From Syntrophorhabdaceae bacterium (lineage in GTDB: Bacteria > Desulfobacterota > Syntrophorhabdia > Syntrophorhabdales > Syntrophorhabdaceae), in assembly GCA_963666485.2 (NCBI GenBank), contig CAXXUO010000001.1, positions 672,001 to 736,000 on the forward strand: a stretch of DNA of 64,000 nucleotides, read 5' to 3'. Below, piece by piece: positions 1 to 64,000 of this stretch. A program made the position numbers and the translations under genes. Numbering within the stretch: the first letter of the stretch is position 1; each line of letters opens with the position of its first letter. Below the pieces are notes generated by a model. That model ran no database searches and was not told where the DNA came from. It saw only the letters and a program-made list of their open reading frames with translations.

Positions 1-376
1 GGAATTGAAGGACGGCAGCATATCTCCCAAGGACTCACCCGTCAAGCCCGCGCACCTCGCGGAGTTGCTCACCCTGATAAAGAACGGGACGATCAGCAAC
101 AAGATCGCAAAAGAGATATTCCCCGAAATATACCGTACGGGGACCTCGCCCGCGCAATACGTGAAGGAAAAAGGCCTCCTGCAGATCTCTGATGAGGGCG
201 CCATAGAGCAGATAATCGACGCGATACTTGCCCGGTCACCGAAAGAGGTCGCCGATTTCAAGGCCGGAAAAGAAAAGCTCATCGGGTTCTTCGTCGGACA
301 GGCAATGAAGGAAACAAAAGGAAAGGCGAACCCGGCACTGCTGAATGAGATACTTTTGAGGAAATTGAAATCGTAA
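1..376 (+). CDS. gatB: Asp-tRNA(Asn)/Glu-tRNA(Gln) amidotransferase subunit B, C-terminal part (5'-truncated by window)
   Basis: GatB/YqeY C-terminal motifs GTISNKIAKEIF, GLLQISD, FFVGQAMKETKGKANP; the stop TAA at 374-376 lies inside a heptamer repeat. Confidence 0.95.
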   Translation, partial: ELKDGSISPKDSPVKPAHLAELLTLIKNGTISNKIAKEIFPEIYRTGTSPAQYVKEKGLLQISDEGAIEQIIDAILARSPKEVADFKAGKEKLIGFFVGQAMKETKGKANPALLNEILLRKLKS

Positions 377-559
377 GGCGTAAGGCGTAAGGCGTAAGGC
401 GTAAGGCGTAAGGCGTAAGGCGTAAGGCGTAAGGCGTAAGGCGTAAGGCGTAAACAAAATAGATTAAATATAAAAGACGTTCAAGACAAAATAGCGTTAG
501 AATAGTAAAAGATGTTTTTATCGGGTATTTTTTAACGCCTTACGCCCTCACGCCTTACG
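372..559. repeat. Inverted heptamer-array element: (CGTAAGG)x~11.7, AT-rich spacer, inverted (CCTTACG) array
   Basis: Tandem CGTAAGG at 372-453; reverse-complement units at 535-559; ~80 bp AT-rich spacer. Confidence 0.95.
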
Positions 560-568
560 GAGGTTTAC

Positions 569-1594
569 ATGACCGACCACATTTACTGGAAAAACGGTAT
601 CCTTTATCTCCTCGACCAGCGGGAGCTGCCGTTCAAAAAGAAGTATGTCAAATGTACAGGCCTCTCCGATGTCATCACGGCCATAAACAACATGACTGTC
701 CGGGGCGCACCACTACTCGGCATCGTTGCGGCCTACGGCCTCGTTCTAGGGGTGAGGGAACGTACAAAAGCCGGGAGATCCGTCGCGTCCGCCGATATTG
801 AACGCATCGCGAAAAAGCTGGGAGATACGCGTCCCACGGCGGTAAACCTCTTCTGGGCCCTCGAGAAGATGCGGGACGCGTTCAGGCGCTATGCCGGTGA
901 CACCGACCTTGTCGAGGACCTCCTGGGCGAGGCCCTCGCGATCCACGTCGAAGACATAGAGAATAATCGGATGCTCTCCCTCTACGGAGCGGAGCTCATC
1001 GAGAACGGCGACACCATCCTCACTCACTGCAACGCCGGAGCGCTTGCAACGGGCGGGTACGGGACAGCCCTCGGTGTGCTGCGCGCAGCGCACGAGGCGG
1101 GCAAGAAGATCAAGGTCATCGCCACGGAGACACGGCCCTATATGCAGGGGTCGCGCCTTACTGTCTGGGAGCTGATGCAGGAAGGGATCCCCGTCGAGCT
1201 CGTACCCGAGAACCATGCGGGGCTTTTGTGCTCCAACAGGATGGTCACAAAGGTCATTACCGGCGCCGACAGGATCGCGCTCAACGGCGACACGGCGAAC
1301 AAGGTCGGGACATTCATGATTTCCCTTGCCGCACGGGAGTTCAAGATCCCATTCTACATCGCCGCGCCGGTCTCGACCTTCGATGCGTCGATCGAGTCGG
1401 GCAGCAGGATCCCGATCGAAGAGCGCAGCGCGCGCGAGGTCAAATATCTCGACGACAGGCTGTTGACCGTGAAGGATGCCCCTGCCCGTTATTATGCCTT
1501 CGACGTCACACCGTCTAAGAACATAAGCGGCTTCATAACGGAAAAAGGCATCATCCAGAAACCGTTCAAGAAATATATCAGCATGCTTTTTTAG
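569..1594 (+). CDS. mtnA: S-methyl-5-thioribose-1-phosphate isomerase
   Basis: Motifs LLDQRELP, VRGAPLLG, TRPTAVNLFWAL, ILTHCNAGALATGGYGTALG, ETRPYMQGSRLT, GADRIALNGDTANKVGT; GGAGG RBS. Confidence 0.95.
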   Translation: MTDHIYWKNGILYLLDQRELPFKKKYVKCTGLSDVITAINNMTVRGAPLLGIVAAYGLVLGVRERTKAGRSVASADIERIAKKLGDTRPTAVNLFWALEKMRDAFRRYAGDTDLVEDLLGEALAIHVEDIENNRMLSLYGAELIENGDTILTHCNAGALATGGYGTALGVLRAAHEAGKKIKVIATETRPYMQGSRLTVWELMQEGIPVELVPENHAGLLCSNRMVTKVITGADRIALNGDTANKVGTFMISLAAREFKIPFYIAAPVSTFDASIESGSRIPIEERSAREVKYLDDRLLTVKDAPARYYAFDVTPSKNISGFITEKGIIQKPFKKYISMLF

Positions 1595-1606
1595 CCGGCG
1601 AAAACG

Positions 1607-2377
1607 ATGGGCATTATAACGCTGTGCACCGATTTCGGCACCAGTGACCCGTACGTCGGGATAATGAAGGGGGTCATCCTCGGTGTGAACCCCGAAGCCC
1701 GGATCGTCGACATTACCCACGAGATCGATCCGCAGGATATACGGGAAGCAGCGTTCACCGTCCACGATTACTGGCATTATTTCCCCGCAGGCACCGTCCA
1801 CATCGTCGTTGTCGATCCCACGGTAGGCAGCTCGAGGCGCCCGATCGTCGTCGCCAGCGGCGGGCATTTTTTTGTGGGGCCGGACAACGGTGTATTTTCT
1901 CTGGTCGCAACTGAAGCATCCGAGGTCCGCGTGATAGAGAACCGGGACCTTATGCGCAAGGAAATAAGCGCCACGTTTCACGGACGGGATATATTCAGCC
2001 CCGTGGGTGGGCATCTGTCCCGGGGAACAGCGCCGTCCTCGCTGGGGGCGGCGATAGCGGACCCCGTCGTGCTTGACGACATTCATCCCGTTATAACGGC
2101 GGAGAAGATGACCGGGGATATCGCCCGGTTCGATCACTTTGGCAACGCGATAACGAACATACGCAGCGAAGAGTTTGCGTCATACGTGAAAGGTGCTCCC
2201 TACCGGATAAGCGTCAACGAGCTTTCATTCACGTCGCTCAGCCGCAGTTATTTCGAAGGAGACATGACCTGCCTCACCGGCAGTTCAGGATATATCGAAT
2301 TCGGTATTTTTCGGGGGAATTTCAGGACAATGACCGGGGCGCGCACGCGTGACCCGGTGACGATCACTCTTCAATAG
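1607..2377 (+). CDS. SAM hydroxide adenosyltransferase (DUF62 / chlorinase-fluorinase family)
   Basis: IITLCTDFG, YVGIMKGVI, VVDPTVGSSRR, GPDNG, SATFHGRDIF, DHFGNAITN. Confidence 0.9.
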   Translation: MGIITLCTDFGTSDPYVGIMKGVILGVNPEARIVDITHEIDPQDIREAAFTVHDYWHYFPAGTVHIVVVDPTVGSSRRPIVVASGGHFFVGPDNGVFSLVATEASEVRVIENRDLMRKEISATFHGRDIFSPVGGHLSRGTAPSSLGAAIADPVVLDDIHPVITAEKMTGDIARFDHFGNAITNIRSEEFASYVKGAPYRISVNELSFTSLSRSYFEGDMTCLTGSSGYIEFGIFRGNFRTMTGARTRDPVTITLQ

Positions 2378-2567
2378 ACGTCAGGGCGCCCTTTAATTTC
2401 AGGGTCGCGATCTGTATCAGCTGGCCCGCCTCATCTATATCCCGGGATACGGTGTCGAGACCGCCCGTGGCAGCGACCCGGGCCCACTTGCGGTAATTCT
2501 CGGCCAGGTATTCATTGTTCTGGATCAGCTGTTTCAGGACAATGCGTAAACGGTTCTCTTCTTCCAT
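2364..2567 (-). CDS. Small hypothetical alpha-helical protein (67 aa)
   Basis: ORF with AAGGAGGGAG RBS, co-directional downstream of rmuC. Confidence 0.65.
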   Translation of the reverse strand: MEEENRLRIVLKQLIQNNEYLAENYRKWARVAATGGLDTVSRDIDEAGQLIQIATLKLKGALTSIEE

Positions 2568-2625
2568 GCTCCCTCCTTATCGTGAGGCCCTTCAACCGGC
2601 TCGTATTACTGGCAATCCCGGCCTT

Positions 2626-4017
2626 TCAGGTTTCACCCGGCTCAATACTCCCGGCCTCGATGGGTAAGGCCTCGGCCGCACTCAATTCGTCGATCTTCTT
2701 CAGGGGACGCTCGAGCATATTCGTCCGCGTCGTGGTCAGTGTATCATACTCCTTTTTTGCCGCGTCGATCCGGTCGCCCATCACCTTGAATTTATCCTTG
2801 TACGCCTTCCATTGTTTCGAGAATTCCGCGAGGAGCTTCAGTATCTCGGAGGCGGTCCTCTCGAGGGCAAAGTTCTCGATGGTCTGGCGGATAATAGCGA
2901 GCACCGCGTACAGGGTGAACGGCGAGCACAGGATGACCTTTTGCCTCAACGCCTCATCCATGAGGGTCGCATCCGATTCCTGGATGAAGCCGTAGACCTG
3001 CTCGTTGGGAATGAACATGATGACGTAATCGACCGTATTCTCGGCGGGGTTGATATATTCGCGGGATGTCACCTGGCGGATCATGATCTTCGTGTTCCTG
3101 ATCAGTTCATCGCGGTAGCGCTTCCTGTCGTTGTCGTTCTCCGCGTCGAGGTAATGCGTGAAATTGTCGAGCGGGAACTTGACGTCCATATTGACCCTGA
3201 GGTCGTTCGGCAGCAGGAACGTATAGTCCGGCCTGCCGGGCGCATTCTCGAGGGTCTTTTGCTTGATATAGTTCACGCCCTCCACCATACCGACAAGGCG
3301 GATGATGTCCTCGGCCATGCGTTCGCCCCATTCGCCCCGCTTCTTCGAGCTTGCGAGCGCGCGCCCCAGGTGCTCCGTCGTATCTTTCAGCTTCGACGTG
3401 ACATCCTCGTGCTTGCGGATGAGCGTCGTGACCTCGGCGATCTTCTCGCCGCTTACCTTGCCCACGTCTTCTATACGCCGCTGGACCTCCTGCAGCGTCT
3501 TGCCAATGGATTCGATGTTCTTGTCGATGAGCTCTTTTTTCGTTTCGAGCTCTTTGCGCCCCTCGACACCCTGGGATTTCAATTTTTCCCCGGCAAGCCG
3601 CATGAAATCCTCGGCGTACACCTTGAACTGGTCTGTATTGTGAGCGAGTGCATCGTGGGAGAGGGCCTTGAACGTTTCGCTGAGTTCTTTCCGGATCGCC
3701 TCGAAGTTCTCCATCTCCTCCTTGAGGCGCCTGTCAGCGGCTTCGCATTGCGTGATCGCCTGTATCCTCGTGTCCCGCTCCGCAGCGAGCGCTTCACGGC
3801 AGCGGTTAAGCTCTTCCTGGCTTTGCTGGCACTGCAGCCTGAGCTCGCCCGTCACGGCCTCGGCCGACCCTGCCCGCGTCTCGAGCTCGGCCTGCCGCGA
3901 CCGGGCGCGCGCGGCGATTATCAGCGAGAAGACGAAACCGCCGACGACAACACCGGCGCAAAAGATGAGCGAGATAACTACCCAGCTCACCAGATGACCC
4001 CGGGATTTATCGCCCAT
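2626..4017 (-). CDS. rmuC: DNA recombination protein RmuC
   Basis: N-terminal TM helix, long coiled coil, KKRGEWGE, RPDYTFLLPN..DVKFP, DYVIMFIPNE, VILCSPFTL. Confidence 0.9.
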   Translation of the reverse strand: MGDKSRGHLVSWVVISLIFCAGVVVGGFVFSLIIAARARSRQAELETRAGSAEAVTGELRLQCQQSQEELNRCREALAAERDTRIQAITQCEAADRRLKEEMENFEAIRKELSETFKALSHDALAHNTDQFKVYAEDFMRLAGEKLKSQGVEGRKELETKKELIDKNIESIGKTLQEVQRRIEDVGKVSGEKIAEVTTLIRKHEDVTSKLKDTTEHLGRALASSKKRGEWGERMAEDIIRLVGMVEGVNYIKQKTLENAPGRPDYTFLLPNDLRVNMDVKFPLDNFTHYLDAENDNDRKRYRDELIRNTKIMIRQVTSREYINPAENTVDYVIMFIPNEQVYGFIQESDATLMDEALRQKVILCSPFTLYAVLAIIRQTIENFALERTASEILKLLAEFSKQWKAYKDKFKVMGDRIDAAKKEYDTLTTTRTNMLERPLKKIDELSAAEALPIEAGSIEPGET

Positions 4018-4451
4018 TCAATGATCCATCTGCCGCCGCCCGCCTGTTTCAGGCAAACCGCGCTCACCGGTTTGAGGTCAACGATCCTCCGGTTCGCATC
4101 GCCCAGCACCAGGAGGCCAAGGAGCCTATCAAGGAACGGCAGGTGGCCCACGATCGCGGTGTTCTCATCCATCGCGTTGATCCTTGCGACCCAGGCCGCC
4201 GGGTCATCGTTCGGGGCAAGCCCCGCCTCCTCGCGGAGTTCTTTCTTCGGTTTCAATGATTCCGTTATGGCCTGAGCGGTCTCGCATGCCCTTTTTTTCG
4301 TGCTGTGCATGACCGTATCGAGCTCGGTGCCCATAAAAGAGAGGAATTCACCGACCCTGCGGGCATCTTTCATTCCGCGGTCCGTGAGCCCGCGCCCGGG
4401 GTCTTCCTCTTCCGGTTTCGCCTCTCCATGGCGAACAAGGTAAAGCAGCAT
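3987..4451 (-). CDS. sixA: Phosphohistidine phosphatase SixA
   Basis: LYLVRHGEA, RGLTDRG, HSTKKRACETA, IVGHLPFL. Confidence 0.9.
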   Translation of the reverse strand: MLLYLVRHGEAKPEEEDPGRGLTDRGMKDARRVGEFLSFMGTELDTVMHSTKKRACETAQAITESLKPKKELREEAGLAPNDDPAAWVARINAMDENTAIVGHLPFLDRLLGLLVLGDANRRIVDLKPVSAVCLKQAGGGRWIIEWAINPGVIW

Positions 4452-4510
4452 TATTCCCTCGCGTGTTTTCGTTTAAACCCGGCAGCCCCCCACCGGGACC
4501 ACAGTATAAT

Positions 4511-5170
4511 CTATTTCTTGCCGAGCGGCATTACATAAAGGACCTTCTCGCCTGCCGGCAGCCCTATCGCCTTGCCCACGGCGTCCGCATCGAAGCCCGC
4601 CATAGTGACCGTGCCGATGCCGAGGGATACCCCCTCGAGGTAGACATTCTGCGCCGCATGGCCCGCCTCGAGGTACATCCAGCCCTCGTTCTTGGCCCGG
4701 TCCTTTGCCCCGGCTATGACAAGCGCTGCGGGCGCCTTCTGGATCGGCGCCTGTCCCGCCGCCTTGTACAGTTTCTCTTTCATGTCCCCGCCGGCGACAG
4801 GTTCGAGAACATGGCCCGCCGGGACATAGCGGTACATCCCGGGGTTAATCCCCGTTACGTTGCCCGCGAAGAAATATACCGTCAGAAAGTACTGGGCACG
4901 CGCAGACGGCGCGGTCCTCAAGCCGCGCTTCGGCTCGGTGATACCCTGGGCCGCCCACAGTATCTGCGACACATCGCTCATGGAAAGGGGGCTATCTTTA
5001 TATACCCTGACCGTGCGCCTCTCCTTCAGCGCCTTCTCGACAGAGACCGTCCCGTCATATTTCGGCTCCGGCAGTTTGATCTGCGCGCCCGGTTGGGCAG
5101 TCTGGCAATAAGCACCCGTTGCCAGGACGCACAACATGATTGCCGCCAGCACATAAATCATGGACCTCAT
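4511..5170 (-). CDS. SagB/ThcOx-like nitroreductase-family FMN protein with N-terminal signal peptide
   Basis: IKLPEP, ERRTVRVY, SQILWAAQG, RTAPSA, LEAGHAAQNVYL; hydrophobic N-terminus. Confidence 0.85.
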   Translation of the reverse strand: MRSMIYVLAAIMLCVLATGAYCQTAQPGAQIKLPEPKYDGTVSVEKALKERRTVRVYKDSPLSMSDVSQILWAAQGITEPKRGLRTAPSARAQYFLTVYFFAGNVTGINPGMYRYVPAGHVLEPVAGGDMKEKLYKAAGQAPIQKAPAALVIAGAKDRAKNEGWMYLEAGHAAQNVYLEGVSLGIGTVTMAGFDADAVGKAIGLPAGEKVLYVMPLGKK

Positions 5171-5266
5171 CTTTCACCTCCGGGATGGAATGAGACAACT
5201 TCCACATGGTAATAATTTTTCCCTGTATTTGCAACAATCAGCAACACCATGAGGAATACCAAAACA

Positions 5267-5295
5267 TTGACAATTCAATTCCGGGCTGTTATAAC
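5267..5295 (+). promoter_or_regulatory. sigma-70 promoter of tRNA-Ala
   Basis: TTGACA (5267-5272), 17 bp, TATAAC (5290-5295) with extended -10 TG, 11 bp upstream of the tRNA. Confidence 0.75.
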
Positions 5296-5306
5296 TCTAG
5301 ACTCAT

Positions 5307-5382
5307 GGGGCTGTAGCTCAGCTGGGAGAGTGCTTGACTGGCAGTCAAGAGGTCGAGGGTTCGATCCCCTTCAGCTCCACCA
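5307..5382 (+). tRNA. tRNA-Ala (anticodon GGC)
   Basis: 76-nt cloverleaf: GGGGCTG/CAGCTCC acceptor stem with G3:U70, anticodon arm CTTGA-CTGGCAG-TCAAG, GTTCGAT T-loop, encoded CCA. Confidence 0.97.
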
Positions 5383-5398
5383 ATTCTTTCAACACTTT

Positions 5399-5427
5399 AG
5401 GCCATCTTTTCGGTGGCCTCTTTTTTT
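5399..5427 (+). terminator. Rho-independent terminator after the tRNA
   Basis: AGGCCATC/GGTGGCCT hairpin followed by a T tract. Confidence 0.75.
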
Positions 5428-5622
5428 GATGCGTCTATAGAATAATCACCCGCCATATTTCCTGCCTTCCATCTCGCTTCCTTCTCGCGTTCCTTATATC
5501 AAGGAATAATATTCGGAAAGGAGCACTAAAGATATTAACCCGGATACCGGTTAATTGCGCATATCCGTTGACACAGGCGAAAACAGGCCTACGTTGTTAT
5601 TTAGGATATCTGGAGGTGCAAA

Positions 5623-5850
5623 ATGAAAATAATCCTGGGCGCATTGTTTATCATCTCTACCTTGCTTACCGCGTCGTGCGTGGTAGCCCCTTACTATTAC
5701 GACGATGGTTATCCGTATTATCGCGGCTATTATTATTATCCCCCTTATCTCTACTACAATTATCCTCTTGATGGTCACTATCATGGATATTACAGGGATG
5801 GTCAATATCACAGGGAAGGCGAACATCAAGAATTTCACGAAAGGCATTAG
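5623..5850 (+). CDS. Small Tyr/His-rich lipoprotein
   Basis: GGAGG RBS; signal peptide with lipobox-like TAS-C; low-complexity YYxP/YHG tail. Confidence 0.75.
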   Translation: MKIILGALFIISTLLTASCVVAPYYYDDGYPYYRGYYYYPPYLYYNYPLDGHYHGYYRDGQYHREGEHQEFHERH

Positions 5851-5882
5851 TGCCGATCCCCTATTCCCGGAGATGTCTTTGT

Positions 5883-5901
5883 ATCCCCTTCCACTCCACC
5901 A
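5883..5901 (+). other. Degenerate duplicate of the tRNA-Ala 3' end (att-site remnant)
   Basis: ATCCCCTTCCACTCCACCA matches tRNA 5364-5382 ATCCCCTTCAGCTCCACCA at 17/19. Confidence 0.6.
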
Positions 5902-5909
5902 TCGGAATG

Positions 5910-5946
5910 AAAAGGTTACGAAACCGTGATTTCGTAACCTTTTTTT
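5910..5946. terminator. Bidirectional terminator-like hairpin
   Basis: AAAAGGTTACGAAA / TTTCGTAACCTTTT between convergent genes. Confidence 0.8.
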
Positions 5947-6006
5947 GTTGCGCAAAAATTGGAAAGCGGGATTCTCAGTCCCGTTTGAATTTTCCGGCTT
6001 CCCGTT

Positions 6007-6663
6007 TTATAAGACTAGTTTTTTGAACTCCTCAAAACCCAGCTGATCGATAAATGCGCCTATACGCTGTTTTGCCGTGCATTTTTCCTTGTAAACGGCT
6101 ATGACCTTGTCGATCATGGCCATGGCGTCTTCATCTGAAAGGTCGCGTGTGAGTTCCTGTGCGAGCCGCGGCTTCGCCCCGCCGCTTCCGCCGACGAACA
6201 GCCTCCAGCCGCTTTTTGACCCGACAAGACCGATATCCTTGATACAAGTCTCGGCACACTGGTTCGGGCATCCGCTCACACCGATCTTGAACTTGCTCGG
6301 GGTTTCGAAGCCGTGATACTTTTCATCGAGCTTAAACCCCATGCCGAGGCTGTCAAGCACCCCTCTTTTGCAGAAGGTCGTACCGGGGCACGCCTTTATG
6401 CTCCTGATACAGAGCCCGACTGCGGCCCCCGGCGTCATTTCCAGGTCCTTCCACACGGCATCGACCTCGTCCTCCTTCAGGCCGACGATCGCAATACGTG
6501 CCGCGCTCGTCACTTTCAGGGCCGCTGCCTTATATTTCTCCGCCACATCGGCGATCTTCCTCAGCGCGGCAGGGCTTACAACACCGCAGGGTATGTGCGG
6601 TGCGACCGCATACGTTTCCTTGTCCCGTTGAAGGATCACTCCTTTGTCTCCGTCTTGAAGCAT
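6007..6663 (-). CDS. Nitrite/sulfite reductase-like half-domain 4Fe-4S protein
   Basis: ILQRDKETYAVAPHIPCG, SIKACPGTTFCKRG, KFKIGVSGCPNQCAE, DIGLVG. Confidence 0.85.
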   Translation of the reverse strand: MLQDGDKGVILQRDKETYAVAPHIPCGVVSPAALRKIADVAEKYKAAALKVTSAARIAIVGLKEDEVDAVWKDLEMTPGAAVGLCIRSIKACPGTTFCKRGVLDSLGMGFKLDEKYHGFETPSKFKIGVSGCPNQCAETCIKDIGLVGSKSGWRLFVGGSGGAKPRLAQELTRDLSDEDAMAMIDKVIAVYKEKCTAKQRIGAFIDQLGFEEFKKLVL

Positions 6664-6770
6664 CGTTTTACCTCCTTCTTAACAGTGTGTTTGAGCCTGA
6701 CATTCAGATGCGAAGTTCTTATCTCCCGGAGTCTATCCCGAAGCCCTGAAAATAGCAATAAAATCTGTTA

Positions 6771-6793
6771 GGGGACGTCCTTAAGAAAGTAAG
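6771..6793 (+). repeat. 23-bp RAYT-flanking motif, left-type copy (GGGGACGTCCTTAAGAAAGTAAG)
   Basis: Exact reverse complement at 7936-7958 and 8033-8055; further copies at 31393-31831. Confidence 0.95.
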
Positions 6794-6802
6794 TAGTTGC
6801 TT

Positions 6803-7798
6803 TCAGAAAAGCTTTAAGCCTTTCATTTCGACTACAATCCTACCCCTTTTCACGGCGAGAACAATGGCAGGCGAGGAAACTTCAAAACGTTCAGCAAGGA
6901 CTTTCAAAGAGGCGCCAAGCTCCGTCACTGCGAAAAAGCAAAATACGCTTCTCGCCTCAGTAATTTTCTTGTATCTTCTGCGTGTATTAATATCCGCAGG
7001 CGATATCCCATAAATGTCACATATTCTTTTCTCTATACCCATAATGTCCAAGCCCGACTGTATCAATTCGTATCGCCGGTTCATTTTTTCTTCTGCCCGG
7101 GCGAGCAAATCCCGGACAAATGATTCGTCCCCCATGATACGTCTGTCATCCTTTAGGAATCCTTCCGGGTGTAACCTCCCGTCCTCGTGCCAGACCCCGG
7201 CAGTTCGGGCCCATCCCCCGGTGACTAGATCAGGTCGATGGCCTTGATCGACACCTGATTCGATAAATTTGTCATATGCGATCCGTGGTTTATTTTGAGC
7301 ACCAAATAAGTCGAGAATATACTCGATGTCCTGCCAGGTAACTTTTAGATTACCAAGAATAGTTGCGTGCCCTGACCAGGGAAACAATGCGAGATCTCGA
7401 TATTCTGGAACAATCCCTGCCCTGAGCGGATTAAGATGAATGTACCGCACCAGTTCTTTCAGGTAGGGCTCCTCCTGACAAATGATCGAGCGATAACGGT
7501 TCCGAAAAAGATGTCCTCTGCGAGCATGCCGCCGATTAAAACTCGCCGCATAACCCGTGAGAAGCCGACCCATAAAGGTAGCCAAAGGTACATCCCCCGT
7601 ACGAAGTAATAAATGCGCATGATTCGACAAAAGAACCCATGCATAGCAGACCGTTCCTGTTTCCGGAATAAGAACTGCTAGTCGTTTTGTGAAATCTGTT
7701 CTATCCGTATTATCGAGAAAGATGCTTGTTCCTGCAATTCCACGGATCATTACATGATGGAGCGCTCCTGTAGCATCAAGACGGGGCTGTCGCGGCAT
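6803..7798 (-). mobile_element. REP-associated tyrosine transposase (RAYT; HUH Y1 family) with C-terminal HTH extension
   Basis: MPRQPRL..HHVMIRG, HUH motif SNHAHLL, FNRRHARRGHLFRNRY, catalytic Tyr region VRYIHLNPLRAGIV, FPWSGH; more AT-rich than its neighbours; flanked by an inverted 23-bp motif. Confidence 0.88.
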
Positions 7799-7935
7799 AA
7801 TCACCTCTATTCTGGAATTTATTTTCCTGCCTTTTATGCATATTACTTTTTTCGGGCCAAAATGGGATCGGATTGGAAAAGAATGAAGAAGGGAGACGAT
7901 TTAAGGAACAGCGAAATCAGTGGGTGTGGGGGTTT

Positions 7936-8055
7936 CTTACTTTCTTAAGGACGTCCCCCTGGGCTACTCTTAAGGACGTCCCCCTGGGCTACTCTTAAGG
8001 ACGTCCCCCTGGGCTACTGGGCTCAAAAGTTTCTTACTTTCTTAAGGACGTCCCC
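7936..8055 (-). repeat. Right-type RAYT-flanking motif cluster with a 25-bp tandem triplication
   Basis: Full motif at 7936-7958 and 8033-8055; TCTTAAGGACGTCCCCCTGGGCTAC x3 at 7943-8017. Confidence 0.95.
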
Positions 8056-8082
8056 GGCTTTTTGTTATGCCTTTTTATGCTC

Positions 8083-10389
8083 CTACCCCTCAAAACGCAG
8101 GACGAATCTCGTTCCTTCCCGGTGTTCGACATGCATCTCGGCGCTGAGCTGTTCGGCCAGCATGGCGACGAGCTGAAGGCCAAGGCCTTCGGGGGTTTCG
8201 GGGCGGGTGGTTTGGGAAATACCAATACCGTTGTCGGCAATGGTCAGTATTTTATGGGTATTCTCTTCGGTCACCGATACGCTTATCACGCCTTCTCCGC
8301 CGCCAGCGAAGGCGTGCTTTAAAGAGTTCGTTACCAGTTCGTTGATGATAAGGCCGAGGGGGATCGCGGCGGTGATGTCGATGGTTACGTCTTTTATATC
8401 TGCCTGGATATTCTCCGGGGGGAACATGTGGGAGCGGGCGATCTGACGAACAAGCTCTTCCACATATTCCTTGAGGGCTATGCGCGAAAAATCGTCCGAT
8501 CCATAGAGCCTCGTGTGTATCTGTGTCAACGCGTTGATACGGTTGATACTTGTCAGGAAGACATCACGTGCATCCTTGTCGGTTATGCGGTCCAGCTGGA
8601 GCCTGAGAATGCTCGCAATGGTGAAGAGGTTATTCTTTACCCTGTGCTGTATCTCCTTCAGCAGGACATCTTTTTCCTTAAGAGAGGCCCTGATCTGCTC
8701 CTCCGATCTTTTGCGATCGGTTATATCTATAAAGATCTCGAGTTTTGAGATAGTCCCGTCCTGATTGAAGACCGGCGCATCAAAAAGATCATAGGTCCTG
8801 CCGGTTTTCATGGAATACCATTCCCACCGGACCGACCTCCCGAAGAAGACCTCGTCTCTCTTGCACCAGGGACACGCTTCATCCCGGTCATGGAAATAGG
8901 AGTAGCATGTGCGCCCGTTGACCGGCCCGAACTCCTTTTCGATGGCCGGATTGGTGTATTCAATACCGCAGTCGGGGTTGGAGATGTAGATGCCGTAGGG
9001 CATCGCATTGAGAATGGTGATCAATTTGTTCTTCTCGGATATCACGGCCTCGTGCGCCTTAACCTGCTCTGTAATATCGCTGACGGTCGTTATGAAAAAG
9101 CGGGGTCTATGCTCTGTATCGTAATACATAGCGACATAGACATCGGCCCATATGTGAGAGCCATCCTTGCGGATATATCTCTTGTAGAACCTGGTCGCAT
9201 CTTTTTCGCCTTTAAGAAGAAGGTCAAGGTGCTTCTGGATGACATCAACCTCTTCAGGAGGGGTCAGGTCCTGCCATTTTTTATTTTTCAATTCTTCCGG
9301 GCTGTAACCCAGCATATCGCGGAATGCCTTGTTGGTATTGATCTCGCCGGACAGAAGGGTGACTGATTTCCCGACATTGGCCAATTCAAAAACGAACTGG
9401 AATTTGGCGGCACTCTCGCTTAACATAGTGCGTACCGTCTCCACTTCAGCGATGAGAGGATGCGATGCATCCGGGGTCTCAGGCTCGGCAAGGGACGCAA
9501 CCGAGCGCCCCAGGCGCCGGCTGAACATTCTCCCGACAACGACGCTCACCACTGCAGCAAGAAATATAACCGCCAGCAGTGCCGCGATAGCGGATATTAC
9601 CGAAGAGTAGTATGTGCCGGGAGTAATATCGAGAACGATCGACCAGTAAGAAAGACCGGACTGTGCCGTGAATCTTTTCGCGCCGTGCCGGTTGTCATGC
9701 GTGTATGCTTTGCCAGCCGAACCTGCGCCCGCCATCGGTTCATTCTTGCCATCGAGCAGCGTGAGTGACCATCCGGGCGGTATCGCTACCTTTGCAAGAC
9801 GCCGCTCAAAGAGTCGCATATCCATTGCGCTTACAAGGAGAAACTGCAAATGCCCCCTGCGGAAAACGGGCACTACCACCGTTGTCAAGGGCACCTTCGC
9901 TATCGGCCCCATGAACATGTCCCCCACCGCCGGTTTGCCTGTTTGAAGCACTGCCGGCGCGGCTGCGTGGCCGCGTGGCCTCGGCAGCCGGGGCAGGTCC
10001 GCACCGAATGGCAGCCGTGTGTTGAGGAGCATTTGTGTATCAGTATCAGCAAGTACTAAATGGGAGCCAAAGCTTTCCCGGAAACCCTGGGCTTCACGAT
10101 AGAATTCCTTCAGCCGTGACCGGTCGTCAAGCAGGGGCGATGCCGCGAGGGCCTGCAAAGCGGCTATTTGCCCCTGGAGTTCCTGATCTACAACGGTCAT
10201 CGCGGTCATAGCCTGACCGGACGCCTGTTCGTCTATCCGCACTTTCAATCGTGCAATACGATGGGTCCCGAGGAAAATTGCCAGTATTACCAGGGGCACG
10301 ATGCTCAACCAGATGAGCCGGGTCAGGAATGTGCGCAGCGACAAAGCCTGCTTCATCTCCCCATGCTTTGTGTCTATTAACCGATCCAT
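8083..10389 (-). CDS. Membrane sensor histidine kinase (Cache-like sensor, PAS/PAC, HisKA_2-type core)
   Basis: Two TM helices, PAS motifs, LLKEIQHRVKNNL H-box, LIINELVTNSLKHAF, DNGIG, GLGLQLV. Confidence 0.9.
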   Translation of the reverse strand: MDRLIDTKHGEMKQALSLRTFLTRLIWLSIVPLVILAIFLGTHRIARLKVRIDEQASGQAMTAMTVVDQELQGQIAALQALAASPLLDDRSRLKEFYREAQGFRESFGSHLVLADTDTQMLLNTRLPFGADLPRLPRPRGHAAAPAVLQTGKPAVGDMFMGPIAKVPLTTVVVPVFRRGHLQFLLVSAMDMRLFERRLAKVAIPPGWSLTLLDGKNEPMAGAGSAGKAYTHDNRHGAKRFTAQSGLSYWSIVLDITPGTYYSSVISAIAALLAVIFLAAVVSVVVGRMFSRRLGRSVASLAEPETPDASHPLIAEVETVRTMLSESAAKFQFVFELANVGKSVTLLSGEINTNKAFRDMLGYSPEELKNKKWQDLTPPEEVDVIQKHLDLLLKGEKDATRFYKRYIRKDGSHIWADVYVAMYYDTEHRPRFFITTVSDITEQVKAHEAVISEKNKLITILNAMPYGIYISNPDCGIEYTNPAIEKEFGPVNGRTCYSYFHDRDEACPWCKRDEVFFGRSVRWEWYSMKTGRTYDLFDAPVFNQDGTISKLEIFIDITDRKRSEEQIRASLKEKDVLLKEIQHRVKNNLFTIASILRLQLDRITDKDARDVFLTSINRINALTQIHTRLYGSDDFSRIALKEYVEELVRQIARSHMFPPENIQADIKDVTIDITAAIPLGLIINELVTNSLKHAFAGGGEGVISVSVTEENTHKILTIADNGIGISQTTRPETPEGLGLQLVAMLAEQLSAEMHVEHREGTRFVLRFEG

Positions 10390-10569
10390 TTACCTTAAAT
10401 CACGATCTATCGTCTGACAGGCGCCGGCACGGCGCTGGTTTCTCCGCTTCTTCTCATTATTATTTTCGACAAATTTTATCCCAAGTAAATAGATTTTTGA
10501 AACATTTTTGAGTTCCGGAGGATCGATAGTGCGAGAGTGGCTCTGTGCTTTCAGTTTGCGGGGAGTATC

Positions 10570-11349
10570 TCACAGCGACTGTTCGTCGGCGCGGTCGCAG
10601 TCGATGGTAAAACCGACGGGCTTCCCGTTCCTGAAGGCCCCGCTAAAGTGCAATCCGTTGCGGCAGGTGAATGTTCCCTTGCCGGTGCGCCTGCCGTCGA
10701 CAAACTTCCCCGTGTACCTGTTGCCGTTTATCCAGGTGTACGTCCCGCTGCCCGTACGCCTGTCGGCTGTGAAGTCGCCTTCGTAGACATCGCCGTTGGC
10801 GAAGGTCAGTGTTCCCTTGCCATGAAGCCTGTTGTCGAGGAAATCGCCCGAATACTGGTTCCCGTTCGCCCAGGTGTAGACCCCTTTGCCCGTGCGCATG
10901 TCGCTTACGAAATCCCCTTCATAGACGTCGCCGTTGGCGAGCCTGAAGGTCCCTTTACCCGTGCGCTCGCCATCGACAAAGCCGCCGTCGTACCTGCCGC
11001 CGTTCGCCCAGGTGTACGTCCCCTTGCCGTGGGGCTTGCCGTACACGAAATCGCCTTCATACCTCGCCCCGTTCGCCCAGGTCACGGCGCCTTTGCCGTG
11101 GGGCCTTCCCTTGAACATCGTACCGTCAAAGCGCTCCATTTCCTTGCCGTCCTGGTACCATGCGTTCGTTCCCGTTCCGGACGCGTACCCGTCGACACAG
11201 GCGCCGGACCATACGACGGTCTCGTTCGGCTGGGGGTTGATGTTCCACACCTTGCATTTTCCCTTGCTGTCTGTGATCCATTCCCCGGCGGTGAACCCGG
11301 TTGACCAGCAAAGAAGCACCATGATGACGGAGGCGATCAGGGGCTTCAC
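10570..11349 (-). CDS. Secreted MORN-repeat protein
   Basis: Repeated YEGDFxxGxxxGKGxxTWANG units; signal peptide; GTG start after AGGAG. Confidence 0.88.
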   Translation of the reverse strand: MKPLIASVIMVLLCWSTGFTAGEWITDSKGKCKVWNINPQPNETVVWSGACVDGYASGTGTNAWYQDGKEMERFDGTMFKGRPHGKGAVTWANGARYEGDFVYGKPHGKGTYTWANGGRYDGGFVDGERTGKGTFRLANGDVYEGDFVSDMRTGKGVYTWANGNQYSGDFLDNRLHGKGTLTFANGDVYEGDFTADRRTGSGTYTWINGNRYTGKFVDGRRTGKGTFTCRNGLHFSGAFRNGKPVGFTIDCDRADEQSL

Positions 11350-11462
11350 GTGATTCTCCTTTCGTTCATGTTTCCCCCTGCTATAATCCCACATTGTTTC
11401 TTTTTTTTTCAACATTGAAACGTGATGCCGCGGAGAAAATTCCCGTTTGGCCCCTTAAGGTC

Positions 11463-11488
11463 AAAAGCCGCTCTTTCGAGCGGCCTTT
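11463..11488 (-). terminator. Terminator-like hairpin
   Basis: GCCGCTC-GAAA-GAGCGGC followed by TTTT on the minus strand. Confidence 0.6.
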
Positions 11489-11631
11489 GAGAAGGAGGAG
11501 TGTTATGGGGCTTGTTTGTCAGGGATTATGAGCTATGCGAAGAGGAGCACCGGGCCCGGGGTCTTCCTGCGGCTGCGGGCCTGGTACGTGTTGCCTGCTG
11601 GCGCCCGCACGGATGGGACGAGAACATTTAC

Positions 11632-12000
11632 CTACCCCCCCGTAGACAGGAACAGCACTCCCGTCCCTTGTTCTGCGAACCATCTGCCGCTTATGCTGCT
11701 GTTAGCCGTGGTGCTCCCCATCTCGCGAAATTGGCCGTGAATTTTCTTTACATATGCCTCTTTTTCGCAGTCGGGACATTCCCAATATGTTTCGTAGCGA
11801 TCGGTAAATCTCAGTTCGAGGAAGGTGCACGGGTGAATGTGGCAGAACAGGTTGTCGCCCTGTGCCCCGGCCGCCGGCCCCGGGGTATCGGGAACGAAGG
11901 GTGCCGCCAGGGAGAGCTTCCGGTCGCTTTCCGTCCGGTCCGTGCCGCATGGTCTGTCGTCCTCATGAAGCGCCAAACAATAAGAAATATTACCTGACAT
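11632..12000 (-). CDS. Hypothetical protein with CxxH/CxxC motifs
   Basis: AAGGAG RBS; FCHIHP...WECPDC possible zinc site. Confidence 0.55.
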   Translation of the reverse strand: MSGNISYCLALHEDDRPCGTDRTESDRKLSLAAPFVPDTPGPAAGAQGDNLFCHIHPCTFLELRFTDRYETYWECPDCEKEAYVKKIHGQFREMGSTTANSSISGRWFAEQGTGVLFLSTGG

Positions 12001-12324
12001 GACTGTTTCTCCTTATAGTATTGTTTGTATGCATCGTTGCCTCTCTCATGCCCTGATCGTCCTTGGCAGGTATATGTTACATACTGTTTTATCAGCTCAT
12101 ACCACCTCTGACAATATAGGGAAGATATCGGTCGTATACAGGTATCAAACTCATACTTTGCGACTCGCCTGACAGGGGCAAAACGGGCGTGAATGAAGGC
12201 CGGGTCGCGCGTACCTCAGGGAAATACCCCTTAAAAATCAGGAATATCCCGATTGCTGTACAGACCGCCCCGGTTTAAGCTTGATATACGCAGCATAACC
12301 TGATGTAACGGAGACGAGGCCGGG

Positions 12325-12834
12325 ATGGACATGACGAGAATACGAGAGGAAGACCTGGAAATAATACTGTTCAGGCACGAACAATGGATAAAAGGCGAAC
12401 CTGACGGGGAGCGCGCCGATCTCTCCGGCATGGACCTCACCGGGATGGACCTGTCGGGCACGCGGCTTTGCGGGGCCGGCTTCACCTTCGCGCGGCTTTG
12501 CGGGGCTGACCTTACCGGCACTGACCTTTCCCGCACCAACTTTATCGGGGCCAACCTCGATCATGCAGCGTTGACCGATGCGGAGTTTTACGGGGCCAAC
12601 CTCTATCGCGCATCCTTCGCACATGCGGACCTGACGGGCGCGAGGCTCAACGGCGCGAAACTCACGCGCGCAAATTTCACCGGTGCCATCCTGACACGGG
12701 CGGACCTTACAGACGCCGTCCTGACACGGGCCGACTTCACGAGCGCCGACCTGACACGGGCCGACTTCACGAGCGCCGACCTGACACGGGCCGATGTAGC
12801 CCTGTCAACCATCGGCAACGCAACAAGGACGTAG
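12325..12834 (+). CDS. Pentapeptide repeat protein
   Basis: HEQWIKG..GERADLSG N-terminus and A(D/N)LTG/ADFTS pentapeptides; 30-bp DNA tandem repeats near the 3' end. Confidence 0.92.
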   Translation: MDMTRIREEDLEIILFRHEQWIKGEPDGERADLSGMDLTGMDLSGTRLCGAGFTFARLCGADLTGTDLSRTNFIGANLDHAALTDAEFYGANLYRASFAHADLTGARLNGAKLTRANFTGAILTRADLTDAVLTRADFTSADLTRADFTSADLTRADVALSTIGNATRT

Positions 12835-13091
12835 ATTTCCCCATCCTCTTGAGGGCTGCCGGCCCATCTGCCCCGCCTTGTTCAAGCCGGATTTTTTTGA
12901 TATTGTCATGGCGGGAATCTGCGGCACTCTTCGGTTACGCTCACTGTTCTATCTTCCCTTATAGAGATTATTACCCTGAAATTACCGGTAATTAGTGCTC
13001 GGCCCCTTCAATTCCGTTATGTTTTTCTTTTTCACCTATATTATAATTTATAAAATGCCATAAAAATTAGAGATACAAGAGGATGGCACCC

Positions 13092-16071
13092 ATGGCGACA
13101 AAAAAGCTTCCCGGGACCGGGAAAATGATACCAAGGAAGGTCAAGTCACCGACAAAGAAAACCGACCGCAGCAGTGCCGCTCAGGGAAAGCCTTTCCCCA
13201 TCGTTGCCATCGGCGGGTCGGCGGGCGGACTTGAGGCATTCGAGGCATTTTTCAAGAGCCTTCCGGGGACTGTCAACGCGGCTTTCGTCGTGATCTCGCA
13301 TCTCGATCCCAAACATGTGAGCATGATGTCGGAACTCATCGGCCGATTTACAAAAATGCAGGTGAACGAAGCGCGGGACAATATCGTTGTCGAGCCGGAA
13401 AATGTTTATGTCATCCCGCCCAATCGTGAGCTTTCGATCAGCCAGGGCAGGCTGCACCTCACCAAGCCGGGGGGTTCGGTCACCATCCGCATGCCTATCG
13501 ATTATTTTCTGCGATCACTTGCCGACGACCAGGGTGACGGGGCGATCGCGATCATCATGTCGGGGACGGGCACGGACGGAGCACTCGGGGTGCGCGCGAT
13601 CCGTGCCGCGGGAGGCGTTGTTTTTGTCCAGGACCCTGCGGACGCCCGGTACAACGGTATGCCTGAAAGTGCGATACAGACCGGGGCTGCTGACTATATC
13701 CTGACGATCACAGACATAGCTTCCCAGCTTGCGGAACTTTTCGGGGAAGGCCGGGCCGAGGTGCCCGAAGACCAGGCCTCACCCGATGCGACGGAGGTCC
13801 AGAAGGTCCTTTCAGTCCTGCGCGCAAAAACAGGGGCACGATTTTTCCCATTATAAGAAAAATACCATGAACCGGCGCATTCGCCGCCGGATGGCTTTCA
13901 ACAGTGTGCAGTCTATCGACGAATATGTCCTCTTCCTGCGGACACACCCGGACGAGATAGACCATCTTTTCAAGGAGCTTCTCATAACCGTGACGAGCTT
14001 CTTCCGGGAGCCTGAAGCTTTCGATGCCCTGAAGAAAACGATCCTGCCTGCCCTGCTGGGCAATGCACCGGACGATTACACGATACGGGCCTGGGTCCCC
14101 GGGTGCGCGACGGGCGAAGAGGCATATTCGCTGGCCATCCTCCTTAAGGAATTCGCCGAAGAAACGGGCAAAGACTACAAGATCCAGATGTTTGCCACCG
14201 ATATTGACGACGCATCCATAGCCAGGGCCCGCACGGGCCTTTTCCCCGCAAATATAGCCCTCGATGTACCGGAGGGCCGCCTGGCCAAGTACTTTGAAAA
14301 GGGGTCGGCAGGGTACCGCGTGCGAAAGGATATAAGGGAATCCATTATCTTTGCGACCCAGGACCTCGTCAAGGACGCCCCTTTCACCCGCCTCGACATC
14401 GTATCGTGCCGGAATGTCCTCATATACATGGAACCGGAGCTCCAGGGCAAACTCATCGGTATTTTTCATTACAGCCTCAGGACCGGCGGCGTACTGTTCC
14501 TCGGCTCATCCGAAAGTGTCGGCAACCGGACGGATATCTTCCGCATGATCGACAAGAAATGGAAATTCTTCCAATCCAAGCCCGATACCGGAACACGGGC
14601 GTTTATCAACACGGCCCTTCCCGCATGGCCGCCGGAACAGGGACGAACGGCCGCACCGATCGCGCCCCCGGCAAGGAAGTTCAATATCGAGGATACCGTG
14701 CACCTCGCGCTCCTGGAGACATTCGCCCCCCCTGCCGTCATTGTCAATGAAAAAGGGGACATCGTCTTCATATACGGGAACACGGCCAAGTTTCTCACCC
14801 CGTCCCCGGGTCGCCCGGCGCTCAATATCGGGCAGATGACCCGCGAGGGCCTGCGCTTTTCCATGTGGTCAGCCCTTACGGCCGCAGCCACCCATCGACA
14901 GAAAGCCGTGTACAGGAATGTCAAGGTAAAGACGAACGGGGACACGGAGCTGGTAGACCTTTCGATCATCCCCATCTTCCGGGCGGAGGATGAAGAACCT
15001 CTTTTCATCTTCACCTTCCAGCCGGCCGCACCGAAGGAGAAGGTCACATCAGAGGACGGGGAACAGCTCAACATTGACAGGGACCGGCTCGCCGAACTCG
15101 AAAAAGAACTGGCCTATACCCGGGAGAGCCTCCAGGCGGCCGCCGAAGAGGCGCAGGCGGCGAATGAGGAATTGAAATCGGCCAATGAGGAACTGCAGTC
15201 GAGCAATGAGGAACTGCAGTCCACCAACGAGGAGCTCGAGACCTCCAAGGAAGAGCTCCAATCCGTCAATGAAGAGCTGACGACCGTGAACAGCGAGTTG
15301 AGGTCCAAGATCGAGCAGCTCTCGCAAAGCGAGAGCGACATGAAGAACCTCCTCGATTCGACGGAAATTGCCATGATATTCCTCGACAACGACCTGCGCA
15401 TAAAGAGGTTCAACACGGAGGCCTCCCACATCGTCAACCTCATCCCGTCCGATGTCGGCCGGCCGATAGGCGACGTCACGATGAAGATAGATTACCCGGA
15501 CCTCACGGAAAAGGCGCGCGGCGTCATTGACACGCTGCGTGCTTTCGACGTGGACGTCCAGGCGAAAGACGACAGCTGGTACGTCATGCACATCGTCCCG
15601 TACCGCACGCTCGACAATGTCATCGACGGGGTGGTCATGACATTTACCAACATAACCGAATTGAAACAGGTCATGCAGGAAAGGCAGAAATTTATTGAAC
15701 ATACTGTCGAGGTTGTGCAGGAGCCTTTTCTCGTGCTCGACAAACAATCTGAGGGTCGTGATGGCGAACAGGAAATTCCTCGAATTCTTTAAAGTCACGC
15801 ACCAGGAGACAGAGGGCCGGGGTAATAAAGAACCTCGGGGCGCCATGAATGGGACATCCCTGTTTTTGCCGACCTCTTATTCAATGTCATCAGGACCGAC
15901 AAACCCGTGGAAGATTTCCGGATCGAAGCGGATTTCCCGACGATCGGCCACCGGGCGCTTCTCGTCAACGCGCGGAGGATAAAACCCGCCGGCTCCATGA
16001 GGGACCCGCTCATCCTCGTGGCGATGAATGATGTAACGGACGTGCAGCAATGTGGCGGTAATGATGCGTGA
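13092..16071 (+). pseudogene. CheB/CheR/PAS fusion protein, broken by four +1 frameshifts (pseudogene or sequencing artefact)
   Basis: CheB (IGGSAGGLEA, HLDP, SGTGTDG, GMPESA), CheR (TVTSFFREPEAF, GCATGEEAYS, SCRNVLIY), coiled coil (NEELQSxNEE) and PAS; the frame is restored by deleting one base at each of ~13833, ~15742, ~15819 and ~15837. Confidence 0.85.
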
Positions 16072-16101
16072 CCCGGATGATGGACACCGTGAGTATGCAT
16101 A

Positions 16102-18165
16102 ATGGGTAAAAAAACCAGGCCGGACGACCGTATCGAAAAACTCCTCCACGATCCTGCGGCATCCGCGACCGTTTCCCTCGAAAATGTGAAAAAACTTGTC
16201 GAGGACCTCCGCCTGCACCAGACCGAGCTCGAGATGCAGAACGAGGAGCTCAGAAGGGCCCAGCAGGTCATCGAGGAAGGGCGGCAGAAATTCGTCGATC
16301 TTTACGACTTCGCTCCCATAGGATACGTGACGCTCAAGGACCATATCATCCTGGAGGCAAACCTCACGGCTGCGGGGCTGCTCGGAAGAAGGAGGGACGA
16401 TCTCGTAGGGGCACCTTTTTTCTATTTTGTTCAGAATAACGACAAGAAGGAGTACCTCCGCCATGTCATGCAGGTACTCGAAGACAGGCACAAAAGGTCG
16501 ATCGAGCTCATGCTGAATAAAACGGGGGGCAAACCATTCTGGGTACAGCTGGAAAGTTCCCCGGCAGAAGGGATCGAAAGCGTAAAAAACCTTATCAGGG
16601 TAGCCATAATTGACATCACCGCCCGGAAGAAGGCGGAAGATGCTTTGAAGGACAGGGAAAAACAATATCGTGACCTTATCGAGAGCGTGAACAGTATCAT
16701 CGTCGGTCTCGACGACCAGGGGCGGGTCACTTTTCTCAACGCATACGGCCGCAACATTCTCGGCTATGACTCCGAGGAATTGTTTACACGCGGGCTCATC
16801 GGGACAGTGATTTCCCCGGAGGTTATTGATCAGGGCCGGGTCACGTCATTTATCGAACATATTGCGGAGCACCCGGATCAATACCGGGAAAGGGAGATGG
16901 AACACATTCGCCGCAGCGGCGAGAAGATCTGGGTCTCATGGTCGATCCGCGTGCTGTATGATGCCGAAGGCCGCTTCACCGGGCTTCTGTGTGTCGGGAA
17001 TGATATTACGCAGAGGAAAAAGCTCGAGGACGAGGTCCGGCAGGCCCAGAAGATGGAGGCCATAGGGACCCTTGCCGGCGGCATCGCCCACGATTTCAAC
17101 AATATCCTCGCCGCCATCATCGGCTTTACCGAAATGGTCGAGGAAGACCTCCCGCCCGACAGCAGGAACCGCAGGCAGACACAGAAGATCTTGACCGCGG
17201 CATCGCGCGGCGCGGACCTCGTGCGGCAGATCCTGGCATTTTCCCGCAAGACGGACCTGGCAAAAGAGCCTCTGCATATATCACCGATCACCCGCGAGAC
17301 GATAGAGCTCCTGCGTGCATCCCTGCCCAAGACGATCGAGATCGAACTTAACCTGAAGGCTGCAAAGGACGTGGTCCTGGCATCTCCTGCAAGGTTCCAA
17401 CAAATCCTCATGAACCTCGTTACGAATGCCTCGGCCGCAATGCGCGACACCGGCGGAGTCATCAGGATCGGGGTGAACAATATCGTATTCGAGCCCGATG
17501 CACCCGTAATGGACGATGTCGAACCGGGCGAATACGTTCAGATCACCGTGGAAGACACGGGGATCGGTATGACGCCCGACCTGATGCAGCGCATCTTCGA
17601 GCCTTTCTTTACGACAAAAGAGATGGGCAAAGGGACCGGCATGGGACTCGCCGTCGTGTTCGGGATCGTCAAGGGCATGGGCGGGGCGATCACCGTCGAA
17701 AGCGAACCGGGCGAAGGTTCGACATTCCGGGTCTTCCTCCCGGTAGCGCATGTCAAAGGGAAAGAAGAGCGTCACGACGCAGCACCCGTTCAGCACGGCT
17801 CGGAAAGGGTCCTCTTCGTCGATGACGAGGAGCTCATTGTGGAATGGGGCAGGACTGCCCTCGACAGGCTCGGGTACAAGGTCACCGCCCTGACGGACAG
17901 TGCGGAGGCATTGGAGACATTTTCCCGGGACCCGGATGCCTTTGACCTCGTCATCGCCGACCAGACCATGCCCGGAATAACCGGCATCAACTTTGCGAAA
18001 AAGGTCCTCGCGATACGTCCCGACATCCCGGTCATCCTCTGCACAGGCCACAGCGAATCCGTGTCGGCCGAAAAAGCAAAAGAGATCGGTGTCCGCGAGT
18101 TCCTCATGAAGCCCCTCGCCAGGGCTGAACTGGCAGACGCCATCCGCAGGTCGCTCGAACATTAA
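16102..18165 (+). CDS. PAS-domain hybrid sensor histidine kinase/response regulator
   Basis: HQTELEMQNEEL, PAS, QKMEAIGTLAGGIAHDFNN, FEPFFTTK..GKGTGMGL, receiver VLFVDDE..DQTMP..KP. Confidence 0.95.
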   Translation: MGKKTRPDDRIEKLLHDPAASATVSLENVKKLVEDLRLHQTELEMQNEELRRAQQVIEEGRQKFVDLYDFAPIGYVTLKDHIILEANLTAAGLLGRRRDDLVGAPFFYFVQNNDKKEYLRHVMQVLEDRHKRSIELMLNKTGGKPFWVQLESSPAEGIESVKNLIRVAIIDITARKKAEDALKDREKQYRDLIESVNSIIVGLDDQGRVTFLNAYGRNILGYDSEELFTRGLIGTVISPEVIDQGRVTSFIEHIAEHPDQYREREMEHIRRSGEKIWVSWSIRVLYDAEGRFTGLLCVGNDITQRKKLEDEVRQAQKMEAIGTLAGGIAHDFNNILAAIIGFTEMVEEDLPPDSRNRRQTQKILTAASRGADLVRQILAFSRKTDLAKEPLHISPITRETIELLRASLPKTIEIELNLKAAKDVVLASPARFQQILMNLVTNASAAMRDTGGVIRIGVNNIVFEPDAPVMDDVEPGEYVQITVEDTGIGMTPDLMQRIFEPFFTTKEMGKGTGMGLAVVFGIVKGMGGAITVESEPGEGSTFRVFLPVAHVKGKEERHDAAPVQHGSERVLFVDDEELIVEWGRTALDRLGYKVTALTDSAEALETFSRDPDAFDLVIADQTMPGITGINFAKKVLAIRPDIPVILCTGHSESVSAEKAKEIGVREFLMKPLARAELADAIRRSLEH

Positions 18166-18265
18166 GAGCAAGTCAGTCGTTCCGTTTACAATCCTCGAAA
18201 CTGTGCTCGTTCCCGCCTTGCCCTTCCCCCGTCATACCCACGAAAACCGCGAATATCTACCCCAT

Positions 18266-18870
18266 CGTCATTCCGGCGAAGAGACTGTGTCACAATTCCT
18301 CCGACCCCGTCATCCCTTCGCACTCGCCGTCATCCCTTCGCACCCCGCCGTCATCCCTTCGCTCTCGCCGTCATCCCTTCGCTCTCGCCGTCATCCCTTC
18401 GCTCTCGCCGTCATCCCGGCCTCCGAGCCGGGACCCAAGGTTTTTCTTTTGTTCCTTTTAGCAACGACCACATGAGAAAAGAATCATAAAAAACAAAACC
18501 TTGGGTCCCGGCTCGGAGGCCGGGATGACGGAGAGTGCAATTCCTTTTAGCAACGACCACATCAGAAAAGAATCATAAAAAAACAAAACCTTGGGTCCCG
18601 GCTCGGAGGCCGGGATGACGGCGAGTGCAATTCCTTTTAGCAACGACCACATGAGAAAAGAATCATAAAAAACAAAACCTTGGGTCCCGGCTCGGAGGCC
18701 GGGATGACGGCGAGAGCGAAGGGATGACGGCGAGAGCGAAGGGATGACGGCGGGGTGCGAAGGGATGACGGCGAGTGCGCAGGGACGACTGAGAGTGCAA
18801 TATTCCGGAGCATATAAACGTGACCGTCCGGACGATCAGCAGGGAATTGTGACCCAACCTCTGCGCCGGG
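18266..18870. repeat. Composite palindromic REP/MITE-like element
   Basis: 19-bp imperfect terminal inverted repeats at 18281-18299 / 18843-18861; 20-bp tandem units at 18308-18408 mirrored at 18710-18780; REP hairpins at 18409, 18499, 18589, 18678; ~90-bp unit x3. Confidence 0.9.
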
Positions 18871-18946
18871 GCGGCACGGGGGATGTGTTTGTTGCCCCGC
18901 TCGTCAAATTACAGTATGCTGTCTTAAATTTTCTTAAGGTGGAACT

Positions 18947-19729
18947 GTGTATCAGAAAGATTATTACGAAACACTGGAAATAGACCCCGGCGCGTCGGAA
19001 AAGGAAATAAAGGAAACCTACCGCAGGCTCGCCTTTCAGTACCATCCGGACAAGAACCCCGACGATGCGGCGGCGGTCGAGAAGATGAAAAGCATAAACG
19101 AGGCGTACGCCGTCCTGTCCGACCCGGGCAAGAGGCGGCAATATGACAATCTCAGGCAGACATACGGCAATACGGCGTATGACAGGTTCCGGCAGGGCCA
19201 CTCGGAGAATGACATATTCCGGGATTCGGACATCAACCAGGTGTTCGACGAATTTTCACGGATGTTCGGCTTCAGGAATTTTGAGGACATATTCAGGGAG
19301 GCTTACGGCCCCGGGTACCGGACCTTCGAGTTCAGGCAGGGGAATGTCTTCGGCCGGGGGTTTGTCTTTACCGGGCGGATGGGCGGCCCCGGGACAACGT
19401 CTATTGGCCGGAAGGGCGGCGGCATGCTGTCAGGGGTCTTAGGGAAGCTGGCCGGATACGCTTTCAGGAAATTGACCGGTATTGACGGCCCCCGGGAAGG
19501 CGACCGGTACGACGTGCTGAAGCTCACCCCTGAGCAGGCGGGAAGAGGCGGCAAGATCGCGTACACGGACAAGACGCAGTCCCGCGAGGTCATCATAACC
19601 GTTCCCCCGGGGGTGACCGAGGGAAAGGTGATCCGCCTCAAAGGACTCGGGCCCGGGGACCTGTACCTCACGGTCGAGATAACAAAACCACTCCTTAAAA
19701 AAATAGCGGACCGCCTTCTCGGCCGTTAA
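18947..19729 (+). CDS. DnaJ-domain co-chaperone (CbpA-like, no zinc finger)
   Basis: [35 protein letters not shown]-terminal [17 protein letters not shown]. Confidence 0.9.
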
Positions 19730-19910
19730 ATTGGATTTTACGTTTCCAATATCGTAGAATTATCGCAAGGCCGATCGTCGAACATAAAATGGCGTTTTTT
19801 CCGGTCAGGTGCGAAAACGAGAGTATTTTTCCCCGTCTGAAAAGAGCGATCAAGTGAGAAAAATAACCGAATTCAGCATAGTTCGTAAATCATCACAGGA
19901 GGAATGACGT

Positions 19911-20603
19911 ATGATCTATTCTCATGAGGTTCAAAACATGTGCCCGGTAACGAAGGGAGCGGACCACGGCCCCGCGGCGATCCCGCAGGAAGGCAAGTGG
20001 ACGCAGGTAAAAGAGATAAAAGAGATCAACGCCTTTACCCACGGCGTCGGCTGGTGCGCGCCGCAGCAGGGTGCGTGCAAGCTGAGCCTCAATGTGAAGG
20101 ACGGCATCATCGAGGAGGCGCTGGTCGAGGCCATCGGGTGCTCGGGAATGACCCATTCGGCCGCGATGTCCGCAGAGATACTGCCCGGGAAAACGATACT
20201 CGAGGCGCTCAACACGGACCTCGTGTGCGACGCCATAAACACGGCGATGCGGGAGCTGTTCCTCCAGATCGTCTACGGCAGGAGCCAGTCCGCATTTTCG
20301 GAGGGCGGCCTTGCGATCGGTGCCGGGCTTGAAGATCTCGGCAAAGGGCTGCGCAGCCAGGTCGCAACGATGTACGGGACGCGCGCAAAGGGGCCCCGGT
20401 ATCTCGAAATGGCGGAAGGGTACATAACGAAAGTGGCCCTCGATGGCAACAGTGAGATCATCGGCTACGAATTTGTCAGCCTCGGCCGGATGATGGAAAT
20501 GATCGCGCAGGGCATGGATGCGAACGAAGCGCTCAAGAAGGCGTCCGGGAAATACGGGCGCGTCGAAGACGCGGTCAAGCTCATCGACCCGAGACACGAA
20601 TAA
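19911..20603 (+). CDS. IscU/NifU-like Fe-S scaffold-domain protein (GGGtGRT partner)
   Basis: HGVGWCAPQQGACKL, IGCSGMTHSA, LNTDLVCDAIN; AGGAGG RBS. Confidence 0.85.
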   Translation: MIYSHEVQNMCPVTKGADHGPAAIPQEGKWTQVKEIKEINAFTHGVGWCAPQQGACKLSLNVKDGIIEEALVEAIGCSGMTHSAAMSAEILPGKTILEALNTDLVCDAINTAMRELFLQIVYGRSQSAFSEGGLAIGAGLEDLGKGLRSQVATMYGTRAKGPRYLEMAEGYITKVALDGNSEIIGYEFVSLGRMMEMIAQGMDANEALKKASGKYGRVEDAVKLIDPRHE

Positions 20604-20614
20604 GGAGGCGCGAT

Positions 20615-21613
20615 ATGGCACTATTTGAAAACTACGACAGAAGGATCGGCCAGATAAACGAAACATTGAAGAAATATGGCATCGCCTCGGTAGAGGAAGC
20701 AAAACAGATATGCGATGCAAAGGGGATAGACCCGTACAAGATAGCCAAGGAGACACAGCCGATCTGCTTCGAGAATGCCGGGTGGGCCTACGTGGTCGGC
20801 GCCGCCATCGCGATCAAGAAAGGGTGTACGAAGGCGGCCGACGCGGCCGAGGCCATCGGCGAAGGGCTGCAGTCGTTCTGCCTGCCCGGTTCCGTCGCGG
20901 ACGACAGGAAGGTCGGCCTGGGGCACGGCAACCTCGCCGCGATGCTCTTGAGGGAAAACACCAAATGCTTCGCGTTCCTTGCGGGCCATGAGTCTTTCGC
21001 GGCCGCAGAAGGCGCTATCGGCATTGCAAAGTCGGCGAACAAGGTCCGCAAGGAGCCTCTCAAGGTCATCCTGAACGGGCTCGGAAAGGACGCCGCGCAG
21101 ATCATCTCGCGGATCAACGGGTTCACGTACGTGAAGACCCGCTTCGATTACCTCTCCGGAAAGCTCGAGATCGTTGAGGAGAAAGAGTACTCACAAGGCG
21201 ACCGCGGAGCCGTCAGGTGCTACGGCGCCGACGACGTCCGTGAAGGCGTCGCGATCATGCAGTACGAGAAGGTCGATGTCTCGATCACCGGCAACTCCAC
21301 GAACCCGACACGGTTCCAGCATCCCGTCGCCGGCACGTATAAAAAAGAATGCGTCGAAGCCGGCAGGAAATACTTTTCCGTCGCTTCCGGTGGAGGCACG
21401 GGCAGGACGCTGCACCCCGACAACATGGCAGCCGGGCCTGCATCCTACGGCATGACGGACACGATGGGACGGATGCATTCTGACGCCCAGTTCGCCGGAT
21501 CATCATCGGTCCCCGCACACGTCGAGATGATGGGCTTCCTCGGCATGGGGAACAACCCCATGGTCGGTGCCACCGTCGCGGTGGCAGTCGCCCTCGAGCA
21601 GGCTTCGAAATAG
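20615..21613 (+). CDS. GGGtGRT protein
   Basis: Signature SVASGGGTGRTLHPDN, QPICFENA, GRMHSDAQFAGSSSVPAHVEMMG. Confidence 0.93.
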   Translation: MALFENYDRRIGQINETLKKYGIASVEEAKQICDAKGIDPYKIAKETQPICFENAGWAYVVGAAIAIKKGCTKAADAAEAIGEGLQSFCLPGSVADDRKVGLGHGNLAAMLLRENTKCFAFLAGHESFAAAEGAIGIAKSANKVRKEPLKVILNGLGKDAAQIISRINGFTYVKTRFDYLSGKLEIVEEKEYSQGDRGAVRCYGADDVREGVAIMQYEKVDVSITGNSTNPTRFQHPVAGTYKKECVEAGRKYFSVASGGGTGRTLHPDNMAAGPASYGMTDTMGRMHSDAQFAGSSSVPAHVEMMGFLGMGNNPMVGATVAVAVALEQASK

Positions 21614-21636
21614 CCATACCTGATCGTACGTCTTAT

Positions 21637-21687
21637 AAGCCGGGAAAGCGTGACCCGAAAAGGCACAGCTTCCCCGGCTTTCTTTTT
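21637..21687 (+). terminator. Terminator-like hairpin
   Basis: AAGCCGGG...CCCGGCTT followed by TCTTTTT. Confidence 0.65.
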
Positions 21688-21704
21688 CAGGGGTGTCGGG
21701 TCGA

Positions 21705-22322
21705 TCAGAACCGGCAATACCGGGAAAATTCTTTGAGGAACCGATCACGGCCGGCATACCGTATTGCCTGAAGGCCGGCCGCACGCGCCCGTGCACAGTG
21801 GGCCTCGTCGTCGTCGATAAAAAGCGCCCGTTCCGGCCTGTCATTCATCCGGGTCACGATATCGGTAAATTGGGATACCTCGGCCTTGCTCTTTCCAAGA
21901 TGATAACTGTTGTAAACCGCATCGAACGATGCGAAGAAACCGAGCCGGGCATCGAGCTCGTCGAGCCAGTTGGTCTGGTCGCTCAGGATGGCGACCTTGC
22001 AACCGGCATCCTTCAGTTTGGATACGATGTCGAACATGAAGGAACGCAGGATAAACCGTGAGAGGATCTCGTTCTTAAGGTCGTTGTCGTTCCCCCTGGC
22101 GCCCAGCTTCTCGCGTATCGTCTGCCAGTACGCGGCCTCGTCTGACCTTCCCACAAGATACCCGGTGCTGTAGATGAGTTCCCGGGCACGTTGAAAAAAT
22201 TCTTCTTCGTTAAGCCCGTTCTTGCGCGCGATCGCGTGGAGCCCTTTTGCAAATCCCTCCTCCGCAAGAACGCCGCCGAAATCAAACAATACCGTGTCAA
22301 TGCCGCATGCTTCAGGTCTCAT
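21705..22322 (-). CDS. HAD-family phosphatase
   Basis: VLFDFGGVL motif I, ILSDQ, GKSK, LFIDD. Confidence 0.88.
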   Translation of the reverse strand: MRPEACGIDTVLFDFGGVLAEEGFAKGLHAIARKNGLNEEEFFQRARELIYSTGYLVGRSDEAAYWQTIREKLGARGNDNDLKNEILSRFILRSFMFDIVSKLKDAGCKVAILSDQTNWLDELDARLGFFASFDAVYNSYHLGKSKAEVSQFTDIVTRMNDRPERALFIDDDEAHCARARAAGLQAIRYAGRDRFLKEFSRYCRF

Positions 22323-22431
22323 CCGCTTTCCCTCACAGTAACATAACACTGCCTTAAAGGTCGGCGATAGTTTGTCTTTCTTCGTGCCTATTTTCAATTG
22401 AAAAATGAGGTCCGTTTGATTATAGTGGTGC

Positions 22432-23790
22432 ATGTCCCGCGGAAAACTCCTTGTCGTCGATGACGACCGAAATCTCCTGGAATTACTTGGCATGACACTC
22501 ACGGCATCGGATTACGAGGTCGCCACGGTAAAAGATGGCGCAGCAGCCCTTGATGCTATCAGGAACGCGGTCTTCGACCTTGCGGTCGTCGATCTTAAGC
22601 TTCCCGACACGGACGGCATAACCCTTATGGGCGAGATCCACCAGATCAACCCCGAGGTGCCCGTCATCATCCTTACCGCGCACTCGAGCGTCAAGAGCGC
22701 CGTCGACGCGATCCGTATGGGTGCTTTCAATTACCTGGAGAAACCTTTCGATCCGGATATCCTCATTATGCACATCGAGCGTGCGCTGGACAACAGCAGG
22801 CTCCACCATGAGGTCAAAAGACTGGAGGGGATACTGGAGGAACGATACACTTTTTCCAATATCATCGCCAACAGCCCGCGGATGAAGTCCGTTCTCAGTC
22901 TCGTTGCACGTGTGGCCGCAACGGATTCGACGGTCTACGTCCACGGCGAGAGCGGAACGGGAAAAGAGGTTGTCGCAAAAGCGCTTCATTTTGCAAGCTC
23001 CCGGAAAGACCGGGTATTCACCGCGATCAACTGTGCGGCGATACCCGAGGCCCTCCTGGAAAGCGAGCTTTTTGGCTATGAAAAAGGGGCGTTTACCGGT
23101 GCGATCCGGAGTTCGCGGGGCCTTTTTGCCCAGACGGACGGCGGCACCCTCTTGCTCGACGAGATCGGCGATATGCCGCTTTCCCTGCAGGCAAAGCTCC
23201 TGAGGGTCCTGCAGGACCAGCAATTTTACCCCCTGGGGAGCGAAAAACCCTGCGAGGTCGACGTCCGTCTCATCGTCGCCACGAACAAGGACCTCGAAGA
23301 GGAAGTGAAGAACGGGTCTTTTCGCGAGGACCTCTATTACAGGATACACGTCATCCCGGTCTACGTCCCGCCATTGCGCGAGAGAAAGGAAGACATCATC
23401 CCGCTCGCCGAGCATTTCCTTAAGAAGGCATCCGAAAAAATGAACAAGGACATAAAAGGGTTCATGCCTATGGCCCTCCAGAAACTGATGCTGTACGATT
23501 GGCCCGGCAATGTGCGGGAGTTGGAAAATGCGGTCGAGTATGCCGTCGTCACGAGCCGCATGGACCTCATCACTGAAGAATGTATCCTCCCCCGGAAAGA
23601 AAAGGCTTCCCTTTCCCCCAAGTCATACAGGGAAGCAAAAGAAGACTTTGAGCGCGAATATGTCAGCTGGGTACTCGAGATGGCAAAGGGCAATGTGAGC
23701 AAGGCGGCCTCTCTTGCAGGGAAGTACCGGGCGGATTTCTACACTCTTCTCAAGAAATATGATCTTAAACCGGAAACATTCAAGAAATAG
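22432..23790 (+). CDS. sigma-54-dependent response regulator (NtrC family, GlrR-like C-terminus)
   Basis: Receiver domain, GESGTGKE, ESELFGYEKGAFTGA, LLDEIGDM, WPGNVRELEN, Fis-type HTH. Confidence 0.95.
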   Translation: MSRGKLLVVDDDRNLLELLGMTLTASDYEVATVKDGAAALDAIRNAVFDLAVVDLKLPDTDGITLMGEIHQINPEVPVIILTAHSSVKSAVDAIRMGAFNYLEKPFDPDILIMHIERALDNSRLHHEVKRLEGILEERYTFSNIIANSPRMKSVLSLVARVAATDSTVYVHGESGTGKEVVAKALHFASSRKDRVFTAINCAAIPEALLESELFGYEKGAFTGAIRSSRGLFAQTDGGTLLLDEIGDMPLSLQAKLLRVLQDQQFYPLGSEKPCEVDVRLIVATNKDLEEEVKNGSFREDLYYRIHVIPVYVPPLRERKEDIIPLAEHFLKKASEKMNKDIKGFMPMALQKLMLYDWPGNVRELENAVEYAVVTSRMDLITEECILPRKEKASLSPKSYREAKEDFEREYVSWVLEMAKGNVSKAASLAGKYRADFYTLLKKYDLKPETFKK

Positions 23791-23891
23791 TGTATAGTTT
23801 TCGATACACTTATTGTTCTTCCATATTTTCAATATCTTAGGAAAATCACCCCACGTCAGATGAGTATAACAACTGTATGAAAAGTCATACA
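23791..23891. promoter_or_regulatory. Two candidate enhancer sites TGTA-N10-TACA
   Basis: TGTATAGTTTTCGATACA (23791-23808) and TGTATGAAAAGTCATACA (23874-23891), upstream of a -24/-12 element. Confidence 0.6.
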
Positions 23892-23944
23892 CACGCCCGT
23901 GTGCTCTTTCCTTAATGTCCAATGATATCAACAAGATAAATATC

Positions 23945-23960
23945 TGGCATGCATATTGTA
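23945..23960 (+). promoter_or_regulatory. Candidate sigma-54 promoter (GG-N10-GT variant)
   Basis: TGGCATG-CATA-TTGTA, ~35 bp upstream of the lipoprotein start. Confidence 0.55.
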
Positions 23961-23994
23961 TATAAGAAAGCGTAATGCCGGAAGGAGGCATGTC

Positions 23995-24225
23995 ATGAAA
24001 ACACTCAGGATGATTACAGCGCTGATAGTACTGGCAACCATGATTACCGGATGTTCGAGCATGTCGACAACGCAGCAAAGGGCCTTAAGCGGAGGAGCCA
24101 TCGGTGCCGGGGGCGGAGCAGCCCTGACGGTCCTGACGGGGGGGAGCATTTTGATGGGAACGGCCATAGGGGCCGGTGTCGGTGCTGTCGGGGGATTGAT
24201 CTACGATGATATCAAGAAAAAATAA
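23995..24225 (+). CDS. Glycine-zipper lipoprotein (OsmB/YMGG-like)
   Basis: AAGGAGG RBS; lipobox ITG-C; GGAIGAGGG..GTAIGAGVGAVGG. Confidence 0.88.
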   Translation: MKTLRMITALIVLATMITGCSSMSTTQQRALSGGAIGAGGGAALTVLTGGSILMGTAIGAGVGAVGGLIYDDIKKK

Positions 24226-24718
24226 CCCGTTCCGCTTGAGTGCGGTCATCTGTGCCCTCTTTTTATCCCTGTGCGCTGGCGTGTTGTGGACGGGACCGGC
24301 GACCGCCGAGGTAAACGTCTCTATCGGGGTTTTCGCACCCCCGCCCCCGGTGGTCGTAGCCGGTCCGCCCCCCATGACTGTTATGCCGGGCCCCTACTAC
24401 GTGTATTACGCACCCGAAGTTCCGGCCGGACTTTTCTTCTACCAGGGCGCCTGGTGGCGCCCCCATGAAGGTCACTGGTTCAGGGCATATTCATATAAAG
24501 GACCCTGGAGGTACATCGATAATGATCACACGCCTACCCCAATCCTGCGGCTTCCAGCCGATTATCGCCAGGTACCTCCAGGGCATTACAAAGTGACGCA
24601 CGGCCAGATGAAGAAACACTGGAAAGAGTGGGAAAAATCCCGGCGCTGGGACCGGGACCAGGGACCGCGCGGACGCCACGCGGTCGCCGGTCCGTACAGG
24701 GCAGAGGGGCACAGATAA
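24206..24718 (+). CDS. Secreted Pro/aromatic-rich protein
   Basis: Signal peptide ending ATA, VNVSIG, PPPVVV..PP, FFYQGAWW..GHW..GPW. Confidence 0.75.
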   Translation: MISRKNNPFRLSAVICALFLSLCAGVLWTGPATAEVNVSIGVFAPPPPVVVAGPPPMTVMPGPYYVYYAPEVPAGLFFYQGAWWRPHEGHWFRAYSYKGPWRYIDNDHTPTPILRLPADYRQVPPGHYKVTHGQMKKHWKEWEKSRRWDRDQGPRGRHAVAGPYRAEGHR

Positions 24719-25115
24719 CAAAACGGTTCCACGTTCCAGGTTCCACGTTCCACGCTAAAGGATTTCGCTTGGACTATAAAATGGTCCAATCATTAACCGT
24801 TTGTGATCGGGGCGTTGCGTTTCGGTCCGTCTCTTCCGTGGAAACAGATAAAAAACGGTTCCAGGTTCCAGGTTCCACGCTAAAGGACTTCGCTTGGACT
24901 GTAAATGGTCCGATCATTAGGCGTTTGTGATCGGGCCGTTGCGTTTCGGTCCGTCTCTTCCGTGGAAACAGATAAAAAACGGTTCCACGTTCCAGGTTCC
25001 ACGTTCCACGCTAAAGGATTTCGCTTGGACTATAAAATGGTCCAATCATTAACCGTTTGTGATCGGGGCGTTGCGTTTCGGTCCGTCTCTTCCGTGGAAC
25101 GTGGAACGTGGAACG
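24711..25115. repeat. Three tandem ~125-130 bp copies of a TTCCACG-heptamer-flanked element
   Basis: Units start at ~24711, 24844 and 24968; each has a heptamer array, a ~85-bp core and CGTGGAA; the last ends in (CGTGGAA)x3. Confidence 0.95.
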
Positions 25116-25237
25116 GGTCTTTTTACACCGGCCGGGTGTCAAGACTGACAACAGCTGGCTGTCAAGAATGAGGTCGATTCGGAGCGAACGACCGGTCTTG
25201 CTGCCCTGTAATGTATTGAAATTGTTACATCCGCAAC

Positions 25238-25254
25238 CCGGCATGAATTTTGCT
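25238..25254 (+). promoter_or_regulatory. Candidate sigma-54 promoter
   Basis: CCGGCATGAATTTTGCT with exact GG-N10-GC spacing. Confidence 0.65.
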
Positions 25255-25285
25255 ATTCAATGTATGACACACATTGGGAGGGAAG

Positions 25286-25537
25286 ATGGGCCGGAAAATT
25301 ACTTCAGAATTGTCCCCGGCGGTGACTGAAAAAAAACAACGCCGCGCACTGCGCCGCGACCACCTCGAGAAATATGAGGGGTTCGTGTTTCCGCACGGAT
25401 CGCATGCGGTCCTCGCGGAAGGAAAAGATTGCGAATTCAGGGATTTCTGCAACCGGCTTTACTACATAGACGGGGAATGCAGGTGCACGACCTCCTGGAG
25501 AAGGTCGGCGGGCCTTGCACTGCCAGTGTCGGCCTGA
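25286..25537 (+). CDS. Small hypothetical protein with four Cys
   Basis: GGGAGG RBS; C-x5-C and CxC; downstream of a sigma-54-like promoter. Confidence 0.6.
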   Translation: MGRKITSELSPAVTEKKQRRALRRDHLEKYEGFVFPHGSHAVLAEGKDCEFRDFCNRLYYIDGECRCTTSWRRSAGLALPVSA

Positions 25538-25608
25538 TTTCTGTTATACAAAGTTTACAAATATAGATTTTTGTGCTTTAATAGACGTTTATTACGCAGG
25601 GAGGGACG

Positions 25609-25878
25609 ATGAAGACAAACACCATTTCACAGGGCGGCGACCTCTTGAGGCAGGCGAAGCTTGCGCGCGAGGGAAAGGCGGCGGGCAAAAAAGAACAGGC
25701 GAGGCCGGTGGAAGAAAAGGTCGATCTCTCGACGCGGGCCTCATCCTCTGTATTGCCTCATGTGCCCCCGACGTATGATGAAGTACTGGAACTTCTCTAT
25801 GGAACGGACTTCAGCGCGCTCAAGGACACGAACTGGATCTCCCCGGAGGCCATGTCAAGCCTGCAGGCCCTTCTTTAG
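25609..25878 (+). CDS. Hypothetical protein (89 aa)
   Basis: GGGAGG RBS; EEKVDLS motif loosely reminiscent of FlgM-type N-termini. Confidence 0.65.
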   Translation: MKTNTISQGGDLLRQAKLAREGKAAGKKEQARPVEEKVDLSTRASSSVLPHVPPTYDEVLELLYGTDFSALKDTNWISPEAMSSLQALL

Positions 25879-25906
25879 GTATCGGCTGAAGAAATAACGT
25901 GAAGCG

Positions 25907-26530
25907 TTATTTAGCGGGTGCCTTCTGCTGTTTGGCAGCCGGCTTGCGCGATGCTTTCGCATCATCCTTTCCCACCCAGGACACGTAATACTCTTCGATG
26001 GTGATGACCCCGTCACCGTTTACATCCATCGTTTTCGCCATTTCCTTCATTCTGTCGATATATTCTTCCCGGGAAAGCCTCCCGTTCTTGTCGCCGTCGA
26101 GATCAACGAAACGGCCCGACCAGAACAGGACACATTCATCCTTGCCCAATTTTCCGTCTTTATTTGCATCCATGAGTTTGGAACGCGATTTCTTCTTCCC
26201 CATTTTTACCGGTTTTTTTACATTGCCTGCATCCTTGTCCGTCCCGCACCAGTAGATCGCCCATTCTTCGACCGTAACCGAACCGTCCTTGTTGATGTCC
26301 GCATCGTCGAAATTTTTATGCCGCGCCGACACATATTCATCATGGGTCAATTTTCCGTCTTTATCCGCGTCCTCGCTCTTATACCTCTCGTCGAGCGCTT
26401 TTCGCATTTCCGTCCCCGTAATGACCCCGTTCTTATCCGCATCCGCTTTGTCGTGAAACGATTGAGCAAACGCAATCCCCATCGGGATGACCAGCAGCAG
26501 CGCCGCAACCACTAAAACCGATCTTCTCAT
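25907..26530 (-). CDS. Secreted multi-EF-hand calcium-binding protein
   Basis: Signal peptide; six DxDxDG-type loops (DADKNG, DADKDG, DINKDG, DANKDG, DGDKNG, DVNGDG). Confidence 0.9.
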   Translation of the reverse strand: MRRSVLVVAALLLVIPMGIAFAQSFHDKADADKNGVITGTEMRKALDERYKSEDADKDGKLTHDEYVSARHKNFDDADINKDGSVTVEEWAIYWCGTDKDAGNVKKPVKMGKKKSRSKLMDANKDGKLGKDECVLFWSGRFVDLDGDKNGRLSREEYIDRMKEMAKTMDVNGDGVITIEEYYVSWVGKDDAKASRKPAAKQQKAPAK

Positions 26531-26615
26531 GATCTCTCCTTTTTAAACACCCTCCGAACCCTTTTTATATCTCCTTACTCCTCACTTTCTTATCTTTTAG
26601 CACAGTACCGGAACG

Positions 26616-26662
26616 AAAAAAAGGCAGGCGAAGCGGTCTTAAGCGCCCTACCTGCCTTTTTT
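26616..26662. terminator. Terminator-like hairpin
   Basis: AAAAAAGGCAGG ... CCTGCCTTTTTT. Confidence 0.7.
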
Positions 26663-26677
26663 GTCAATTTTCCCTTA

Positions 26678-27187
26678 TTACTGTTTCTGCCAGCCGGTTG
26701 CCGTCGTGTACTTGTAGAACGGCCCGCCCAACTGTTTCACCCGCGCATAGTCCGGGGTGAGAATAAAATTCTCTTTCAAGGCCCCCGTGGAGTCGTCGGG
26801 TGTAACTTTTTCGAGAACGAACCATTTATGCTTGCTGAAATCGTAGACGGCCACTTCGTGAAGGCCGGCTGCGAGGGCGAGCTTGTTGTTGACCTGGTTC
26901 ACATACCCTTCAACTTTGCTGCGTGTGATGGTGACCATCCTCAGCCTTTCAGCCCGGTTCCCGTTCGGTTCATAAACGAGGGCCCCGCGGAAGCCATAGA
27001 GCAGGACCATTGTCTGACTGGACACACCTTTGAATGCGGGACTGCCCATATCTTCGTTGTTCCGGGGGTTCCAACCGTCCCATTGCGGCCCCCTCGCAGA
27101 TGGCGCCTTCACATCGCCGGCCAGGGCAACCGAGATGATGCACATAACAACTACTCCGAGTGTTGCGAAAAATACCATTCTTTTCAT
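26678..27187 (-). CDS. Secreted hypothetical protein
   Basis: AGGAGG RBS, MKRMVFF..ALA signal peptide. Confidence 0.75.
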   Translation of the reverse strand: MKRMVFFATLGVVVMCIISVALAGDVKAPSARGPQWDGWNPRNNEDMGSPAFKGVSSQTMVLLYGFRGALVYEPNGNRAERLRMVTITRSKVEGYVNQVNNKLALAAGLHEVAVYDFSKHKWFVLEKVTPDDSTGALKENFILTPDYARVKQLGGPFYKYTTATGWQKQ

Positions 27188-27426
27188 GGGTACCTCCTTT
27201 TGGCCTTGCCTGTAGTTTGTCGCGAGGCAATCATTTCGCGATATTCTACAACGGTGCCGCGGTTCATGATGTGACATATATCACATTACAGAAAAGGCAT
27301 CAAAATAAATCTGCATGCCCCGCCTGTTGTTGCGAGCGGAGCTTTTTTGCTGCAATTTTCTTGAAATCCTTCGATGAGCAAGGTAATGAATAAGTGCTTG
27401 CGCAAACAACGTTCTGAAAGGCACGC

Positions 27427-29337
27427 ATGGAAAGCATACTGCTCAACCGGATATACGGGAAAATAAGGCCGCACCTCGCCGGTCCCGATGATCCATACCT
27501 CGTGGCATCTATCGGGGAACAAAAACTGTACGTGTGTGCCGGGAAGACGGTGACCGGGGTCTACGCGGCGTCAACGTCGCGACTCGGGGTGGGCATCAGG
27601 GAAGATTCACTGAAGACGCCGCCGGGAGTCCACCGGGTATGCGAGAAGATAGGCGCCGATGCGCCCGAGGGCCGTATTTTCAGGGACCGCGAGGACACCG
27701 GGGTAGACTGGGACCACACGTCGGACGAAGAGAACATCATACTGACCCGCATCCTTCGTCTTGAAGGGCTTGAACCGGGCATAAACCGCGGACCTGGTGT
27801 CGATACGTACGAGCGGTATGTCTACATACACGGAACGAACCGGGAGAACGATGTCGGCACGCCGTTTTCCAACGGATGCATATGCCTTCGCAACGCGGAC
27901 ATTGTCTCGTTGTTCGATCTCGTCCCGGAGGGCACGGTCCTTTACATAGACCCTCCGCCCCTCGTGATCAACGGATATCCCCTGAAGAACGTCCATTTTA
28001 CCGGCATCTTCGGGACCGGGATGAGCGCGCTTGCCCAGTACTTGAGGTTCTGCGGGATAGAGGTTTCCGGGTCCGACCGTCTTCTCGCGAGCCCCGATAC
28101 ACAGGAAATGATGGAAAGCCTGAAGCTCCTCGGCTGCGTGATCGCTCACCAGGACGGGTCCGGGGTGACGGAGGGCACGGATGCCCTGTGCATATCGACG
28201 GCGATCGAGGAAACAAACCCCGACATCGCCGCCGCACGCAGCCGCGGTATCCCGATAATTCACCGCTCGGACCTTCTCGCGGGCATAATAGCATCGAAGA
28301 GGACCGTTGCCGTCGCGGGAACGAGCGGGAAATCGACGGTCACCGCCATGATATTCGAATGCCTCGATGCCTGCGGCATGTCCCCGTCGCTCATCAGCGG
28401 GGCGCCCCTCATCAGGCTCGAGGCGGGAGGCCTTATCGGGAACGCCTATTCGGGAGGGTCTGACCTGCTTGTTGTCGAGGCCGATGAAAGCGACGGGACC
28501 CTTGCGAAATACTCGCCGGACATATCGGTGATACTCAACGTCTCGAAGGACCACAAGACGATAGAGGAGATCACCTCCCTTTTCGCCGGCCTTATCGAAC
28601 GGTCGTCGTGGACAGCAACGAACAATGACGACCCGATACTCGCGAACCTTCCGGCAACTGTCCGTTTCGGCAGGAACAGGGCCGCGGCATGGCACCCCGA
28701 CCGGGAAGACCTCCATCCTTTATCGGTGAGCCTCACGCGCTGCGGCATCGAATACCGCCTGCCCGTTCCCGGGGAACATAGCCTCGAGAACCTCAAGGCG
28801 GCCCTGTGCGTGTGCGAGCACCTCGGGTGCGGCGGCGACGCCCTTGCGCGCGCTGTCGGGAATTTCGCCGGGGTCGCGCGCAGGTTCACGATAGTTCACA
28901 CGAAAAGCGGCGTAACAGTTATCGACGACTTCGCCCACAACCCGGCCAAGATCGCGGCCGCCATTACCGCGGCGCACGGCACAGCAGACCGGCTCATCGC
29001 CGCCTATCAGCCCCACGGTTTCGGTCCGACACGGTTTCTCAAGGACGAATACATCGCGTCGTTTCAGAAAATATTCCGCCCCGGCGATGAACTCTACCTT
29101 CTGCCCATTTACTACGCTGGCGGCACCGCGCAAAAAGACATATCCTCTCAGGACATCATCGATGGACTCGGAAAAGTCCCATTCCACGCCGAAGCCGTCA
29201 AAGACCGGGATGAGCTCGTTGAAAAAATAAGTTCGAGCGCCCGGCCCGGCGACTGCGTCATCGTCATGGGCGCCCGCGATCCGTCACTACCGGCCCTCGT
29301 CAGGAAAATAGTTGATATTTTCGGTGGGGAAGAATAG
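27427..29337 (+). CDS. Fusion: YkuD-family L,D-peptidase domain plus MurC/Mpl-like Mur ligase
   Basis: N-terminal KTPPG..YVYIHGT..SNGCICL (YkuD His/Cys); then VHFTGIFGTGMSALA, GTSGKST, EADESDG, DDFAHNP, YQPHG; one uninterrupted ORF. Confidence 0.9.
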   Translation: MESILLNRIYGKIRPHLAGPDDPYLVASIGEQKLYVCAGKTVTGVYAASTSRLGVGIREDSLKTPPGVHRVCEKIGADAPEGRIFRDREDTGVDWDHTSDEENIILTRILRLEGLEPGINRGPGVDTYERYVYIHGTNRENDVGTPFSNGCICLRNADIVSLFDLVPEGTVLYIDPPPLVINGYPLKNVHFTGIFGTGMSALAQYLRFCGIEVSGSDRLLASPDTQEMMESLKLLGCVIAHQDGSGVTEGTDALCISTAIEETNPDIAAARSRGIPIIHRSDLLAGIIASKRTVAVAGTSGKSTVTAMIFECLDACGMSPSLISGAPLIRLEAGGLIGNAYSGGSDLLVVEADESDGTLAKYSPDISVILNVSKDHKTIEEITSLFAGLIERSSWTATNNDDPILANLPATVRFGRNRAAAWHPDREDLHPLSVSLTRCGIEYRLPVPGEHSLENLKAALCVCEHLGCGGDALARAVGNFAGVARRFTIVHTKSGVTVIDDFAHNPAKIAAAITAAHGTADRLIAAYQPHGFGPTRFLKDEYIASFQKIFRPGDELYLLPIYYAGGTAQKDISSQDIIDGLGKVPFHAEAVKDRDELVEKISSSARPGDCVIVMGARDPSLPALVRKIVDIFGGEE

Positions 29338-29398
29338 TTCAAAGCGGTGCCATAGGACTTCTTTTAACTTTGAACCTTGAACTTTGAACCTTGAACCG
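29337..29398. repeat. TTGAAC(C/T) heptamer array with a single inverted unit
   Basis: GTTCAAAG at 29337 and four (T/C)TTGAAC units at 29366-29398, between convergent stop codons. Confidence 0.8.
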
Positions 29399-29401
29399 TC
29401 T

Positions 29402-30619
29402 TTATTGCCTGTACTCTTTCAGAAAATCCGCCATCCTCTCCGCCACGGACTTGATCTCCTCGACGGTCGGCAGGAAGACGACGCGGAAGTGGTCGGGGTG
29501 AGGCCAGTTGAAACCGGACCCCTGCACCATCAGGACCTTTTTCTCCCTCAGGAAATCAAGAAGGAATTTTTGATCGTCATGAATGTTGTACATCTTCGTA
29601 TCGATCTTCGGAAACAGGTAGAGGGTACCCATCGGTTTCACGCTCGTGATGCCGGGTATCGCGGTAAAACCTTCATAAGCCGCCTTTCTCTGTTCATAGA
29701 GACGCCCGCCTGGGTTGATCATCTGCCGTAAGCTCTGGTATCCACCGAGTGCCGTCTGGATGGCGAGCTGGCCGGGCATGTTCCCGCACAGCCTCATGTT
29801 CGACAATATGTCGAGACCTTCCTCGATGTAGTCCTTCGCATGGCCCTTTTTCCCGCTGACGATCATCCACCCCGCGCGCATGCCGGGGATGCGGTGGGAC
29901 TTGGAAAGCCCGTTGAACGTCACGATAAAAAGCTCATTGGTCAACGAGGCGAAGGGGTAATGCTTTGCATCGTCGTAAAGGATCTGGTCGTATATCTCGT
30001 CGGCAAAAACGATGAGATCGTGCTCGACGGCCATCTTCATGATCTTCTCGAGGACCTCGAGCGGGTACACGGCGCCGGTCGGGTTGTTCGGGTTGATGAG
30101 CACTATGCCCCGCGTCCGGCGCGAGATCTTCGATTCCATGTCCTTGACGTCCGGGACCCAGTCCGATTCCTCGTCACAGATATAATGGACCGCCTTGCCG
30201 CCCGAGAGCGTCACCGCCGCCGTCCACAGGGGATAGTCCGGTGTCGGCACGAGCATTTCGTCCCCGTTGTTCAAAAGCCCCTGCATGGCCATGACGATCA
30301 TCTCGGACACGCCGTTGCCAATGTAGATGTCCTCGATCTCGACGCCCTCGATGCCCTTCAGCTGGCATTGCTGCATAATTGCCTTCCGGGCCGCGAAAAG
30401 CCCTTTCGAATCGCCGTACGCCTGCGCCGACCGTATGTTAAGCACTATATCGTGGATTATCTCATCCGGCGCATTGAGGCCGAAAATGGGAGGATTGCCG
30501 CTGTTGAGCTTTATTATGGTATATCCCTCGTCTTCGAGCCGCTTCGCTTCCTTGAGGAGCGGCCCGCGGATCTCGTAGCAGATATTCTCCATTTTGTTCG
30601 ACTTCATTATCTTACGCAT
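29402..30619 (-). CDS. alaA: PLP-dependent aminotransferase class I (AlaA/YfbQ type)
   Basis: YEIRGP, YGDSKGLFAARKAI, IGNGVSEMI, PDYPLWTAA, INPNNPTGAVY, FNGLSK, DHFRVVFLP. Confidence 0.9.
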   Translation of the reverse strand: MRKIMKSNKMENICYEIRGPLLKEAKRLEDEGYTIIKLNSGNPPIFGLNAPDEIIHDIVLNIRSAQAYGDSKGLFAARKAIMQQCQLKGIEGVEIEDIYIGNGVSEMIVMAMQGLLNNGDEMLVPTPDYPLWTAAVTLSGGKAVHYICDEESDWVPDVKDMESKISRRTRGIVLINPNNPTGAVYPLEVLEKIMKMAVEHDLIVFADEIYDQILYDDAKHYPFASLTNELFIVTFNGLSKSHRIPGMRAGWMIVSGKKGHAKDYIEEGLDILSNMRLCGNMPGQLAIQTALGGYQSLRQMINPGGRLYEQRKAAYEGFTAIPGITSVKPMGTLYLFPKIDTKMYNIHDDQKFLLDFLREKKVLMVQGSGFNWPHPDHFRVVFLPTVEEIKSVAERMADFLKEYRQ

Positions 30620-30698
30620 ATGTCTATCTTTTCCCATCATTTCTTTTCGGCGCTCAAGCCGTTCATAATTATCGGGAAAACTGACGAAATTGTCAATT

Positions 30699-30834
30699 GT
30701 TCCACGTTCCAGGTTCCACGTTCCACGAAAAAACCTTAAAAAAACACCTTAAAAAATCGTATAGCGCGTTTCGCAACAATAAGATTATTTCAGGCTTCTT
30801 TCTCGTGGAACGTGGAACGTGGAACGTGGAACCG
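30699..30834. repeat. Inverted heptamer-array element (TTCCACG / CGTGGAA)
   Basis: Four units at 30699-30727, AT-rich spacer, four inverted units at 30804-30831. Confidence 0.95.
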
Positions 30835-30843
30835 TTTTTTTAT

Positions 30844-31149
30844 CTATTTCGCCTGCCCGTACGTTCCTTTATGGTTGATCATGGGATAGGAAACTTTGGG
30901 GGAATGGGAGGCGCGGTCTTTCATCTTTTCCCGATCAGCCGCGGTAGTGCCGGAGTCATTCTTCTGCGATGCCTTGTTGCTCCTCGCTATATAGTCCTGG
31001 TACCCGGGGTCTGCCGCCGTCCCCGCATACTTATAGTACTCCTTGGGTGTGGTTTTCACAGTTTCAGCCGCGTAACAGAAACCGGTGGAGACGAGGGTTG
31101 CCAGAAGAACTGCTGCGCTCAGGATCCTTTTCATTGTTGTGTCCTCCAT
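30844..31149 (-). CDS. Small secreted hypothetical protein (true start may be the MKRILS ATG)
   Basis: Signal peptide MKRILSAAVLLATLV..CYA. Confidence 0.7.
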   Translation of the reverse strand: MEDTTMKRILSAAVLLATLVSTGFCYAAETVKTTPKEYYKYAGTAADPGYQDYIARSNKASQKNDSGTTAADREKMKDRASHSPKVSYPMINHKGTYGQAK

Positions 31150-31198
31150 GTTTTTTCTTAGTAGGACAAGCGATAAAAGAAAAAGTTCCCTGAAAAAC

Positions 31199-32066
31199 CG
31201 TAGGGCGTGAGAGCGTAAGGCGTAAGGCGTTAAAAGACAAAGACACTGGATTCCGGCAAACCGGAATGACGGTGTTTTTGTTATTTCAGGTATCGGGAAG
31301 TATTGAGTCGGGTGCCATAGTCAACATTTGCGTTGACAACCAGTCTCCCGGTTAAGCTCGTTAAACTGTAAAGGCAAAGGGGACGAGGCAAAGGGGACGT
31401 CCTTAAGAAAGTAAGTAACTTAAGATTACCCGGTCCGGGGATAATAACGACAGGGCGGTCCGTTTAGTTGTTTGAGGAGTTTCTTACTTTCTTAAGGACG
31501 TCCCTCACATTTTTCCGGAAGGTTTGACAATGAATGAGTGGCAGTTGATATCCCTCTGCGATTGGAGTGTCTTACACTGAAACAATCTTAACCGGAAGAC
31601 CGTGACTCTTCATTTATGAGTCTGTAGGAGTAGGGGGACGAGGAGTAGGGGGACGTCCTTAAGAAAGTAAGTAACTTTATCCCTCGATCAATTTAAGCCT
31701 CTTGCCCAACTACCGGATAATCAATTCCGTGATAATTACCCTATGACCGACTCTAAATATTTTGACTTTTCTTACTTTCTTAAGGACGTCCCCCTCGATT
31801 TTCCTTTTCTTACTTTCTTAAGGACGTCCCCCTCGATTTTCATTACACCCGCCGTCATCCCGGGCTTGACCCGGGACCCAAGGTTTTGTTTTTTTGATTC
31901 TTTTCTCATTTGGTCGTTGCTAAAAGGAACAAAAGAAAAACCTTGGGTCCCGGCTCGGAGGCCGGGATGACGGAGAGAGCGAAGGGATGACGGGGTTGGA
32001 GGAATTGCGACACCGTCTCTTCGCGGGAAGACAACAGGGAAATCCCTTTACGCCTTACGCCTTACG
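31199..32066. repeat. Nested intergenic repeat cluster (heptamer arms, REP hairpins, RAYT-motif pairs)
   Basis: CGTAAGG arm at 31199-31230 and inverted arm at 32048-32066; REP at 31239, 31853, 31941; RAYT motif at 31393, 31483, 31649, 31771, 31809. Confidence 0.93.
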
Positions 32067-32070
32067 ATCT

Positions 32071-33417
32071 TTAAATGACCGTCTCTTCCCCCGTTCTCGA
32101 CTCGAATATCCGGTAGTCGTCGTGTACGCGGTCCTGGAGGTAGATGTGATCACCGTTTCTCTTTTTCTTCAGCGCGTCGTACTCGGCGAGGGCGCGCGAT
32201 ACGCAGTCCGGGCAGCAGGCGGCGGGTATCGCGATGCAGTCAACGGAGTAGTTACGGCCGCTCTTGTGCGCACAGCCGGATGATATGCGGCGGAATCCGC
32301 AGCAGGTAGGGCACATCCGCAAGTCAAGCCTCTGCTCTTCCTGCAGATATTCCGTATCGTAAAAGATGCTCCGCGACATGCCCCAGAATTCACGGCCCTC
32401 TTTCCGGTTCTTTTCTACCACCGCAGGCCCGCCGCGAAAGGCGGTTAGCTGGTGGTCGACGAGGGATTTGATATATGTCCAGTTTTTCGGGGATTCCTTG
32501 AACCGTGAGGGGTCATAGTCCGGCTCCTTGAGGTTCGAGAAATCTATTCCGGCCATGGCCATGATGATCCCCATGTTGACATAGGGCAACGCGGTCTCTA
32601 TGGAGTAGCCGCCTTCGAGCACGGCAATATCGGGCTTGAGCTTCTGGTTGAGGACCGCGTAGCCCTGCGCGGTGAAGCTCATGTTTGCGAGCGGGTCACT
32701 GTAATGGTTGTCCTGTCCGGCGGAGTTTATGATGATCTCCGGCTTGAACTCGTCAAGTATCGGCAGGACCAGGTTGTCTATTATGTAATGAATGCCCTCA
32801 TCCGTGGTCCTGGGCGCCATCGGTATGTTGATCGTCGTCCCGTACGCGAGCGGGCCTCCGAGCTCGTCGACAAATCCTGATCCCGGGTAGAGCGTCCGGC
32901 CGTCCTGGTGGAACGAAATGAAGAGAACGTCGGGATCGTGCCAGAATATCTCCTGCGTCCCGTCCCCGTGGTGCACGTCCGTGTCCACGATGGCGAGACG
33001 CTTGACGCCGTACGTGCGGCGCAGGTACTCGACCATGACCGCTTCGTTGTTTATGTCGCAAAACCCCCGGTTTCCGTGAACGACCGTCATGGCATGATGT
33101 CCCGGCGGACGAATGATGGCGAAGGCATTCTTGATCTCTTTTTTCATGTACGCATCGGCCATAACGAGGGCGCAGCCCGCCGACACCATGTGCGCGGTCG
33201 TGACGCGGCTTTCGATGTCGGGAACGCAGAAATGGATGCGCGACACGTCTTTGGGCGTCGCGAGCCGGGGATGGTACTCCGTTATTTCCGGCATGTCCAT
33301 GATGCCTTCCTCGAAAAGCTGGTCGCGCGTATAGAGGAGCCTCTCTTCCCTTTCGGGGTGCGTCGGACTAATGGCCCAGTCAAAGGCGGGGAAAAATATC
33401 AGACCTGTCGTTTTCAA
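32071..33417 (-). CDS. Histone deacetylase-family (Zn-dependent amidohydrolase) protein with Cys-rich C-terminus
   Basis: THPEREER, RPPGHHA, GFC, DTDVHHGDGTQ, YPGSG, SAGQD, LEGGY. Confidence 0.93.
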   Translation of the reverse strand: MKTTGLIFFPAFDWAISPTHPEREERLLYTRDQLFEEGIMDMPEITEYHPRLATPKDVSRIHFCVPDIESRVTTAHMVSAGCALVMADAYMKKEIKNAFAIIRPPGHHAMTVVHGNRGFCDINNEAVMVEYLRRTYGVKRLAIVDTDVHHGDGTQEIFWHDPDVLFISFHQDGRTLYPGSGFVDELGGPLAYGTTINIPMAPRTTDEGIHYIIDNLVLPILDEFKPEIIINSAGQDNHYSDPLANMSFTAQGYAVLNQKLKPDIAVLEGGYSIETALPYVNMGIIMAMAGIDFSNLKEPDYDPSRFKESPKNWTYIKSLVDHQLTAFRGGPAVVEKNRKEGREFWGMSRSIFYDTEYLQEEQRLDLRMCPTCCGFRRISSGCAHKSGRNYSVDCIAIPAACCPDCVSRALAEYDALKKKRNGDHIYLQDRVHDDYRIFESRTGEETVI

Positions 33418-35102
33418 TTCTCCACCCCCTTGAATTCATGGATAAACCCGGGAGATATCTGGATCCCTACATCAAACAGCTTCCCTTCCTGCTCCCAGCC
33501 CCGGATCACGTTGAACTGCTCCTCGCTGTATATCTGGGCATCGTCTGCGTAATCGCTGAGGCCGCGGTCTTCGCATACCTGTTTAAGACAGCCGAGCGCC
33601 AACTCCCTGGCATCCTTGAGCTGGTAGTTGCGCTTGTTCACCTTTCCGCTTAAGCCCCCCGGCGAACCAGAATATGTTTCCCGCCCCGTATCGATATGGA
33701 CCTCGACGGCAAGCGTCGGCCGCGCAACCGCTGCGCCGAGGGCATTGGCCACGGGCGACAGGCGGTGGAGAAAATGCGGGACCTTCATGCGTTCGGCAAG
33801 CATCGGCACGATGGCCGGTGCGGCCGCGCCGATCCCGATCACCTGGTGCAGGTGGAACTCCCTTTTATGAACGACCTCCCACACCTTGTACGCCGGTTCG
33901 TCCTCCCACTGTCTGAACATGTCCTCGATGCTCTGTTCAAGCCTCCGGGCGACCTCATCGGCGACGGTGCGGCAAAGTGTATCGATCGGCATTTTCAAAG
34001 CATCGGCCACGGGGCTTAACGCCGCGTGCGAGGCTTGCGGATTCCCGAGGCCCAGGCTGCTTATGATATTGAAGGCATCGGTCACTGTCGGGGCCTCGCC
34101 GCCAAGACAGGCTGCGGGGCCGAGCCTCATCGGGCCTATTTCGAGTTGTCCATCCTTCACATGCACCGTGCTGTCCCCGCCGAGAGGTATGGAGCTTACG
34201 GCGAACGAGTTGACATGTGTCAGGTGCCCGGCGATAAGCGCCCCGCGCGAGGCATAAAGCGGCTGCCCCTCGATAAGAAGGCTTATGTCGGATGTTGTCC
34301 CGCCGATGTCTATCGAAACGGCGTTGAGCTCTTCACGGCTCAATGCCAGTGTTCCCATCGTGCTTGCCGCGGGGCCGGAAAAAACGGTTTCGCAGGGACG
34401 CTTGCGGCTTGCCGCGAGCGTCGTCGTCCCGCCGTCCGCCTTCAATATGTGAAGCTCGCAATGCGGCACGCGCGCCATGATCGCGGCCTCCATATCGTCT
34501 GCAAAGAGGTTCCACTGGCGGATGGTCATCGCCGTGTAATAACACGTCACGGCGCGCCGGGGAAAATTGAGCCGTCCCGAGATCTCGTTGCTCGTGCAGA
34601 CGTCCATGTGGGGATAGAGGGATTCGGCCATGTTTTTCAGGGCCTTCTCGTGTGCGTCGTTGCGGTTCGAGAACTTTCCCGCGATCGCGACCCGTTCGAT
34701 CCCGGACGCGTGGATCTTTTTTAACGCGTCCTCCATTTCTTTGGGATCGGGCGCCTCTATCTGCCTGCCCCTGAAATCGATCCAACCCTTGAGAAAGTAC
34801 GTGTCAGGACTGATGTCATATGCCGATTCGGGCAGGCCTTTCCCCGGCAGGAGAATGAGGGCTGTTCGCTCCCCCCTCCCGGTGGCGAGCAGGTTCGTCA
34901 CGAGGGTCGTGCTGAGCACTATTCTCCTGATATCCTTTGCCTGCCTGTGTGCAAGGAGGTCGTCGAGAATGAGAAGCAAGGTCGCTTCGAGATCATCCTC
35001 GTCCGTCCTGTGCTTCACGCTGTGCACGACCGATCCTTCACTGAAGAGGACCCCGTCTGTATATGTCCCGCCAACGTCTATTCCGATCAACGCGTCATTC
35101 AT
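33414..35102 (-). CDS. Hydantoinase/oxoprolinase (subunit A-like) family protein
   Basis: IGIDVGGTYTD, STTLVTN, FSGPAAS, DIGGTTSD, PTVTDA, ANALGAA. Confidence 0.9.
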   Translation of the reverse strand: MNDALIGIDVGGTYTDGVLFSEGSVVHSVKHRTDEDDLEATLLLILDDLLAHRQAKDIRRIVLSTTLVTNLLATGRGERTALILLPGKGLPESAYDISPDTYFLKGWIDFRGRQIEAPDPKEMEDALKKIHASGIERVAIAGKFSNRNDAHEKALKNMAESLYPHMDVCTSNEISGRLNFPRRAVTCYYTAMTIRQWNLFADDMEAAIMARVPHCELHILKADGGTTTLAASRKRPCETVFSGPAASTMGTLALSREELNAVSIDIGGTTSDISLLIEGQPLYASRGALIAGHLTHVNSFAVSSIPLGGDSTVHVKDGQLEIGPMRLGPAACLGGEAPTVTDAFNIISSLGLGNPQASHAALSPVADALKMPIDTLCRTVADEVARRLEQSIEDMFRQWEDEPAYKVWEVVHKREFHLHQVIGIGAAAPAIVPMLAERMKVPHFLHRLSPVANALGAAVARPTLAVEVHIDTGRETYSGSPGGLSGKVNKRNYQLKDARELALGCLKQVCEDRGLSDYADDAQIYSEEQFNVIRGWEQEGKLFDVGIQISPGFIHEFKGVEN

Positions 35103-35121
35103 GGATTCCACCCGTCCTCGC

Positions 35122-36036
35122 TCATTCGAACTCTTCGTATTCTTCCGTCGAATAGAAGAGGTGCATATCTTTTATCATTTTTTCATCGATACTATCACTC
35201 AATATTAGCTCCTCGGCCCGCCTCCTGAATGATATCGCGTTCTTTTCGAGGTCTTTGAGCCTTTGGGGAAGCCCGTGTTCGTCGAGTATCGACTTCACGG
35301 CCCCGAACAGGTCTTCGCTTCCCCCGAGGAGCCGCCCTTCGTCAAGGATCTTGATCGCGACCATGCTCGGAAAGGTGTCGAAAGCGCACTGCTCCCTTAT
35401 CCTTCCCATCTTCTTGATCTTGTAATCGACCTCTTCGTTGATCCCGGGATCTTTCAGCATCCTGTACTTCCTGGCATAGACTATAGCGTCGAGCCTCTCT
35501 ATTTCATTGTCCGGAAAATCATCCGGCACGACGATAACGAGATCGATGTCCGAGCCCCTGACGAGCTTTCCCGTGCTGTGCTCGGGCCTCGGCACGTCGT
35601 GGGCCATGTTGTAGACGATGTCGCCCGCGATGATGAAACAGAGTGCGTCGTCGAAGCGATGCCCGGGGTCAAACTCCCCGATGATCTCCCCGGCCATCTG
35701 ACGGGAAAGGTCAAACTTTCGCCTGCTTATATCATGGATGCGATCAAGGAGCGTGCGGCACTTCTCATCCGCGGCAGCCTCTGCGCCCTGTGCAAACACA
35801 ACCGAATAGGTGAGGAATTCCCGTAGGATCGAAGGGGAAAGGCGGGCATATCCGTCGACGTGGCGATCGAGCCTCATATACCGTGAGCCGACCGGCCGGA
35901 CATGAAGCCCGGAGGACATAAGGCACGTTTTCCAGATGTCAAGCGGGTCGGCGTCTGTCTCCCGTACGATCTCGGACCCCATCGACGGTCCGCGGGCACG
36001 CACGAAGCCGACTATTTCATTTTCGATACCGGGCAT
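35122..36036 (-). CDS. Hypothetical protein with Pol-beta-like nucleotidyltransferase motifs
   Basis: FIIAGDIVY ... GSDIDLVIV ... EEVDY resembles hG[S/D]..DxD..D; lies directly downstream of glmM. Confidence 0.7.
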   Translation of the reverse strand: MPGIENEIVGFVRARGPSMGSEIVRETDADPLDIWKTCLMSSGLHVRPVGSRYMRLDRHVDGYARLSPSILREFLTYSVVFAQGAEAAADEKCRTLLDRIHDISRRKFDLSRQMAGEIIGEFDPGHRFDDALCFIIAGDIVYNMAHDVPRPEHSTGKLVRGSDIDLVIVVPDDFPDNEIERLDAIVYARKYRMLKDPGINEEVDYKIKKMGRIREQCAFDTFPSMVAIKILDEGRLLGGSEDLFGAVKSILDEHGLPQRLKDLEKNAISFRRRAEELILSDSIDEKMIKDMHLFYSTEEYEEFE

Positions 36037-36067
36037 TCTTCTTTGGTATTCCCCAGCCTGTTTGCTT

Positions 36068-37420
36068 CTACGAACCGAGGATAGTTTGTATGACCCCGGC
36101 GATCTCGGCGCAATGGCTCTCGGTGACCTCGTTTGTCGGGCCTTCGACCATGACCCGGCACATGTTCTGCGTACCGGAATAACGGACGAGAACGCGGCCG
36201 TCTTCGCCAAGCTCGCTCTCGATGCGCTCGATGACCGCCATCACGTCCGGCAGGGTCTTGATGTCGGGTTTTCGCCTGACATTCACGTTTATCAATTTCT
36301 GGGGATATATGTCCATGAGGTCGGCGAGCTCCGACAGGCGCTTGCCGGACCTGACCATGCAGGCGACGAGCTGCAGTGCCGTTATTATCCCGTCCCCCGT
36401 CGTGTGGTGGTCGAGGAATATCATGTGGCCCGACTCCTCACCCCCGATGACCCCGCCAAGCCGCAGCATGTCCTCGAGCACGTACCGGTCTCCGACCTTT
36501 GCCGCGTGATACGCATAACCATGTTTTGAGCACGCGACGCGAAGGCCGAGATTGCTCATGACCGTGCCGACAACCATATTGTTCTTCAGTCTGCCCCCGT
36601 CGGCCAGCATTTTCGCGCAGATGAAGAGGATCCGGTCCCCTGTTATCTCCCTGCCTTTTTCGTCAATGGCGATAAGCCGGTCCCCGTCGCCGTCGAAGGC
36701 GAGCCCGATCGACGCGCCCGTTGCAAGCACCTTTTCTTTCAGGTCCTGCGTATGCTGTGAGCCGCATCTGTCGTTTATGTTGATGCCGTTCGGGTTGTTG
36801 TGGATAACGTCGATATCGGCGCCGAGTTCCCAGAACGTCTCGGGGGCGACCTTGTACGTGGCGCCGTTCGAGGCGTCTATGACTATCTTCATGCCCTCGA
36901 TCGAAAGGTCCCGCGGGAAGCTGTTCTTGAGAAAGACAATATAGCGGCCGTGCACGTCGTCGAGGCGGAACGCCTGTCCCATGTCGTGAACGGGCGGTAC
37001 GAGCTTGTGCAGGGTATTGCTCATCATCAGTTCCTCGATCGCTTCTTCCTGCTCGTCGGACAGCTTGAACCCGTTGCCGGAGAAGATCTTGATCCCGTTG
37101 TCCTGGTACGGGTTGTGCGATGCGGAGATGACGATGCCCGCGTCCGCCCGCATGCTGTGAGCGATAAAGGCGATACCCGGCGTCGGGAGGACGCCGAGCA
37201 TGTACGGGTTCCCGCCCATGGACGTGATGCCCGACTCGAGGGCGCCTTCAAGCATATAGCCTGAAATGCGCGTATCTTTCCCGATCACCACCCTCGGGCG
37301 ATCGTGTGTTTTTTTGAGGATATAGACCATCGCCTGCCCGATCGCGAAGGCGATCTCGGCATTCATGGGATAGCGGTTGGCCTCGCCGCGCACCCCGTCC
37401 GTTCCAAAAAGTTTTCCCAT
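36068..37420 (-). CDS. glmM: Phosphoglucosamine mutase
   Basis: LFGTDGVRG, GKDTRISGYMLE, VISASHNP, FDGDGDR, GGEESGH, RYSGT. Confidence 0.96.
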   Translation of the reverse strand: MGKLFGTDGVRGEANRYPMNAEIAFAIGQAMVYILKKTHDRPRVVIGKDTRISGYMLEGALESGITSMGGNPYMLGVLPTPGIAFIAHSMRADAGIVISASHNPYQDNGIKIFSGNGFKLSDEQEEAIEELMMSNTLHKLVPPVHDMGQAFRLDDVHGRYIVFLKNSFPRDLSIEGMKIVIDASNGATYKVAPETFWELGADIDVIHNNPNGININDRCGSQHTQDLKEKVLATGASIGLAFDGDGDRLIAIDEKGREITGDRILFICAKMLADGGRLKNNMVVGTVMSNLGLRVACSKHGYAYHAAKVGDRYVLEDMLRLGGVIGGEESGHMIFLDHHTTGDGIITALQLVACMVRSGKRLSELADLMDIYPQKLINVNVRRKPDIKTLPDVMAVIERIESELGEDGRVLVRYSGTQNMCRVMVEGPTNEVTESHCAEIAGVIQTILGS

Positions 37421-37501
37421 CATTCAACCCCGTTTATCTTCTATGGTATCCCTATTATACCAAAAACGGCAGCGTTCATGCCACCTTCGTACGGCGGGCG
37501 C

Positions 37502-38731
37502 CTATCTGAAAATAGCGAGCGACGGCGTGATGGCGCGTACCCTTGCGCAATACTCATCGACGATGCCTTGCAGCCAGTTTGTCCCGGCATCGCATGCCGC
37601 TTTATCGAGGCCCTTGATCGCCGCTACATAGGGAAGTGTCTTATGTGTTGTGCCCGAAAAGAGGGACAGGAAGGCATCGCGGCTGGCATTAATGGCGCCG
37701 TCATCAAGCCCCGAGCTGAAAAGGGACCGTATCCCGGCGAATCTCTCGTAGAACTCCTGCTTCCCGGCCGATCTTTTTGCCGAAGATGCGACGGCCTTTT
37801 CGGCGAGCATCTCGAGGCGCTTTAAGCGCTCATCCCGGGCAAGCCCGATTTTTTCGATGAGCCCGGAATAGATGAGATCACCGAACTCCCCGCGTTCGAG
37901 AAACGGGCGCCTCACGTGGCTGTACCATTCTTCGAGTGCCTTCAGGTTCGCGATATACACGATATTGTTCTCGACGATCCGGCTTATATTCGGATAGTCG
38001 TGCCGCTTGATGTCCATGACCATTGCCGTGTGCGTTTTCCCGATGATGAGCTTGTTCTCGGCGAGGTAATCGTTCCTGATCACCGAATTTGCCGAGACCA
38101 CGTTCCCGTACCCCATCCGGACAGGGCCCACCATGCCTCCCTGGCCGCCGAGAAATATCGCAGGCTGGTTGAGCATGACGCCGCGGGGGACATCCCCGAT
38201 CAGTGACGGCGTGGTCTTGTCGCCGTCCGGCGTGAAATTGAAATGGATATACGAGCTGCCTACCTCGCTGTGGTCCTTCCTGCTCGTCCCGCCCGCCATC
38301 AGGCAGTCGCAGAAATTTATGAGGCTCCCGAGTGTAACAAAAGGGAACAGTATCGTCTGCTTGATCCCGACGCAATGCGCGCCGCTCGCTTCCTCCTCGA
38401 GTATGCACCCTTCCCGCACATGCGCGCCCAAGCCCATCGATGACTTCTCGAGGAATACGGACCCGCTGAAGAATCCCCCTTTGAGCTCCACGGCGCGGCC
38501 GAGCTGGCAATTATCTATGGTTGCGGGACCCTCGTACCCTATCTGAGCACCCGACGATATGACCGTGTTCGCGCCGTATATCCTCGAGCCCGGATAGATC
38601 CTGACGCCGTCGCCCGATATGCGATCGATATCGACCTCATCACCGATATCGATCGTGAGCGGGCTCGTCATGACGACGCCTTTCTCGATCAACTGCACAA
38701 TTTTATCGTAACATCGAGGCTGAAGGTCCAT
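37502..38731 (-). CDS. GlmU C-terminal-like left-handed beta-helix protein lacking the uridyltransferase domain
   Basis: Starts at the GlmU linker/LbH region (LIEKGV..P..I.I..EV), hexapeptide repeats, no GxGTRM motif; upstream of glmM. Confidence 0.75.
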   Translation of the reverse strand: MDLQPRCYDKIVQLIEKGVVMTSPLTIDIGDEVDIDRISGDGVRIYPGSRIYGANTVISSGAQIGYEGPATIDNCQLGRAVELKGGFFSGSVFLEKSSMGLGAHVREGCILEEEASGAHCVGIKQTILFPFVTLGSLINFCDCLMAGGTSRKDHSEVGSSYIHFNFTPDGDKTTPSLIGDVPRGVMLNQPAIFLGGQGGMVGPVRMGYGNVVSANSVIRNDYLAENKLIIGKTHTAMVMDIKRHDYPNISRIVENNIVYIANLKALEEWYSHVRRPFLERGEFGDLIYSGLIEKIGLARDERLKRLEMLAEKAVASSAKRSAGKQEFYERFAGIRSLFSSGLDDGAINASRDAFLSLFSGTTHKTLPYVAAIKGLDKAACDAGTNWLQGIVDEYCARVRAITPSLAIFR

Positions 38732-38916
38732 TCTCGATCACCTCCGGGTCTTGACGATGGGTCGGATTGCGGGACATCGGGTCACAATCAGGTAAACCTG
38801 ATGAAAATAATAACCGTAATCTCGCACCTTTGCAATATAATACAATCGCCGCCCGCATAGCCTTTGTGGTACAATTACACGGTTTCTGACATGTTAATAT
38901 CCTTCGCGAAATGTAA

Positions 38917-38990
38917 ACGGCTTACGGCGTACGGCGTACGGCGTACGGTCTGCGGTTCACTCCTTGCTCCTTGCTCCTTGCTCCTTACGG
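38917..38990. repeat. Two adjacent heptamer arrays (CGTACGG and CTCCTTG)
   Basis: ~4 units each at 38917-38948 and 38959-38990. Confidence 0.85.
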
Positions 38991-38997
38991 TCTTCTA

Positions 38998-40224
38998 ATG
39001 TTCCTCGCCGACCTCCACACACATTCCCACTATTCCATCGCGACGAGCCGGGACATGACACCGGAAATGATTGCGCGGTGGGCGCAGCTCAAAGGGATCA
39101 CCGTGGTCGGGACGGGGGACGCGATACACCCCGGGTGGCTTAAGGAACTCGGCCGGAAGCTCGACTTTACCGGCAAGGGACTTTTTACCCTTCGTGAAGA
39201 ATTGCGGGATAATACCCCGGTCCCCCCGTCATGCGCGTCCGATACATATTTCATACTGACTGCCGAGATAAGCTGCATCTATTCGAAGCACGGCAAGACG
39301 CGCAAGGTCCATTGCATGGTCTTCTTTGATGACATGGAAGGCCCTTTGCGGCTCCAGAAGAGGCTCGCAAAGATCGGCAACATAGCATCCGACGGAAGGC
39401 CCATCCTCGGTATGGACGCCCGGCACTTACTCAAAATGGTAACCGAGGAATGTCCCGGCGCCCTCTTTGTCCCGGCACACGTCTGGACCCCCCATTTTTC
39501 CGTTTTGGGCTCCGCGTCAGGCTTCAATTCGCTGGAAGAATGCTTCGAAGACCTCACCGGCCACATCCACGCCGTCGAGACAGGGCTCTCCTCCGACCCG
39601 CCGATGAACTGGCGCGTATCGTCTCTTGACCGGCTGACCCTTATCTCAAACTCGGACGCGCACTCGCCGGAAAAACTGGGCAGGGAGGCCAATATTTTCG
39701 ATACCGCGGTCTCGTTCAGGGCCATGGCGCAGGCGATCGCCACGAGGGAGGGTTTCGGGGGAACGATAGAATTCTTCCCCGAGGAAGGAAAGTACCATTA
39801 TGACGGACACAGGCCCTGCAAGATCAGGATGTCCCCCGAAGAGACCAAGGGAAGAGGCAGTGACCGCTGTCCCGTCTGCGGCAAAAAGATGACGCTCGGC
39901 GTCCTGGGCCGGGTACTCGAACTTGCCGACCGGGGTCAGGATGAAAGGCCCGGGAATGCAAAACCCTACCATTCGCTTGTCGCCCTGAAGACCATAATTG
40001 CACAGACCCTCGGGATGGGCGTAGGGACGAAGAAGGTCGGCAAGATCTATTTTGACCTTCTCGAGAAACTGGGAAACGAATTAAACATCCTCCTTAACGT
40101 CCCGGTGGCGACTGTCTCCGACGCCGGCTACCCGGACACAGCCGACGCGATCGCCCGGATCCGAACCGGCGATATATCCATAGAACCCGGGTATGATGGA
40201 GTATACGGTAAAATACGGTTCTAA
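38998..40224 (+). CDS. PHP-domain endonuclease Q family protein
   Basis: ADLHTHSHYS, GTGDAIHPGW, SDGRP, PAHVWTP, ETGLSSD, SNSDAHS, GRE, GKYH, CPVCG, PGYDGVYG. Confidence 0.9.
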   Translation: MFLADLHTHSHYSIATSRDMTPEMIARWAQLKGITVVGTGDAIHPGWLKELGRKLDFTGKGLFTLREELRDNTPVPPSCASDTYFILTAEISCIYSKHGKTRKVHCMVFFDDMEGPLRLQKRLAKIGNIASDGRPILGMDARHLLKMVTEECPGALFVPAHVWTPHFSVLGSASGFNSLEECFEDLTGHIHAVETGLSSDPPMNWRVSSLDRLTLISNSDAHSPEKLGREANIFDTAVSFRAMAQAIATREGFGGTIEFFPEEGKYHYDGHRPCKIRMSPEETKGRGSDRCPVCGKKMTLGVLGRVLELADRGQDERPGNAKPYHSLVALKTIIAQTLGMGVGTKKVGKIYFDLLEKLGNELNILLNVPVATVSDAGYPDTADAIARIRTGDISIEPGYDGVYGKIRF

Positions 40225-40234
40225 CAAAACCCGC

Positions 40235-40423
40235 CGTCATTCCCGCAAAGCGGGAATCCAGTGTCTTTCCCGTTGGTTTTTTGCCTAATCCCGAAACGTG
40301 CGTGCTCCTTGTGGCGGTAGATCGGCCGCTGGCAACCTTGTACATAAGAAGGTATAAAAGATAAAAGACAAAGACGCTGGATTCCCGCTGGGCGGGAATG
40401 ACGAAATGTGGGCGGGAATGACG
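40235..40423. repeat. Inverted REP doublet (CGTCATTCCCGC..GCGGGAATCCAG type)
   Basis: 40235-40268 and inverted 40370-40403, with the outer half duplicated to 40423. Confidence 0.9.
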
Positions 40424-40470
40424 GCGGGTGAATGTAGAACCCGGAACGTTATTTATGTTACGATACGGCG

Positions 40471-40878
40471 ATGCACGATCCCGATTATCTGCCTGTTGCG
40501 GCTGCGGTCATTGAAAAGGACGGCCGGGTCCTGATCGCCCGCAGAAAACGCGCGTACATGGGATATTACTGGGAGTTCCCCGGGGGAAAGCTCATGGACA
40601 ATGAAACTCTCGAGGAATGCCTGAAACGCGCAATTCTTGAGCAGCTGGGGATAACGATCTCCGTGGGCGACCTCATTTCATCGCGAAAGCACGCGATAAA
40701 CTGCCAGGCCGCAGTCCTTCTCTACGCATATCGTTCTGCCTGGGTATCGGGCAACGTCACCCTCACTGACCACGACGAGATAGCGTGGGTCAAGCCTGAA
40801 GACCTGACCAAATACACCTTCCCCGACCCGGACCAGCAGATAGTCCGCGAATTGCTAAAGAACGGTTCTACGTTCTAG
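40471..40878 (+). CDS. MutT-like NUDIX hydrolase with a degenerate Nudix box
   Basis: VAAAVIEKDGRVLIARR, WEFPGGK..ETLEECLKRAILEQLG, DHDEIAWV. Confidence 0.85.
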   Translation: MHDPDYLPVAAAVIEKDGRVLIARRKRAYMGYYWEFPGGKLMDNETLEECLKRAILEQLGITISVGDLISSRKHAINCQAAVLLYAYRSAWVSGNVTLTDHDEIAWVKPEDLTKYTFPDPDQQIVRELLKNGSTF

Positions 40879-40954
40879 GTTCTACGTTCTACGTTGAAAA
40901 AAACGAGAGTTTTCTTGTCTTTAACGTAGAACGTAGAACGTAGAACGTAGAACG
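40864..40954. repeat. Inverted heptamer-array element (TTCTACG / CGTAGAA)
   Basis: Four units at 40865-40895, short spacer, four inverted units at 40923-40954; supplies the NUDIX stop codon. Confidence 0.95.
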
Positions 40955-41003
40955 ATTTTTATAACCGCTTGCCTAAGCACCTGATTTTTTATACAATTGA
41001 ACC

Positions 41004-41825
41004 GTGCAAAAAGTCCCTACCCGCCTGAAGCTCTTTCTCACCGTCTTTTTCATCGTCATGGTTTTCGGGACGGTGGGCTTCATGTACATCGAAAAGAAAT
41101 CGCTTATCGATTCACTCTATTTTGTCATTGTCACAATGGCGACGGTCGGGTATGGTGACGTCACACCTGCGACCGGCCCCGGCAAGGGCCTCGCCATTGC
41201 GATCATCGTCCTGGGTGTCAGTACGTTTCTCGGTGTTATTGCCGAGGTTACCGAAATGATGCTCGCAAAGCGGGAAGAGGAAAGCCGGATGCAGAAGCTC
41301 AACATGGTGATCGGCGTATTCTTCAGCGAGGTCGGTATAGAACTTATGCGCATATTTTCCCGGTATGATCCCGAGTTCGACTCCATCCGGCCCGGACTTA
41401 TCGTGACCGCCAACTGGACCGAAAAGGATTTTCAAAAGGCGATCAGGGACGCGGGGACACATGATTACGGGGCGAAGATCGAACATGTCGATTTCCCTGT
41501 GCTGAAAGCTTTCCTCATGCAACGCCGCGATTTTCTCGTGCGCCTCCTCGAGAACCCCGTGCTCCTTGAACACCAGTCCTTCACCGACCTCTTGCGGGCA
41601 GTCTTCCATCTTACCGAAGAACTCGCCTATCGCCAGGATTTCGAGAACATCCCGTGGGCGGACAGCAATCATCTCGCGGGGGATATCAAGCGGGCGTATC
41701 ACTACATTGTCGGGGAATGGCTCGTATACATGCAGTTCTTGAAGTCCAACTACCCCTTCCTTTATTCGCTTGCGCTGCGGACGAACCCGTTCAATAAAGA
41801 AGCGTCGGTAACCATCAAGACATAA
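41004..41825 (+). CDS. Two-TM potassium channel family protein
   Basis: DSLYFVIVTMATVGYGD selectivity filter flanked by TM helices; non-RCK helical C-terminal domain. Confidence 0.9.
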   Translation: MQKVPTRLKLFLTVFFIVMVFGTVGFMYIEKKSLIDSLYFVIVTMATVGYGDVTPATGPGKGLAIAIIVLGVSTFLGVIAEVTEMMLAKREEESRMQKLNMVIGVFFSEVGIELMRIFSRYDPEFDSIRPGLIVTANWTEKDFQKAIRDAGTHDYGAKIEHVDFPVLKAFLMQRRDFLVRLLENPVLLEHQSFTDLLRAVFHLTEELAYRQDFENIPWADSNHLAGDIKRAYHYIVGEWLVYMQFLKSNYPFLYSLALRTNPFNKEASVTIKT

Positions 41826-42025
41826 GATCGAGACATAAAAGAAGCCTTGAACGGGTCGTTGTCAGACGGGTAAATGTTCTCACCCGGAGCGACTGTCCAA
41901 GGCCTTTGAGAGGCTATTCCTGTACCTCGCATGTACTGCTGGTCCCGGTCAACCAGCCCCGTTTTCACTGCCGGTTTTTTCAGTGCCGGTCCGGCAGCGT
42001 CTTTTAGCTCGGGTCAGAATAGCAC
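41826..42025 (-). ncRNA. Candidate structured ncRNA of unknown family
   Basis: Own sigma-70 promoter, several stems with G-U pairs that favour the minus strand, U-rich end, no credible ORF. Confidence 0.5.
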
Positions 42026-42032
42026 TAGAGTA

Positions 42033-42060
42033 AATATAGCAGGCATTTTTGATTTGTCAA
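42033..42060 (-). promoter_or_regulatory. sigma-70 promoter
   Basis: TTGACA, 16 bp, TATATT with extended -10 TG on the minus strand. Confidence 0.65.
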
Positions 42061-42074
42061 GCATCCCCCCCCGT

Positions 42075-42229
42075 CGTCATCCCGGCGCAAGCCGGGATCC
42101 AGGGTCTTTGGCGTTTCTGTAATTGATCAAAACAATGTGTAGTTTAGGATGCGCTTATTGCATGTTATTAATATTATAGAAGAGAGCCACAGACAAAGAC
42201 ACTGGATTCCGGCCTTCGCCGGAATGACG
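42075..42229. repeat. Inverted REP doublet
   Basis: 42075-42109 and inverted 42195-42229 around an AT-rich spacer. Confidence 0.9.
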
Positions 42230-42248
42230 GCAAGAGTGATGTTTCCAG

Positions 42249-42752
42249 CTATTCGGTGTCGAGGATCGACAGGAAATAATCCCTGATCGCTGGCGTGGTG
42301 TTCGAAAAATCGAAGCGGTCTATGAAGGCGGTAACGTCAAAATTTTTCCCTTCCCGGAATGTCACGTGTATCTGAGAATAAACCTCCCCGGAGTCGTCTT
42401 CGATCCAGGCCGTCGCGTATATGTTTTTTTCCTCGATCCTGATGAGCTTACCCACGGCACGGTAGTGGGTGCTGCACATGACGGGCTTCATGAATTCCAT
42501 CTCGACCTTGCGGGTCATCGCTATTTTTTTTGAACGCATGAATATCACGTACCACACCATGGTATCGAGGATCCCGAAGATCATGCCCCCGTGAATGACA
42601 TCCGAATAGCCTTCGAAGCGATTATCGACGAAAAGATCGCACAGAACGATGCCGTCCTCGTAGAACATCTCCAGCTGAAGCCCGTCCGGCCTGTTCGGGC
42701 TCATAAAGAAGGATGTTTTGTACACGGGAAGTTTGCCGTTCAAGCGGTTCAT
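42249..42752 (-). CDS. PaaI-family (hotdog) thioesterase
   Basis: NRPDGLQL, FEGYSDVIHGGMIFGILD, EFMKPV; ATGA overlap with the rlmN stop. Confidence 0.85.
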   Translation of the reverse strand: MNRLNGKLPVYKTSFFMSPNRPDGLQLEMFYEDGIVLCDLFVDNRFEGYSDVIHGGMIFGILDTMVWYVIFMRSKKIAMTRKVEMEFMKPVMCSTHYRAVGKLIRIEEKNIYATAWIEDDSGEVYSQIHVTFREGKNFDVTAFIDRFDFSNTTPAIRDYFLSILDTE

Positions 42753-43843
42753 GATGGCACCTCGGATGCGGATGGTCTTTTCTTGGAGGAAGAAGATGTG
42801 CGTGTTGGCGGGGCCCCATCGAGGTAGCTCATCCCGAGCTGTCCGCACGCAGCAGAGATGTCCTGGCCGCGCGATTCCCGGATGATAACGGTAAAATACC
42901 TGTCGAGGAGATACTGGTGGAACCTGTCAATAACGTCCCGATCGGGTCTTTCGTAGTCTGTATAGGGGGAAGGGTTGTAGGGTATCAGGTTGATCTTGCA
43001 TTTCACGTCCTTCAGCAGGTCCGCGAGACGCCGGGCATCGGCCGGGGAATCATTGACCCCCTTGATCAGGATATACTCGAACGTGATCCGGGTCCTTTTT
43101 GTCCCCTTGAAATTCCTGCAGAAGTCCATGAGTTTTTCAAGGGTATACAGCCTGTTGATGGGCATGAGCATCGACCTGGTATCGTCGTCCGCCGCATTGA
43201 GCGAAATGGCGATGACCGCGGATTTCGGGTCGAGCATCCTGAGCCCGTCGACGAGGCCGACGGACGAGAGTGTGATCTTGCGGTATGAGAGATCGAGCCC
43301 GTTCTGGTCCTTGAGAATGTCAAGCGCAGCGAGTACGTTCTCACCATTATCCAACGGCTCGCCCATACCCATAAAAACGATATTGGTCACAGGCGGTTTG
43401 TCTTTATTCTTCAGGTATTCCCGTACCGATACGAGCTGCCCCACGATCTCGCCTGCATTCAGGTTGCGTCGAAAGCCTATCTTGCCGGTAACGCAAAATC
43501 TGCATCCCATACGGCAGCCGATCTGGGTTGAAACACACAGTGTCATCCGATTTTTTTCCGGCATGATGACGCTTTCGATCGTCTCGCCGTCGCGGGCCGT
43601 AAAGGCGAGCTTGACCGAACCGTCACCTGAGGGGAATTCGCCGGCTATCGGCAAAAGTTCGAGTGAGAACATCTCCGAAAAGACGGTGCGCAACCCTTTC
43701 GGGATGTTTGTCATTTCATTGAAATCGAGGTTTCCCAGGTTATAGACCCAGCGAAAAAGCTGGCGGGCGCGGTATTTTTCCTTGCCGAGAGCACCTATGC
43801 GCTCTTCGAGATTCGCGAGGGTGAAACCAAAAAAATCTTCCAT
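42749..43843 (-). CDS. rlmN: 23S rRNA (A2503-C2)/tRNA methyltransferase RlmN
   Basis: TLCVSTQIGCRMGCRFC, NIVFMGMGEPL, ITFEYILIKGVND, INLIPYNP, RGQDISAACGQL. Confidence 0.96.
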   Translation of the reverse strand: MEDFFGFTLANLEERIGALGKEKYRARQLFRWVYNLGNLDFNEMTNIPKGLRTVFSEMFSLELLPIAGEFPSGDGSVKLAFTARDGETIESVIMPEKNRMTLCVSTQIGCRMGCRFCVTGKIGFRRNLNAGEIVGQLVSVREYLKNKDKPPVTNIVFMGMGEPLDNGENVLAALDILKDQNGLDLSYRKITLSSVGLVDGLRMLDPKSAVIAISLNAADDDTRSMLMPINRLYTLEKLMDFCRNFKGTKRTRITFEYILIKGVNDSPADARRLADLLKDVKCKINLIPYNPSPYTDYERPDRDVIDRFHQYLLDRYFTVIIRESRGQDISAACGQLGMSYLDGAPPTRTSSSSKKRPSASEVPS

Positions 43844-43934
43844 TATTTAACGGCTCTCCGGCAATGGGTATATACCTGACCGAACACCGATACAATAACA
43901 GAAAAAGCTTATTTTTTCAACGTATTCCGCTTGC

Positions 43935-44861
43935 CTAGCGCCGGCCGCGATAAGGGCCGGGACCGTACGGCCGCCCCCGGTAGCCGTAATACCGGGGCCC
44001 ATACCATGGCCGTGCGCCGTACCATCCCCGGTAATACGGGCCGTACCCGTACCAGCGCCATGGATACGGGCGGTATCCCCAGGGATAATAATACGGGTAC
44101 CACCAGTAGGGCGCGGGGGCCGCATAAACGTAGCCCGGATCGACAACGACCGGCGCGTATCCTGCTGCCGGCGGCCCTGTTGGCGGCGGGGCGGGACTGA
44201 CAGCACCTGCCGCCCCCGGCGGCGGGTTCGCCATCCCCGGATCGCTTCCATCTTTTTTCCTGTTCCACGCATCCCAGGCATCAGGGGGCCGGTTCGTCGT
44301 ATAAACGGGTGTTTCTCCGTCCTTTTTCATGATGAGGCGTGTCCCTGCTGCGATCGTCATTCTGCCTTTCGGCTGGGCCACGTACAATTGCCCGGAATAC
44401 ACGGAAACCTCCGTATCGCCGAGCGGTGTGATATCCGCGCGGTATACCGACCGGTCATATCCATCGAACTGTGCTGTCGGGGTGCCCAGGAAAATGGGGT
44501 GGCCACTGAGGCCGGAGCATTTGACGTATGCCTTGCCGCTCTCCAGGAAAAATTGTACCGCATTCTGCTCGACCGCCAGGATCTTCAGGCGGCTTCCGTC
44601 GGTTATCCGGATGAGACTTCCGTCCTGAATCAAGATCTCCGCATTCCCGGGGCCGGCGACGGCAATCGTATCCCCCTGTACGACCGGCTTTTGAGCCTTT
44701 GCCCGGGTAACCTTCTGCGACGCGGCCGGGATGTACTCGACATTCCCTTCGACCGCGTTGATGTAGACAGGCACCGAAGGTGCCGCCGTAAGCGGCACAG
44801 AGGCAATCATGGTAAGGAAAAAGGCCATGATAAGTCGTATACCCATATTTCTGCCGTCCAT
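43935..44861 (-). CDS. Secreted FecR-domain protein with Pro/Tyr/Gly/Trp-rich tail
   Basis: Signal peptide; VEGNV..GDTI..AEILIQDGSLIRI..EVSVYSG; DAWDAWN; low-complexity tail. Confidence 0.8.
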   Translation of the reverse strand: MDGRNMGIRLIMAFFLTMIASVPLTAAPSVPVYINAVEGNVEYIPAASQKVTRAKAQKPVVQGDTIAVAGPGNAEILIQDGSLIRITDGSRLKILAVEQNAVQFFLESGKAYVKCSGLSGHPIFLGTPTAQFDGYDRSVYRADITPLGDTEVSVYSGQLYVAQPKGRMTIAAGTRLIMKKDGETPVYTTNRPPDAWDAWNRKKDGSDPGMANPPPGAAGAVSPAPPPTGPPAAGYAPVVVDPGYVYAAPAPYWWYPYYYPWGYRPYPWRWYGYGPYYRGWYGARPWYGPRYYGYRGRPYGPGPYRGRR

Positions 44862-44945
44862 TCTATCACCCCTTAAGACTGAATAATACCCCATTTTTCC
44901 CCCTTATGAAAAGCCTTCCCGAATCAGGCATGGGGCTTGCTATTT

Positions 44946-47033
44946 TTATCCGGCCCGGCCTTCTGATCGTTCTTTGGAGAAGGAGCCGGGGTGGGTTTGA
45001 ATGAAGCGGCCTGGGGCGGCGGGCCGGGGGGGAGCAATCCTCGCCGGTGCCGGCGTTGATGCCTGGCGTTGCGGTGCCGGCGTTGATGCCTGGCGTTGCA
45101 GCGCCGCCTGCGGTGAGGTGTTCTTCACCGGCTGGTTAAATGAAACTGGCTGCCGGGCGGGGTTGACCGGCGCCGAAGCGGGCGCCGCAGCAACAGGGGC
45201 CGGCCGTTTCTCTGTATATGACGGGTAGGCCCGGTTGGATGAAGGCGCCGGGTTTACGGTAATGGCCCTCACAGCCTGCTGAGGCTCTTTTGCGGGAGGC
45301 CGGACAGGCGATGTGCGGGCTGATGTCGGATTGTCCTGGCTGCCCGGCCTTCCCATGGTAATACTATTTGGCGACGGCGGATTCGCGGCCCGGGGATGGT
45401 CCGCAGGGTCCCGCGCGGGCATCGGCCTTGCCGCTGTCTTATTTGCTTCCGGCTGACGCAGGGGAGTTGCCGGCGGCGGGGAGGAGACTGTTCGACCAAC
45501 TGGCGCGACCGCCGGCGCAGGGGATGGCGCCATTTCCCTGCGTGCATCAGGCGTCGGCAGCACCGCCTGAGGGGACCGAATGTCTTTTTGATTCGCGTTG
45601 CGGGCATTTTCAATACGGGAGCTCAATGCCGTGCCCGGTATTGGCCGCGTCGTGACCTCCGGCCGGACCGCGCCGGCCTGCGGGACACTTGTGCCATGTG
45701 CCGTGAGGTCCTTTTGCCCCGTTGTACTCACCAGGCCCGCCCGGGAAGCCTGTGCGGCAGGTGGCGTTTGCATAGCCGGACCGCGCGCCGGGGCATGTGC
45801 GGGAGTGACGCCCGCAGGCAGGCTGACCTTTCTCAGCGTTACGGCCCCTTTATTCGCCGCTGTGACATTCTGGCTGAGCATACGGTCGCGTTCGACCGCA
45901 ACCATCGAGTTCGCAACCGCGGCATTCCTGTAGCTTGTCCTCGCAGCGGCGGCAGATCTTTCTATCGTGATGTTATTGTTCGTAACATTGAAAACGTTCG
46001 TCTGGCGGATTACGGGGGCCGAGCGGCGGTCATACCGTTCGCCGGGAGCGAGCGGCACCCAGCCGATCTGCCGTGATGAGTGGATCCATGCCACGTGTGC
46101 AGGTTCCCACCGTACATCACGGTGCCTCGGCGGCACCCAGCACCAGCCGGCACGGCCGTAGTGTACCCAGCGTCCGTAATGGTACGGCACGTAACCCCAC
46201 GGCTCGTAGCCTATCCATACATAATTGCCGCCTATCCAGGCCCACCGGCCGTAGCGGTACGGGGACCAGGCACCCACCGCTATTACGGTCGGCACCCAGA
46301 CATATTCATACTCAGGTGTGTAGATCCACTGACCGTTTGCGTCAAGGTCAGGCGAGTATGTCCTGAGTTCCTCCGGCAGGTAGGCGTAGCTGTCGCCCCC
46401 GGCGGCACCCGCGACCAGCGCCGCATCCCTGCTCGCATTCCACTGCATCCATTCGTCCGGGGCACGCAGGGCGGCAACGGCGGGCATTGTCCCGTCCGGT
46501 TTGAACACGAGGCGCTCGCCCTGGCGGATGAGCATCCTTCCCGAACGATCGGAGACAAATATACTGCCTTTCAAGACGGATATCTCGTTTATCCCGTTCG
46601 AATAAGCGTCTATCCTGACCGTCGAGGGCGATGAGATATCGAGGGATGCCCCGGGAATCTCGAAAAATATAGGGACCTCCCGCGATCCACGGGAAACGAC
46701 ATATGCCGTGCCCGGCTGCACATTGAATTGTATGCCCTTTTCATTTATCCCGGTTATTCTTGAAACCGAGTTCCTCCCGATCCGGACAATGCTTCCATCT
46801 TTCAAAAAGAGTTCTGCTTTGCCGTTGGGGCCTGTTACCAGGGAATCGCCTTCGATAAGCGGCGTATTGACAACAGCGTCCATGGCCTGCGGGGAACCCG
46901 CCTCAGAAAGGCTCACTGTCCCCTCGATATACCGGACGTAGAGGGTATCGGGATCGGCTGCCCGGGCAGGGACCATCGAGCCCAGCACAAGCACGGCCAG
47001 AAAACCTGCCATAAAGAAATATGCTCGTTTCAT
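44946..47033 (-). CDS. Secreted FecR plus DUF6600-like protein with a long Pro-rich tail
   Basis: FecR-like N-terminus; DLDANGQW..YEYVWVP..WSPYRYGRWAW..EPWGYVPYHYGRW..GWCWVP..GWVPLAPGE. Confidence 0.85.
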   Translation of the reverse strand: MKRAYFFMAGFLAVLVLGSMVPARAADPDTLYVRYIEGTVSLSEAGSPQAMDAVVNTPLIEGDSLVTGPNGKAELFLKDGSIVRIGRNSVSRITGINEKGIQFNVQPGTAYVVSRGSREVPIFFEIPGASLDISSPSTVRIDAYSNGINEISVLKGSIFVSDRSGRMLIRQGERLVFKPDGTMPAVAALRAPDEWMQWNASRDAALVAGAAGGDSYAYLPEELRTYSPDLDANGQWIYTPEYEYVWVPTVIAVGAWSPYRYGRWAWIGGNYVWIGYEPWGYVPYHYGRWVHYGRAGWCWVPPRHRDVRWEPAHVAWIHSSRQIGWVPLAPGERYDRRSAPVIRQTNVFNVTNNNITIERSAAAARTSYRNAAVANSMVAVERDRMLSQNVTAANKGAVTLRKVSLPAGVTPAHAPARGPAMQTPPAAQASRAGLVSTTGQKDLTAHGTSVPQAGAVRPEVTTRPIPGTALSSRIENARNANQKDIRSPQAVLPTPDARREMAPSPAPAVAPVGRTVSSPPPATPLRQPEANKTAARPMPARDPADHPRAANPPSPNSITMGRPGSQDNPTSARTSPVRPPAKEPQQAVRAITVNPAPSSNRAYPSYTEKRPAPVAAAPASAPVNPARQPVSFNQPVKNTSPQAALQRQASTPAPQRQASTPAPARIAPPRPAAPGRFIQTHPGSFSKERSEGRAG

Positions 47034-47067
47034 ACAATCCCCCGATCTTTCGTCATACAGTGTTATG

Positions 47068-47084
47068 AGCAATCTCTGTACCAA
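47068..47084 (-). promoter_or_regulatory. Candidate sigma-54 promoter
   Basis: TTGGTACAGAGATTGCT, exact GG-N10-GC, ~35 bp upstream of the start. Confidence 0.7.
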
Positions 47085-47274
47085 CGCAAAGGTGTCGGTA
47101 TGTATCTGAATTTACAGGGATCTACCAAAAATGTCTCCCTCAGCGAGGCAAAATGTGTCGATAGGACTTTCACAATACGACAATATTGTCGATACAAGAT
47201 CCCCTTGATTAATGGTAAAGTTTTATAGAGAATGTTGCACCTTCAACGTTCACGTTCAGTCTAACATCACCCCG

Positions 47275-47306
47275 CGTGGAACGTGGAACTGTGGAACCTG
47301 GAACGT
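47275..47306. repeat. CGTGGAA heptamer array (left partner degenerate at ~47241-47258)
   Basis: CGTGGAACGTGGAACTGTGGAACCTGGAACG. Confidence 0.85.
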
Positions 47307-47310
47307 AATT

Positions 47311-47766
47311 ATGATGTACTGTCCCCGCTGCCGAACGAAATATAAGGACCCGGCCGATGTCTGCCGGTACTGCGAGATCCCCCTGGTCGAACAGTTGCCC
47401 TCGATGTCCCTGTCGGATTACCGGGAACGGTCCGACGGGGCCGAAGACGAAGAATACGAGTTCGATACCCCGGCCGATGAAGGCGAAAAGTCTCTCGATC
47501 TCGAAGCCTTGCAGCAAGCCGCCGAAGATCAGAAGGAACGGGTCGGGACCCTTAACCGGTATCTTCTCCTGAGGGTTTTCTGGTTCGCCGCCTGGATCGC
47601 AGCGGGATTCTTTACCGCGTATCTGACGACCCCCGATGACGCCGGCGAAGGGATGAGGCTTCTCATACATGCTGCCTTTCTTACGGCGGCACTGATCCTT
47701 GCCAACCTGATCCTCAGGATACGGGTGGGGCACGATTCACCGGGCCCTGATGATACCGGTACCTGA
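47311..47766 (+). CDS. Hypothetical membrane protein with N-terminal zinc ribbon
   Basis: YCPRC..Y....VCRYCEIPLV, acidic linker, two C-terminal TM helices. Confidence 0.75.
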   Translation: MMYCPRCRTKYKDPADVCRYCEIPLVEQLPSMSLSDYRERSDGAEDEEYEFDTPADEGEKSLDLEALQQAAEDQKERVGTLNRYLLLRVFWFAAWIAAGFFTAYLTTPDDAGEGMRLLIHAAFLTAALILANLILRIRVGHDSPGPDDTGT

Positions 47767-47773
47767 CCCGCTT

Positions 47774-49369
47774 TCACGACATTCGTATCCTGTTGTGCGT
47801 CCTGAAGCCTTTTATTGTCCTGCCCCGCATGGCTTCAAAAAACGCCGCAACAATTTTCGTGTCCTGTAGTTCCTCCACAAAATCATGGGTCCCGGCATCG
47901 AATGCAAGGAAACGTTTTTCTTTGAGGAGGGTTTCGAAGATGTACCGGCTCCGCACGTCCTTTTTCATGCGCGCCGCTCCCGCAAGGTCCGCCATGCACG
48001 ATGCTCCCGGTGTCTCGTCGATGAGCGATTTGAGCAGGTTTACGAACCGGGCGAGCTTCATGAATGTATATGTCATCTTCCGGGTGAAAACGGGGTTCGT
48101 TTCACACATGACGCTGGAGCGGCAATAGCGGAATTCGGGGATGGACCCGCCGGATAGGCTGTTAAAGAGCGAACTGCCGGGCGCCGGATAGTAGATGCTC
48201 GGACCGGGCAGGACGCGTTTTCCCATGAGAAACGTCAGCGTATCGATGATATCGGCGGGTGCCTGTCCCGGAAGGCCTATGATGAAATGCACCTCGATCG
48301 TGAACGGCGACTCTTCGAGCCAATCGAGGAGGTTCAAGAAATTGGCCGGATATGCGCGCCGTTGCGCCGCGTTGACATCGTGCGACGTATCGACCAGGGA
48401 GAAATTCAGGCGCGAAAAGCCGGCCTCGTGCATCTTCTTCAGCGTATCGATGTCCAGGGTCTGGCTGTAGAGGCCGTTCATTGCAGATAGCGTGAGGTCC
48501 CGCCCCTTCATTATGTCGAGCACGCCCTGAAAGAAGGCAATATCAAGGGTCAGCATATCGTCCTCGAAATCGACGGCCTTAATGCCCATCCCGCCAATCT
48601 CATCCGTCTCCCTTTCAATGCTCTTTAGTGTGCGTCTGCGATAGGGGACCGGGGGCTTTCCACAAAATCCGCAGCTGAAAGGACAGCCCCGCGACGTGAG
48701 AAGGAACGTGTACGGTTTTCTTCCGATGCGGTATTTATCCGCAGGCAGGAGGTGGCGTGCGGGGAGCAGGTCTATATCGTCTTCGACATACACGTCACCG
48801 ATACAATGCTGCCCGTTCCGGCGAAACGAGAGGCCTCGGGGTGCGCTCCCGGGGGCCTTGCCTGAAGAAAGGTGCCGGATGAGTTCAAAGAAGGGGGTTT
48901 CTCCTTCCCCGCGGACCACGTAATCGACATTCGGGTCGCCGAGGACGCGCCCGGGGAAAAGCGTGGGATGGGTCCCGCCCATGACCGCGACAACACGCGG
49001 ATCGATCTGCTTCGCTATCGCCGCTATCTGCGCCGCCTCCCGGGAATAGGCCGCGAAGGACGATGATATCCCGATAATGTCCGGGCTTTCGCGGCGGATG
49101 ACGTCGCCTATTTCGTACGTGCCCATGCCGTAGCGCGAATACCGGGTGAAGAGCGAAAAAGGGGTTTTCCTGTCATTGCGGTAAAAGCCGTCGAGTTCGG
49201 GAAAATCATTTTTTATGGCCCGCCCTTTAAATCCTGTCCTGAGATCAAGGATGGAAACATCGCATATGCCTTCGATCCTGGCCGCTATGTATGCAAGGCC
49301 GAGGGGATACGTCCTGATTGAGGTATCGTAAAAATCTTCCACGGGAGGCTGGACCAGGAGGACCTTCAT
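47774..49369 (-). CDS. B12-binding-domain radical SAM protein
   Basis: PLGLAYIAA, MGGTHPT, VRGEGE, TSRGCPFSCGFC, FEDD, FIIGLPG. Confidence 0.9.
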   Translation of the reverse strand: MKVLLVQPPVEDFYDTSIRTYPLGLAYIAARIEGICDVSILDLRTGFKGRAIKNDFPELDGFYRNDRKTPFSLFTRYSRYGMGTYEIGDVIRRESPDIIGISSSFAAYSREAAQIAAIAKQIDPRVVAVMGGTHPTLFPGRVLGDPNVDYVVRGEGETPFFELIRHLSSGKAPGSAPRGLSFRRNGQHCIGDVYVEDDIDLLPARHLLPADKYRIGRKPYTFLLTSRGCPFSCGFCGKPPVPYRRRTLKSIERETDEIGGMGIKAVDFEDDMLTLDIAFFQGVLDIMKGRDLTLSAMNGLYSQTLDIDTLKKMHEAGFSRLNFSLVDTSHDVNAAQRRAYPANFLNLLDWLEESPFTIEVHFIIGLPGQAPADIIDTLTFLMGKRVLPGPSIYYPAPGSSLFNSLSGGSIPEFRYCRSSVMCETNPVFTRKMTYTFMKLARFVNLLKSLIDETPGASCMADLAGAARMKKDVRSRYIFETLLKEKRFLAFDAGTHDFVEELQDTKIVAAFFEAMRGRTIKGFRTHNRIRMS

Positions 49370-49511
49370 CCACCTAGTATAGGGGTATTCCGCGCAATTA
49401 TTCAAGGATACGCGAGACCGCGCCCGACAGGCGATCGCCGGTATATATCACCGAATAAAAATGTGGCGGTTCCTCATTCAAGGTGTTATGAATCTTATAA
49501 GGGGGGAGTTT

Positions 49512-52463
49512 ATGAAACGTTACAAAAAGATCGCCTTCTGGTTCCTTGTCGCACTGGCCCTGTTTACCGTGTGCGGCTTTTTCATCGCTCCGCCCGTCAT
49601 GAAATCGATCCTTGTAAAGAAACTGTCCGCGGCACTTGAAAGACCCGTGACGATCGGCAAGATCAGCGTGAATCCTTACACTCTCACCGTACGCGTTAAG
49701 GGGATCGAGATCGCCGAACGCGGCGGGACGGGAAAATTTGTCTCCGTGGGTGAGATCAGGGCCAGTCTCGGGCTCTCGATCATCCGGGGCATTGTCACCC
49801 TGCACGACATCTCCCTGAAAGACCCCTACGTGAACATCATCCGGAAGGACGATACAACATACAATTTCTCGGACCTGCTTGAAGCCAAGAAGGCACATGA
49901 CGTGGAGAAAGGGAGGATAAAAGATACGACGAATTTCTCTCTGCGCTCCATTTCGATAACAAACGGAAGCGCCGATTTCTGGGACGGCCCCGTGAAAAAG
50001 AAGCACACGGTGCGGGAACTTCACCTTACAGTCCCCCTTCTGTCAAATCTCCATAAATATGAGAAAAAGAACGTTGAACCGGTGCTCACGTTAAAGATCA
50101 ACGACGACCCCTATGTCATACGGGGCATCACCAGGCCTTTTGACGATTCGCTCGAAACGAACTTCGATATCGATTTTAGAAATGTCGATATCCCGTATTA
50201 CCTGGCATACATTCCCCTGAAGATACATTTTACGATGCCGTCCGGATCGCTTGACACGAAGATGCAGCTGTCTTTCCGGCAATACAAAGACCGTACGCCT
50301 TCGCTCACCCTGAAAGGCGACCTCTCGATATCGAACCTCGTCGTCAATGACGCGCGCGGCCAGAAAGTGATCGATCTTCCGGCCCTGAACGTGACATCCC
50401 GCTCGATCGAGCCTCTTGTAAAGAAAATCGAGCTTTCCCGGGTATCCCTGGAAAGACCTGAATTGAACGTTGTCCGTGCAAAGAACGGCGACCTCAATGT
50501 GATAAAGCTCATCCCGGAGGAGGGCAAGACGGACAAAAAGGAAAAAGAGGCGGGAAGCCTTGCCAAAAAGGAGGGGGCCGGCAAGAAGACCGCGCCGCAA
50601 CCCCTTCAACTCGTCATCGATGCCCTGGAGCTCAAAGAAGGAAAGATCACATATTCCGACGCCTCTCTGAAAGACCCGGCAAAGATACTCCTTGAGAAGC
50701 TGGAGATAAAGGGCGAAAAGATATCTCTTGCCAGGGACTCGGCGGGCACATTCGAGGTATCCACGGTCATAAACAAGAAAGGTTCCGCGAAGATCACGGG
50801 AAAACTCGTCGTCGACCCGCTTGCCGTGAATGCAAAGGTCGATGCGAAAGGCATAGATATACGACCATTCGAACCGTATTTTACGGACAGGGTACGGATA
50901 TCCGTTGTGAGCGGGGCTGCGGCGGCGATGGGCGATGTGACCGTAAAAGAGGAAAAGAAAGGTCTCAGGATACAGTACAAGGGGACCACGTCCATAACGA
51001 ACCTGGCATCGGTCGATAAGGAGACGGCGGACAGCCTCCTCAAGTTTAAGTCCCTGCACGTCCGGCACCTCGACCTTGACCTCAATCCGACCGCCGTTGC
51101 GGCAACCGGCGTTTCGCTCACCGACTTTTACGCGAACATTGCCGTGCGGCCAGACAAGACCGTGAACATACAGAACATCATGGCCAGGGATACTGCCGCG
51201 ACGGAAAAGGAAACCCAAAAACCCACACAACCTGCAGAAGGGAAAACTGCACCCGCGAAAGAAGAAGATGTACCGATAAAGATCGACGCTATCACCCTCC
51301 AGGGGGGGACCATCAGGTTCCGGGACGATTCTGTCCGGCCTGCGTTTGCGACGAAACTGGATAATATCGGGGGCCGCATTTCCGGTCTTTCCTCCAAAGC
51401 GAATTCGACGGCGGATGTGGAACTGCGCGGGGCGCTCGACAACACAGCCCCTCTCGAGATCACGGGAAAGATAAACCCGCTCAGCAAGGACCTCTATGTT
51501 GACCTCAAGGCAAGCTTCAAGGACATGGACCTGACGCCGACGAGCCCCTATTCCGGCAAATATGCCGGCTACACCGTGGATAAAGGAAAGCTTTCGTTCG
51601 ACGTCCAGTACCTGATCGAGAACCGCAAGCTCGATTCGAAGAACACCGTGTTCATCGACCAGCTGACATTCGGGGAACGCGTCGAATCACCCGACGCGAC
51701 GAAATTGCCCGTGCGCCTTGCGGTTGCACTTCTCAAGGACAGGAAGGGCCAGATCAAGCTTGACCTCCCCGTCACGGGCAGTCTCGATGACCCGCAGTTC
51801 AGCGTCTGGCGCATCGTTCTCAAGATCATCGTCAACATCCTCACAAAGGCGGCCACTGCGCCCTTTGCCCTCATCGGGTCCATGTTCGGGGGCGGCGAGG
51901 ACCTCGACTATATCGAGTTCGATTACGGAAAGTCCACGCTTAACGACGCCGCCATGAAAAAGGTCTCTGTCATAAACAAGATACTCGCCGAGAAAACCGA
52001 CCTCAAGATGGAGATCCAGGGATACGTCGATAAAGAGCGCGACCGGGAAGGTCTCAAGCAATACCTCGTCCAGAAGAAAGTGCGGGCCCAAAAACTGAAA
52101 GACCTCATGAAGAAAAGCAAAGAATCGATAGACGTGGACGATGTACAGGTAGACCCGAAGGAATACGAAAAATACCTGCGCCTTGCCTACAAGGCGGAAA
52201 AATTCGCCAAGCCCAGGAACGTGATCGGCCTCGAGAAAAGCATCCCTGTTCCCGAGATGGAAAAGCTCATGCTGACAAATACAGTCGTGGCCGAGGACGA
52301 CCTCCATGCCCTCGCCCGCCGCAGGGCGTCAAGAGTGATGGAGCAGATCCTGAAATCCGGCCAGATCGAAGCGGGCCGCCTCTTCGTCGTCGATTCAAAA
52401 ACGATAACCCCGCCGAAGAAGGAAAAGATGAAAGAAAGCAGGGTGGAATTTAAACTGAAATAA
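49512..52463 (+). CDS. DUF748-domain (AsmA-like repeat) envelope protein
   Basis: N-terminal TM anchor; SPYSGKYAGY..KGKL; LPVRLAVALLKDRKGQIKLDLPVTGSLDDPQFS; KAATAPF; OmpA-like C-terminus. Confidence 0.9.
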   Translation: MKRYKKIAFWFLVALALFTVCGFFIAPPVMKSILVKKLSAALERPVTIGKISVNPYTLTVRVKGIEIAERGGTGKFVSVGEIRASLGLSIIRGIVTLHDISLKDPYVNIIRKDDTTYNFSDLLEAKKAHDVEKGRIKDTTNFSLRSISITNGSADFWDGPVKKKHTVRELHLTVPLLSNLHKYEKKNVEPVLTLKINDDPYVIRGITRPFDDSLETNFDIDFRNVDIPYYLAYIPLKIHFTMPSGSLDTKMQLSFRQYKDRTPSLTLKGDLSISNLVVNDARGQKVIDLPALNVTSRSIEPLVKKIELSRVSLERPELNVVRAKNGDLNVIKLIPEEGKTDKKEKEAGSLAKKEGAGKKTAPQPLQLVIDALELKEGKITYSDASLKDPAKILLEKLEIKGEKISLARDSAGTFEVSTVINKKGSAKITGKLVVDPLAVNAKVDAKGIDIRPFEPYFTDRVRISVVSGAAAAMGDVTVKEEKKGLRIQYKGTTSITNLASVDKETADSLLKFKSLHVRHLDLDLNPTAVAATGVSLTDFYANIAVRPDKTVNIQNIMARDTAATEKETQKPTQPAEGKTAPAKEEDVPIKIDAITLQGGTIRFRDDSVRPAFATKLDNIGGRISGLSSKANSTADVELRGALDNTAPLEITGKINPLSKDLYVDLKASFKDMDLTPTSPYSGKYAGYTVDKGKLSFDVQYLIENRKLDSKNTVFIDQLTFGERVESPDATKLPVRLAVALLKDRKGQIKLDLPVTGSLDDPQFSVWRIVLKIIVNILTKAATAPFALIGSMFGGGEDLDYIEFDYGKSTLNDAAMKKVSVINKILAEKTDLKMEIQGYVDKERDREGLKQYLVQKKVRAQKLKDLMKKSKESIDVDDVQVDPKEYEKYLRLAYKAEKFAKPRNVIGLEKSIPVPEMEKLMLTNTVVAEDDLHALARRRASRVMEQILKSGQIEAGRLFVVDSKTITPPKKEKMKESRVEFKLK

Positions 52464-52466
52464 AAA

Positions 52467-52498
52467 CCGGTTCCACGTTCCAGGTCCCACGTTCCACG
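52467..52498. repeat. TTCCACG heptamer array immediately after a stop codon
   Basis: GGTTCCACGTTCCAGGTCCCACGTTCCACG. Confidence 0.85.
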
Positions 52499-52811
52499 AG
52501 GAAGCATCGGTTCAGGGTTTGGATTTACATTTAAGATGGGTCGCTACTACCGGCTTCTCCTTCGCGGAATGTTTTTAAGTGTCTTTTCCGATCCGCCGAG
52601 TGCGGCAAGCTTCTTCGCGCTTTTACGCGAGATAACCGACTCGAGGCCAGGTCTTGTCAGTGCATTTTTTTCTTTGGCTCCCGTCAGGAACTTATTATCT
52701 CATTATCGATATTTCGCATAAGTCCTCTTTTATCTGCAGAAATATGCTACGGGAAATGAATTCTATCAATATACGAAAACTACGGGTAGTATTTGAAAGA
52801 AATCTTGGGTC

Positions 52812-53027
52812 AAAGACACTGGATTCCCGCTTGCGCGGGAATGACGACAGGGGTGTAGAGGTTCAGATCTTGCAGTACAGTCCCCAGCCTTTCCGAAACC
52901 TCCATCTACCGTCTTCCCGGCCGTAAGAGCCGGGACCCAAGGTTTTGCCTTTCATTTTTCCGCAACGATAAAATGAACAAAATTATAAAAACCAAACCTT
53001 GGGTCCCGGGTCAAGCCCGGGAAGACG
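52812..53027. repeat. REP singlet (52812-52846) and inverted REP doublet (52910-52942 / 52997-53027)
   Basis: Same hairpin families as at 18.4, 31.9, 40.2 and 42.1 kb. Confidence 0.9.
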
Positions 53028-53136
53028 ATTGAAGTTAAGTTAAACAACCCCGACCCAAGAGAATGTGCCGCCGGTCACCCCATTTAATTTTCTCAACGTG
53101 TCCTGACAGATGAGAACCTTTGCAAGGGGGTAGAAG

Positions 53137-53178
53137 CCTTACGCCTTACGCCTTACGCCTTACGCCTTACGCCTTACG
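53137..53178. repeat. (CCTTACG)x6 heptamer array abutting the ATPase D stop codon
   Basis: Six exact units; on the minus strand it reads CGTAAGG right after TAA, as at gatB. Confidence 0.95.
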
Positions 53179-53179
53179 A

Positions 53180-53800
53180 TTACGTTGCCAGCCTGTCGCG
53201 GATCATCTTCAGAATGATGAGCGATTCGCGCTCCCTTTCTTCCAGGGAGCCCGTGATGTATTCGATCGTTTCCTGGTACTGAGGTATGAATATCTTGGAA
53301 AGGGCGTTCGTTCGCCTTTGGGTGCGGCGCAATTCCCGTGCGAGGCGCATGACCGCGTTCTCGAGTTCCGCAAGGTCGGCGAGAAGCGGCAGGACGTCGA
53401 CGAATTTGGCCATGGTGATATCCGTGTTCGATGACGTTCCCCCGACGCCGAACCGAACGCCCATCGGCTCGGCCCTGACGCTCACCCTGGGCACGCCCAT
53501 GCCCATCAGCCGGTCATCGGTCATTTCTATATCGTGCTTCATTGAAACGCCGAGTGTCGCCCGGTCGATCGCCTCAGAGCCGATGTCGAGCGTCGCCTCC
53601 CTGAGTGCCTCGAAGGCCTGCCGCAGCGCCTCGGCCACCCGTTTTTCCGCTTCCTCCGCCCGGTTAAGGCGGCTCATGAGCTCAAATATGAGGATCTGCC
53701 GCTTCTGCTCGAGAAGGTCGTACCCCTCCTGGGCAAAATCGAGCTGCCTCTCGAGGTTCAGGAGATTTGATTTCGTCGGTGCAACGTTGAGTTTCGCCAT
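53180..53800 (-). CDS. V/A-type ATP synthase subunit D
   Basis: NVAPTKSNLL..AQEGYDLLEQKR; RTQRRTNAL..IFIP; LEERERE. Confidence 0.93.
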   Translation of the reverse strand: MAKLNVAPTKSNLLNLERQLDFAQEGYDLLEQKRQILIFELMSRLNRAEEAEKRVAEALRQAFEALREATLDIGSEAIDRATLGVSMKHDIEMTDDRLMGMGVPRVSVRAEPMGVRFGVGGTSSNTDITMAKFVDVLPLLADLAELENAVMRLARELRRTQRRTNALSKIFIPQYQETIEYITGSLEERERESLIILKMIRDRLAT

Positions 53801-53812
53801 ATACGTCTTCCC

Positions 53813-55246
53813 TTATCCCGCGGCCGCCTGCTCCGTCGTCTCCCGTTTGGCCCGGTAATGCTTCTTCAGGAGCTCATCGCTGACACGGTGGAGCTCTTCC
53901 TGCGGCAGGACGGACAGTGCGTCCCATCCGAGCTCGAGCGTCGTCTCGATCGTGCGGTTCTCGTACTCGCCCTGATTCAGGAACTCCATCTCGAACGCCT
54001 CGCCGAACTTCAGGTACTGCTTGTCGAGAGGGCTCAATTCCTCTTCACCGATGACGTCTGCAAGGCCCCGGACCCTCTTTACGTACGCGTAACAGGCGAA
54101 GAGCTGGCTTGCCAGGATCGGGTGGTCTTCGCGTGTGAAGCCTTTGCCCACCCCGTCCTTCATGAGCCGCGAGAGGCTCGGCAGACCGGCGATCGGGGGA
54201 TAGATGCCGCGCTGGAACAGGTCACGGTCGAGGACGATCTGCCCTTCCGTGATATACCCCGTCAGGTCAGGCACGGGATGACTGATATCGTCCGCGGGCA
54301 TTGTGAGGATCGCCATCTGCGTGATGGACCCCGGGGACCCCTCGATACGCCCCGCCCGCTCGTACAGGCTCGCGAGGTCCGAGTAAAGATAGCCCGGATA
54401 TCCCTTGCGCCCGGGGATCTCGCCGCGCGCCGTGCCGACCTCGCGCAGACTCTCACAGTAGTTTGTCATGTCCGTGAGGAGAACCAGGACGTGCTGGCCG
54501 CAGTCGAATGCCAGGTGTTCGGCGAGCGTGAGGGCAACCCGGGGCGTCAGGAGGCGTTCGACGCTCGGGGCGTCCGCCAGGGAAAAGATCATGACCGCTC
54601 GTGCCAGAGCACCCGATTCCCGGAAGTTGCGGATAAAGAATTCGGCGACGTCGTGTTTTATGCCCATGGCTGCGAAGACGATGGAGAACTCGACCTCTTC
54701 GTCAAGGAGCCGCGCCTGCCGGATGATCTGGGCCGAAACCCTGTCGTGCGGCAGGCCGTTCCCCGAGAAGACCGGGAGTTTCTGGCCGCGCACGAGCGCG
54801 TTCATGCCGTCGATGGCGGATAAGCCCGTCTGGATGAACTCACGGGGATACCGCCGCGCGAACGGGTTGATCGGCATGCCGTTCACATCGCGGCGGTCAG
54901 CGGACAGGGGCGGCGGCCCGCCGTCTGCCGGGCGGCCGAGACCGTCGAACACGCGCCCGAGCATCCTCCGTGACACGGGAAGGCGGAAACTCTCGCCCAA
55001 AAACCGCGTCTTCAGGCTTTTCGTGGCAAGGCCCGTCGTCCCTTCGAGCACCTGGACGACGGTATGGGACCCGGAGACGTCGAGAACGCGCCCTAAGCGC
55101 GTGTTCCCGGCGGGGTCGAGTATCTCGACCACCTCGTCGAAACCGACATCCCGGACATTTTCGACAACGACGAGCGGCCCCTCGATGCGTGAGGCGCCGA
55201 CATATTGCAGACCTCTATCCTCGATCCCGGCAAATAGATTATCCAT
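53813..55246 (-). CDS. V/A-type ATP synthase subunit B
   Basis: [72 protein letters not shown]. Confidence 0.96.
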
Positions 55247-57035
55247 AGCAGGACGTCCCCTTTACGTATTGTTGTGACATCTTGTCCGCCTCTTCGTTGA
55301 GCCTCCTGTCGATATCAGCCAGTTTGTCCATTTCCTTGTTGCTGAGCGCCGACTTCGCCCGCAGCACCTCCGAGATGCACTCCATGCCGCGGACCATCGC
55401 GAGCGGCACGCCCTCCTGGATGAGGTCGCGGCCCCTGTGGTAAAGGTTGAGCATTATCCTCAGCAGGGCGACCTGTTTTTCCGGGGAGCAGTAGGCATCG
55501 TTCGTATCGAATGCGCTCTGCGCGAGAAACCCGTCCTTTATTATCTCGGCGACGAACAGGATCAGTTTCTGGTTGTCCGGCAGGACATCGGGGCCGACCA
55601 GTTTCACGATCTGCTGGAGGCGCTCTTCCCGCTGAAGCAGGGTCAATGCCTCGGTCCTCAAATTTTCCCAATCGCACGCGCCCTGTTCCCACCAGCTCTT
55701 GACGTCCTCGGAATATTCCGAATAGGACTGCAGCCAGTGAATGGAAGGATAATGTCTCGCATTGGCGAGCCCCGTATCGAGAGCCCAGAAACACCGGATG
55801 AACCGGCGGGTGTGCTGTGTGACGGGTTCCGAGAAATCGCCGCCGGGGGGACTGACCGCCCCGACGATGCTCACCGAGCCGCGGTCTCCCGCAAGCGTCG
55901 TCACGGCACCGCCCCGTTCATAGAACTGGGCAAGCCGCGTCGGGAGCGATGCCGGGAACCCTTCCTCGGCGGGCATCTCTTCGAGCCGCGCCGCAAGTTC
56001 CCTCAAGGCCTCCGCCCAGCGGCTCGTGGAGTCCGCGAATACCGCGACGGAAAGGCCCATGTCGCGGTAATACTCGGCCAGCGTGATCCCCGTGTAAATG
56101 GAGACCTCGCGGGCGGCGACCGGCATGTTGGACGTGTTCGCGATGAGGATCGTCCGCTCCATGAGCGGGCGGCCGGACCGCGGGTCCTCGAGTTCCGGGA
56201 ACTCCCGGAGCACCTCCGTCATCTCGTTCCCGCGCTCGCCGCATCCGATAAAGACGATGATCTGCGCGTCGGACCATTTCGCAAGCTGGTGCTGGGTTAT
56301 CGTTTTGCCCGTGCCGAACCCGCCGGGTATGGCTGCCGCGCCTCCCTTGCCGATAGGGAAGAAGGTATCGATGATACGCTGCCCGGTAATGAGCGGCTCC
56401 GCGATCCTCAAGCGCTCGCGGATCGGCCGCGGGACCCTCACAGGCCAGCGCTGCATCATCATGACGTCGCGCGGGCCTGCCGAAGTTTCGACGACGGCGA
56501 TGGGCTCCGCCAGGGTATAGTCACCCTTGCCGACAATGGACCGGAGAGTCCCGGATATGTCGGGCGGTACCATGATGCGATGCATGACGAGGGGCGTCTC
56601 GGCAACCTGCCCGATGATCTGCCCGCCGGTCACGTCCGTCCCCGCACTGACGAGCGGTTCAAAGGTCCATTTTTTTTCGGTGTCGAGCGCGTCGACCTTT
56701 TCGCCGCGCCGTATCCAGGCGCCGCTTTTTGCCTCGATGCCGGGAAGGGGACGCTGAATCCCGTCGTAAATATTTCCCAGGAGCCCCGGGCCGAGCCAAA
56801 CCGAAAGAGGTGCACCCGTGCATTCCACCTCGGCCCCCGGCTTCAGCATGGTCGTATCTTCGTAGACCTGTATCGTCGCGAGGTCCCCGATGACCCGCAC
56901 AACCTCACCGACGAGGCCCAGGGAGCCGACCTGAACGACCTCGTACATCTGGGCCGCACTCATTCCTTTCGCGGTAATGATGGGCCCGCTGATACGGGTT
57001 GCGAGGGGCCCTCCGTTTTTGTCGACAGTGGTCAC
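55239..57035 (-). CDS. V/A-type ATP synthase subunit A
   Basis: [17 protein letters not shown]-loop, [44 protein letters not shown]. Confidence 0.97.
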
Positions 57036-57047
57036 GCGGTACCTCCT

Positions 57048-57692
57048 TTAGCCCCCGGCTTTCATATCGGGGAACATCTTCTCTGCAATGAGGCGCCTGA
57101 ATTGCGGCCAGAGCCTCTCCAAGCGCGCCGGGAAGCGGTTGTCCCACACCTGGCTGCCGGTGGCGTCCTCTACGACCGGCCCGCCCCCGTGAACCATCGG
57201 CTCGAACAGGACCTTGATATTCCCCTCGGGACGTCCCGCCTTCGCAGCGATCTGCCTTCCAATATCGGCACCGAGGACCGCGCGGTCCTCCTCGGACAGG
57301 CGGACAGTGAAATTCTCTCCGGCCATTTCCTTGATCGCCGATGCGGCGAGGTCGACGACAATTCCACTGTAACTGCCGTCAGATCGGAGCGCAGACAGTT
57401 TCTGGCTGACGTCAGCCCGGACCGACTCGAGAAGGCTTTCGATACGCTCGAGCCTCAACCTGCGCGCCTCGACGGACGCGGATGCAAGGGTAATGTCCCG
57501 CAACCGGTCACCTTCGGCCCGTGCCTCGTCGATGCGCTTCTGGCGGGCGCTATCCGCCCCGGCATGGGCCTTCTGCAGGATGTCCCCGGCGTCGCGCGTC
57601 GCGCATTGCACGACATCGTCGCGTTCGCGCCCGGCGCCCGCAAGAATCTCGTTGCACAGCGCTTCTGAAGATTCAGGGTCAGTCACACTCAT
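57048..57692 (-). CDS. V/A-type ATP synthase subunit E
   Basis: Coiled-coil N-terminus; C-terminal GGPVV..VWDNRFPARL; operon position. Confidence 0.82.
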   Translation of the reverse strand: MSVTDPESSEALCNEILAGAGRERDDVVQCATRDAGDILQKAHAGADSARQKRIDEARAEGDRLRDITLASASVEARRLRLERIESLLESVRADVSQKLSALRSDGSYSGIVVDLAASAIKEMAGENFTVRLSEEDRAVLGADIGRQIAAKAGRPEGNIKVLFEPMVHGGGPVVEDATGSQVWDNRFPARLERLWPQFRRLIAEKMFPDMKAGG

Positions 57693-57702
57693 GTATGGTC
57701 CC

Positions 57703-58017
57703 TCACTTTGGCTCAAGCCGAATACCGACGGCCTCCTGGACAAAGCCCCTCAAGCCCTTCGATTCGGCCGGCTTACCCTTAGGCCCCGGTATCTCGATGA
57801 TAAGCGGACGGTCCTGCTCGAGCCGGATAGAGTCAACGATGCCTCGGGCCATGTCGGCTGCAGGGCTCGTGATGATGATGATGCCGCAGTCGGGCATCCG
57901 CAGTGCATCCTCAACGGCCTGGCGGGACTCCTCGACTGTCGCGACGGCCCGGCCGTCAACCCCCGCCAGCCTGAAGCCGCGCAGCGTGTCCTCGTCCGCT
58001 ATGCAGAAAAATCTCAC
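57703..58017 (-). CDS. V/A-type ATP synthase subunit F
   Basis: IADEDTLRGFRLAGV, IIIIT, PLIIEIP. Confidence 0.92.
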   Translation of the reverse strand: MRFFCIADEDTLRGFRLAGVDGRAVATVEESRQAVEDALRMPDCGIIIITSPAADMARGIVDSIRLEQDRPLIIEIPGPKGKPAESKGLRGFVQEAVGIRLEPK

Positions 58018-58026
58018 CCGGTCCCC

Positions 58027-58356
58027 CTAGATCTTCTGCAAGAGCATCATCGCAATAGCGAAACCAAGGACTGCGAGCCCCTCGGCGAGTGCGACGAACA
58101 GGATGCTTCGCGTGAGCAGCTCGGGCTTCTCGACGGCGGCACCCAGCGCCGCGGACCCTATCTTCGCAACCGCATACCCGGCCCCGAGGATGCTCAAGCC
58201 CACGGCGACGGCCGCTGCGAGAGCGAGGCCGATGGTCCGTGCCGCTGTCTGAACACTACCCGCATCCTGCGCCGCCTCTCCGGCGGCAAAGGCCGGCAGA
58301 CACAATGTGATCAGGACGAGAACGGCACCAACGAACCATTGGAGCAACTTCCTCAT
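58027..58356 (-). CDS. V/A-type ATP synthase rotor subunit c/K (single hairpin plus N-terminal leader)
   Basis: GAGYAVAKIGSAALGAAVEKPE..FVALAEGLAVLG with the carboxylate Glu. Confidence 0.92.
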   Translation of the reverse strand: MRKLLQWFVGAVLVLITLCLPAFAAGEAAQDAGSVQTAARTIGLALAAAVAVGLSILGAGYAVAKIGSAALGAAVEKPELLTRSILFVALAEGLAVLGFAIAMMLLQKI

Positions 58357-58406
58357 ATGACACCTCCCCTTGCCGGCCCGTGACCGGCTCTATCGTCCTT
58401 TAAGGA

Positions 58407-60365
58407 TCAGGACGGTTTCAGCCTTGATTTTCCTGTCAGGCGAAAAGGTTCGAACGCCTGGCCGTTGCCCGAAAAGAACTTCCCGAAGAACTCGTAATAC
58501 TCGAGACGGGCCGCCTGCACGGAGGCGATGATCCCCTCGAGCACGATGGCGACGAGGTTGCCGAGAATGATGACGATAACATTCCAGATCGTACCCCCGG
58601 CAAGGTGCTTGACCTGTTCGGCAAGCATGAACGCAGCGACGAGAAGCGCCGCGTGGCTCATGGCATACGCGCCGAGACGGACGAAACTGATGGTGTTGGC
58701 GAGGTAGCTCAGGCACCCCTCGAATGCACCGACAAAGGATTCCGTTATTGCGTTCGCAAACGTATGCTCACTGTCATCGCCGTGTGACGGGCGAAGGAAA
58801 TATTCGAGCGGCTCTTTCATTATCCATGCGAGGATAGGGACGCCGAGGAACACGATCATCGCCGTCTTCATCAATCCCAGCGATTCGAAAAATTTCGAGA
58901 AGATGATCATGGAAAGAACGCCCCAGTAGAAGAGGATGCCCGCTACACCGAACTTGTCAAAAAAGCCGCCGATGATATCGCCCTGCCGGAAACGATTGAT
59001 AATGTTCAATATCAATCCCAGGCTGATCATTGCGATCCCGACGGCGATCGCGCCGTACATCAGCCCCATCGGGTCCCCTTCGAGCGGGTCGTGCCAGATG
59101 GCATGGTGCTTGAAATACTCGAGCCCGAAGACGCTCCCGTAGATAATACCGAAGATGATGCTCGACGAAGCGCACGAGATGAGCAGCACCCCGGCGTCGC
59201 GCACCTTTTCAGTTTTCCCCTTGAGCAGCGCATAGATGCCAAACCCGAGAAGCACCGCCCCCTGTCCGGCATCGCCGAACATGATCCCGAACATGAGGAC
59301 ATAACTGATGGCGACGAACAGCGTCGGTTCGAACTCGCGGTAATTGGGCACCCCGTATGACGACATGAGCATGCCGAAAGGACGCATCAGGCTCGAGTGG
59401 TCGAGAAGGGTGGGCACCTCGTCCTGTCTGCCGGGCGCTGTCACCTCGATCACGCAATGCCCCCCCGTTATCTCGTTCAACGTCCCGGTGATGTCCTCAG
59501 ACCTGTGGCCCGGCACCCACCCGGAGATAAAGACGGCGGCATCCGTGCGTCCCAAGCTCAGCTGCGCCCGCGCGATACCCAGCTCCGCCTCCATGGTCGC
59601 TTCCATGCGATACAGTTCCGGCGTGAACTCCTCGGCGAGCTGACGTATCCTGACGCCAAGACGCTCGAGCTGCTCGTCGAGCCGATCGTGTTCGCTCTCT
59701 TTTTCCCGGCACAGGGAGTCGAGCGTGGCGCCGTTCTGCACGGGGAGAATGTCTTTCTGGAAACCGGCCTTCTGGAGAATATCGTCGAGGGCCGCGGATT
59801 GGGCCCGTGTTGTCATGGCGATAAGGGGATAGCGGCCTTTCTGGGCGGGCAGGGTAATGAGCGCCGTATCCGGGCCGATCCCTGCGCGCACCTCTTCGAT
59901 ATGCTCGGCCGGGACCGTGCCCGTGACAAAATGCAGAAAGGAGAATGAGTCGAGCCCGTCGAGCGGGATGTCGAGGCTGCGGTAACCTTCGACCTGCTGA
60001 CACAGTATGCTGTTTTCCCGCTGGCGCTGCTTGTAAGCCCTGCGCAGATCGACAAGTTCCGTGAGGTGGCCTTCCATCACCTGCAACCGGCTTTCGATGT
60101 CGTCGATGGCCATCGGCTCGAGCTGTAAAGCCGGGTCGGCGGGCGGAATCTCGAGCAGGCGGATGACCTCGTCGACACGGAGGCGAAGGCGGTCGTACTC
60201 TGTTATCCTCTGCTCCGCATCATGGTTCGCAAAAGATATCTCCCTGACGTCCCGGCTGCGGGTCAGCTGCACCGCACCGAGGCTCCCCAGGGCCTCGAGC
60301 ACTTTCCGCTCGTCCCGTTCGAGGATGACGGCGCTGACGTGCACCATGGGTGTCGCTCTAAACAT
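58407..60365 (-). CDS. V/A-type ATP synthase subunit I (a)
   Basis: SGWVP, VPTLL, YGVPNYREFEPT, FGIMFGDAGQG, ANTISFVRLGA..H, QAARLEYYEFF. Confidence 0.94.
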   Translation of the reverse strand: MFRATPMVHVSAVILERDERKVLEALGSLGAVQLTRSRDVREISFANHDAEQRITEYDRLRLRVDEVIRLLEIPPADPALQLEPMAIDDIESRLQVMEGHLTELVDLRRAYKQRQRENSILCQQVEGYRSLDIPLDGLDSFSFLHFVTGTVPAEHIEEVRAGIGPDTALITLPAQKGRYPLIAMTTRAQSAALDDILQKAGFQKDILPVQNGATLDSLCREKESEHDRLDEQLERLGVRIRQLAEEFTPELYRMEATMEAELGIARAQLSLGRTDAAVFISGWVPGHRSEDITGTLNEITGGHCVIEVTAPGRQDEVPTLLDHSSLMRPFGMLMSSYGVPNYREFEPTLFVAISYVLMFGIMFGDAGQGAVLLGFGIYALLKGKTEKVRDAGVLLISCASSSIIFGIIYGSVFGLEYFKHHAIWHDPLEGDPMGLMYGAIAVGIAMISLGLILNIINRFRQGDIIGGFFDKFGVAGILFYWGVLSMIIFSKFFESLGLMKTAMIVFLGVPILAWIMKEPLEYFLRPSHGDDSEHTFANAITESFVGAFEGCLSYLANTISFVRLGAYAMSHAALLVAAFMLAEQVKHLAGGTIWNVIVIILGNLVAIVLEGIIASVQAARLEYYEFFGKFFSGNGQAFEPFRLTGKSRLKPS

Positions 60366-61398
60366 GTGCACCTTCTATGTCGGACCGCGGGACGGTCCGT
60401 ATCCGTATCGCATCGGGGTCCATTTCGGCGCGGATGCCTTCGGAAATGGTTATCAGGTTTGCGATCTCGATACGCCGGATCGCCACATGCGCCACGACGG
60501 CGCCAAATCCCATGTGGCTTTTCCGGAACGTCGTTCTGGCTATGCGCAGGTAGCGATGCCATGCGAGCCGCTCAAGGACCGTTACCGGGATCGACACCTC
60601 CGACTGCCCCCCTTCGAAGGGAAGGGGATCGAGTACGCGCATCACGACGCGGTTCACGGCAGTCAAAGGATCGGGGTCGTTCAGCATATCGGAAAAAGTA
60701 AAATATCCGATCGCTCCCCCCGGCACGTGCATGGATAAAAGCTGGTCCGAGGAAAGCCCGTAGTTGAACCGGCCGCGCAGCATCAGGGTGAGGTGAAAGA
60801 TATCCGCCTCGTTGCGTATCAGATTTCCCACATCTTCGCGGTCGCTGCTCGACAGGGCCTTGTACCGCGCCACGAGTTCGGTGAGATATCCGCGGTCGAT
60901 CGCCGCCTCGAAAAAGAAGGGCCGCGCATCTTCCCCGTGCTCCCGGACCGCCTTGTCGAGGCTCCTCCTTATAGGGCCCGTCTCGAGCAAGTGAAGAAAA
61001 TCCATCACGGAACCCGCGACGGCGAGAGCGTGCACCTGTGCAGATTTAAACCCCGGGACTGCGACAAGGTGTGCCGCGGCATCCTCCGGGTTTACCTTCG
61101 TAATAGACGCCCTCAGGAGCACCTTGAGGTTCTCGGCCTCGAAGCGGACAGGCATCCACTCGACGAGGTGTGCCTGTGTGTGTGAGAGTTGTGCCTTTAT
61201 GAGCGACAATTCGCGGACGAGATCTTCAACCAGCTGCCGCTGAAGTTCCGCGATACCCTGAAAGTCCTTCTCGGGAAAGAGGGTCCGTGCATATTCCTCA
61301 ACGGTGCGGATGCGGCTCAAGGCGTCGAGCCTGTCACCTTCCGCCAATCTGCTGCGCCTGCCGTGCAGCCGGGCTGTCAGGTATTCGAGGTTGCTCAA
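60358..61398 (-). CDS. V/A-type ATP synthase subunit C (d)
   Basis: YLTARLHGRRSRL, ENLKVLLR, EAAIDRGY, EIANLITISEGI. Confidence 0.88.
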   Translation of the reverse strand: MSNLEYLTARLHGRRSRLAEGDRLDALSRIRTVEEYARTLFPEKDFQGIAELQRQLVEDLVRELSLIKAQLSHTQAHLVEWMPVRFEAENLKVLLRASITKVNPEDAAAHLVAVPGFKSAQVHALAVAGSVMDFLHLLETGPIRRSLDKAVREHGEDARPFFFEAAIDRGYLTELVARYKALSSSDREDVGNLIRNEADIFHLTLMLRGRFNYGLSSDQLLSMHVPGGAIGYFTFSDMLNDPDPLTAVNRVVMRVLDPLPFEGGQSEVSIPVTVLERLAWHRYLRIARTTFRKSHMGFGAVVAHVAIRRIEIANLITISEGIRAEMDPDAIRIRTVPRSDIEGAHV

Positions 61399-61417
61399 TT
61401 CGGCTCCTTCCCGGGTC

Positions 61418-61732
61418 TTAGGAACGCCCGCATACGTGCCCGATGATCTCTTCGACCATCTTCTGCCTCAGGGCTTCGTCCAATAGTATTTCCCGTTCCA
61501 TCGCTTCGGCAGCCTTCGCAAGGCTTTCCTGCTTTTGCTCGTCTGCCGCCTGCGCTGCATGGCTTATGATGTCCTGGGCCTCCCTGCCCGCATCCATGTA
61601 AGCTTTCATACTGATGTCCTGGGCCTGTTTTCGGGCCTCTGCCAGGATGCGGTCAGACTCCGCCTTTGCTTCTTCTACGATGCGCTTTGCCTGGTTCTCC
61701 GTTGCAACGATCTTCTGGATCACATCACGCAC
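61418..61732 (-). CDS. V/A-type ATP synthase subunit G/H
   Basis: VIQKIVATENQAKRIVEEAK coiled coil; first gene of the operon. Confidence 0.8.
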   Translation of the reverse strand: MRDVIQKIVATENQAKRIVEEAKAESDRILAEARKQAQDISMKAYMDAGREAQDIISHAAQAADEQKQESLAKAAEAMEREILLDEALRQKMVEEIIGHVCGRS

Positions 61733-62042
61733 GACGCCCCCCTTGGTAAACGTTACATCCTGGAAAGTCCTTTTACGGACATGAATATTTTTCGATTCGC
61801 AGCAGAAAGGATCGCGATGACGGGATGCGATGATCGGGAGAAATACGAACTTTCGTTAGAGCTGTTCCGGTTCAGTTGTCTCATCATCCCTATCGATGCA
61901 ACGGGCGATTCCAGATGCAGGAGTGATAAGAGCGGTCTCGTGGTCCGGCCGATACCTCTTATAGCAAGTATAGCAAATATGTCAACATCGTGCTTCCGGG
62001 CGGGGGAGAAGTTTCACGTTTCAGGCGAATTACCAAAAAAAT

Positions 62043-62070
62043 AAAAGGCGGGGCATGTGCGCCCCGCCTT
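62043..62070 (-). terminator. Rho-independent terminator
   Basis: AAGGCGGGGC/GCCCCGCCTT hairpin followed by TTTTATTTTTT on the minus strand. Confidence 0.85.
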
Positions 62071-62087
62071 CGTTGGTCAGTGTTTGT

Positions 62088-64000
62088 TTACTTTGACTGG
62101 AGGTACTCGTCGATGGCTTTTGCGGCTTTACGGCCTGCGCCCATGGCGAGAATAACTGTGGCTGCGCCCGTTACGATGTCGCCGCCGGCGAAAACACCCT
62201 TGCGGCTTGTCTGCCCTGTTTCCTCATCTGCCACGATGTTGCCGGATTTCCTCAGTTCGAGGTCCGGGGTGGTTGATGTGAGGATCGGGTTCGGGCCCTG
62301 GCCGATGGCAACGATGACGACGTCGACATCGAGGACGAAATTGGAGCCCTTGATCTCAACCGGTCTGCGCCTGCCGGATGCGTCGGGTTCTCCGAGCTCC
62401 ATCTGGACGCATTCGAGTCCCTTGACCCAGCCGTTGTCATCGCCGACGACCCTGATCGGGTTTGTCAGCAGCCTGAAATCGATCTCTTCTTCCCGTGCGT
62501 GGTGTGCTTCTTCCGCACGCGCCGGCATTTCTTCCGCGCTTCTGCGGTAGACGAGGTAAACGTCTGCGCCGAGCCGTTTCGAGACCCTTGCGGAGTCCAT
62601 GGCGACATTGCCCCCGCCGATAACGGCGACTTTCGAGCCAACCCTGATCGGTGTGTCGTATTCAGGGAAGAGGTATGCTTTCATGAGGTTTGCACGGGTA
62701 AGGAACTCGTTGGCGGAATAAACACCGTTCAAGTTCTCGCCCGGGATGTTGAGGAAGTACGGGAGGCCTGCGCCTGTCCCGATGAATGCCGCGTCAAAAC
62801 CCTGTTTGAAAAGCTCGTCGAGGGTCACGGTCTGGCCGACGATGGCGTCGACATGGACCTTTGCGCCCATTTTTTCGAGGTAGTCAACTTCGCGCTGTAC
62901 GATCGCTTTCGGAAGACGGAACTCGGGGATACCGTAAACGAGAACGCCGCCCGCTTTGTGGAGCGCTTCATAAATATGGCACTCGTGGCCTTTCTTGGTC
63001 AGCTCGCCTGCAACGGTGAGACCGGCAGGGCCGGCGCCGATGATGGCCACTTTCTTGCCTGACTTCTTCGGGAGCGTCGGGACGCGGACATCGCCGAGGC
63101 CGAGCTCATAGTCAGCGGCAAAACGCTCGAGACGGCCGATCGCGACCGGCTCTGATTTCTTGCCGAGGATGCACTTGGATTCGCACTGTGATTCCTGGGG
63201 ACAGACCCTGCCGCAGACTGCCGGAAGGCTGTTTGTTTCTTTAATAGCATGGATGGCGCCCATGAAGTCGCCTTCCTTGATCTTCGCGATGAACTGCGGG
63301 ATCTGGACGTTGACGGGGCAGCCGTCGACGCACGGCGGCTTCTTGCAGCCGAGGCAGCGCTGCGCTTCCATCATCGCGTTCTCCCGTGTATATCCGAGGG
63401 CGACTTCGGAGAAGTTCTGCATCCTCATCTTCGGGGCCTGTTCCGGCATCTTCACGCGTTTACGCGCCTTTTTGACAGCCTTTTCCTGCGCTTCGATCTT
63501 GCACTTGTGGTCCCACAGTGCGCGCCGCTCTTCCCTGTTGTACATCTTCTGGCGGAGGACGAGTTCCGGGAAATCTACCTGGTGAGCGTCAAATTCCGGG
63601 CCGTCGACGCAGACAAATTTTGTCTCGCCGCCGATCGTGGCACGGCAGCAGCCGCACATGCCGGTACCGTCGACCATAATGGTGTTCAGGCTGGCGATGG
63701 TATGGATGCCGTACGGCCGGGTAACTTCGGCTACGGCCTTCATCATGATGACCGGGCCGATGCCGACAACTTCGGCTATATTCTCTTTGCCGCGTTCTTC
63801 GATGACCTTCTTCAGGACGTCGGTGACAAAACCGTGGGTCCCGTACGAGCCGTCATCGGTCGTCACATGCAAGGTGGTGCTCACCTTCTTCATCTCGTCC
63901 TCGAGGATCAGCATGCCCTGGTTGCGGGCGCCGATGATCGAGATGACCTCATTGCCTGCCTCGAACAGCGCCTTTGCGATCGGGAGCACCGGTGCGACGC
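62088..64000 (-). CDS. Fused NfnA-NfnB type electron-bifurcating transhydrogenase (PyrK-like plus GltD-like), 5'-truncated by window
   Basis: NfnA part: TTDDGSYG, IGPVIMMK, MVDGTGMCGCCR..FVCVDGPEFD; NfnB part: RCLGCKKPPCVDGCP, CGRVCPQESQC, GAGPAG, YGIPEFRLP, GGGNVAMD. Confidence 0.9.
   Translation of the reverse strand, partial: VAPVLPIAKALFEAGNEVISIIGARNQGMLILEDEMKKVSTTLHVTTDDGSYGTHGFVTDVLKKVIEERGKENIAEVVGIGPVIMMKAVAEVTRPYGIHTIASLNTIMVDGTGMCGCCRATIGGETKFVCVDGPEFDAHQVDFPELVLRQKMYNREERRALWDHKCKIEAQEKAVKKARKRVKMPEQAPKMRMQNFSEVALGYTRENAMMEAQRCLGCKKPPCVDGCPVNVQIPQFIAKIKEGDFMGAIHAIKETNSLPAVCGRVCPQESQCESKCILGKKSEPVAIGRLERFAADYELGLGDVRVPTLPKKSGKKVAIIGAGPAGLTVAGELTKKGHECHIYEALHKAGGVLVYGIPEFRLPKAIVQREVDYLEKMGAKVHVDAIVGQTVTLDELFKQGFDAAFIGTGAGLPYFLNIPGENLNGVYSANEFLTRANLMKAYLFPEYDTPIRVGSKVAVIGGGNVAMDSARVSKRLGADVYLVYRRSAEEMPARAEEAHHAREEEIDFRLLTNPIRVVGDDNGWVKGLECVQMELGEPDASGRRRPVEIKGSNFVLDVDVVIVAIGQGPNPILTSTTPDLELRKSGNIVADEETGQTSRKGVFAGGDIVTGAATVILAMGAGRKAAKAIDEYLQSK

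Follow-up and report, generated by a model that had tools for sequence, protein, structure and literature searches.

The window, by which we mean the whole 64,000-nt stretch of DNA analysed here, carries an element that we assign to TnpAY1 subclass 2.1, the already described TIRtron/TIRYT class. The reading we favour, at a probability of about 0.58, is that its enzyme grips the terminal inverted repeat (TIR) by its HTH domain and nicks the inward-running strand some 5-12 nt outside it, after which extension and resealing would follow. The seemingly novel part is a set of tandem duplications across the outer junctions of the TIRs. Such duplications at TIRtron ends are not described in the literature found, a set that leaves most subscription papers outside its scope, and Figure 9/Additional file 5 of PMC3733652 could show flanks of this kind.

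The two TIRs of the gene unit match perfectly over 23 bp, and 100 shuffles gave a chance expectation of 0.00 for copies of the 23-mer. We recovered the arrangement described in the earlier note, with one copy just past the stop codon of the ORF and inverted copies upstream, two in full and two in part (Table 1). The partial copies are indeed present, 16 nt long, at 7968-7983 and 7993-8008. However, they belong to a 3 × 25-bp tandem that includes outside flank, its unit being made of 9-10 nt of that flank and 15-16 nt of TIR. The reported difference between the two inner ends extends to the whole genome, where 22 of 40 copies are TA-type (-TA..), 17 are AAA-type (-AAA.) and 1 is neither. Since a single repeat, folded as DNA, is predicted to reach only -0.7 and -0.2 kcal/mol, it is not a REP hairpin, in agreement with the earlier note. 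Beyond the tandem, at 8019-8055, the inward continuation of the outermost TIR resembles the short promoter-bearing upstream ends of loci L005 and L007 and is unlike the element's own inner end. A promoter scan of 6650-8150 returned nothing at the 5' end of the TIRYT gene. Short palindromes within the TIR, GGACGTCC among them, had been suggested as a signal. We dropped them as a recognition signal because their conservation is absent among homologues: GGACGTCC is not kept, and TIR position 9 is C in 31% and position 10 in 55%.

Table 1. Coordinates of the features found in the window.
Feature	Position	Strand	Remarks
Downstream TIR, TA-type inner end	6771..6793	+	9 nt past stop codon of TIRYT gene
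TIRYT gene, Y1 HUH nuclease with DnaA-domain-IV-like HTH	6803..7804	-	333 aa; homologues align from ATG at 7798
Upstream TIR, AAA-type inner end	7936..7958	-	Exact reverse complement of 6771-6793
3 × 25-bp tandem over TIR outer junction	7943..8018	-	Putative enzyme scar
Outermost full TIR copy, other inner continuation	8033..8055	-	Exact reverse complement
Outer MITE of another kind, hosts type A pair	31313..31625	+	Own imperfect inverted ends; right end missing in window
Gene-less TIR pair, type A, 113 bp	31393..31505	+	14-bp junction duplication (-7 to +7); 11 genome copies
Gene-less TIR pair, type B, 145 bp	31649..31841	+	15-bp duplication at left end (-8 to +7), 38-bp at right end (-10 to +28); 3 genome copies

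The encoded protein has the HUH motif, the catalytic Tyr region and the C-terminal HTH ascribed to it. Y1_Tnp (Pfam) matches residues 17-123 with 27.1 bits, above the cut-off of 23; NHAH occupies residues 61-64 and RYIHLNP residues 120-126, and H62, H64 and Y121 are invariant in the homologue alignment. The HTH tail covers approximately residues 250-328, where Bac_DnaA_C matches residues 257-310 with 30 bits (E 5e-7), just below its Pfam cut-off of 31.5, and a separate DnaA match has an E of 3e-4. The predicted structure, built with 14 sequences and with a mean pLDDT of 77.9, has helices at 279-296 and 311-328. Its best match in a fold search was TnpAREP (4er8, E 2e-5), with the DnaA domain IV structures 1j1v and 3pvp lower in the list. 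The NHAH signature is shared with 28 of the 98 homologues in the clade. At residue 101, the window copy reads FR whereas 92 of 98 homologues read FQ, and this Q101R change is one of seven deviations at 86 conserved columns, as many being found in 13 of the 98 homologues. Given these changes the window's copy may be impaired, in which case the scars described below may be the work of another copy or of an ancestor.

Protein matches were found in 48 of 61 related genomes at an E of 0.001 and in 72 of 301 genomes of the phylum at 1e-60, the named relatives being Syntrophorhabdus and other deltaproteobacterial MAGs. The flank comparison started from 140 loci, of which 135 were distinct and nearly complete; enough flank was available at 121, the window's own included. 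An inverted pair scoring at least 14 flanks the gene at 100 of these 121 loci vs 12 of 400 mismatched cross pairs, which shows that homologous RAYTs carry flanking motifs of their own. At the 99 loci with a GGGAC core, the TIR consists of a near-fixed GGGACG and then about 18 variable bases shared by both ends of a locus; between these ends, identity is 0.75-1.0 at positions 8-25 and reaches background by +29, and the inner TIR has an 8-bp period (0.48, against 0.31 when shuffled). The window's own 23-bp TIR, with one mismatch, is found in 3 of 60 related genomes. A metagenome scan gave four loci only, and the viral contigs searched with the TIR pattern gave no match.

The two ends of homologous loci also differ in their surroundings. 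TTGAC adjoins the TIR at 54 of 99 upstream ends vs 4 of 99 downstream ends, and the start codon mostly lies 52-68 nt from the TIR start, suggesting a promoter beside the predicted binding site at the upstream TIR, which would partly explain the polarity of the ends. The window copy has a longer leader and no TTGAC box.

Our data weakly support the idea that the predicted recognition helix of the HTH reads the TIR. With overall distance removed, divergence of the inner TIR correlated best with residues 311-321 (r 0.39), then with 284-294 (r 0.35) and third with 46-56 (r 0.30), a window inside the HUH domain, the compared pairs not being independent. Residues 309-321 hold 10 of the top 30 mutual-information pairs with the TIR, yet a sister-pair test of residue-base pairing found none significant over 5296 tests. 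The absence of dsDNA binding by E. coli TnpAREP (PMC3333891) counts against a reading of dsDNA here.

At up to three mismatches, the source genome contains 42 matches to the TIR. Outside the TIRYT locus these are, bar one degenerate copy, the ends of 15 gene-less pairs of 104-145 bp, comprising 11 of type A (113-114 bp, with insides 85-100% alike), three of type B (145 bp) and one of type C. Nearly all of them join one TA-type to one AAA-type end, as the gene unit does and as would be expected of internally deleted derivatives of gene units; a comparison of their insides with the homologous loci gave zero matches and thus no parent units. Besides those at the TIRYT locus, the window holds five more TIR copies at 31393-31831. 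The MITE around the type A pair is roughly 330 bp long and has 7-bp duplications at two other loci (C1:1098245-1098573 and C1:1230431-1230759). Because an arm of this MITE accompanies 9 of the 11 type A elements, part of their spread may not be the work of the TIRYT enzyme; the arm is absent from types B and C and from the two other type A copies, and in five copies the left arm of the MITE is trimmed to 10-14 nt outside the TIR. The intergenic intervals 30690-30840, 31195-31275 and 31845-31990 of the window are dense in other repeats, among which palindromic units are abundant and 7-bp tandem runs occur, and several TIR elements lie in or beside these crowded spaces. At C4:149070-149190, a type A element adjoins what by eye looks like an IS110-type transposase gene of which only the start is left, the two meeting about 11 nt outside the TIR.

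A second TIRYT paralogue in the source genome, 46% identical, comes with a TIR variant of its own, copies of which are also scattered. It lies in an accessory stretch (C2:649500-661500, L204) that holds about ten TIR-like ends, duplicated segments of 107-300 bp and genes named by eye as two phosphatase-like, one ATPase-like, one HNH-like and one glycosylase-like. The proposal of a cognate enzyme-repeat system is thus supported, given the homologous loci, a paralogue with a different TIR and the dispersed gene-less pairs.

Perfect tandem duplications spanning the outer TIR junction were found at 10 of 44 TIR copies in the source genome and at 28 of 196 homologue ends, among which related genomes occur, so the samples are not independent. 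The controls lay at 0-1.5% overall: among shifted anchors there were 0-3 in 195-198, among other GGGACG sites 6 in 3016, and among random sites 17 in 5000. The outer boundary of the duplications falls at -4 to -16, with a peak at -9 to -10, and the inner boundary at +1 to +61, often at +7. All 16 duplications of at least 20 bp have their outer boundary at -16 to -5 and their inner end anywhere inside; under uniform placement, the probability of such confinement of the outer boundary is about 1e-7, with a test range set after the data were seen. The end duplications likely mark the position and strand of the cut, and they point to 4-16 nt outside the TIR rather than to a cut within the motif, as the earlier note had supposed. 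Duplications lying wholly outside the TIR, found at 8 of 196 ends (controls 0-1 of 193-194), speak against a single fixed nick and in favour of varied cut sites or a very short extension. One gene-less TIR pair is recorded more than once (L089 and L091, also L040), with a 43-bp junction duplication in one record only, an allele or assembly difference.

In the established chemistry of HUH enzymes, a nick yields a 5'-phosphotyrosine and a 3'-OH. In the mechanism we favour, the HTH domain would likely grip each inverted repeat, and the enzyme would probably nick the inward-running strand beyond it, at a distance of about 5-12 nt. That cut would attach the enzyme through Tyr121 to the 5' end of the element and leave a free 3'-OH on the flank. 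Host polymerase would extend this 3'-OH into the element, and the new 3' end would attack the phosphotyrosine, producing a tandem duplication whose outer boundary is narrow and whose inner one varies. An inward-strand nick is favoured because a nick on the outward strand would duplicate the flank only, while the junction-spanning pattern prevails 28 to 8. Should the 3'-OH ends of a target attack both element ends instead, insertion of the unit, or of a derivative without the gene, would result, with 6-13 nt of flank carried along and sometimes a long variable duplication. A route of nicking, extension and resealing has been put forward for TnpAREP/BIME amplification (PMC3333891, Fig. 7B legend).

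The unit is absent from relatives. In a wastewater contig with about 88% similarity, 6677 is connected to 8074 through 119 other letters in place of the unit. In two related genomes, neither of them a clean empty site, similarity ends at 6766 (G011) and 6763 (G015), which leaves 5-8 nt to the TIR, and beyond that end the G011 sequence is unrelated. Orthologous intergenic stretches of the gene-less elements in G011, G007 and G009 are without a TIR and too diverged to place the ends, and reads over 29500-33500 gave no interpretable joint. At one homologous locus (L207:2780-4420, whose scaffold contains a run of N), a repeat-rich RHS-like gene is interrupted by a whole TIRtron, which lies within a perfect duplication of 250 bp and has 6 nt of additional sequence beyond each TIR. 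In the source genome, one duplication of 17 bp on C6 has its ends at -11 and -13, and others of 40 and 102 bp (C1, C2) abut -9 and -10. A classical target duplication of fixed length was dropped from consideration, as a flanking direct repeat was found at only 2 of 99 homologous loci and none around the window element.

The strongest competitor, which we nevertheless consider unlikely, is a REPIN-like route in which the two TIRs pair as a stem on exposed ssDNA, the HTH binds this stem and the cut by the HUH domain falls at its foot, so that chromosomal dsDNA is not the substrate. Stems predicted for the gene-less pairs have folding energies of -23 to -30 kcal/mol, the relatives that have been characterised work on ssDNA, and a cut 5' of the stem foot would yield identical scar geometry. 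Such a stem would, however, require a 1.14-kb loop in the autonomous unit, and TIR copies of the second paralogue that have no close partner also carry junction duplications (C2:652482 and C4:210714). In addition, the 8-bp tandem boxes and the adjacent TTGAC resemble a dsDNA operator.

The duplications could also have come from slippage of host polymerase at fold-back stems or G runs, with the TIRs acting mainly as operators and spreading by hitch-hiking in other MITEs while the enzyme copy is inactive or domesticated. We regard this as improbable. The arm of the outer MITE on most type A copies and the Q101R change fit such an account, as do flanks that are G-rich at -6 to -11, and at least 3 nt of microhomology accompanies 10 of 29 duplications at homologue-set ends. 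Against it, microhomology is 0-1 nt in 12 of the same 29 and 0 nt in 6 of 10 duplications in the source genome, and the outer boundary stays confined even for units of 40-71 bp. Also against slippage and hitch-hiking are the absence of whole units from relatives, the unit inside the 250-bp duplication with its 6-nt ends, and the elements that have no outer arm, namely types B and C along with two of type A. That the tandem copies are assembly artefacts at repeats is hardly credible: most homologues come from metagenome assemblies and the L207 scaffold has its N run, but unitigs from two runs of one sample, which may be the source sample, break at 7972 and 7989, as at a real repeat, and are identical to the window up to the first and from the second, and the geometry is the same at 28 ends in genomes assembled separately.

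Beyond the inward-strand nick followed by extension and resealing, we tentatively propose, at somewhat less than even odds, that TIRYTs use a distinct mode of transposition. The HTH would read dsDNA inverted ends, the HUH domain would nick about one helix turn outside, and the 5' ends of the element would be joined to target 3'-OH, the reverse of DDE polarity. This would give rise to carried flanks, to tandem scars and to target duplications that vary in length up to 250 bp, with the recognition helix setting each TIR. If true, an HUH transposase working from dsDNA inverted ends with long variable duplications would add a route of transposition and, with it, a way for genes to be duplicated and adjacent DNA to be deleted. 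About 15% of strains are reported to have subclass 2.1 (PMC6006769), and no biochemistry on TIRYT was found in the literature searched, where the term appears in just two separate works. For this known class, the scars yield sharp predictions of which strand, which 5-12 nt window and which helix, and the two paralogues with different TIRs in the source genome offer a built-in specificity swap.

Among known systems, two were dropped as classifications. An assignment to REPtrons or RAYT groups 2-3 disagrees with the folding of the single repeat (-0.7 kcal/mol) and with an NF047646 score of 52.6 vs a cut-off of 80, and IS200/IS605 with the 333 aa, YIHLNP, HTH tail and inverted ends, in contrast to a short core-only TnpA, Y---Q and subterminal hairpins. 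Replitron-1 of Chlamydomonas (bioRxiv 10.1101/2022.12.15.520654) is likewise an HUH transposon with carried flank ('fuzzy ends') and target duplications of variable length; it serves as an analogy only, being eukaryotic and of a separate Rep lineage, with short direct terminal repeats and one fuzzy end. TnpAREP and REPIN-BIME systems (4er8; PMC3333891, PMC8266576, PMC3116915) share the HUH core, gene-less inverted pairs and the nick-extend-reseal model, whereas the window system has no GTAG tag or single-repeat hairpin, has an extra HTH and appears to move as a whole gene unit.

TIRtrons and TIRYTs were named by Di Nocera, De Gregorio and Rocco in 2013 (PMC3733652), whose text does not give a cut site or a junction or target duplication. 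Both there and here, a RAYT-like tyrosine transposase gene lies between long TIRs, not REPs, the TIR starts with a G run, and TIR families are moderately abundant, with dimers and clusters. The TIR start is GGGGACG in the window vs GGGGWSAS, the motif of most TIRtrons, with six of eight positions in agreement (GGGGAC, then GT for AS), and the same paper allows TIRs unrelated to that motif. The window element shows the Y1 HUH domain with its catalytic Tyr, long non-GTAG TIRs and a dispersed TIR family (42 copies, 15 gene-less pairs). Its enzyme fits TnpAY1 subclass 2.1, more precisely 2.1.2 by its Bac_DnaA_C tail (PMC6006769), which equals the Group 1 RAYTs of Bertels (PMC5581495). It departs from the subclass in having NHAH and FR where NH[VYF]H and W[EQ]/FQ are given (PMC6006769). 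HTH recognition of the TIR was raised and doubted by Quentin in 2018 (PMC6006769), and our data lean weakly the opposite way. In common with subclass 2.1 and Group 1 (PMC6006769, PMC5581495), the window system has Y[IV]HLNP, as YIHLNP, a Bac_DnaA_C-like C-terminal HTH and no REP, and it comes from the deltaproteobacteria, where these enzymes are common, with few divergent copies per genome (two here, 46% identical).

Follow-up and report, generated by a model that had tools for sequence, protein, structure and literature searches.

The window, a 64,000-nucleotide stretch of Syntrophorhabdaceae DNA, encodes a 636-residue protein that joins an ElsL-type YkuD domain to a ligase of the MurC/Mpl family that falls outside both MurC and Mpl. 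The account that we hold to be somewhat probable is that recycled tetrapeptide is trimmed by this one protein, which then uses ATP to attach the stem peptide to UDP-MurNAc, both activities being putative. The fusion would then likely take over the tasks of LdcA and Mpl, neither of which was found in this genome. In the literature searched, whose coverage leaves out most subscription journals, no description of the fusion or of its ligase clade was found. The gene and the parts of its product have the following positions in the window:

27427..29337, plus strand: fusion gene, 636 amino acids, ElsL-type YkuD domain and third-clade MurC/Mpl-family ligase (Pfam, NCBIfam, AlphaFold2)
27493..27948, plus strand: YkuD domain, residues 23-174 (Pfam; best NCBIfam match NF040925 ElsL)
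27829..27879, plus strand: catalytic His135 (HGT) to Cys151 (SNGC) (alignment)
27982..29334, plus strand: three-domain Mur ligase, residues 186-636 (Pfam, NCBIfam, fold comparison)
28318..28338, plus strand: P-loop GTSGKST with Lys302; GxHGKTT in MurC and Mpl (motif comparison)
28924..28944, plus strand: DDFAHNP, residues 500-506, with clade-specific Asn505 and Mpl-like Phe502 (motif comparison)
29008..29028, plus strand: QPHGFGP, residues 528-534, with Gly531 and Pro534 at the positions of the L-Ala-binding Arg residues of MurC
29266..29280, plus strand: MGARD, residues 614-618, with Arg617 in 87 of 87 clade members and Gly in 16 of 16 MurC

The gene is a single open frame from an ATG start to a TAG stop. 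All four Pfam matches of the product, to YkuD (residues 23-174, E 7e-16), Mur_ligase (189-291), Mur_ligase_M (296-463) and Mur_ligase_C (485-617), exceed the curated cut-offs, and none of the NCBIfam cut-offs is reached by its scores for ElsL (123 bits, cut-off 270), TIGR01082 MurC (288, cut-off 335) and TIGR01081 Mpl (107, cut-off 389). The AlphaFold2 model, computed from a 139-row alignment, has a mean pLDDT of 94.2 and a pTM of 0.92. Judged by simple hydropathy, the protein has no signal peptide: within the first 35 residues, the highest mean over 11 residues is 0.61, as against 2.9 and 3.1 in those two of the three other YkuD proteins of the genome that have a hydrophobic leader. The gene is solitary, with both flanking genes on the opposite strand, and a promoter scan gave no sites. 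Both domains are present in the best 120 of 3677 homologue matches (614-681 amino acids); the matches with a named source organism are mostly from Syntrophorhabdaceae. A survey of 55 same-order genomes gave an unbroken frame in 38, a frame that is disrupted or truncated by a contig end in 6, and no copy in 11; these last indicate that the ligase is dispensable. In a comparison of twelve copies of the fusion, the YkuD part has a pN of 0.165 versus a pS of 0.65, and the ligase part a pN of 0.145 versus a pS of 0.63. An assembly artefact was rejected because of the shared architecture of the best matches and the intact frames in same-order genomes. The original prediction of one 636-residue frame without signal peptide, outside any dcw cluster, thus stands, the canonical murC ending 38 kb upstream on the same contig; every motif that it quoted is found in the protein, and the YkuD plus Mur ligase architecture that it proposed to search for recurs among the homologues as described.

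The YkuD half scores 123 bits with the ElsL model and 30 bits or less with other L,D-transpeptidase or YkuD models. All 41 aligned rows have His135 and Cys151. The SNGC motif of the fusion is atypical, as 116 of 121 homologues carry [ST]HGC. No wall-binding domain was detected by Pfam, and no leader or membrane helix by hydropathy. In a FastTree phylogeny of 75 YkuD domains, that of the fusion groups with 37 gammaproteobacterial ElsL-like proteins (support 85), far from the three other YkuD proteins of the genome, and nagZ lies nearby in 13 of these 37 gammaproteobacterial loci. In a sample of the class Gammaproteobacteria, 150 of 201 genomes contain ElsL-like genes (listed matches 118-210 bits; two of the 150, G187 and G265, are unpublished and enter this count alone), and none of the 201 reaches the NF040925 cut-off of 270. 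The characterised ElsL (LdtK) of A. baumannii, a cytoplasmic YkuD L,D-carboxypeptidase, cleaves M4 to M3 and requires its Cys (excerpts of PMC8649774). The link between the fusion and this enzyme runs through the NF040925 profile. The fusion resembles it in being leaderless, in the His/Cys pair, in the best-scoring family and in the branch of gammaproteobacterial ElsL-like proteins; it differs in carrying a ligase, in exceeding the stand-alone size of 105-200 amino acids and in its score of 123 versus 270 bits. The partner of ElsL is a true Mpl, whereas that of the fused domain is a third-clade ligase. According to the excerpts of PMC8649774, the search for ElsL orthologues discarded proteins longer than 200 amino acids, and fusions could therefore not appear in its list. 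Fusions of ElsL to a true Mpl in Gammaproteobacteria were considered and dismissed: the long frames were GC-rich read-through, and no Mpl or MurC was encoded in the 37 loci. The ElsL-like character assigned in the original prediction is borne out by profile and tree, and the YkuD half likely trims the terminal D-Ala from tetrapeptide, which would be its putative activity.

The ligase half is neither MurC nor Mpl; its sequence places it in a third clade with a rebuilt amino-acid pocket and whole catalytic residues. The motifs of this clade are GTSGKST, DDFAHNP, QPHG[FY]xP and MGARD. A pattern scan of 19 of the 64 parts of the genome collection gave 593 candidate stretches, 575 of which were confirmed, and the best 80 were kept; these cover eleven NCBI phylum labels and all share GT[SN]GK[ST], D[FY]AHN, Q[PL]H and GARD. 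In a 36-row IQ-TREE phylogeny (28 members, 6 MurC, 2 Mpl), the members form one clade apart from both reference groups (SH-aLRT 99), and a 108-row FastTree recovers the clade with support 91. A few members, with e.g. 340 bits, narrowly pass the TIGR01082 cut-off of 335.

The L-Ala site of MurC comprises His376, Arg377, Arg380, Tyr346 and His348 (excerpts of PMC3060825). When the pocket numbering is transferred to the fusion through the QPHRxxR motif, a mapping of our own, Gly and Pro occupy the two Arg positions in all 73 members that lie outside one lineage, and the second Arg is found in 16 of 16 MurC. A pocket unlike that of MurC is thus supported. From the MurC pocket, the ligase retains His504, His530 and Ala616. 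It also keeps the P-loop Lys, the Mg-binding Glu and His, the ATP-binding Asn, Arg and Asp, and the UDP-MurNAc residues. Arg617, where MurC has Gly, is invariant in all 87 clade members and could stand in for the lost arginines in L-Ala binding. The clade shares Phe502 and Tyr362 with Mpl, which likewise lacks both arginines. By profile, fold and tree, the ligase is nearer MurC than Mpl. The closest solved folds to the AlphaFold2 model are MurC structures (E 2e-39; H. influenzae 1P3D and E. coli 2F00, TM 0.85 of target), with Mpl 3HN7 of Psychrobacter lower (3e-27). It nevertheless differs from MurC in its score (288 versus 335 bits), in lacking the counterparts of Arg377 and Arg380 (H. influenzae numbering), in the motifs GTSGKST, DDFAHNP, QPHGFGP, YYAGG and MGARD, in its location outside dcw, and in being dispensable in relatives.

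With the Mpl of E. coli and Psychrobacter the ligase has in common the three-domain form, the presence beside a canonical MurC, the location outside dcw, the loss of the L-Ala arginines and the DFAH motif, and the same reaction is proposed for it. The marks of Mpl are AFFDKRSK, FAHH, EPRSNT and SNG (excerpts of PMC3060825). Of these, (S/T)AFFDKRSK, EPRSNT and SNG are absent from the ligase, which has FAHN, QPHGFG and GAR instead and shares only FAH; its score of 107 versus 389 bits, its C-domain residues, its own signature motifs and its separate branch also set it apart. The Mpl identity suggested for the ligase therefore did not hold. Excerpts of PMC3060825 give rates for Mpl of 0.7 with L-Ala and 5.9 with tetrapeptide, versus 260 per min, report that a murC(ts) mutant can be complemented by overexpressing E. 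coli mpl, and describe specificity for L-Ala versus peptide as the aspect of Mur ligases that is least understood.

The host genome (99.1% complete, 3.75% contaminated) provides a context for peptide recycling. The possibility that the fusion is its sole MurC was rejected, since a canonical murC (546 bits) lies in the dcw cluster of the same contig, as the original prediction had required, and the expected absence of ldcA and mpl was also seen, neither S66 LdcA nor Mpl being found. GH3/NagZ was not found in this genome either, and there was no match to E. coli AmpD, AnmK, MurQ or MpaA. The only Amidase_2 gene was considered as AmpD and rejected, as it does not match E. coli AmpD and its small membrane-type neighbours have no Pfam matches; it is likely a prophage lysin. 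AmpG is present (483 bits, above the cut-off), and its gene faces one for a PF07313 AmiA-like amidase without hydrophobic leader. The AmiA of B. uniformis acts on GlcNAc-anhMurNAc-peptide, releasing the stem peptide from the disaccharide (excerpts of PMC4600125), and an amidase of this kind would explain the origin of free peptide despite the missing matches to NagZ, AmpD, AnmK, MurQ and MpaA. The host's likely peptide-releasing amidase belongs to the same family as Bacteroides AmiA (DUF1460, PF07313), and YkfC-like genes accompany some clade members. However, the Bacteroides AmiA/YkfC pathway is proposed to be periplasmic and degradative (excerpts of PMC4600125), whereas the host amidase is leaderless, its gene faces ampG, and the freed peptide would go back to a ligase. 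AmpG and the AmiA-like gene each occur in 54 of the 55 same-order relatives and are at most 2 kb apart in 33 of the 53 that have both. Co-loss with the fusion was looked for among the 55 relatives and not seen: all 11 relatives without the fusion retain both genes. Hence these genes do not vanish together, which counts against a tight pathway. Across phyla, AmpG is above the cut-off in 9 of 55 clade-bearing genomes and detected in 27 of 55 at E 1e-40.

Among the 80 ligase loci, a YkuD gene is fused in 23, directly upstream in 10 (overlapping or abutting the ligase gene in 9 of them), within 6 kb in 1, and absent from the fetched flanks in 46; the ElsL-like partner is thus fused or adjacent in 33 of 80. 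The 36-row tree includes 7 fused ligases, and their union in a single clade is rejected (p-AU 4.5e-5; a test chosen after the first tree had been viewed), and the join therefore arose or split more than once. Whole genomes were searched for 50 of the 80 loci; these are incomplete assemblies, three are also among the 55 relatives, and kin are not independent. A separate full canonical MurC was found in 44 of the 50 (14 of the 44 were fetched and confirmed by motif), pieces in 2 and none in 4. ElsL-like genes occur in 21 of the 50, always at the ligase. LdcA-family S66 genes occur in 1 of these 21 genomes and in 16 of the 29 without an ElsL-like gene, again with kin that are not independent, and 13 of the 50 incomplete assemblies have neither. 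An Mpl or Mpl-like gene accompanies the clade in 2 of 50 genomes (G031 and G041). Conversely, the third clade was found in none of 80 gammaproteobacterial genomes with stand-alone ElsL, a subset of the 150 above (best match 290 bits; members at least 419). In 49 of these 80, there is a further candidate match of 90-162 bits, and the score of E. coli Mpl (149) falls within these limits. YkfC-like SH3-NlpC/P60 domains are fused to the ligase in one cluster of three records (that of P0242), encoded by an abutting gene in locus L026, and encoded 1.7-2.3 kb downstream in three Chitinophagales loci (L053, L056, L073). No conserved wider operon was recognized beyond the YkuD gene, and other recycling neighbours are scattered single cases. 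Four long fusions (P0243, P0244, P0245, P0268) have unrelated partners, are single records or are frameshifted; they were set aside. A complex prediction for the separately encoded YkuD-ligase pair of locus L013 scored 0.00 and was counted neither way.

Within one lineage, a clade member appears to have taken the place of MurC. Each of 41 genomes in one Elusimicrobiota family, that of genome G042, has one MurC-like gene (284-331 bits, none above the cut-off), and those fetched belong to the third clade. Among 121 genomes of the phylum, 81 contain a canonical MurC (9 of these the second type as well), 39 have the low-scoring type alone, and 1 has none. Five genomes of the family, two of them apparently single-contig, each contain MurA and five Mur_ligase_M genes; those scanned are MurD and MurE, and the remaining two are read as putative MurF and FolC by score and position. 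MurD requires UDP-MurNAc-L-Ala. As MurD is kept beside a sole MurC-like ligase, the clade in this family most likely adds L-Ala, its predicted activity there. In this lineage, Gly531 is changed to Ala or Ser and Pro534 to Ser in 14 of 14 members, and two of its genomes that were tested contain neither ElsL-like nor S66 genes. This combination, which is one evolutionary event, gives a hint of a different function for the GxxP type. The Elusimicrobiota result would fit a ligase of broad reach, by analogy with Mpl, which itself uses L-Ala slowly. Because of this family, an Mpl role is not assignable to the whole clade, and the original extension of such a role to the entire ligase subfamily has to be abandoned.

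The sole-MurC family also lends weight to a rather unlikely alternative, in which the ligase serves as another MurC that adds L-Ala, its pocket having been rebuilt so that Arg617 binds the carboxylate, and the ElsL-type domain trims independently and is merely co-expressed. MurC is the nearest profile, fold and branch, three residues of its pocket are retained, and MurC paralogues substitute for one another in Frankia (excerpts of PMC7231273). However, canonical MurC coexists in 44 of 50 genomes, Gly531 and Pro534 are invariant in 73 of 73 members and changed only in the sole-MurC lineage (one event), and a redundant MurC offers no reason for repeated links to two different stem-peptide hydrolases. 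The second of these hydrolases points to another possibility, namely that the ligase salvages shorter pieces, chiefly L-Ala-D-Glu, for the MurE step after the tetrapeptide has been cut twice, by the YkuD domain and then by a YkfC-type amidase. YkfC yields L-Ala-D-Glu from stem peptides (excerpts of PMC4600125), YkfC-like domains occur at the loci listed above, and the peptide-site motifs of Mpl are all missing from the ligase; yet the usual partner is a tetra-to-tripeptide trimmer (33 of 80 loci), and the host genome offers a weak NlpC/P60 match alone (36 bits), so that we regard this salvage as improbable.

Even less probability is given to a reverse order, in which the ligase takes tetrapeptide and the YkuD domain proof-reads UDP-MurNAc-tetrapeptide (or trims muropeptide before the amidase acts). 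The assay substrate of ElsL was the sugar-linked M4 (excerpts of PMC8649774), Mpl accepts tetrapeptide slowly at the rate given above, and the fusion would put an editor at the product; sequence cannot separate this order from trimming before ligation. YkuD chemistry proceeds via an acyl-enzyme, which would also permit the YkuD domain to transfer, swapping the terminal D-amino acid, or the pair might act on a non-wall substrate. Although the YkuD domain is far from characterised ElsL (123 of 270 bits), this is very improbable, as the domain groups with ElsL-type proteins encoded beside nagZ and the ligase retains the nucleotide-sugar and ATP residues of MurC.

According to the favoured reading of trimming followed by ligation, AmpG would import GlcNAc-anhMurNAc-peptide turnover products, and the AmiA-like amidase would free the tetrapeptide, NagZ and AmpD not being needed. 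In the presumably cytoplasmic fusion protein, the YkuD domain would remove the terminal D-Ala and convert tetrapeptide to tripeptide, and the ligase would join the peptide to UDP-MurNAc, returning UDP-MurNAc-tripeptide to the MurF step. The fusion may then be read as co-expression of two consecutive steps; direct channelling, part of the original proposal, stays hypothetical. By analogy with Mpl, some activity with L-Ala likely persists in the ligase, as predicted also from its relatives in Elusimicrobiota. Of the trim-and-ligate function originally proposed, the ElsL-type domain, the separate murC, the missing ldcA and mpl, the non-MurC pocket and a plausible peptide supply are all in agreement; what fell is the equation of the ligase with Mpl. 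A wider scenario is more doubtful and is offered tentatively: the third branch of the MurC/Mpl family might be a ligase for stem peptides of any length, from L-Ala to tripeptide, that invented the job of Mpl independently and serves Mpl-free recycling in about eleven phyla. An ElsL trimmer would have joined it more than once, AmpG and a cytoplasmic AmiA-like amidase would supply it without NagZ and AmpD in this order, and it would have replaced MurC in one Elusimicrobiota family via two pocket positions.

So far, re-use of whole stem peptides has been described for Mpl and trimming for the separate LdcA, LdcV and ElsL, and a 2026 review likewise treats LdcA, LdcV, ElsL and Mpl as separate enzymes (excerpts of PMC13204101). 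As the fusion is a single soluble protein, both putative activities are accessible together, and the sole-MurC lineage and the GxxP type form a natural pair for locating the determinants of L-Ala versus peptide specificity. If the proposed function is true, a convergent ligase is listed as MurC in database annotation, which would change the reading of 'second murC' genes, and peptide recycling would extend to Bacteroidota, Fibrobacterota, Nitrospirota, Planctomycetota, Elusimicrobiota and syntrophic anaerobes.

Canonical MurC is absent from all 41 of the 41 genomes of one Elusimicrobiota family (the G042 family; ligase loci L059, L082-L087 and L110-L117), in which the third-clade ligase stands without any other MurC-like gene. 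Several loci of this family have dapB upstream of the ligase gene, and some show a tail-to-tail arrangement of the ligase gene and murE-murD; the motif of the ligase reads QPH[AS]F[AT]S. A published study reports for Opitutus terrae that a MurC annotation is absent, with one candidate at 29% identity, and that all Verrucomicrobia orders hold ElsL orthologues (PMC6327494).

At locus L150 (G099:C45), the fusion follows the final ORF of the dcw cluster by approximately 200 bp on the same strand, and other ligase records have the following neighbors:

L026:4021-9215 and, as separate records, P0242, P0309 and P0310: Peptidase_C39-like, SH3 and NlpC/P60 gene adjoining the ligase (L026) or fused to it (P0242, P0309, P0310), then an Amidase_3 gene
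L052:2313-3077: PF02578 gene, immediately after the ligase

The PF02578 family includes the peptidoglycan-editing factor PgeF. Within the window, a glmM-like phosphohexomutase gene is located 6.7 kb from the fusion; the 362-aa ORF that precedes it by coordinate had no Pfam match. Other genes of the window include a histone deacetylase family gene and an uncharacterized pair, the first member of which lacks a Pfam match:

Window 19911-21613: 230-aa protein, then GGGtGRT protein (PF14057)
Window 32071-35111: histone-deacetylase-family gene with Cys-rich tail, adjoining a hydantoinase/oxoprolinase gene
Window 35122-37423: 362-aa ORF, then glmM-like phosphohexomutase

The source genome (G000) also has the following genes:

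G000:C9:211779-214861: SpoIID-domain gene, MurU-like nucleotidyltransferase and AmgK-like kinase, consecutive
G000:C3:409500-412700: Amidase_2 gene between small genes
G000:C10:32183-36099: ampG and leaderless PF07313 (AmiA-like, DUF1460) amidase, facing each other, and nagA-like gene

In the first of these, SpoIID/LytB alone reaches its NCBIfam equivalog cut-off and the other matches fall below theirs. The small genes flanking the Amidase_2 gene resemble a prophage lysis cassette. The sole Amidase_3 match of the genome lies amid long spurious GC-rich frames (G000:C3:38000-46000), a stretch that may represent contamination (3.75% for this genome).

Searches of the source genome for GH3/NagZ, AmpD and AnmK found none of them. 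Among 55 relatives of the same order, ampG and the AmiA-like gene are each present in 54, and the two lie at most 2 kb apart in 33 of the 53 relatives that have both. At L143 (G110:C2), approximately 1.5 kb separates the fusion from an AmiA-like gene downstream of it. Possibly, AmpG and the AmiA-like amidase together provide a NagZ-free route into recycling.

Follow-up and report, generated by a model that had tools for sequence, protein, structure and literature searches.

The window analysed here, a stretch of 64,000 nucleotides, corresponds to C1:672001-736000 of a 3.77 Mb genome in 10 contigs (labelled G000). It contains a Y1/HUH tyrosine transposase gene with its terminal inverted repeats (TIRs) and, about 23 kb away, an intergenic region between two host genes that carries further copies of the same 23-bp motif. 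The coordinates are collected in Table 1.

Table 1. Features of the transposase locus and of the mini-element region (window coordinates).
Feature	Position	Strand	Description
TIR, 3′ end of TIRtron	6771..6793	+	exact motif
TIRYT gene	6803..7798	-	331 aa, open frame; Y1/HUH core (NHAH, YIHLNP) and C-terminal DnaA-like HTH
TIR region, 5′ end of TIRtron	7936..8055	-	TIR (7936-7958), 25-bp tandem end-duplications (to 8018), co-oriented TIR (8033-8055)
Left host gene	30844..31149	-	101 aa, no Pfam match; conserved in genus
IS481-derived MITE enclosing A	31313..31627	+	full form 329 bp; last 27 bp (right TIR) replaced by B
IS481 end remnant, transposase-downstream side	31313..31370	+	includes outer left TIR (31313-31340); 82-88% to G005 and G014 elements
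Scar left of A	31372..31392	+	7-nt outside tail and first 7 nt of TIR, then tail again; period 14
Mini-element A	31393..31505	+	TIR 31393-31415 (conserved to ~31420), interior 31416-31482, inverted TIR 31483-31505
Segment within outer MITE	31506..31561	+	right tail of A and ~45 nt without traced source; 9 genome copies
IS481 end remnant, transposase-upstream side	31562..31627	+	79-83% to ends in G003, G005, G006, G011, G014, G015, G017, G018
Scar left of B	31626..31648	+	8-nt tail and 7 nt of TIR, followed by a second tail copy; period 15; shares 2 nt with truncated IS481 arm
Mini-element B	31649..31793	+	TIR 31649-31671, interior 31672-31770, inverted TIR 31771-31793
Scar right of B	31794..31841	-	10-nt tail, then 38-bp duplicate (10 nt outside and 28 nt of TIR); period 38
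Right host gene, histone-deacetylase family	32071..33417	-	elements sit 3′ of its stop codon

The flanking host gene was present in 13 of 19 relatives from the genus, 12 of them with the same neighbour, and the intergenic gap measured about 90-390 nt in those 12 relatives versus 925 nt in G000. No TIR or MITE match was found in that gap in any of the 12 genomes with the same gene order. The reading of the mini-elements at 31313-31841 as lineage-specific insertions is supported. An Rfam search of 31000-32100 gave no family at the gathering score; eight sub-threshold matches were obtained, seven over neighbouring palindromes and one over B (E 0.33). The promoter scan returned no sites, and the terminator scan returned one (1.4 expected).

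Other repeats and genes were also noted in the window. Tandem heptamer runs form inverted pairs around intergenic gaps (372-453, 24713-25123, 30798-30845, 31208-31230, 32048-32068, 40855-40962, 53136-53181); the heptamers of relatives differ from those of the window in the same syntenic gap, and they look like a separate repeat system. G+C-rich palindromic repeats with a CGTC-like end (31853-31996 and 18271-18798) have more than 100 BLAST matches genome-wide and resemble the CGTC-tagged REPs of PMC3733652; several TIR elements lie in or beside such palindromes. At 27427-29337 (+) there is a gene for a 636-aa protein with an L,D-transpeptidase (YkuD) domain fused to Mur ligase domains.

A Hamming scan of the 3.77 Mb genome found 35 exact and five one-mismatch copies of the 23-bp motif, 40 in total, while three block-shuffled genomes contained no match with up to four mismatches, so the real count is far above chance. 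The positions given in the first-pass annotation were reproduced as exact 23-mers at 31393-31415 (+), 31649-31671 (+), 31771-31793 (-) and 31809-31831 (-); the copy at 31483-31504 (-) is exact as a 22-mer and has one mismatch, at 31505, as a 23-mer. The sizes were also correct: elements of 112/113 and 145 bp, separated by 144 bp, with interiors of 67 and 99 bp. The same holds for the sharing of the motif with the TIRs flanking the Y1 gene (6771-6793, an exact copy, and 7936-7958) and for the polarity of the ends, which matches that at the gene (6771-6793 +, 7936-7958 -). Two partial motif copies, at 31379-31385 and 31634-31640, had been missed, as had the outer IS481-derived element at 31313-31627, and the conserved TIR end reaches about 5 nt further inward than the 23-bp motif then defined. 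The fifth motif (31809-31831) is a 38-bp tandem duplicate of the fourth (31771-31793). The region had been described as a repeat-spacer array; we found instead two adjacent or nested MITEs with end-duplication scars, and the IS481-derived MITE enclosing A, followed by B and the three scars, accounts for the array-like look of 31313-31841.

Tyrosine transposase genes flanked by long TIRs, with moderately abundant TIR families occurring as singles, dimers and groups, were described by Di Nocera et al. in 2013 (PMC3733652, in the portion used here). In the corresponding portion of Quentin et al. 2018 (PMC6006769), no REPs were found near proteins of subclass 2.1, subgroup 2.1.2, and these are equated with TIRYTs; with 14.9% of the sample, subclass 2.1 ranks second in size among the Y1 subclasses. 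The portion of Bertels et al. 2017 (PMC5581495) used here presents RAYT group 1 as the most IS-like one apart from group 6, with moderately frequent flanking 16-mers. Judging from its sequence, the enzyme at 6803-7798 is a TIRYT of TnpA-Y1 subclass 2.1.2, within what those parts of PMC3733652 and PMC6006769 set out. Its motifs NHAH and YIHLNP, read off tblastn output, agree with the subclass 2.1 signature (NHxH, Y[IV]HLNP) as tabulated in the part of PMC6006769 used (table 1 there). The protein scored 27.1 bits with Pfam Y1_Tnp (cut-off 23), and residues 257-310 matched Bac_DnaA_C with 30 bits (E 5e-7), just below the cut-off of 31.5; a weak PDB match to DnaA was also seen (E 0.1). An HTH of the Bac_DnaA_C/HTH_23/HTH_28 type is thus placed at the C-terminus. 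The score with NCBIfam REP_Tyr_transpos (NF047646) was 52.6 bits, below the cut-off of 80. The gene is flanked by long terminal inverted repeats without REP hairpins, and the dispersed TIR family includes singles, dimers and groups (40 copies, with 15 dimers and scars). Of the eight positions of the published TIRYT consensus GGGGWSAS, with which some or most but not all published TIRs begin, the first six fit the TIR and the last two differ.

Another TIRYT, 46% identical and accompanied by a TIR variant of its own, is encoded at C2:655343-656329. It lies in a region (C2:650718-659192, L234) with a cluster of eight TIR-like sites; there, 890 nt of unique DNA with a 161-aa ORF is enclosed by two stubs that have a 6-nt tail and about 160 nt (91%) in common. 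A third TIR variant forms a dimer with a 7-nt interior and a scar at C1:317591-317693, and five TIR stubs cluster at C1:191244-197481, where no TIRYT gene was found.

The interiors of A and B did not align with each other (shuffle p 0.19-0.20) or with the TIRtron interior, as had been stated. They had also been called unique cargo, a description that the genome contradicts: blastn found 11 full copies and one partial copy of interior A (91-100% identical to the window copy), three copies of interior B (91-100%) and nine copies of the supposed gap 31505-31625 (93-100%), which forms the right-hand part of the outer IS481-derived MITE. The A copies are 85-100% identical pairwise and none lies inside an ORF of at least 150 aa; the B copies are 91-93% identical pairwise and carry related tails of 7-9 nt. 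All 15 dimers of the genome lie outside ORFs of at least 150 aa. Dimer C (C2:639254-639357) is single-copy, and its interior aligns end to end with that of A (32 of 49 columns matched; p 0.001 from 1000 mononucleotide shuffles, as the best of six comparisons), a result that points to a common ancestor of A and C. The idea that the interiors are diverged copies of one ancestral spacer therefore holds for A and C, and for ten elements in the relatives G028 and G088, and was not shown for A versus B. The left/right polarity, checked across the genome, was seen in 13 of the 15 dimers and does not extend to relatives, whose elements have symmetric or reversed ends; for this reason the asymmetry looks inherited from the two ends of a parent.

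Only the paired ends fold: the complete unit forms a long hairpin (z -7.5 and -5.9), while a single TIR folds no better than its shuffles (z -0.77) and the interiors show no self-complementarity (z +0.6). It is therefore likelier that the HTH recognises the sequence of the TIR than that a hairpin is recognised. The stretch is present in four contig sets of one sample, and no RNA run was listed with it. The read data yielded no credible joint of an excision, with no raw reads placed on the stretch. In two of these sets, word depth over the core of A was 17-24 versus 2.4-3.9 in the flanks (about sevenfold), which fits many A copies, with the provisos that depth is not copy number and that this is possibly the source sample. 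In a second study, a relative about 91% identical was found at both flanking genes, with zero depth over the A core or B, which does not amount to proof that either is absent from it.

Mini-element A lies inside a larger element. The outer MITE of the window is 94.6% identical to a full copy at G000 C1:1098245-1098573. Its TIRs are 28 bp long and imperfect (22 of 28 positions matched), and 7-bp target duplications were found at two of the three two-ended copies. Imperfect TIRs and short target duplications of such lengths are typical of IS481. The first 58 nt and the last ~90 nt of the 329-bp form are 79-88% identical to element ends in relatives; the IS481 element of G005 is complete and encodes a 351-aa transposase (NF033577, 245 bits, cut-off 224). 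No IS481 transposase was found in the G000 assembly by tblastn or NF033577, so the helper of the outer MITE is either missing, having perhaps been lost, or unassembled. The outer element resembles an IS481-family MITE in keeping both IS481 ends and differs in that its middle holds a mini-element of an unrelated transposase family and that its helper was not found in the assembly. The segment 31506-31561 gave nothing better than E 0.017 against 95 other genomes of the order. An IS481 arm is retained by 9 of the 11 A copies, and A would travel mostly within the 329-bp MITE; B was probably inserted in or beside this MITE at the present locus, with loss of the right MITE end.

Relatives of the outer element occur elsewhere in G000. 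Short MITEs (113-123 bp) with the same ends, another interior and no TIR core were found at C2:70000-70122 and C8:128267-128379, and single IS481 MITE ends at C4:31282, C2:37703 and C1:89113. Another, separate repeat, of about 170 bp (C2:647000-647175), has many copies across contigs at 88-95% identity.

Tandem end-duplications like those beside A and B were found upstream of the TIR in 24 of 177 distinct contexts, 11 in G000 and 13 elsewhere, versus 71 of 20000 random positions; these counts include kin genomes, which are not independent of one another. The test requires at least three shared outside bases and misses duplications that start at the TIR edge. In 23 of the 24 scars the outer breakpoint is compatible with a position 6-11 nt outside the TIR, most commonly 7, and the inner end varies from 6 to 61 nt. 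The mirror test gave ten matches, nine of which were outer copies of events already counted. Two long duplications, of 513 and 539 nt, share tails of 10 and 12 nt. By inspection, no conserved dinucleotide marks the breakpoints. Replication slippage at the G run could lie behind some of the short scars. Tails are likewise preserved among independent A copies: on the left side, 7 of 11 end about 9-16 nt beyond the TIR, and on the right side, 2 of 11 end 10-11 nt beyond it. Four of the seven one-ended A copies are flanked by direct repeats of 20-102 bp, for which one more event has to be assumed, for instance a duplication after which the intact MITE was excised.

The enzyme and its repeats are widespread among relatives. 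A TIRYT homologue (E 1e-20 or better) was found in 42 of 60 relatives, with its own TIR variant at many of the 24 other homologue loci listed, and the degenerate TIR pattern occurs in 33 of 68 genomes. The question of whether the motif occurs in genomes lacking the enzyme has a divided answer: the near-exact motif was always accompanied by a TIRYT (three of 60 relatives, 62-63% identity), and looser TIRs were present in five genomes where this TIRYT query matched nothing. In several relatives the 5′ TIR directly precedes a -35-like box. A search of 36 stretches picked for TIR matches gave 21 inward TIR pairs, ten of which (G028 and G088) form one diverging family with symmetric ends (45 of 45 pairs align, z at least 6). 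When interiors were compared with panels of TIRtron ends (28 and 29 sequences), three of 22 proved to be clear internal deletions (G001, G007 and G017; z 9.5-14.6), consisting of TIRtron 5′-leader and/or gene 3′-end sequence, and two were marginal. The interiors of A, B and C were not above the null in these panels (z at most 1.3); a resemblance of B to the TIRYT gene ends, noticed by eye, was not supported by the panel test.

Several loci in relatives deserve a separate record. Tandem partial copies of the TIRYT gene, starting from the TIR end, were seen at G058 C15:268616-270602 (L200), G056 C76:56903-58425 (L203) and G055 C251 (L216), and represent the same scar type on a scale of 0.4-0.6 kb. 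At L204, L208, L226 and L228 (G088, G028, G092 and G090), TIRtrons of differing subtype and orientation adjoin the same 606-aa glutamine amidotransferase/SIS gene and its neighbours, which suggests that this site is a long-lived TIRtron hot spot. At G014 C61:25476-28838 (L094), inward TIRs surround a gene for a 910-aa PAS histidine kinase; one of these TIRs carries a TIRYT 3′-end fragment, and no full TIRYT was found in G014.

Based on the above results, the assignment of A and B to the TIRtron at 6771-7958 as its non-autonomous TIR dimers is supported by the shared ends. We consider it very probable that they are MITE-like dimers of this TIRtron, with one founder per family that was recopied together with its interior and 7-11 nt tails. 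The first-pass annotation had raised the possibility of a system that captures or reshuffles short foreign sequences between paired TIRs, with a unique spacer in each unit. The interiors of A and B are indeed unrelated and without an identified source, several interior families coexist in one genome, and a few scars in relatives (G011, G088) hold 6-30 nt of unexplained DNA between duplicated TIRs. Nevertheless, capture is highly improbable, and at this locus it is contradicted by the multi-copy interiors (11 and 3 copies); A and C share an ancestor, the ten G028/G088 elements are one diverging family, and wherever an origin can be read, the source is the TIRtron itself. The proposed BLAST of the interiors against host, phage and plasmid sequences found genome copies and no foreign origin: blastn searches of phages and plasmids with the whole region (E 1) and with each interior (E 10) gave a single 19-nt plasmid match at E 10, in databases that may omit records very near the genome of the window, and this is not a credible source. 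A motif scan gave no hits in viral contigs and two single TIRs without dimers in metagenome contigs. Against the 95 other genomes of the order, the interiors and the gap gave only matches of 17-27 nt (E 0.003-0.044), and no comparison of the interiors with IS481 internal sequence exceeded the shuffle maximum. A milder version, in which each founder of A and B arose once when two TIRs landed on either side of host intergenic DNA and then spread as an ordinary MITE, is a less likely but serious contender. It would agree with the lack of any link between A, B or C and the TIRtron ends and with the abundance of one-ended TIR stubs in these genomes, which makes chance pairing possible. However, no host source was found in the genome or in the 95 others of the order (best E 0.003-0.04 over 20-27 nt), and the conserved pairing of a 3′-type with a 5′-type end, seen in 13 of 15 dimers, agrees with an origin from a single TIRtron.

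It is also conceivable that the copies were mainly spread by IS481 transposase, with A as a passenger, and by recombination, that the TIRYT is only a site-bound regulator or inactive on them, and that the scars are slippage products. The IS481 arms of 9 of 11 A copies and the 7-bp target duplications at two of three two-ended copies point in this direction, and the -35-like box directly after the 5′ TIR in several relatives fits autoregulation. We regard this explanation as improbable: B and C have no IS481 arms, two A copies lack both arms and have their boundaries 10-11 nt beyond each TIR, and scars of up to 539 nt occur at a fixed offset outside the TIR, with differing flanks and in many genomes, nine of the ten mirror-test matches being outer copies of the same events. 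Classical REPINs of a group 2/3 RAYT share with A and B the two inverted repeats with a spacer, the single-copy enzyme, the intergenic position and the folding of the whole unit (z -7.5, -5.9). This identity is nonetheless the least likely of all, for no palindromic REP with a GTAG tag is present, one repeat alone does not fold, the interiors are not self-complementary (z +0.6), and the enzyme has an HTH tail and the signature of subclass 2.1, for which PMC6006769 found no REPs. Membership in REPINs or in RAYT groups 2-3 was rejected on the missing GTAG tag and monomer hairpin, the NF047646 score below cut-off and the length of 331 aa with an HTH tail. The earlier label of REPIN-like non-autonomous units stands insofar as these are non-autonomous two-ended units sharing ends with a Y1 gene; they are not REPINs. 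The 15 dimers do show the inverted intergenic doublet as the replicated unit, and are REPIN-like in their working. Finally, the TIRYT might act as a "duplicate-and-insert" integrase, the co-oriented stubs being HUH recombination sites with anything from a few bases to whole genes inserted between a stub and the next TIR. This reading does not bear on interiors A and B, and we give it little credence. Co-oriented stubs do separate toxin-antitoxin or other accessory genes near TIRYT genes (G005, G007, G013 and G000 C2:650718-653748), and of 36 co-oriented TIR pairs whose members are separated by 20 nt or more of other DNA, 11 share tails (a test that 7% of random tail pairs pass), 14 share the stub beyond the TIR and five share both. 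Pile-up in variable islands also explains this pattern. A TIR lay near 5 of 30 DUF2283 loci, two of which had given rise to the test in the first place; among 42 control loci there was one such case. With 25 of 30 DUF2283 loci having no TIR nearby, an integron-like cassette rule was not supported as a general one, and no cassette was shown to occupy two sites.

For the mini-element copies we suggest, with somewhat better than even confidence, a TIRYT-driven mechanism of nicking, extension and rejoining at the TIRs, deduced from the arrangement of sequences. HUH enzymes leave a 5′-phosphotyrosine and a 3′-OH that is able to prime synthesis or attack the link (PMC8266576, in the part used), and the amplification of REP/BIME units has been modelled in the same way, as nicking, extension and rejoining (PMC3333891, legend of Fig. 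7B). The TIRYT would bind the TIR as a sequence, probably via its HTH. One strand would then be nicked on the 5′ side of the G run, about 7 nt (6-11) away and with no fixed dinucleotide as the cleavage site, a position predicted from the outer breakpoints of the scars at 6-11 nt. The TIR side may be held as a 5′-phosphotyrosine while host polymerase extends the free 3′-OH, after which the held end would be rejoined to a 3′-OH. Rejoining nearby would produce tandem scars, and rejoining elsewhere one-ended copies, adjacent deletions and new loci. The asymmetry of left and right ends would come from the two parental ends. For the founders, internal deletion of a TIRtron and later decay is the most likely origin, shown for three elements in relatives and presumed for A and B.

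The first-pass annotation had marked the array as a candidate for an undescribed system, a view that was not upheld, as the enzyme and TIR-family design was described in 2013 as TIRtron/TIRYT (PMC3733652, in the portion used here). The present elements share with that description the Y1/HUH gene with its Y-x-x-x-NP signature, the DnaA-like HTH, the long G-run-led TIRs instead of REPs, and a moderately abundant TIR family of singles, dimers and groups. They differ from it, within the portion of the published account used, in their conserved interiors, 7-11 nt tails, anchored end-duplications and nesting in an IS481 MITE. REPINs and BIMEs of group 2 and 3 RAYTs (TnpA-REP) are similar in being non-autonomous inverted doublets for which a single-copy HUH enzyme provides mobility in trans, and their local tandem amplification is likewise modelled as nicking, 3′-OH extension and strand transfer (PMC3116915, PMC3333891, PMC8266576, in the parts used). 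The difference is that the elements described here have no GTAG tag or REP hairpin and number 40 copies rather than hundreds. According to the same parts, cleavage by REP enzymes takes place at defined dinucleotides (CT, CA), whereas inspection of the present breakpoints revealed no dinucleotide in common. The resemblance to CRISPR or integron cassette arrays is limited to a superficial repeat-spacer look: the repeats here alternate in orientation, and the spacers are multi-copy and without a foreign match. A spacer-capture array was rejected accordingly, there being no unique, outside-sourced spacers between co-oriented repeats. In the literature searched, which included few subscription papers, we found no biochemical study of subclass 2.1 and no description of anchored scars or IS481 nesting.

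It should be noted that the locus is modest as a discovery, being a clean example of the mini-elements of TIRtrons, a class named in 2013. It shows a mini-element riding within a MITE of an unrelated DDE family. An intact enzyme and its TIR are available from this genome, along with three natural substrates and a numeric value predicted for the nick, 6-11 nt outside the TIR. Such a nick, without a fixed dinucleotide, would depart from the guide-sequence rule that IS200/IS605 and REP enzymes follow, and the chief value of the locus is this testable prediction of cleavage.
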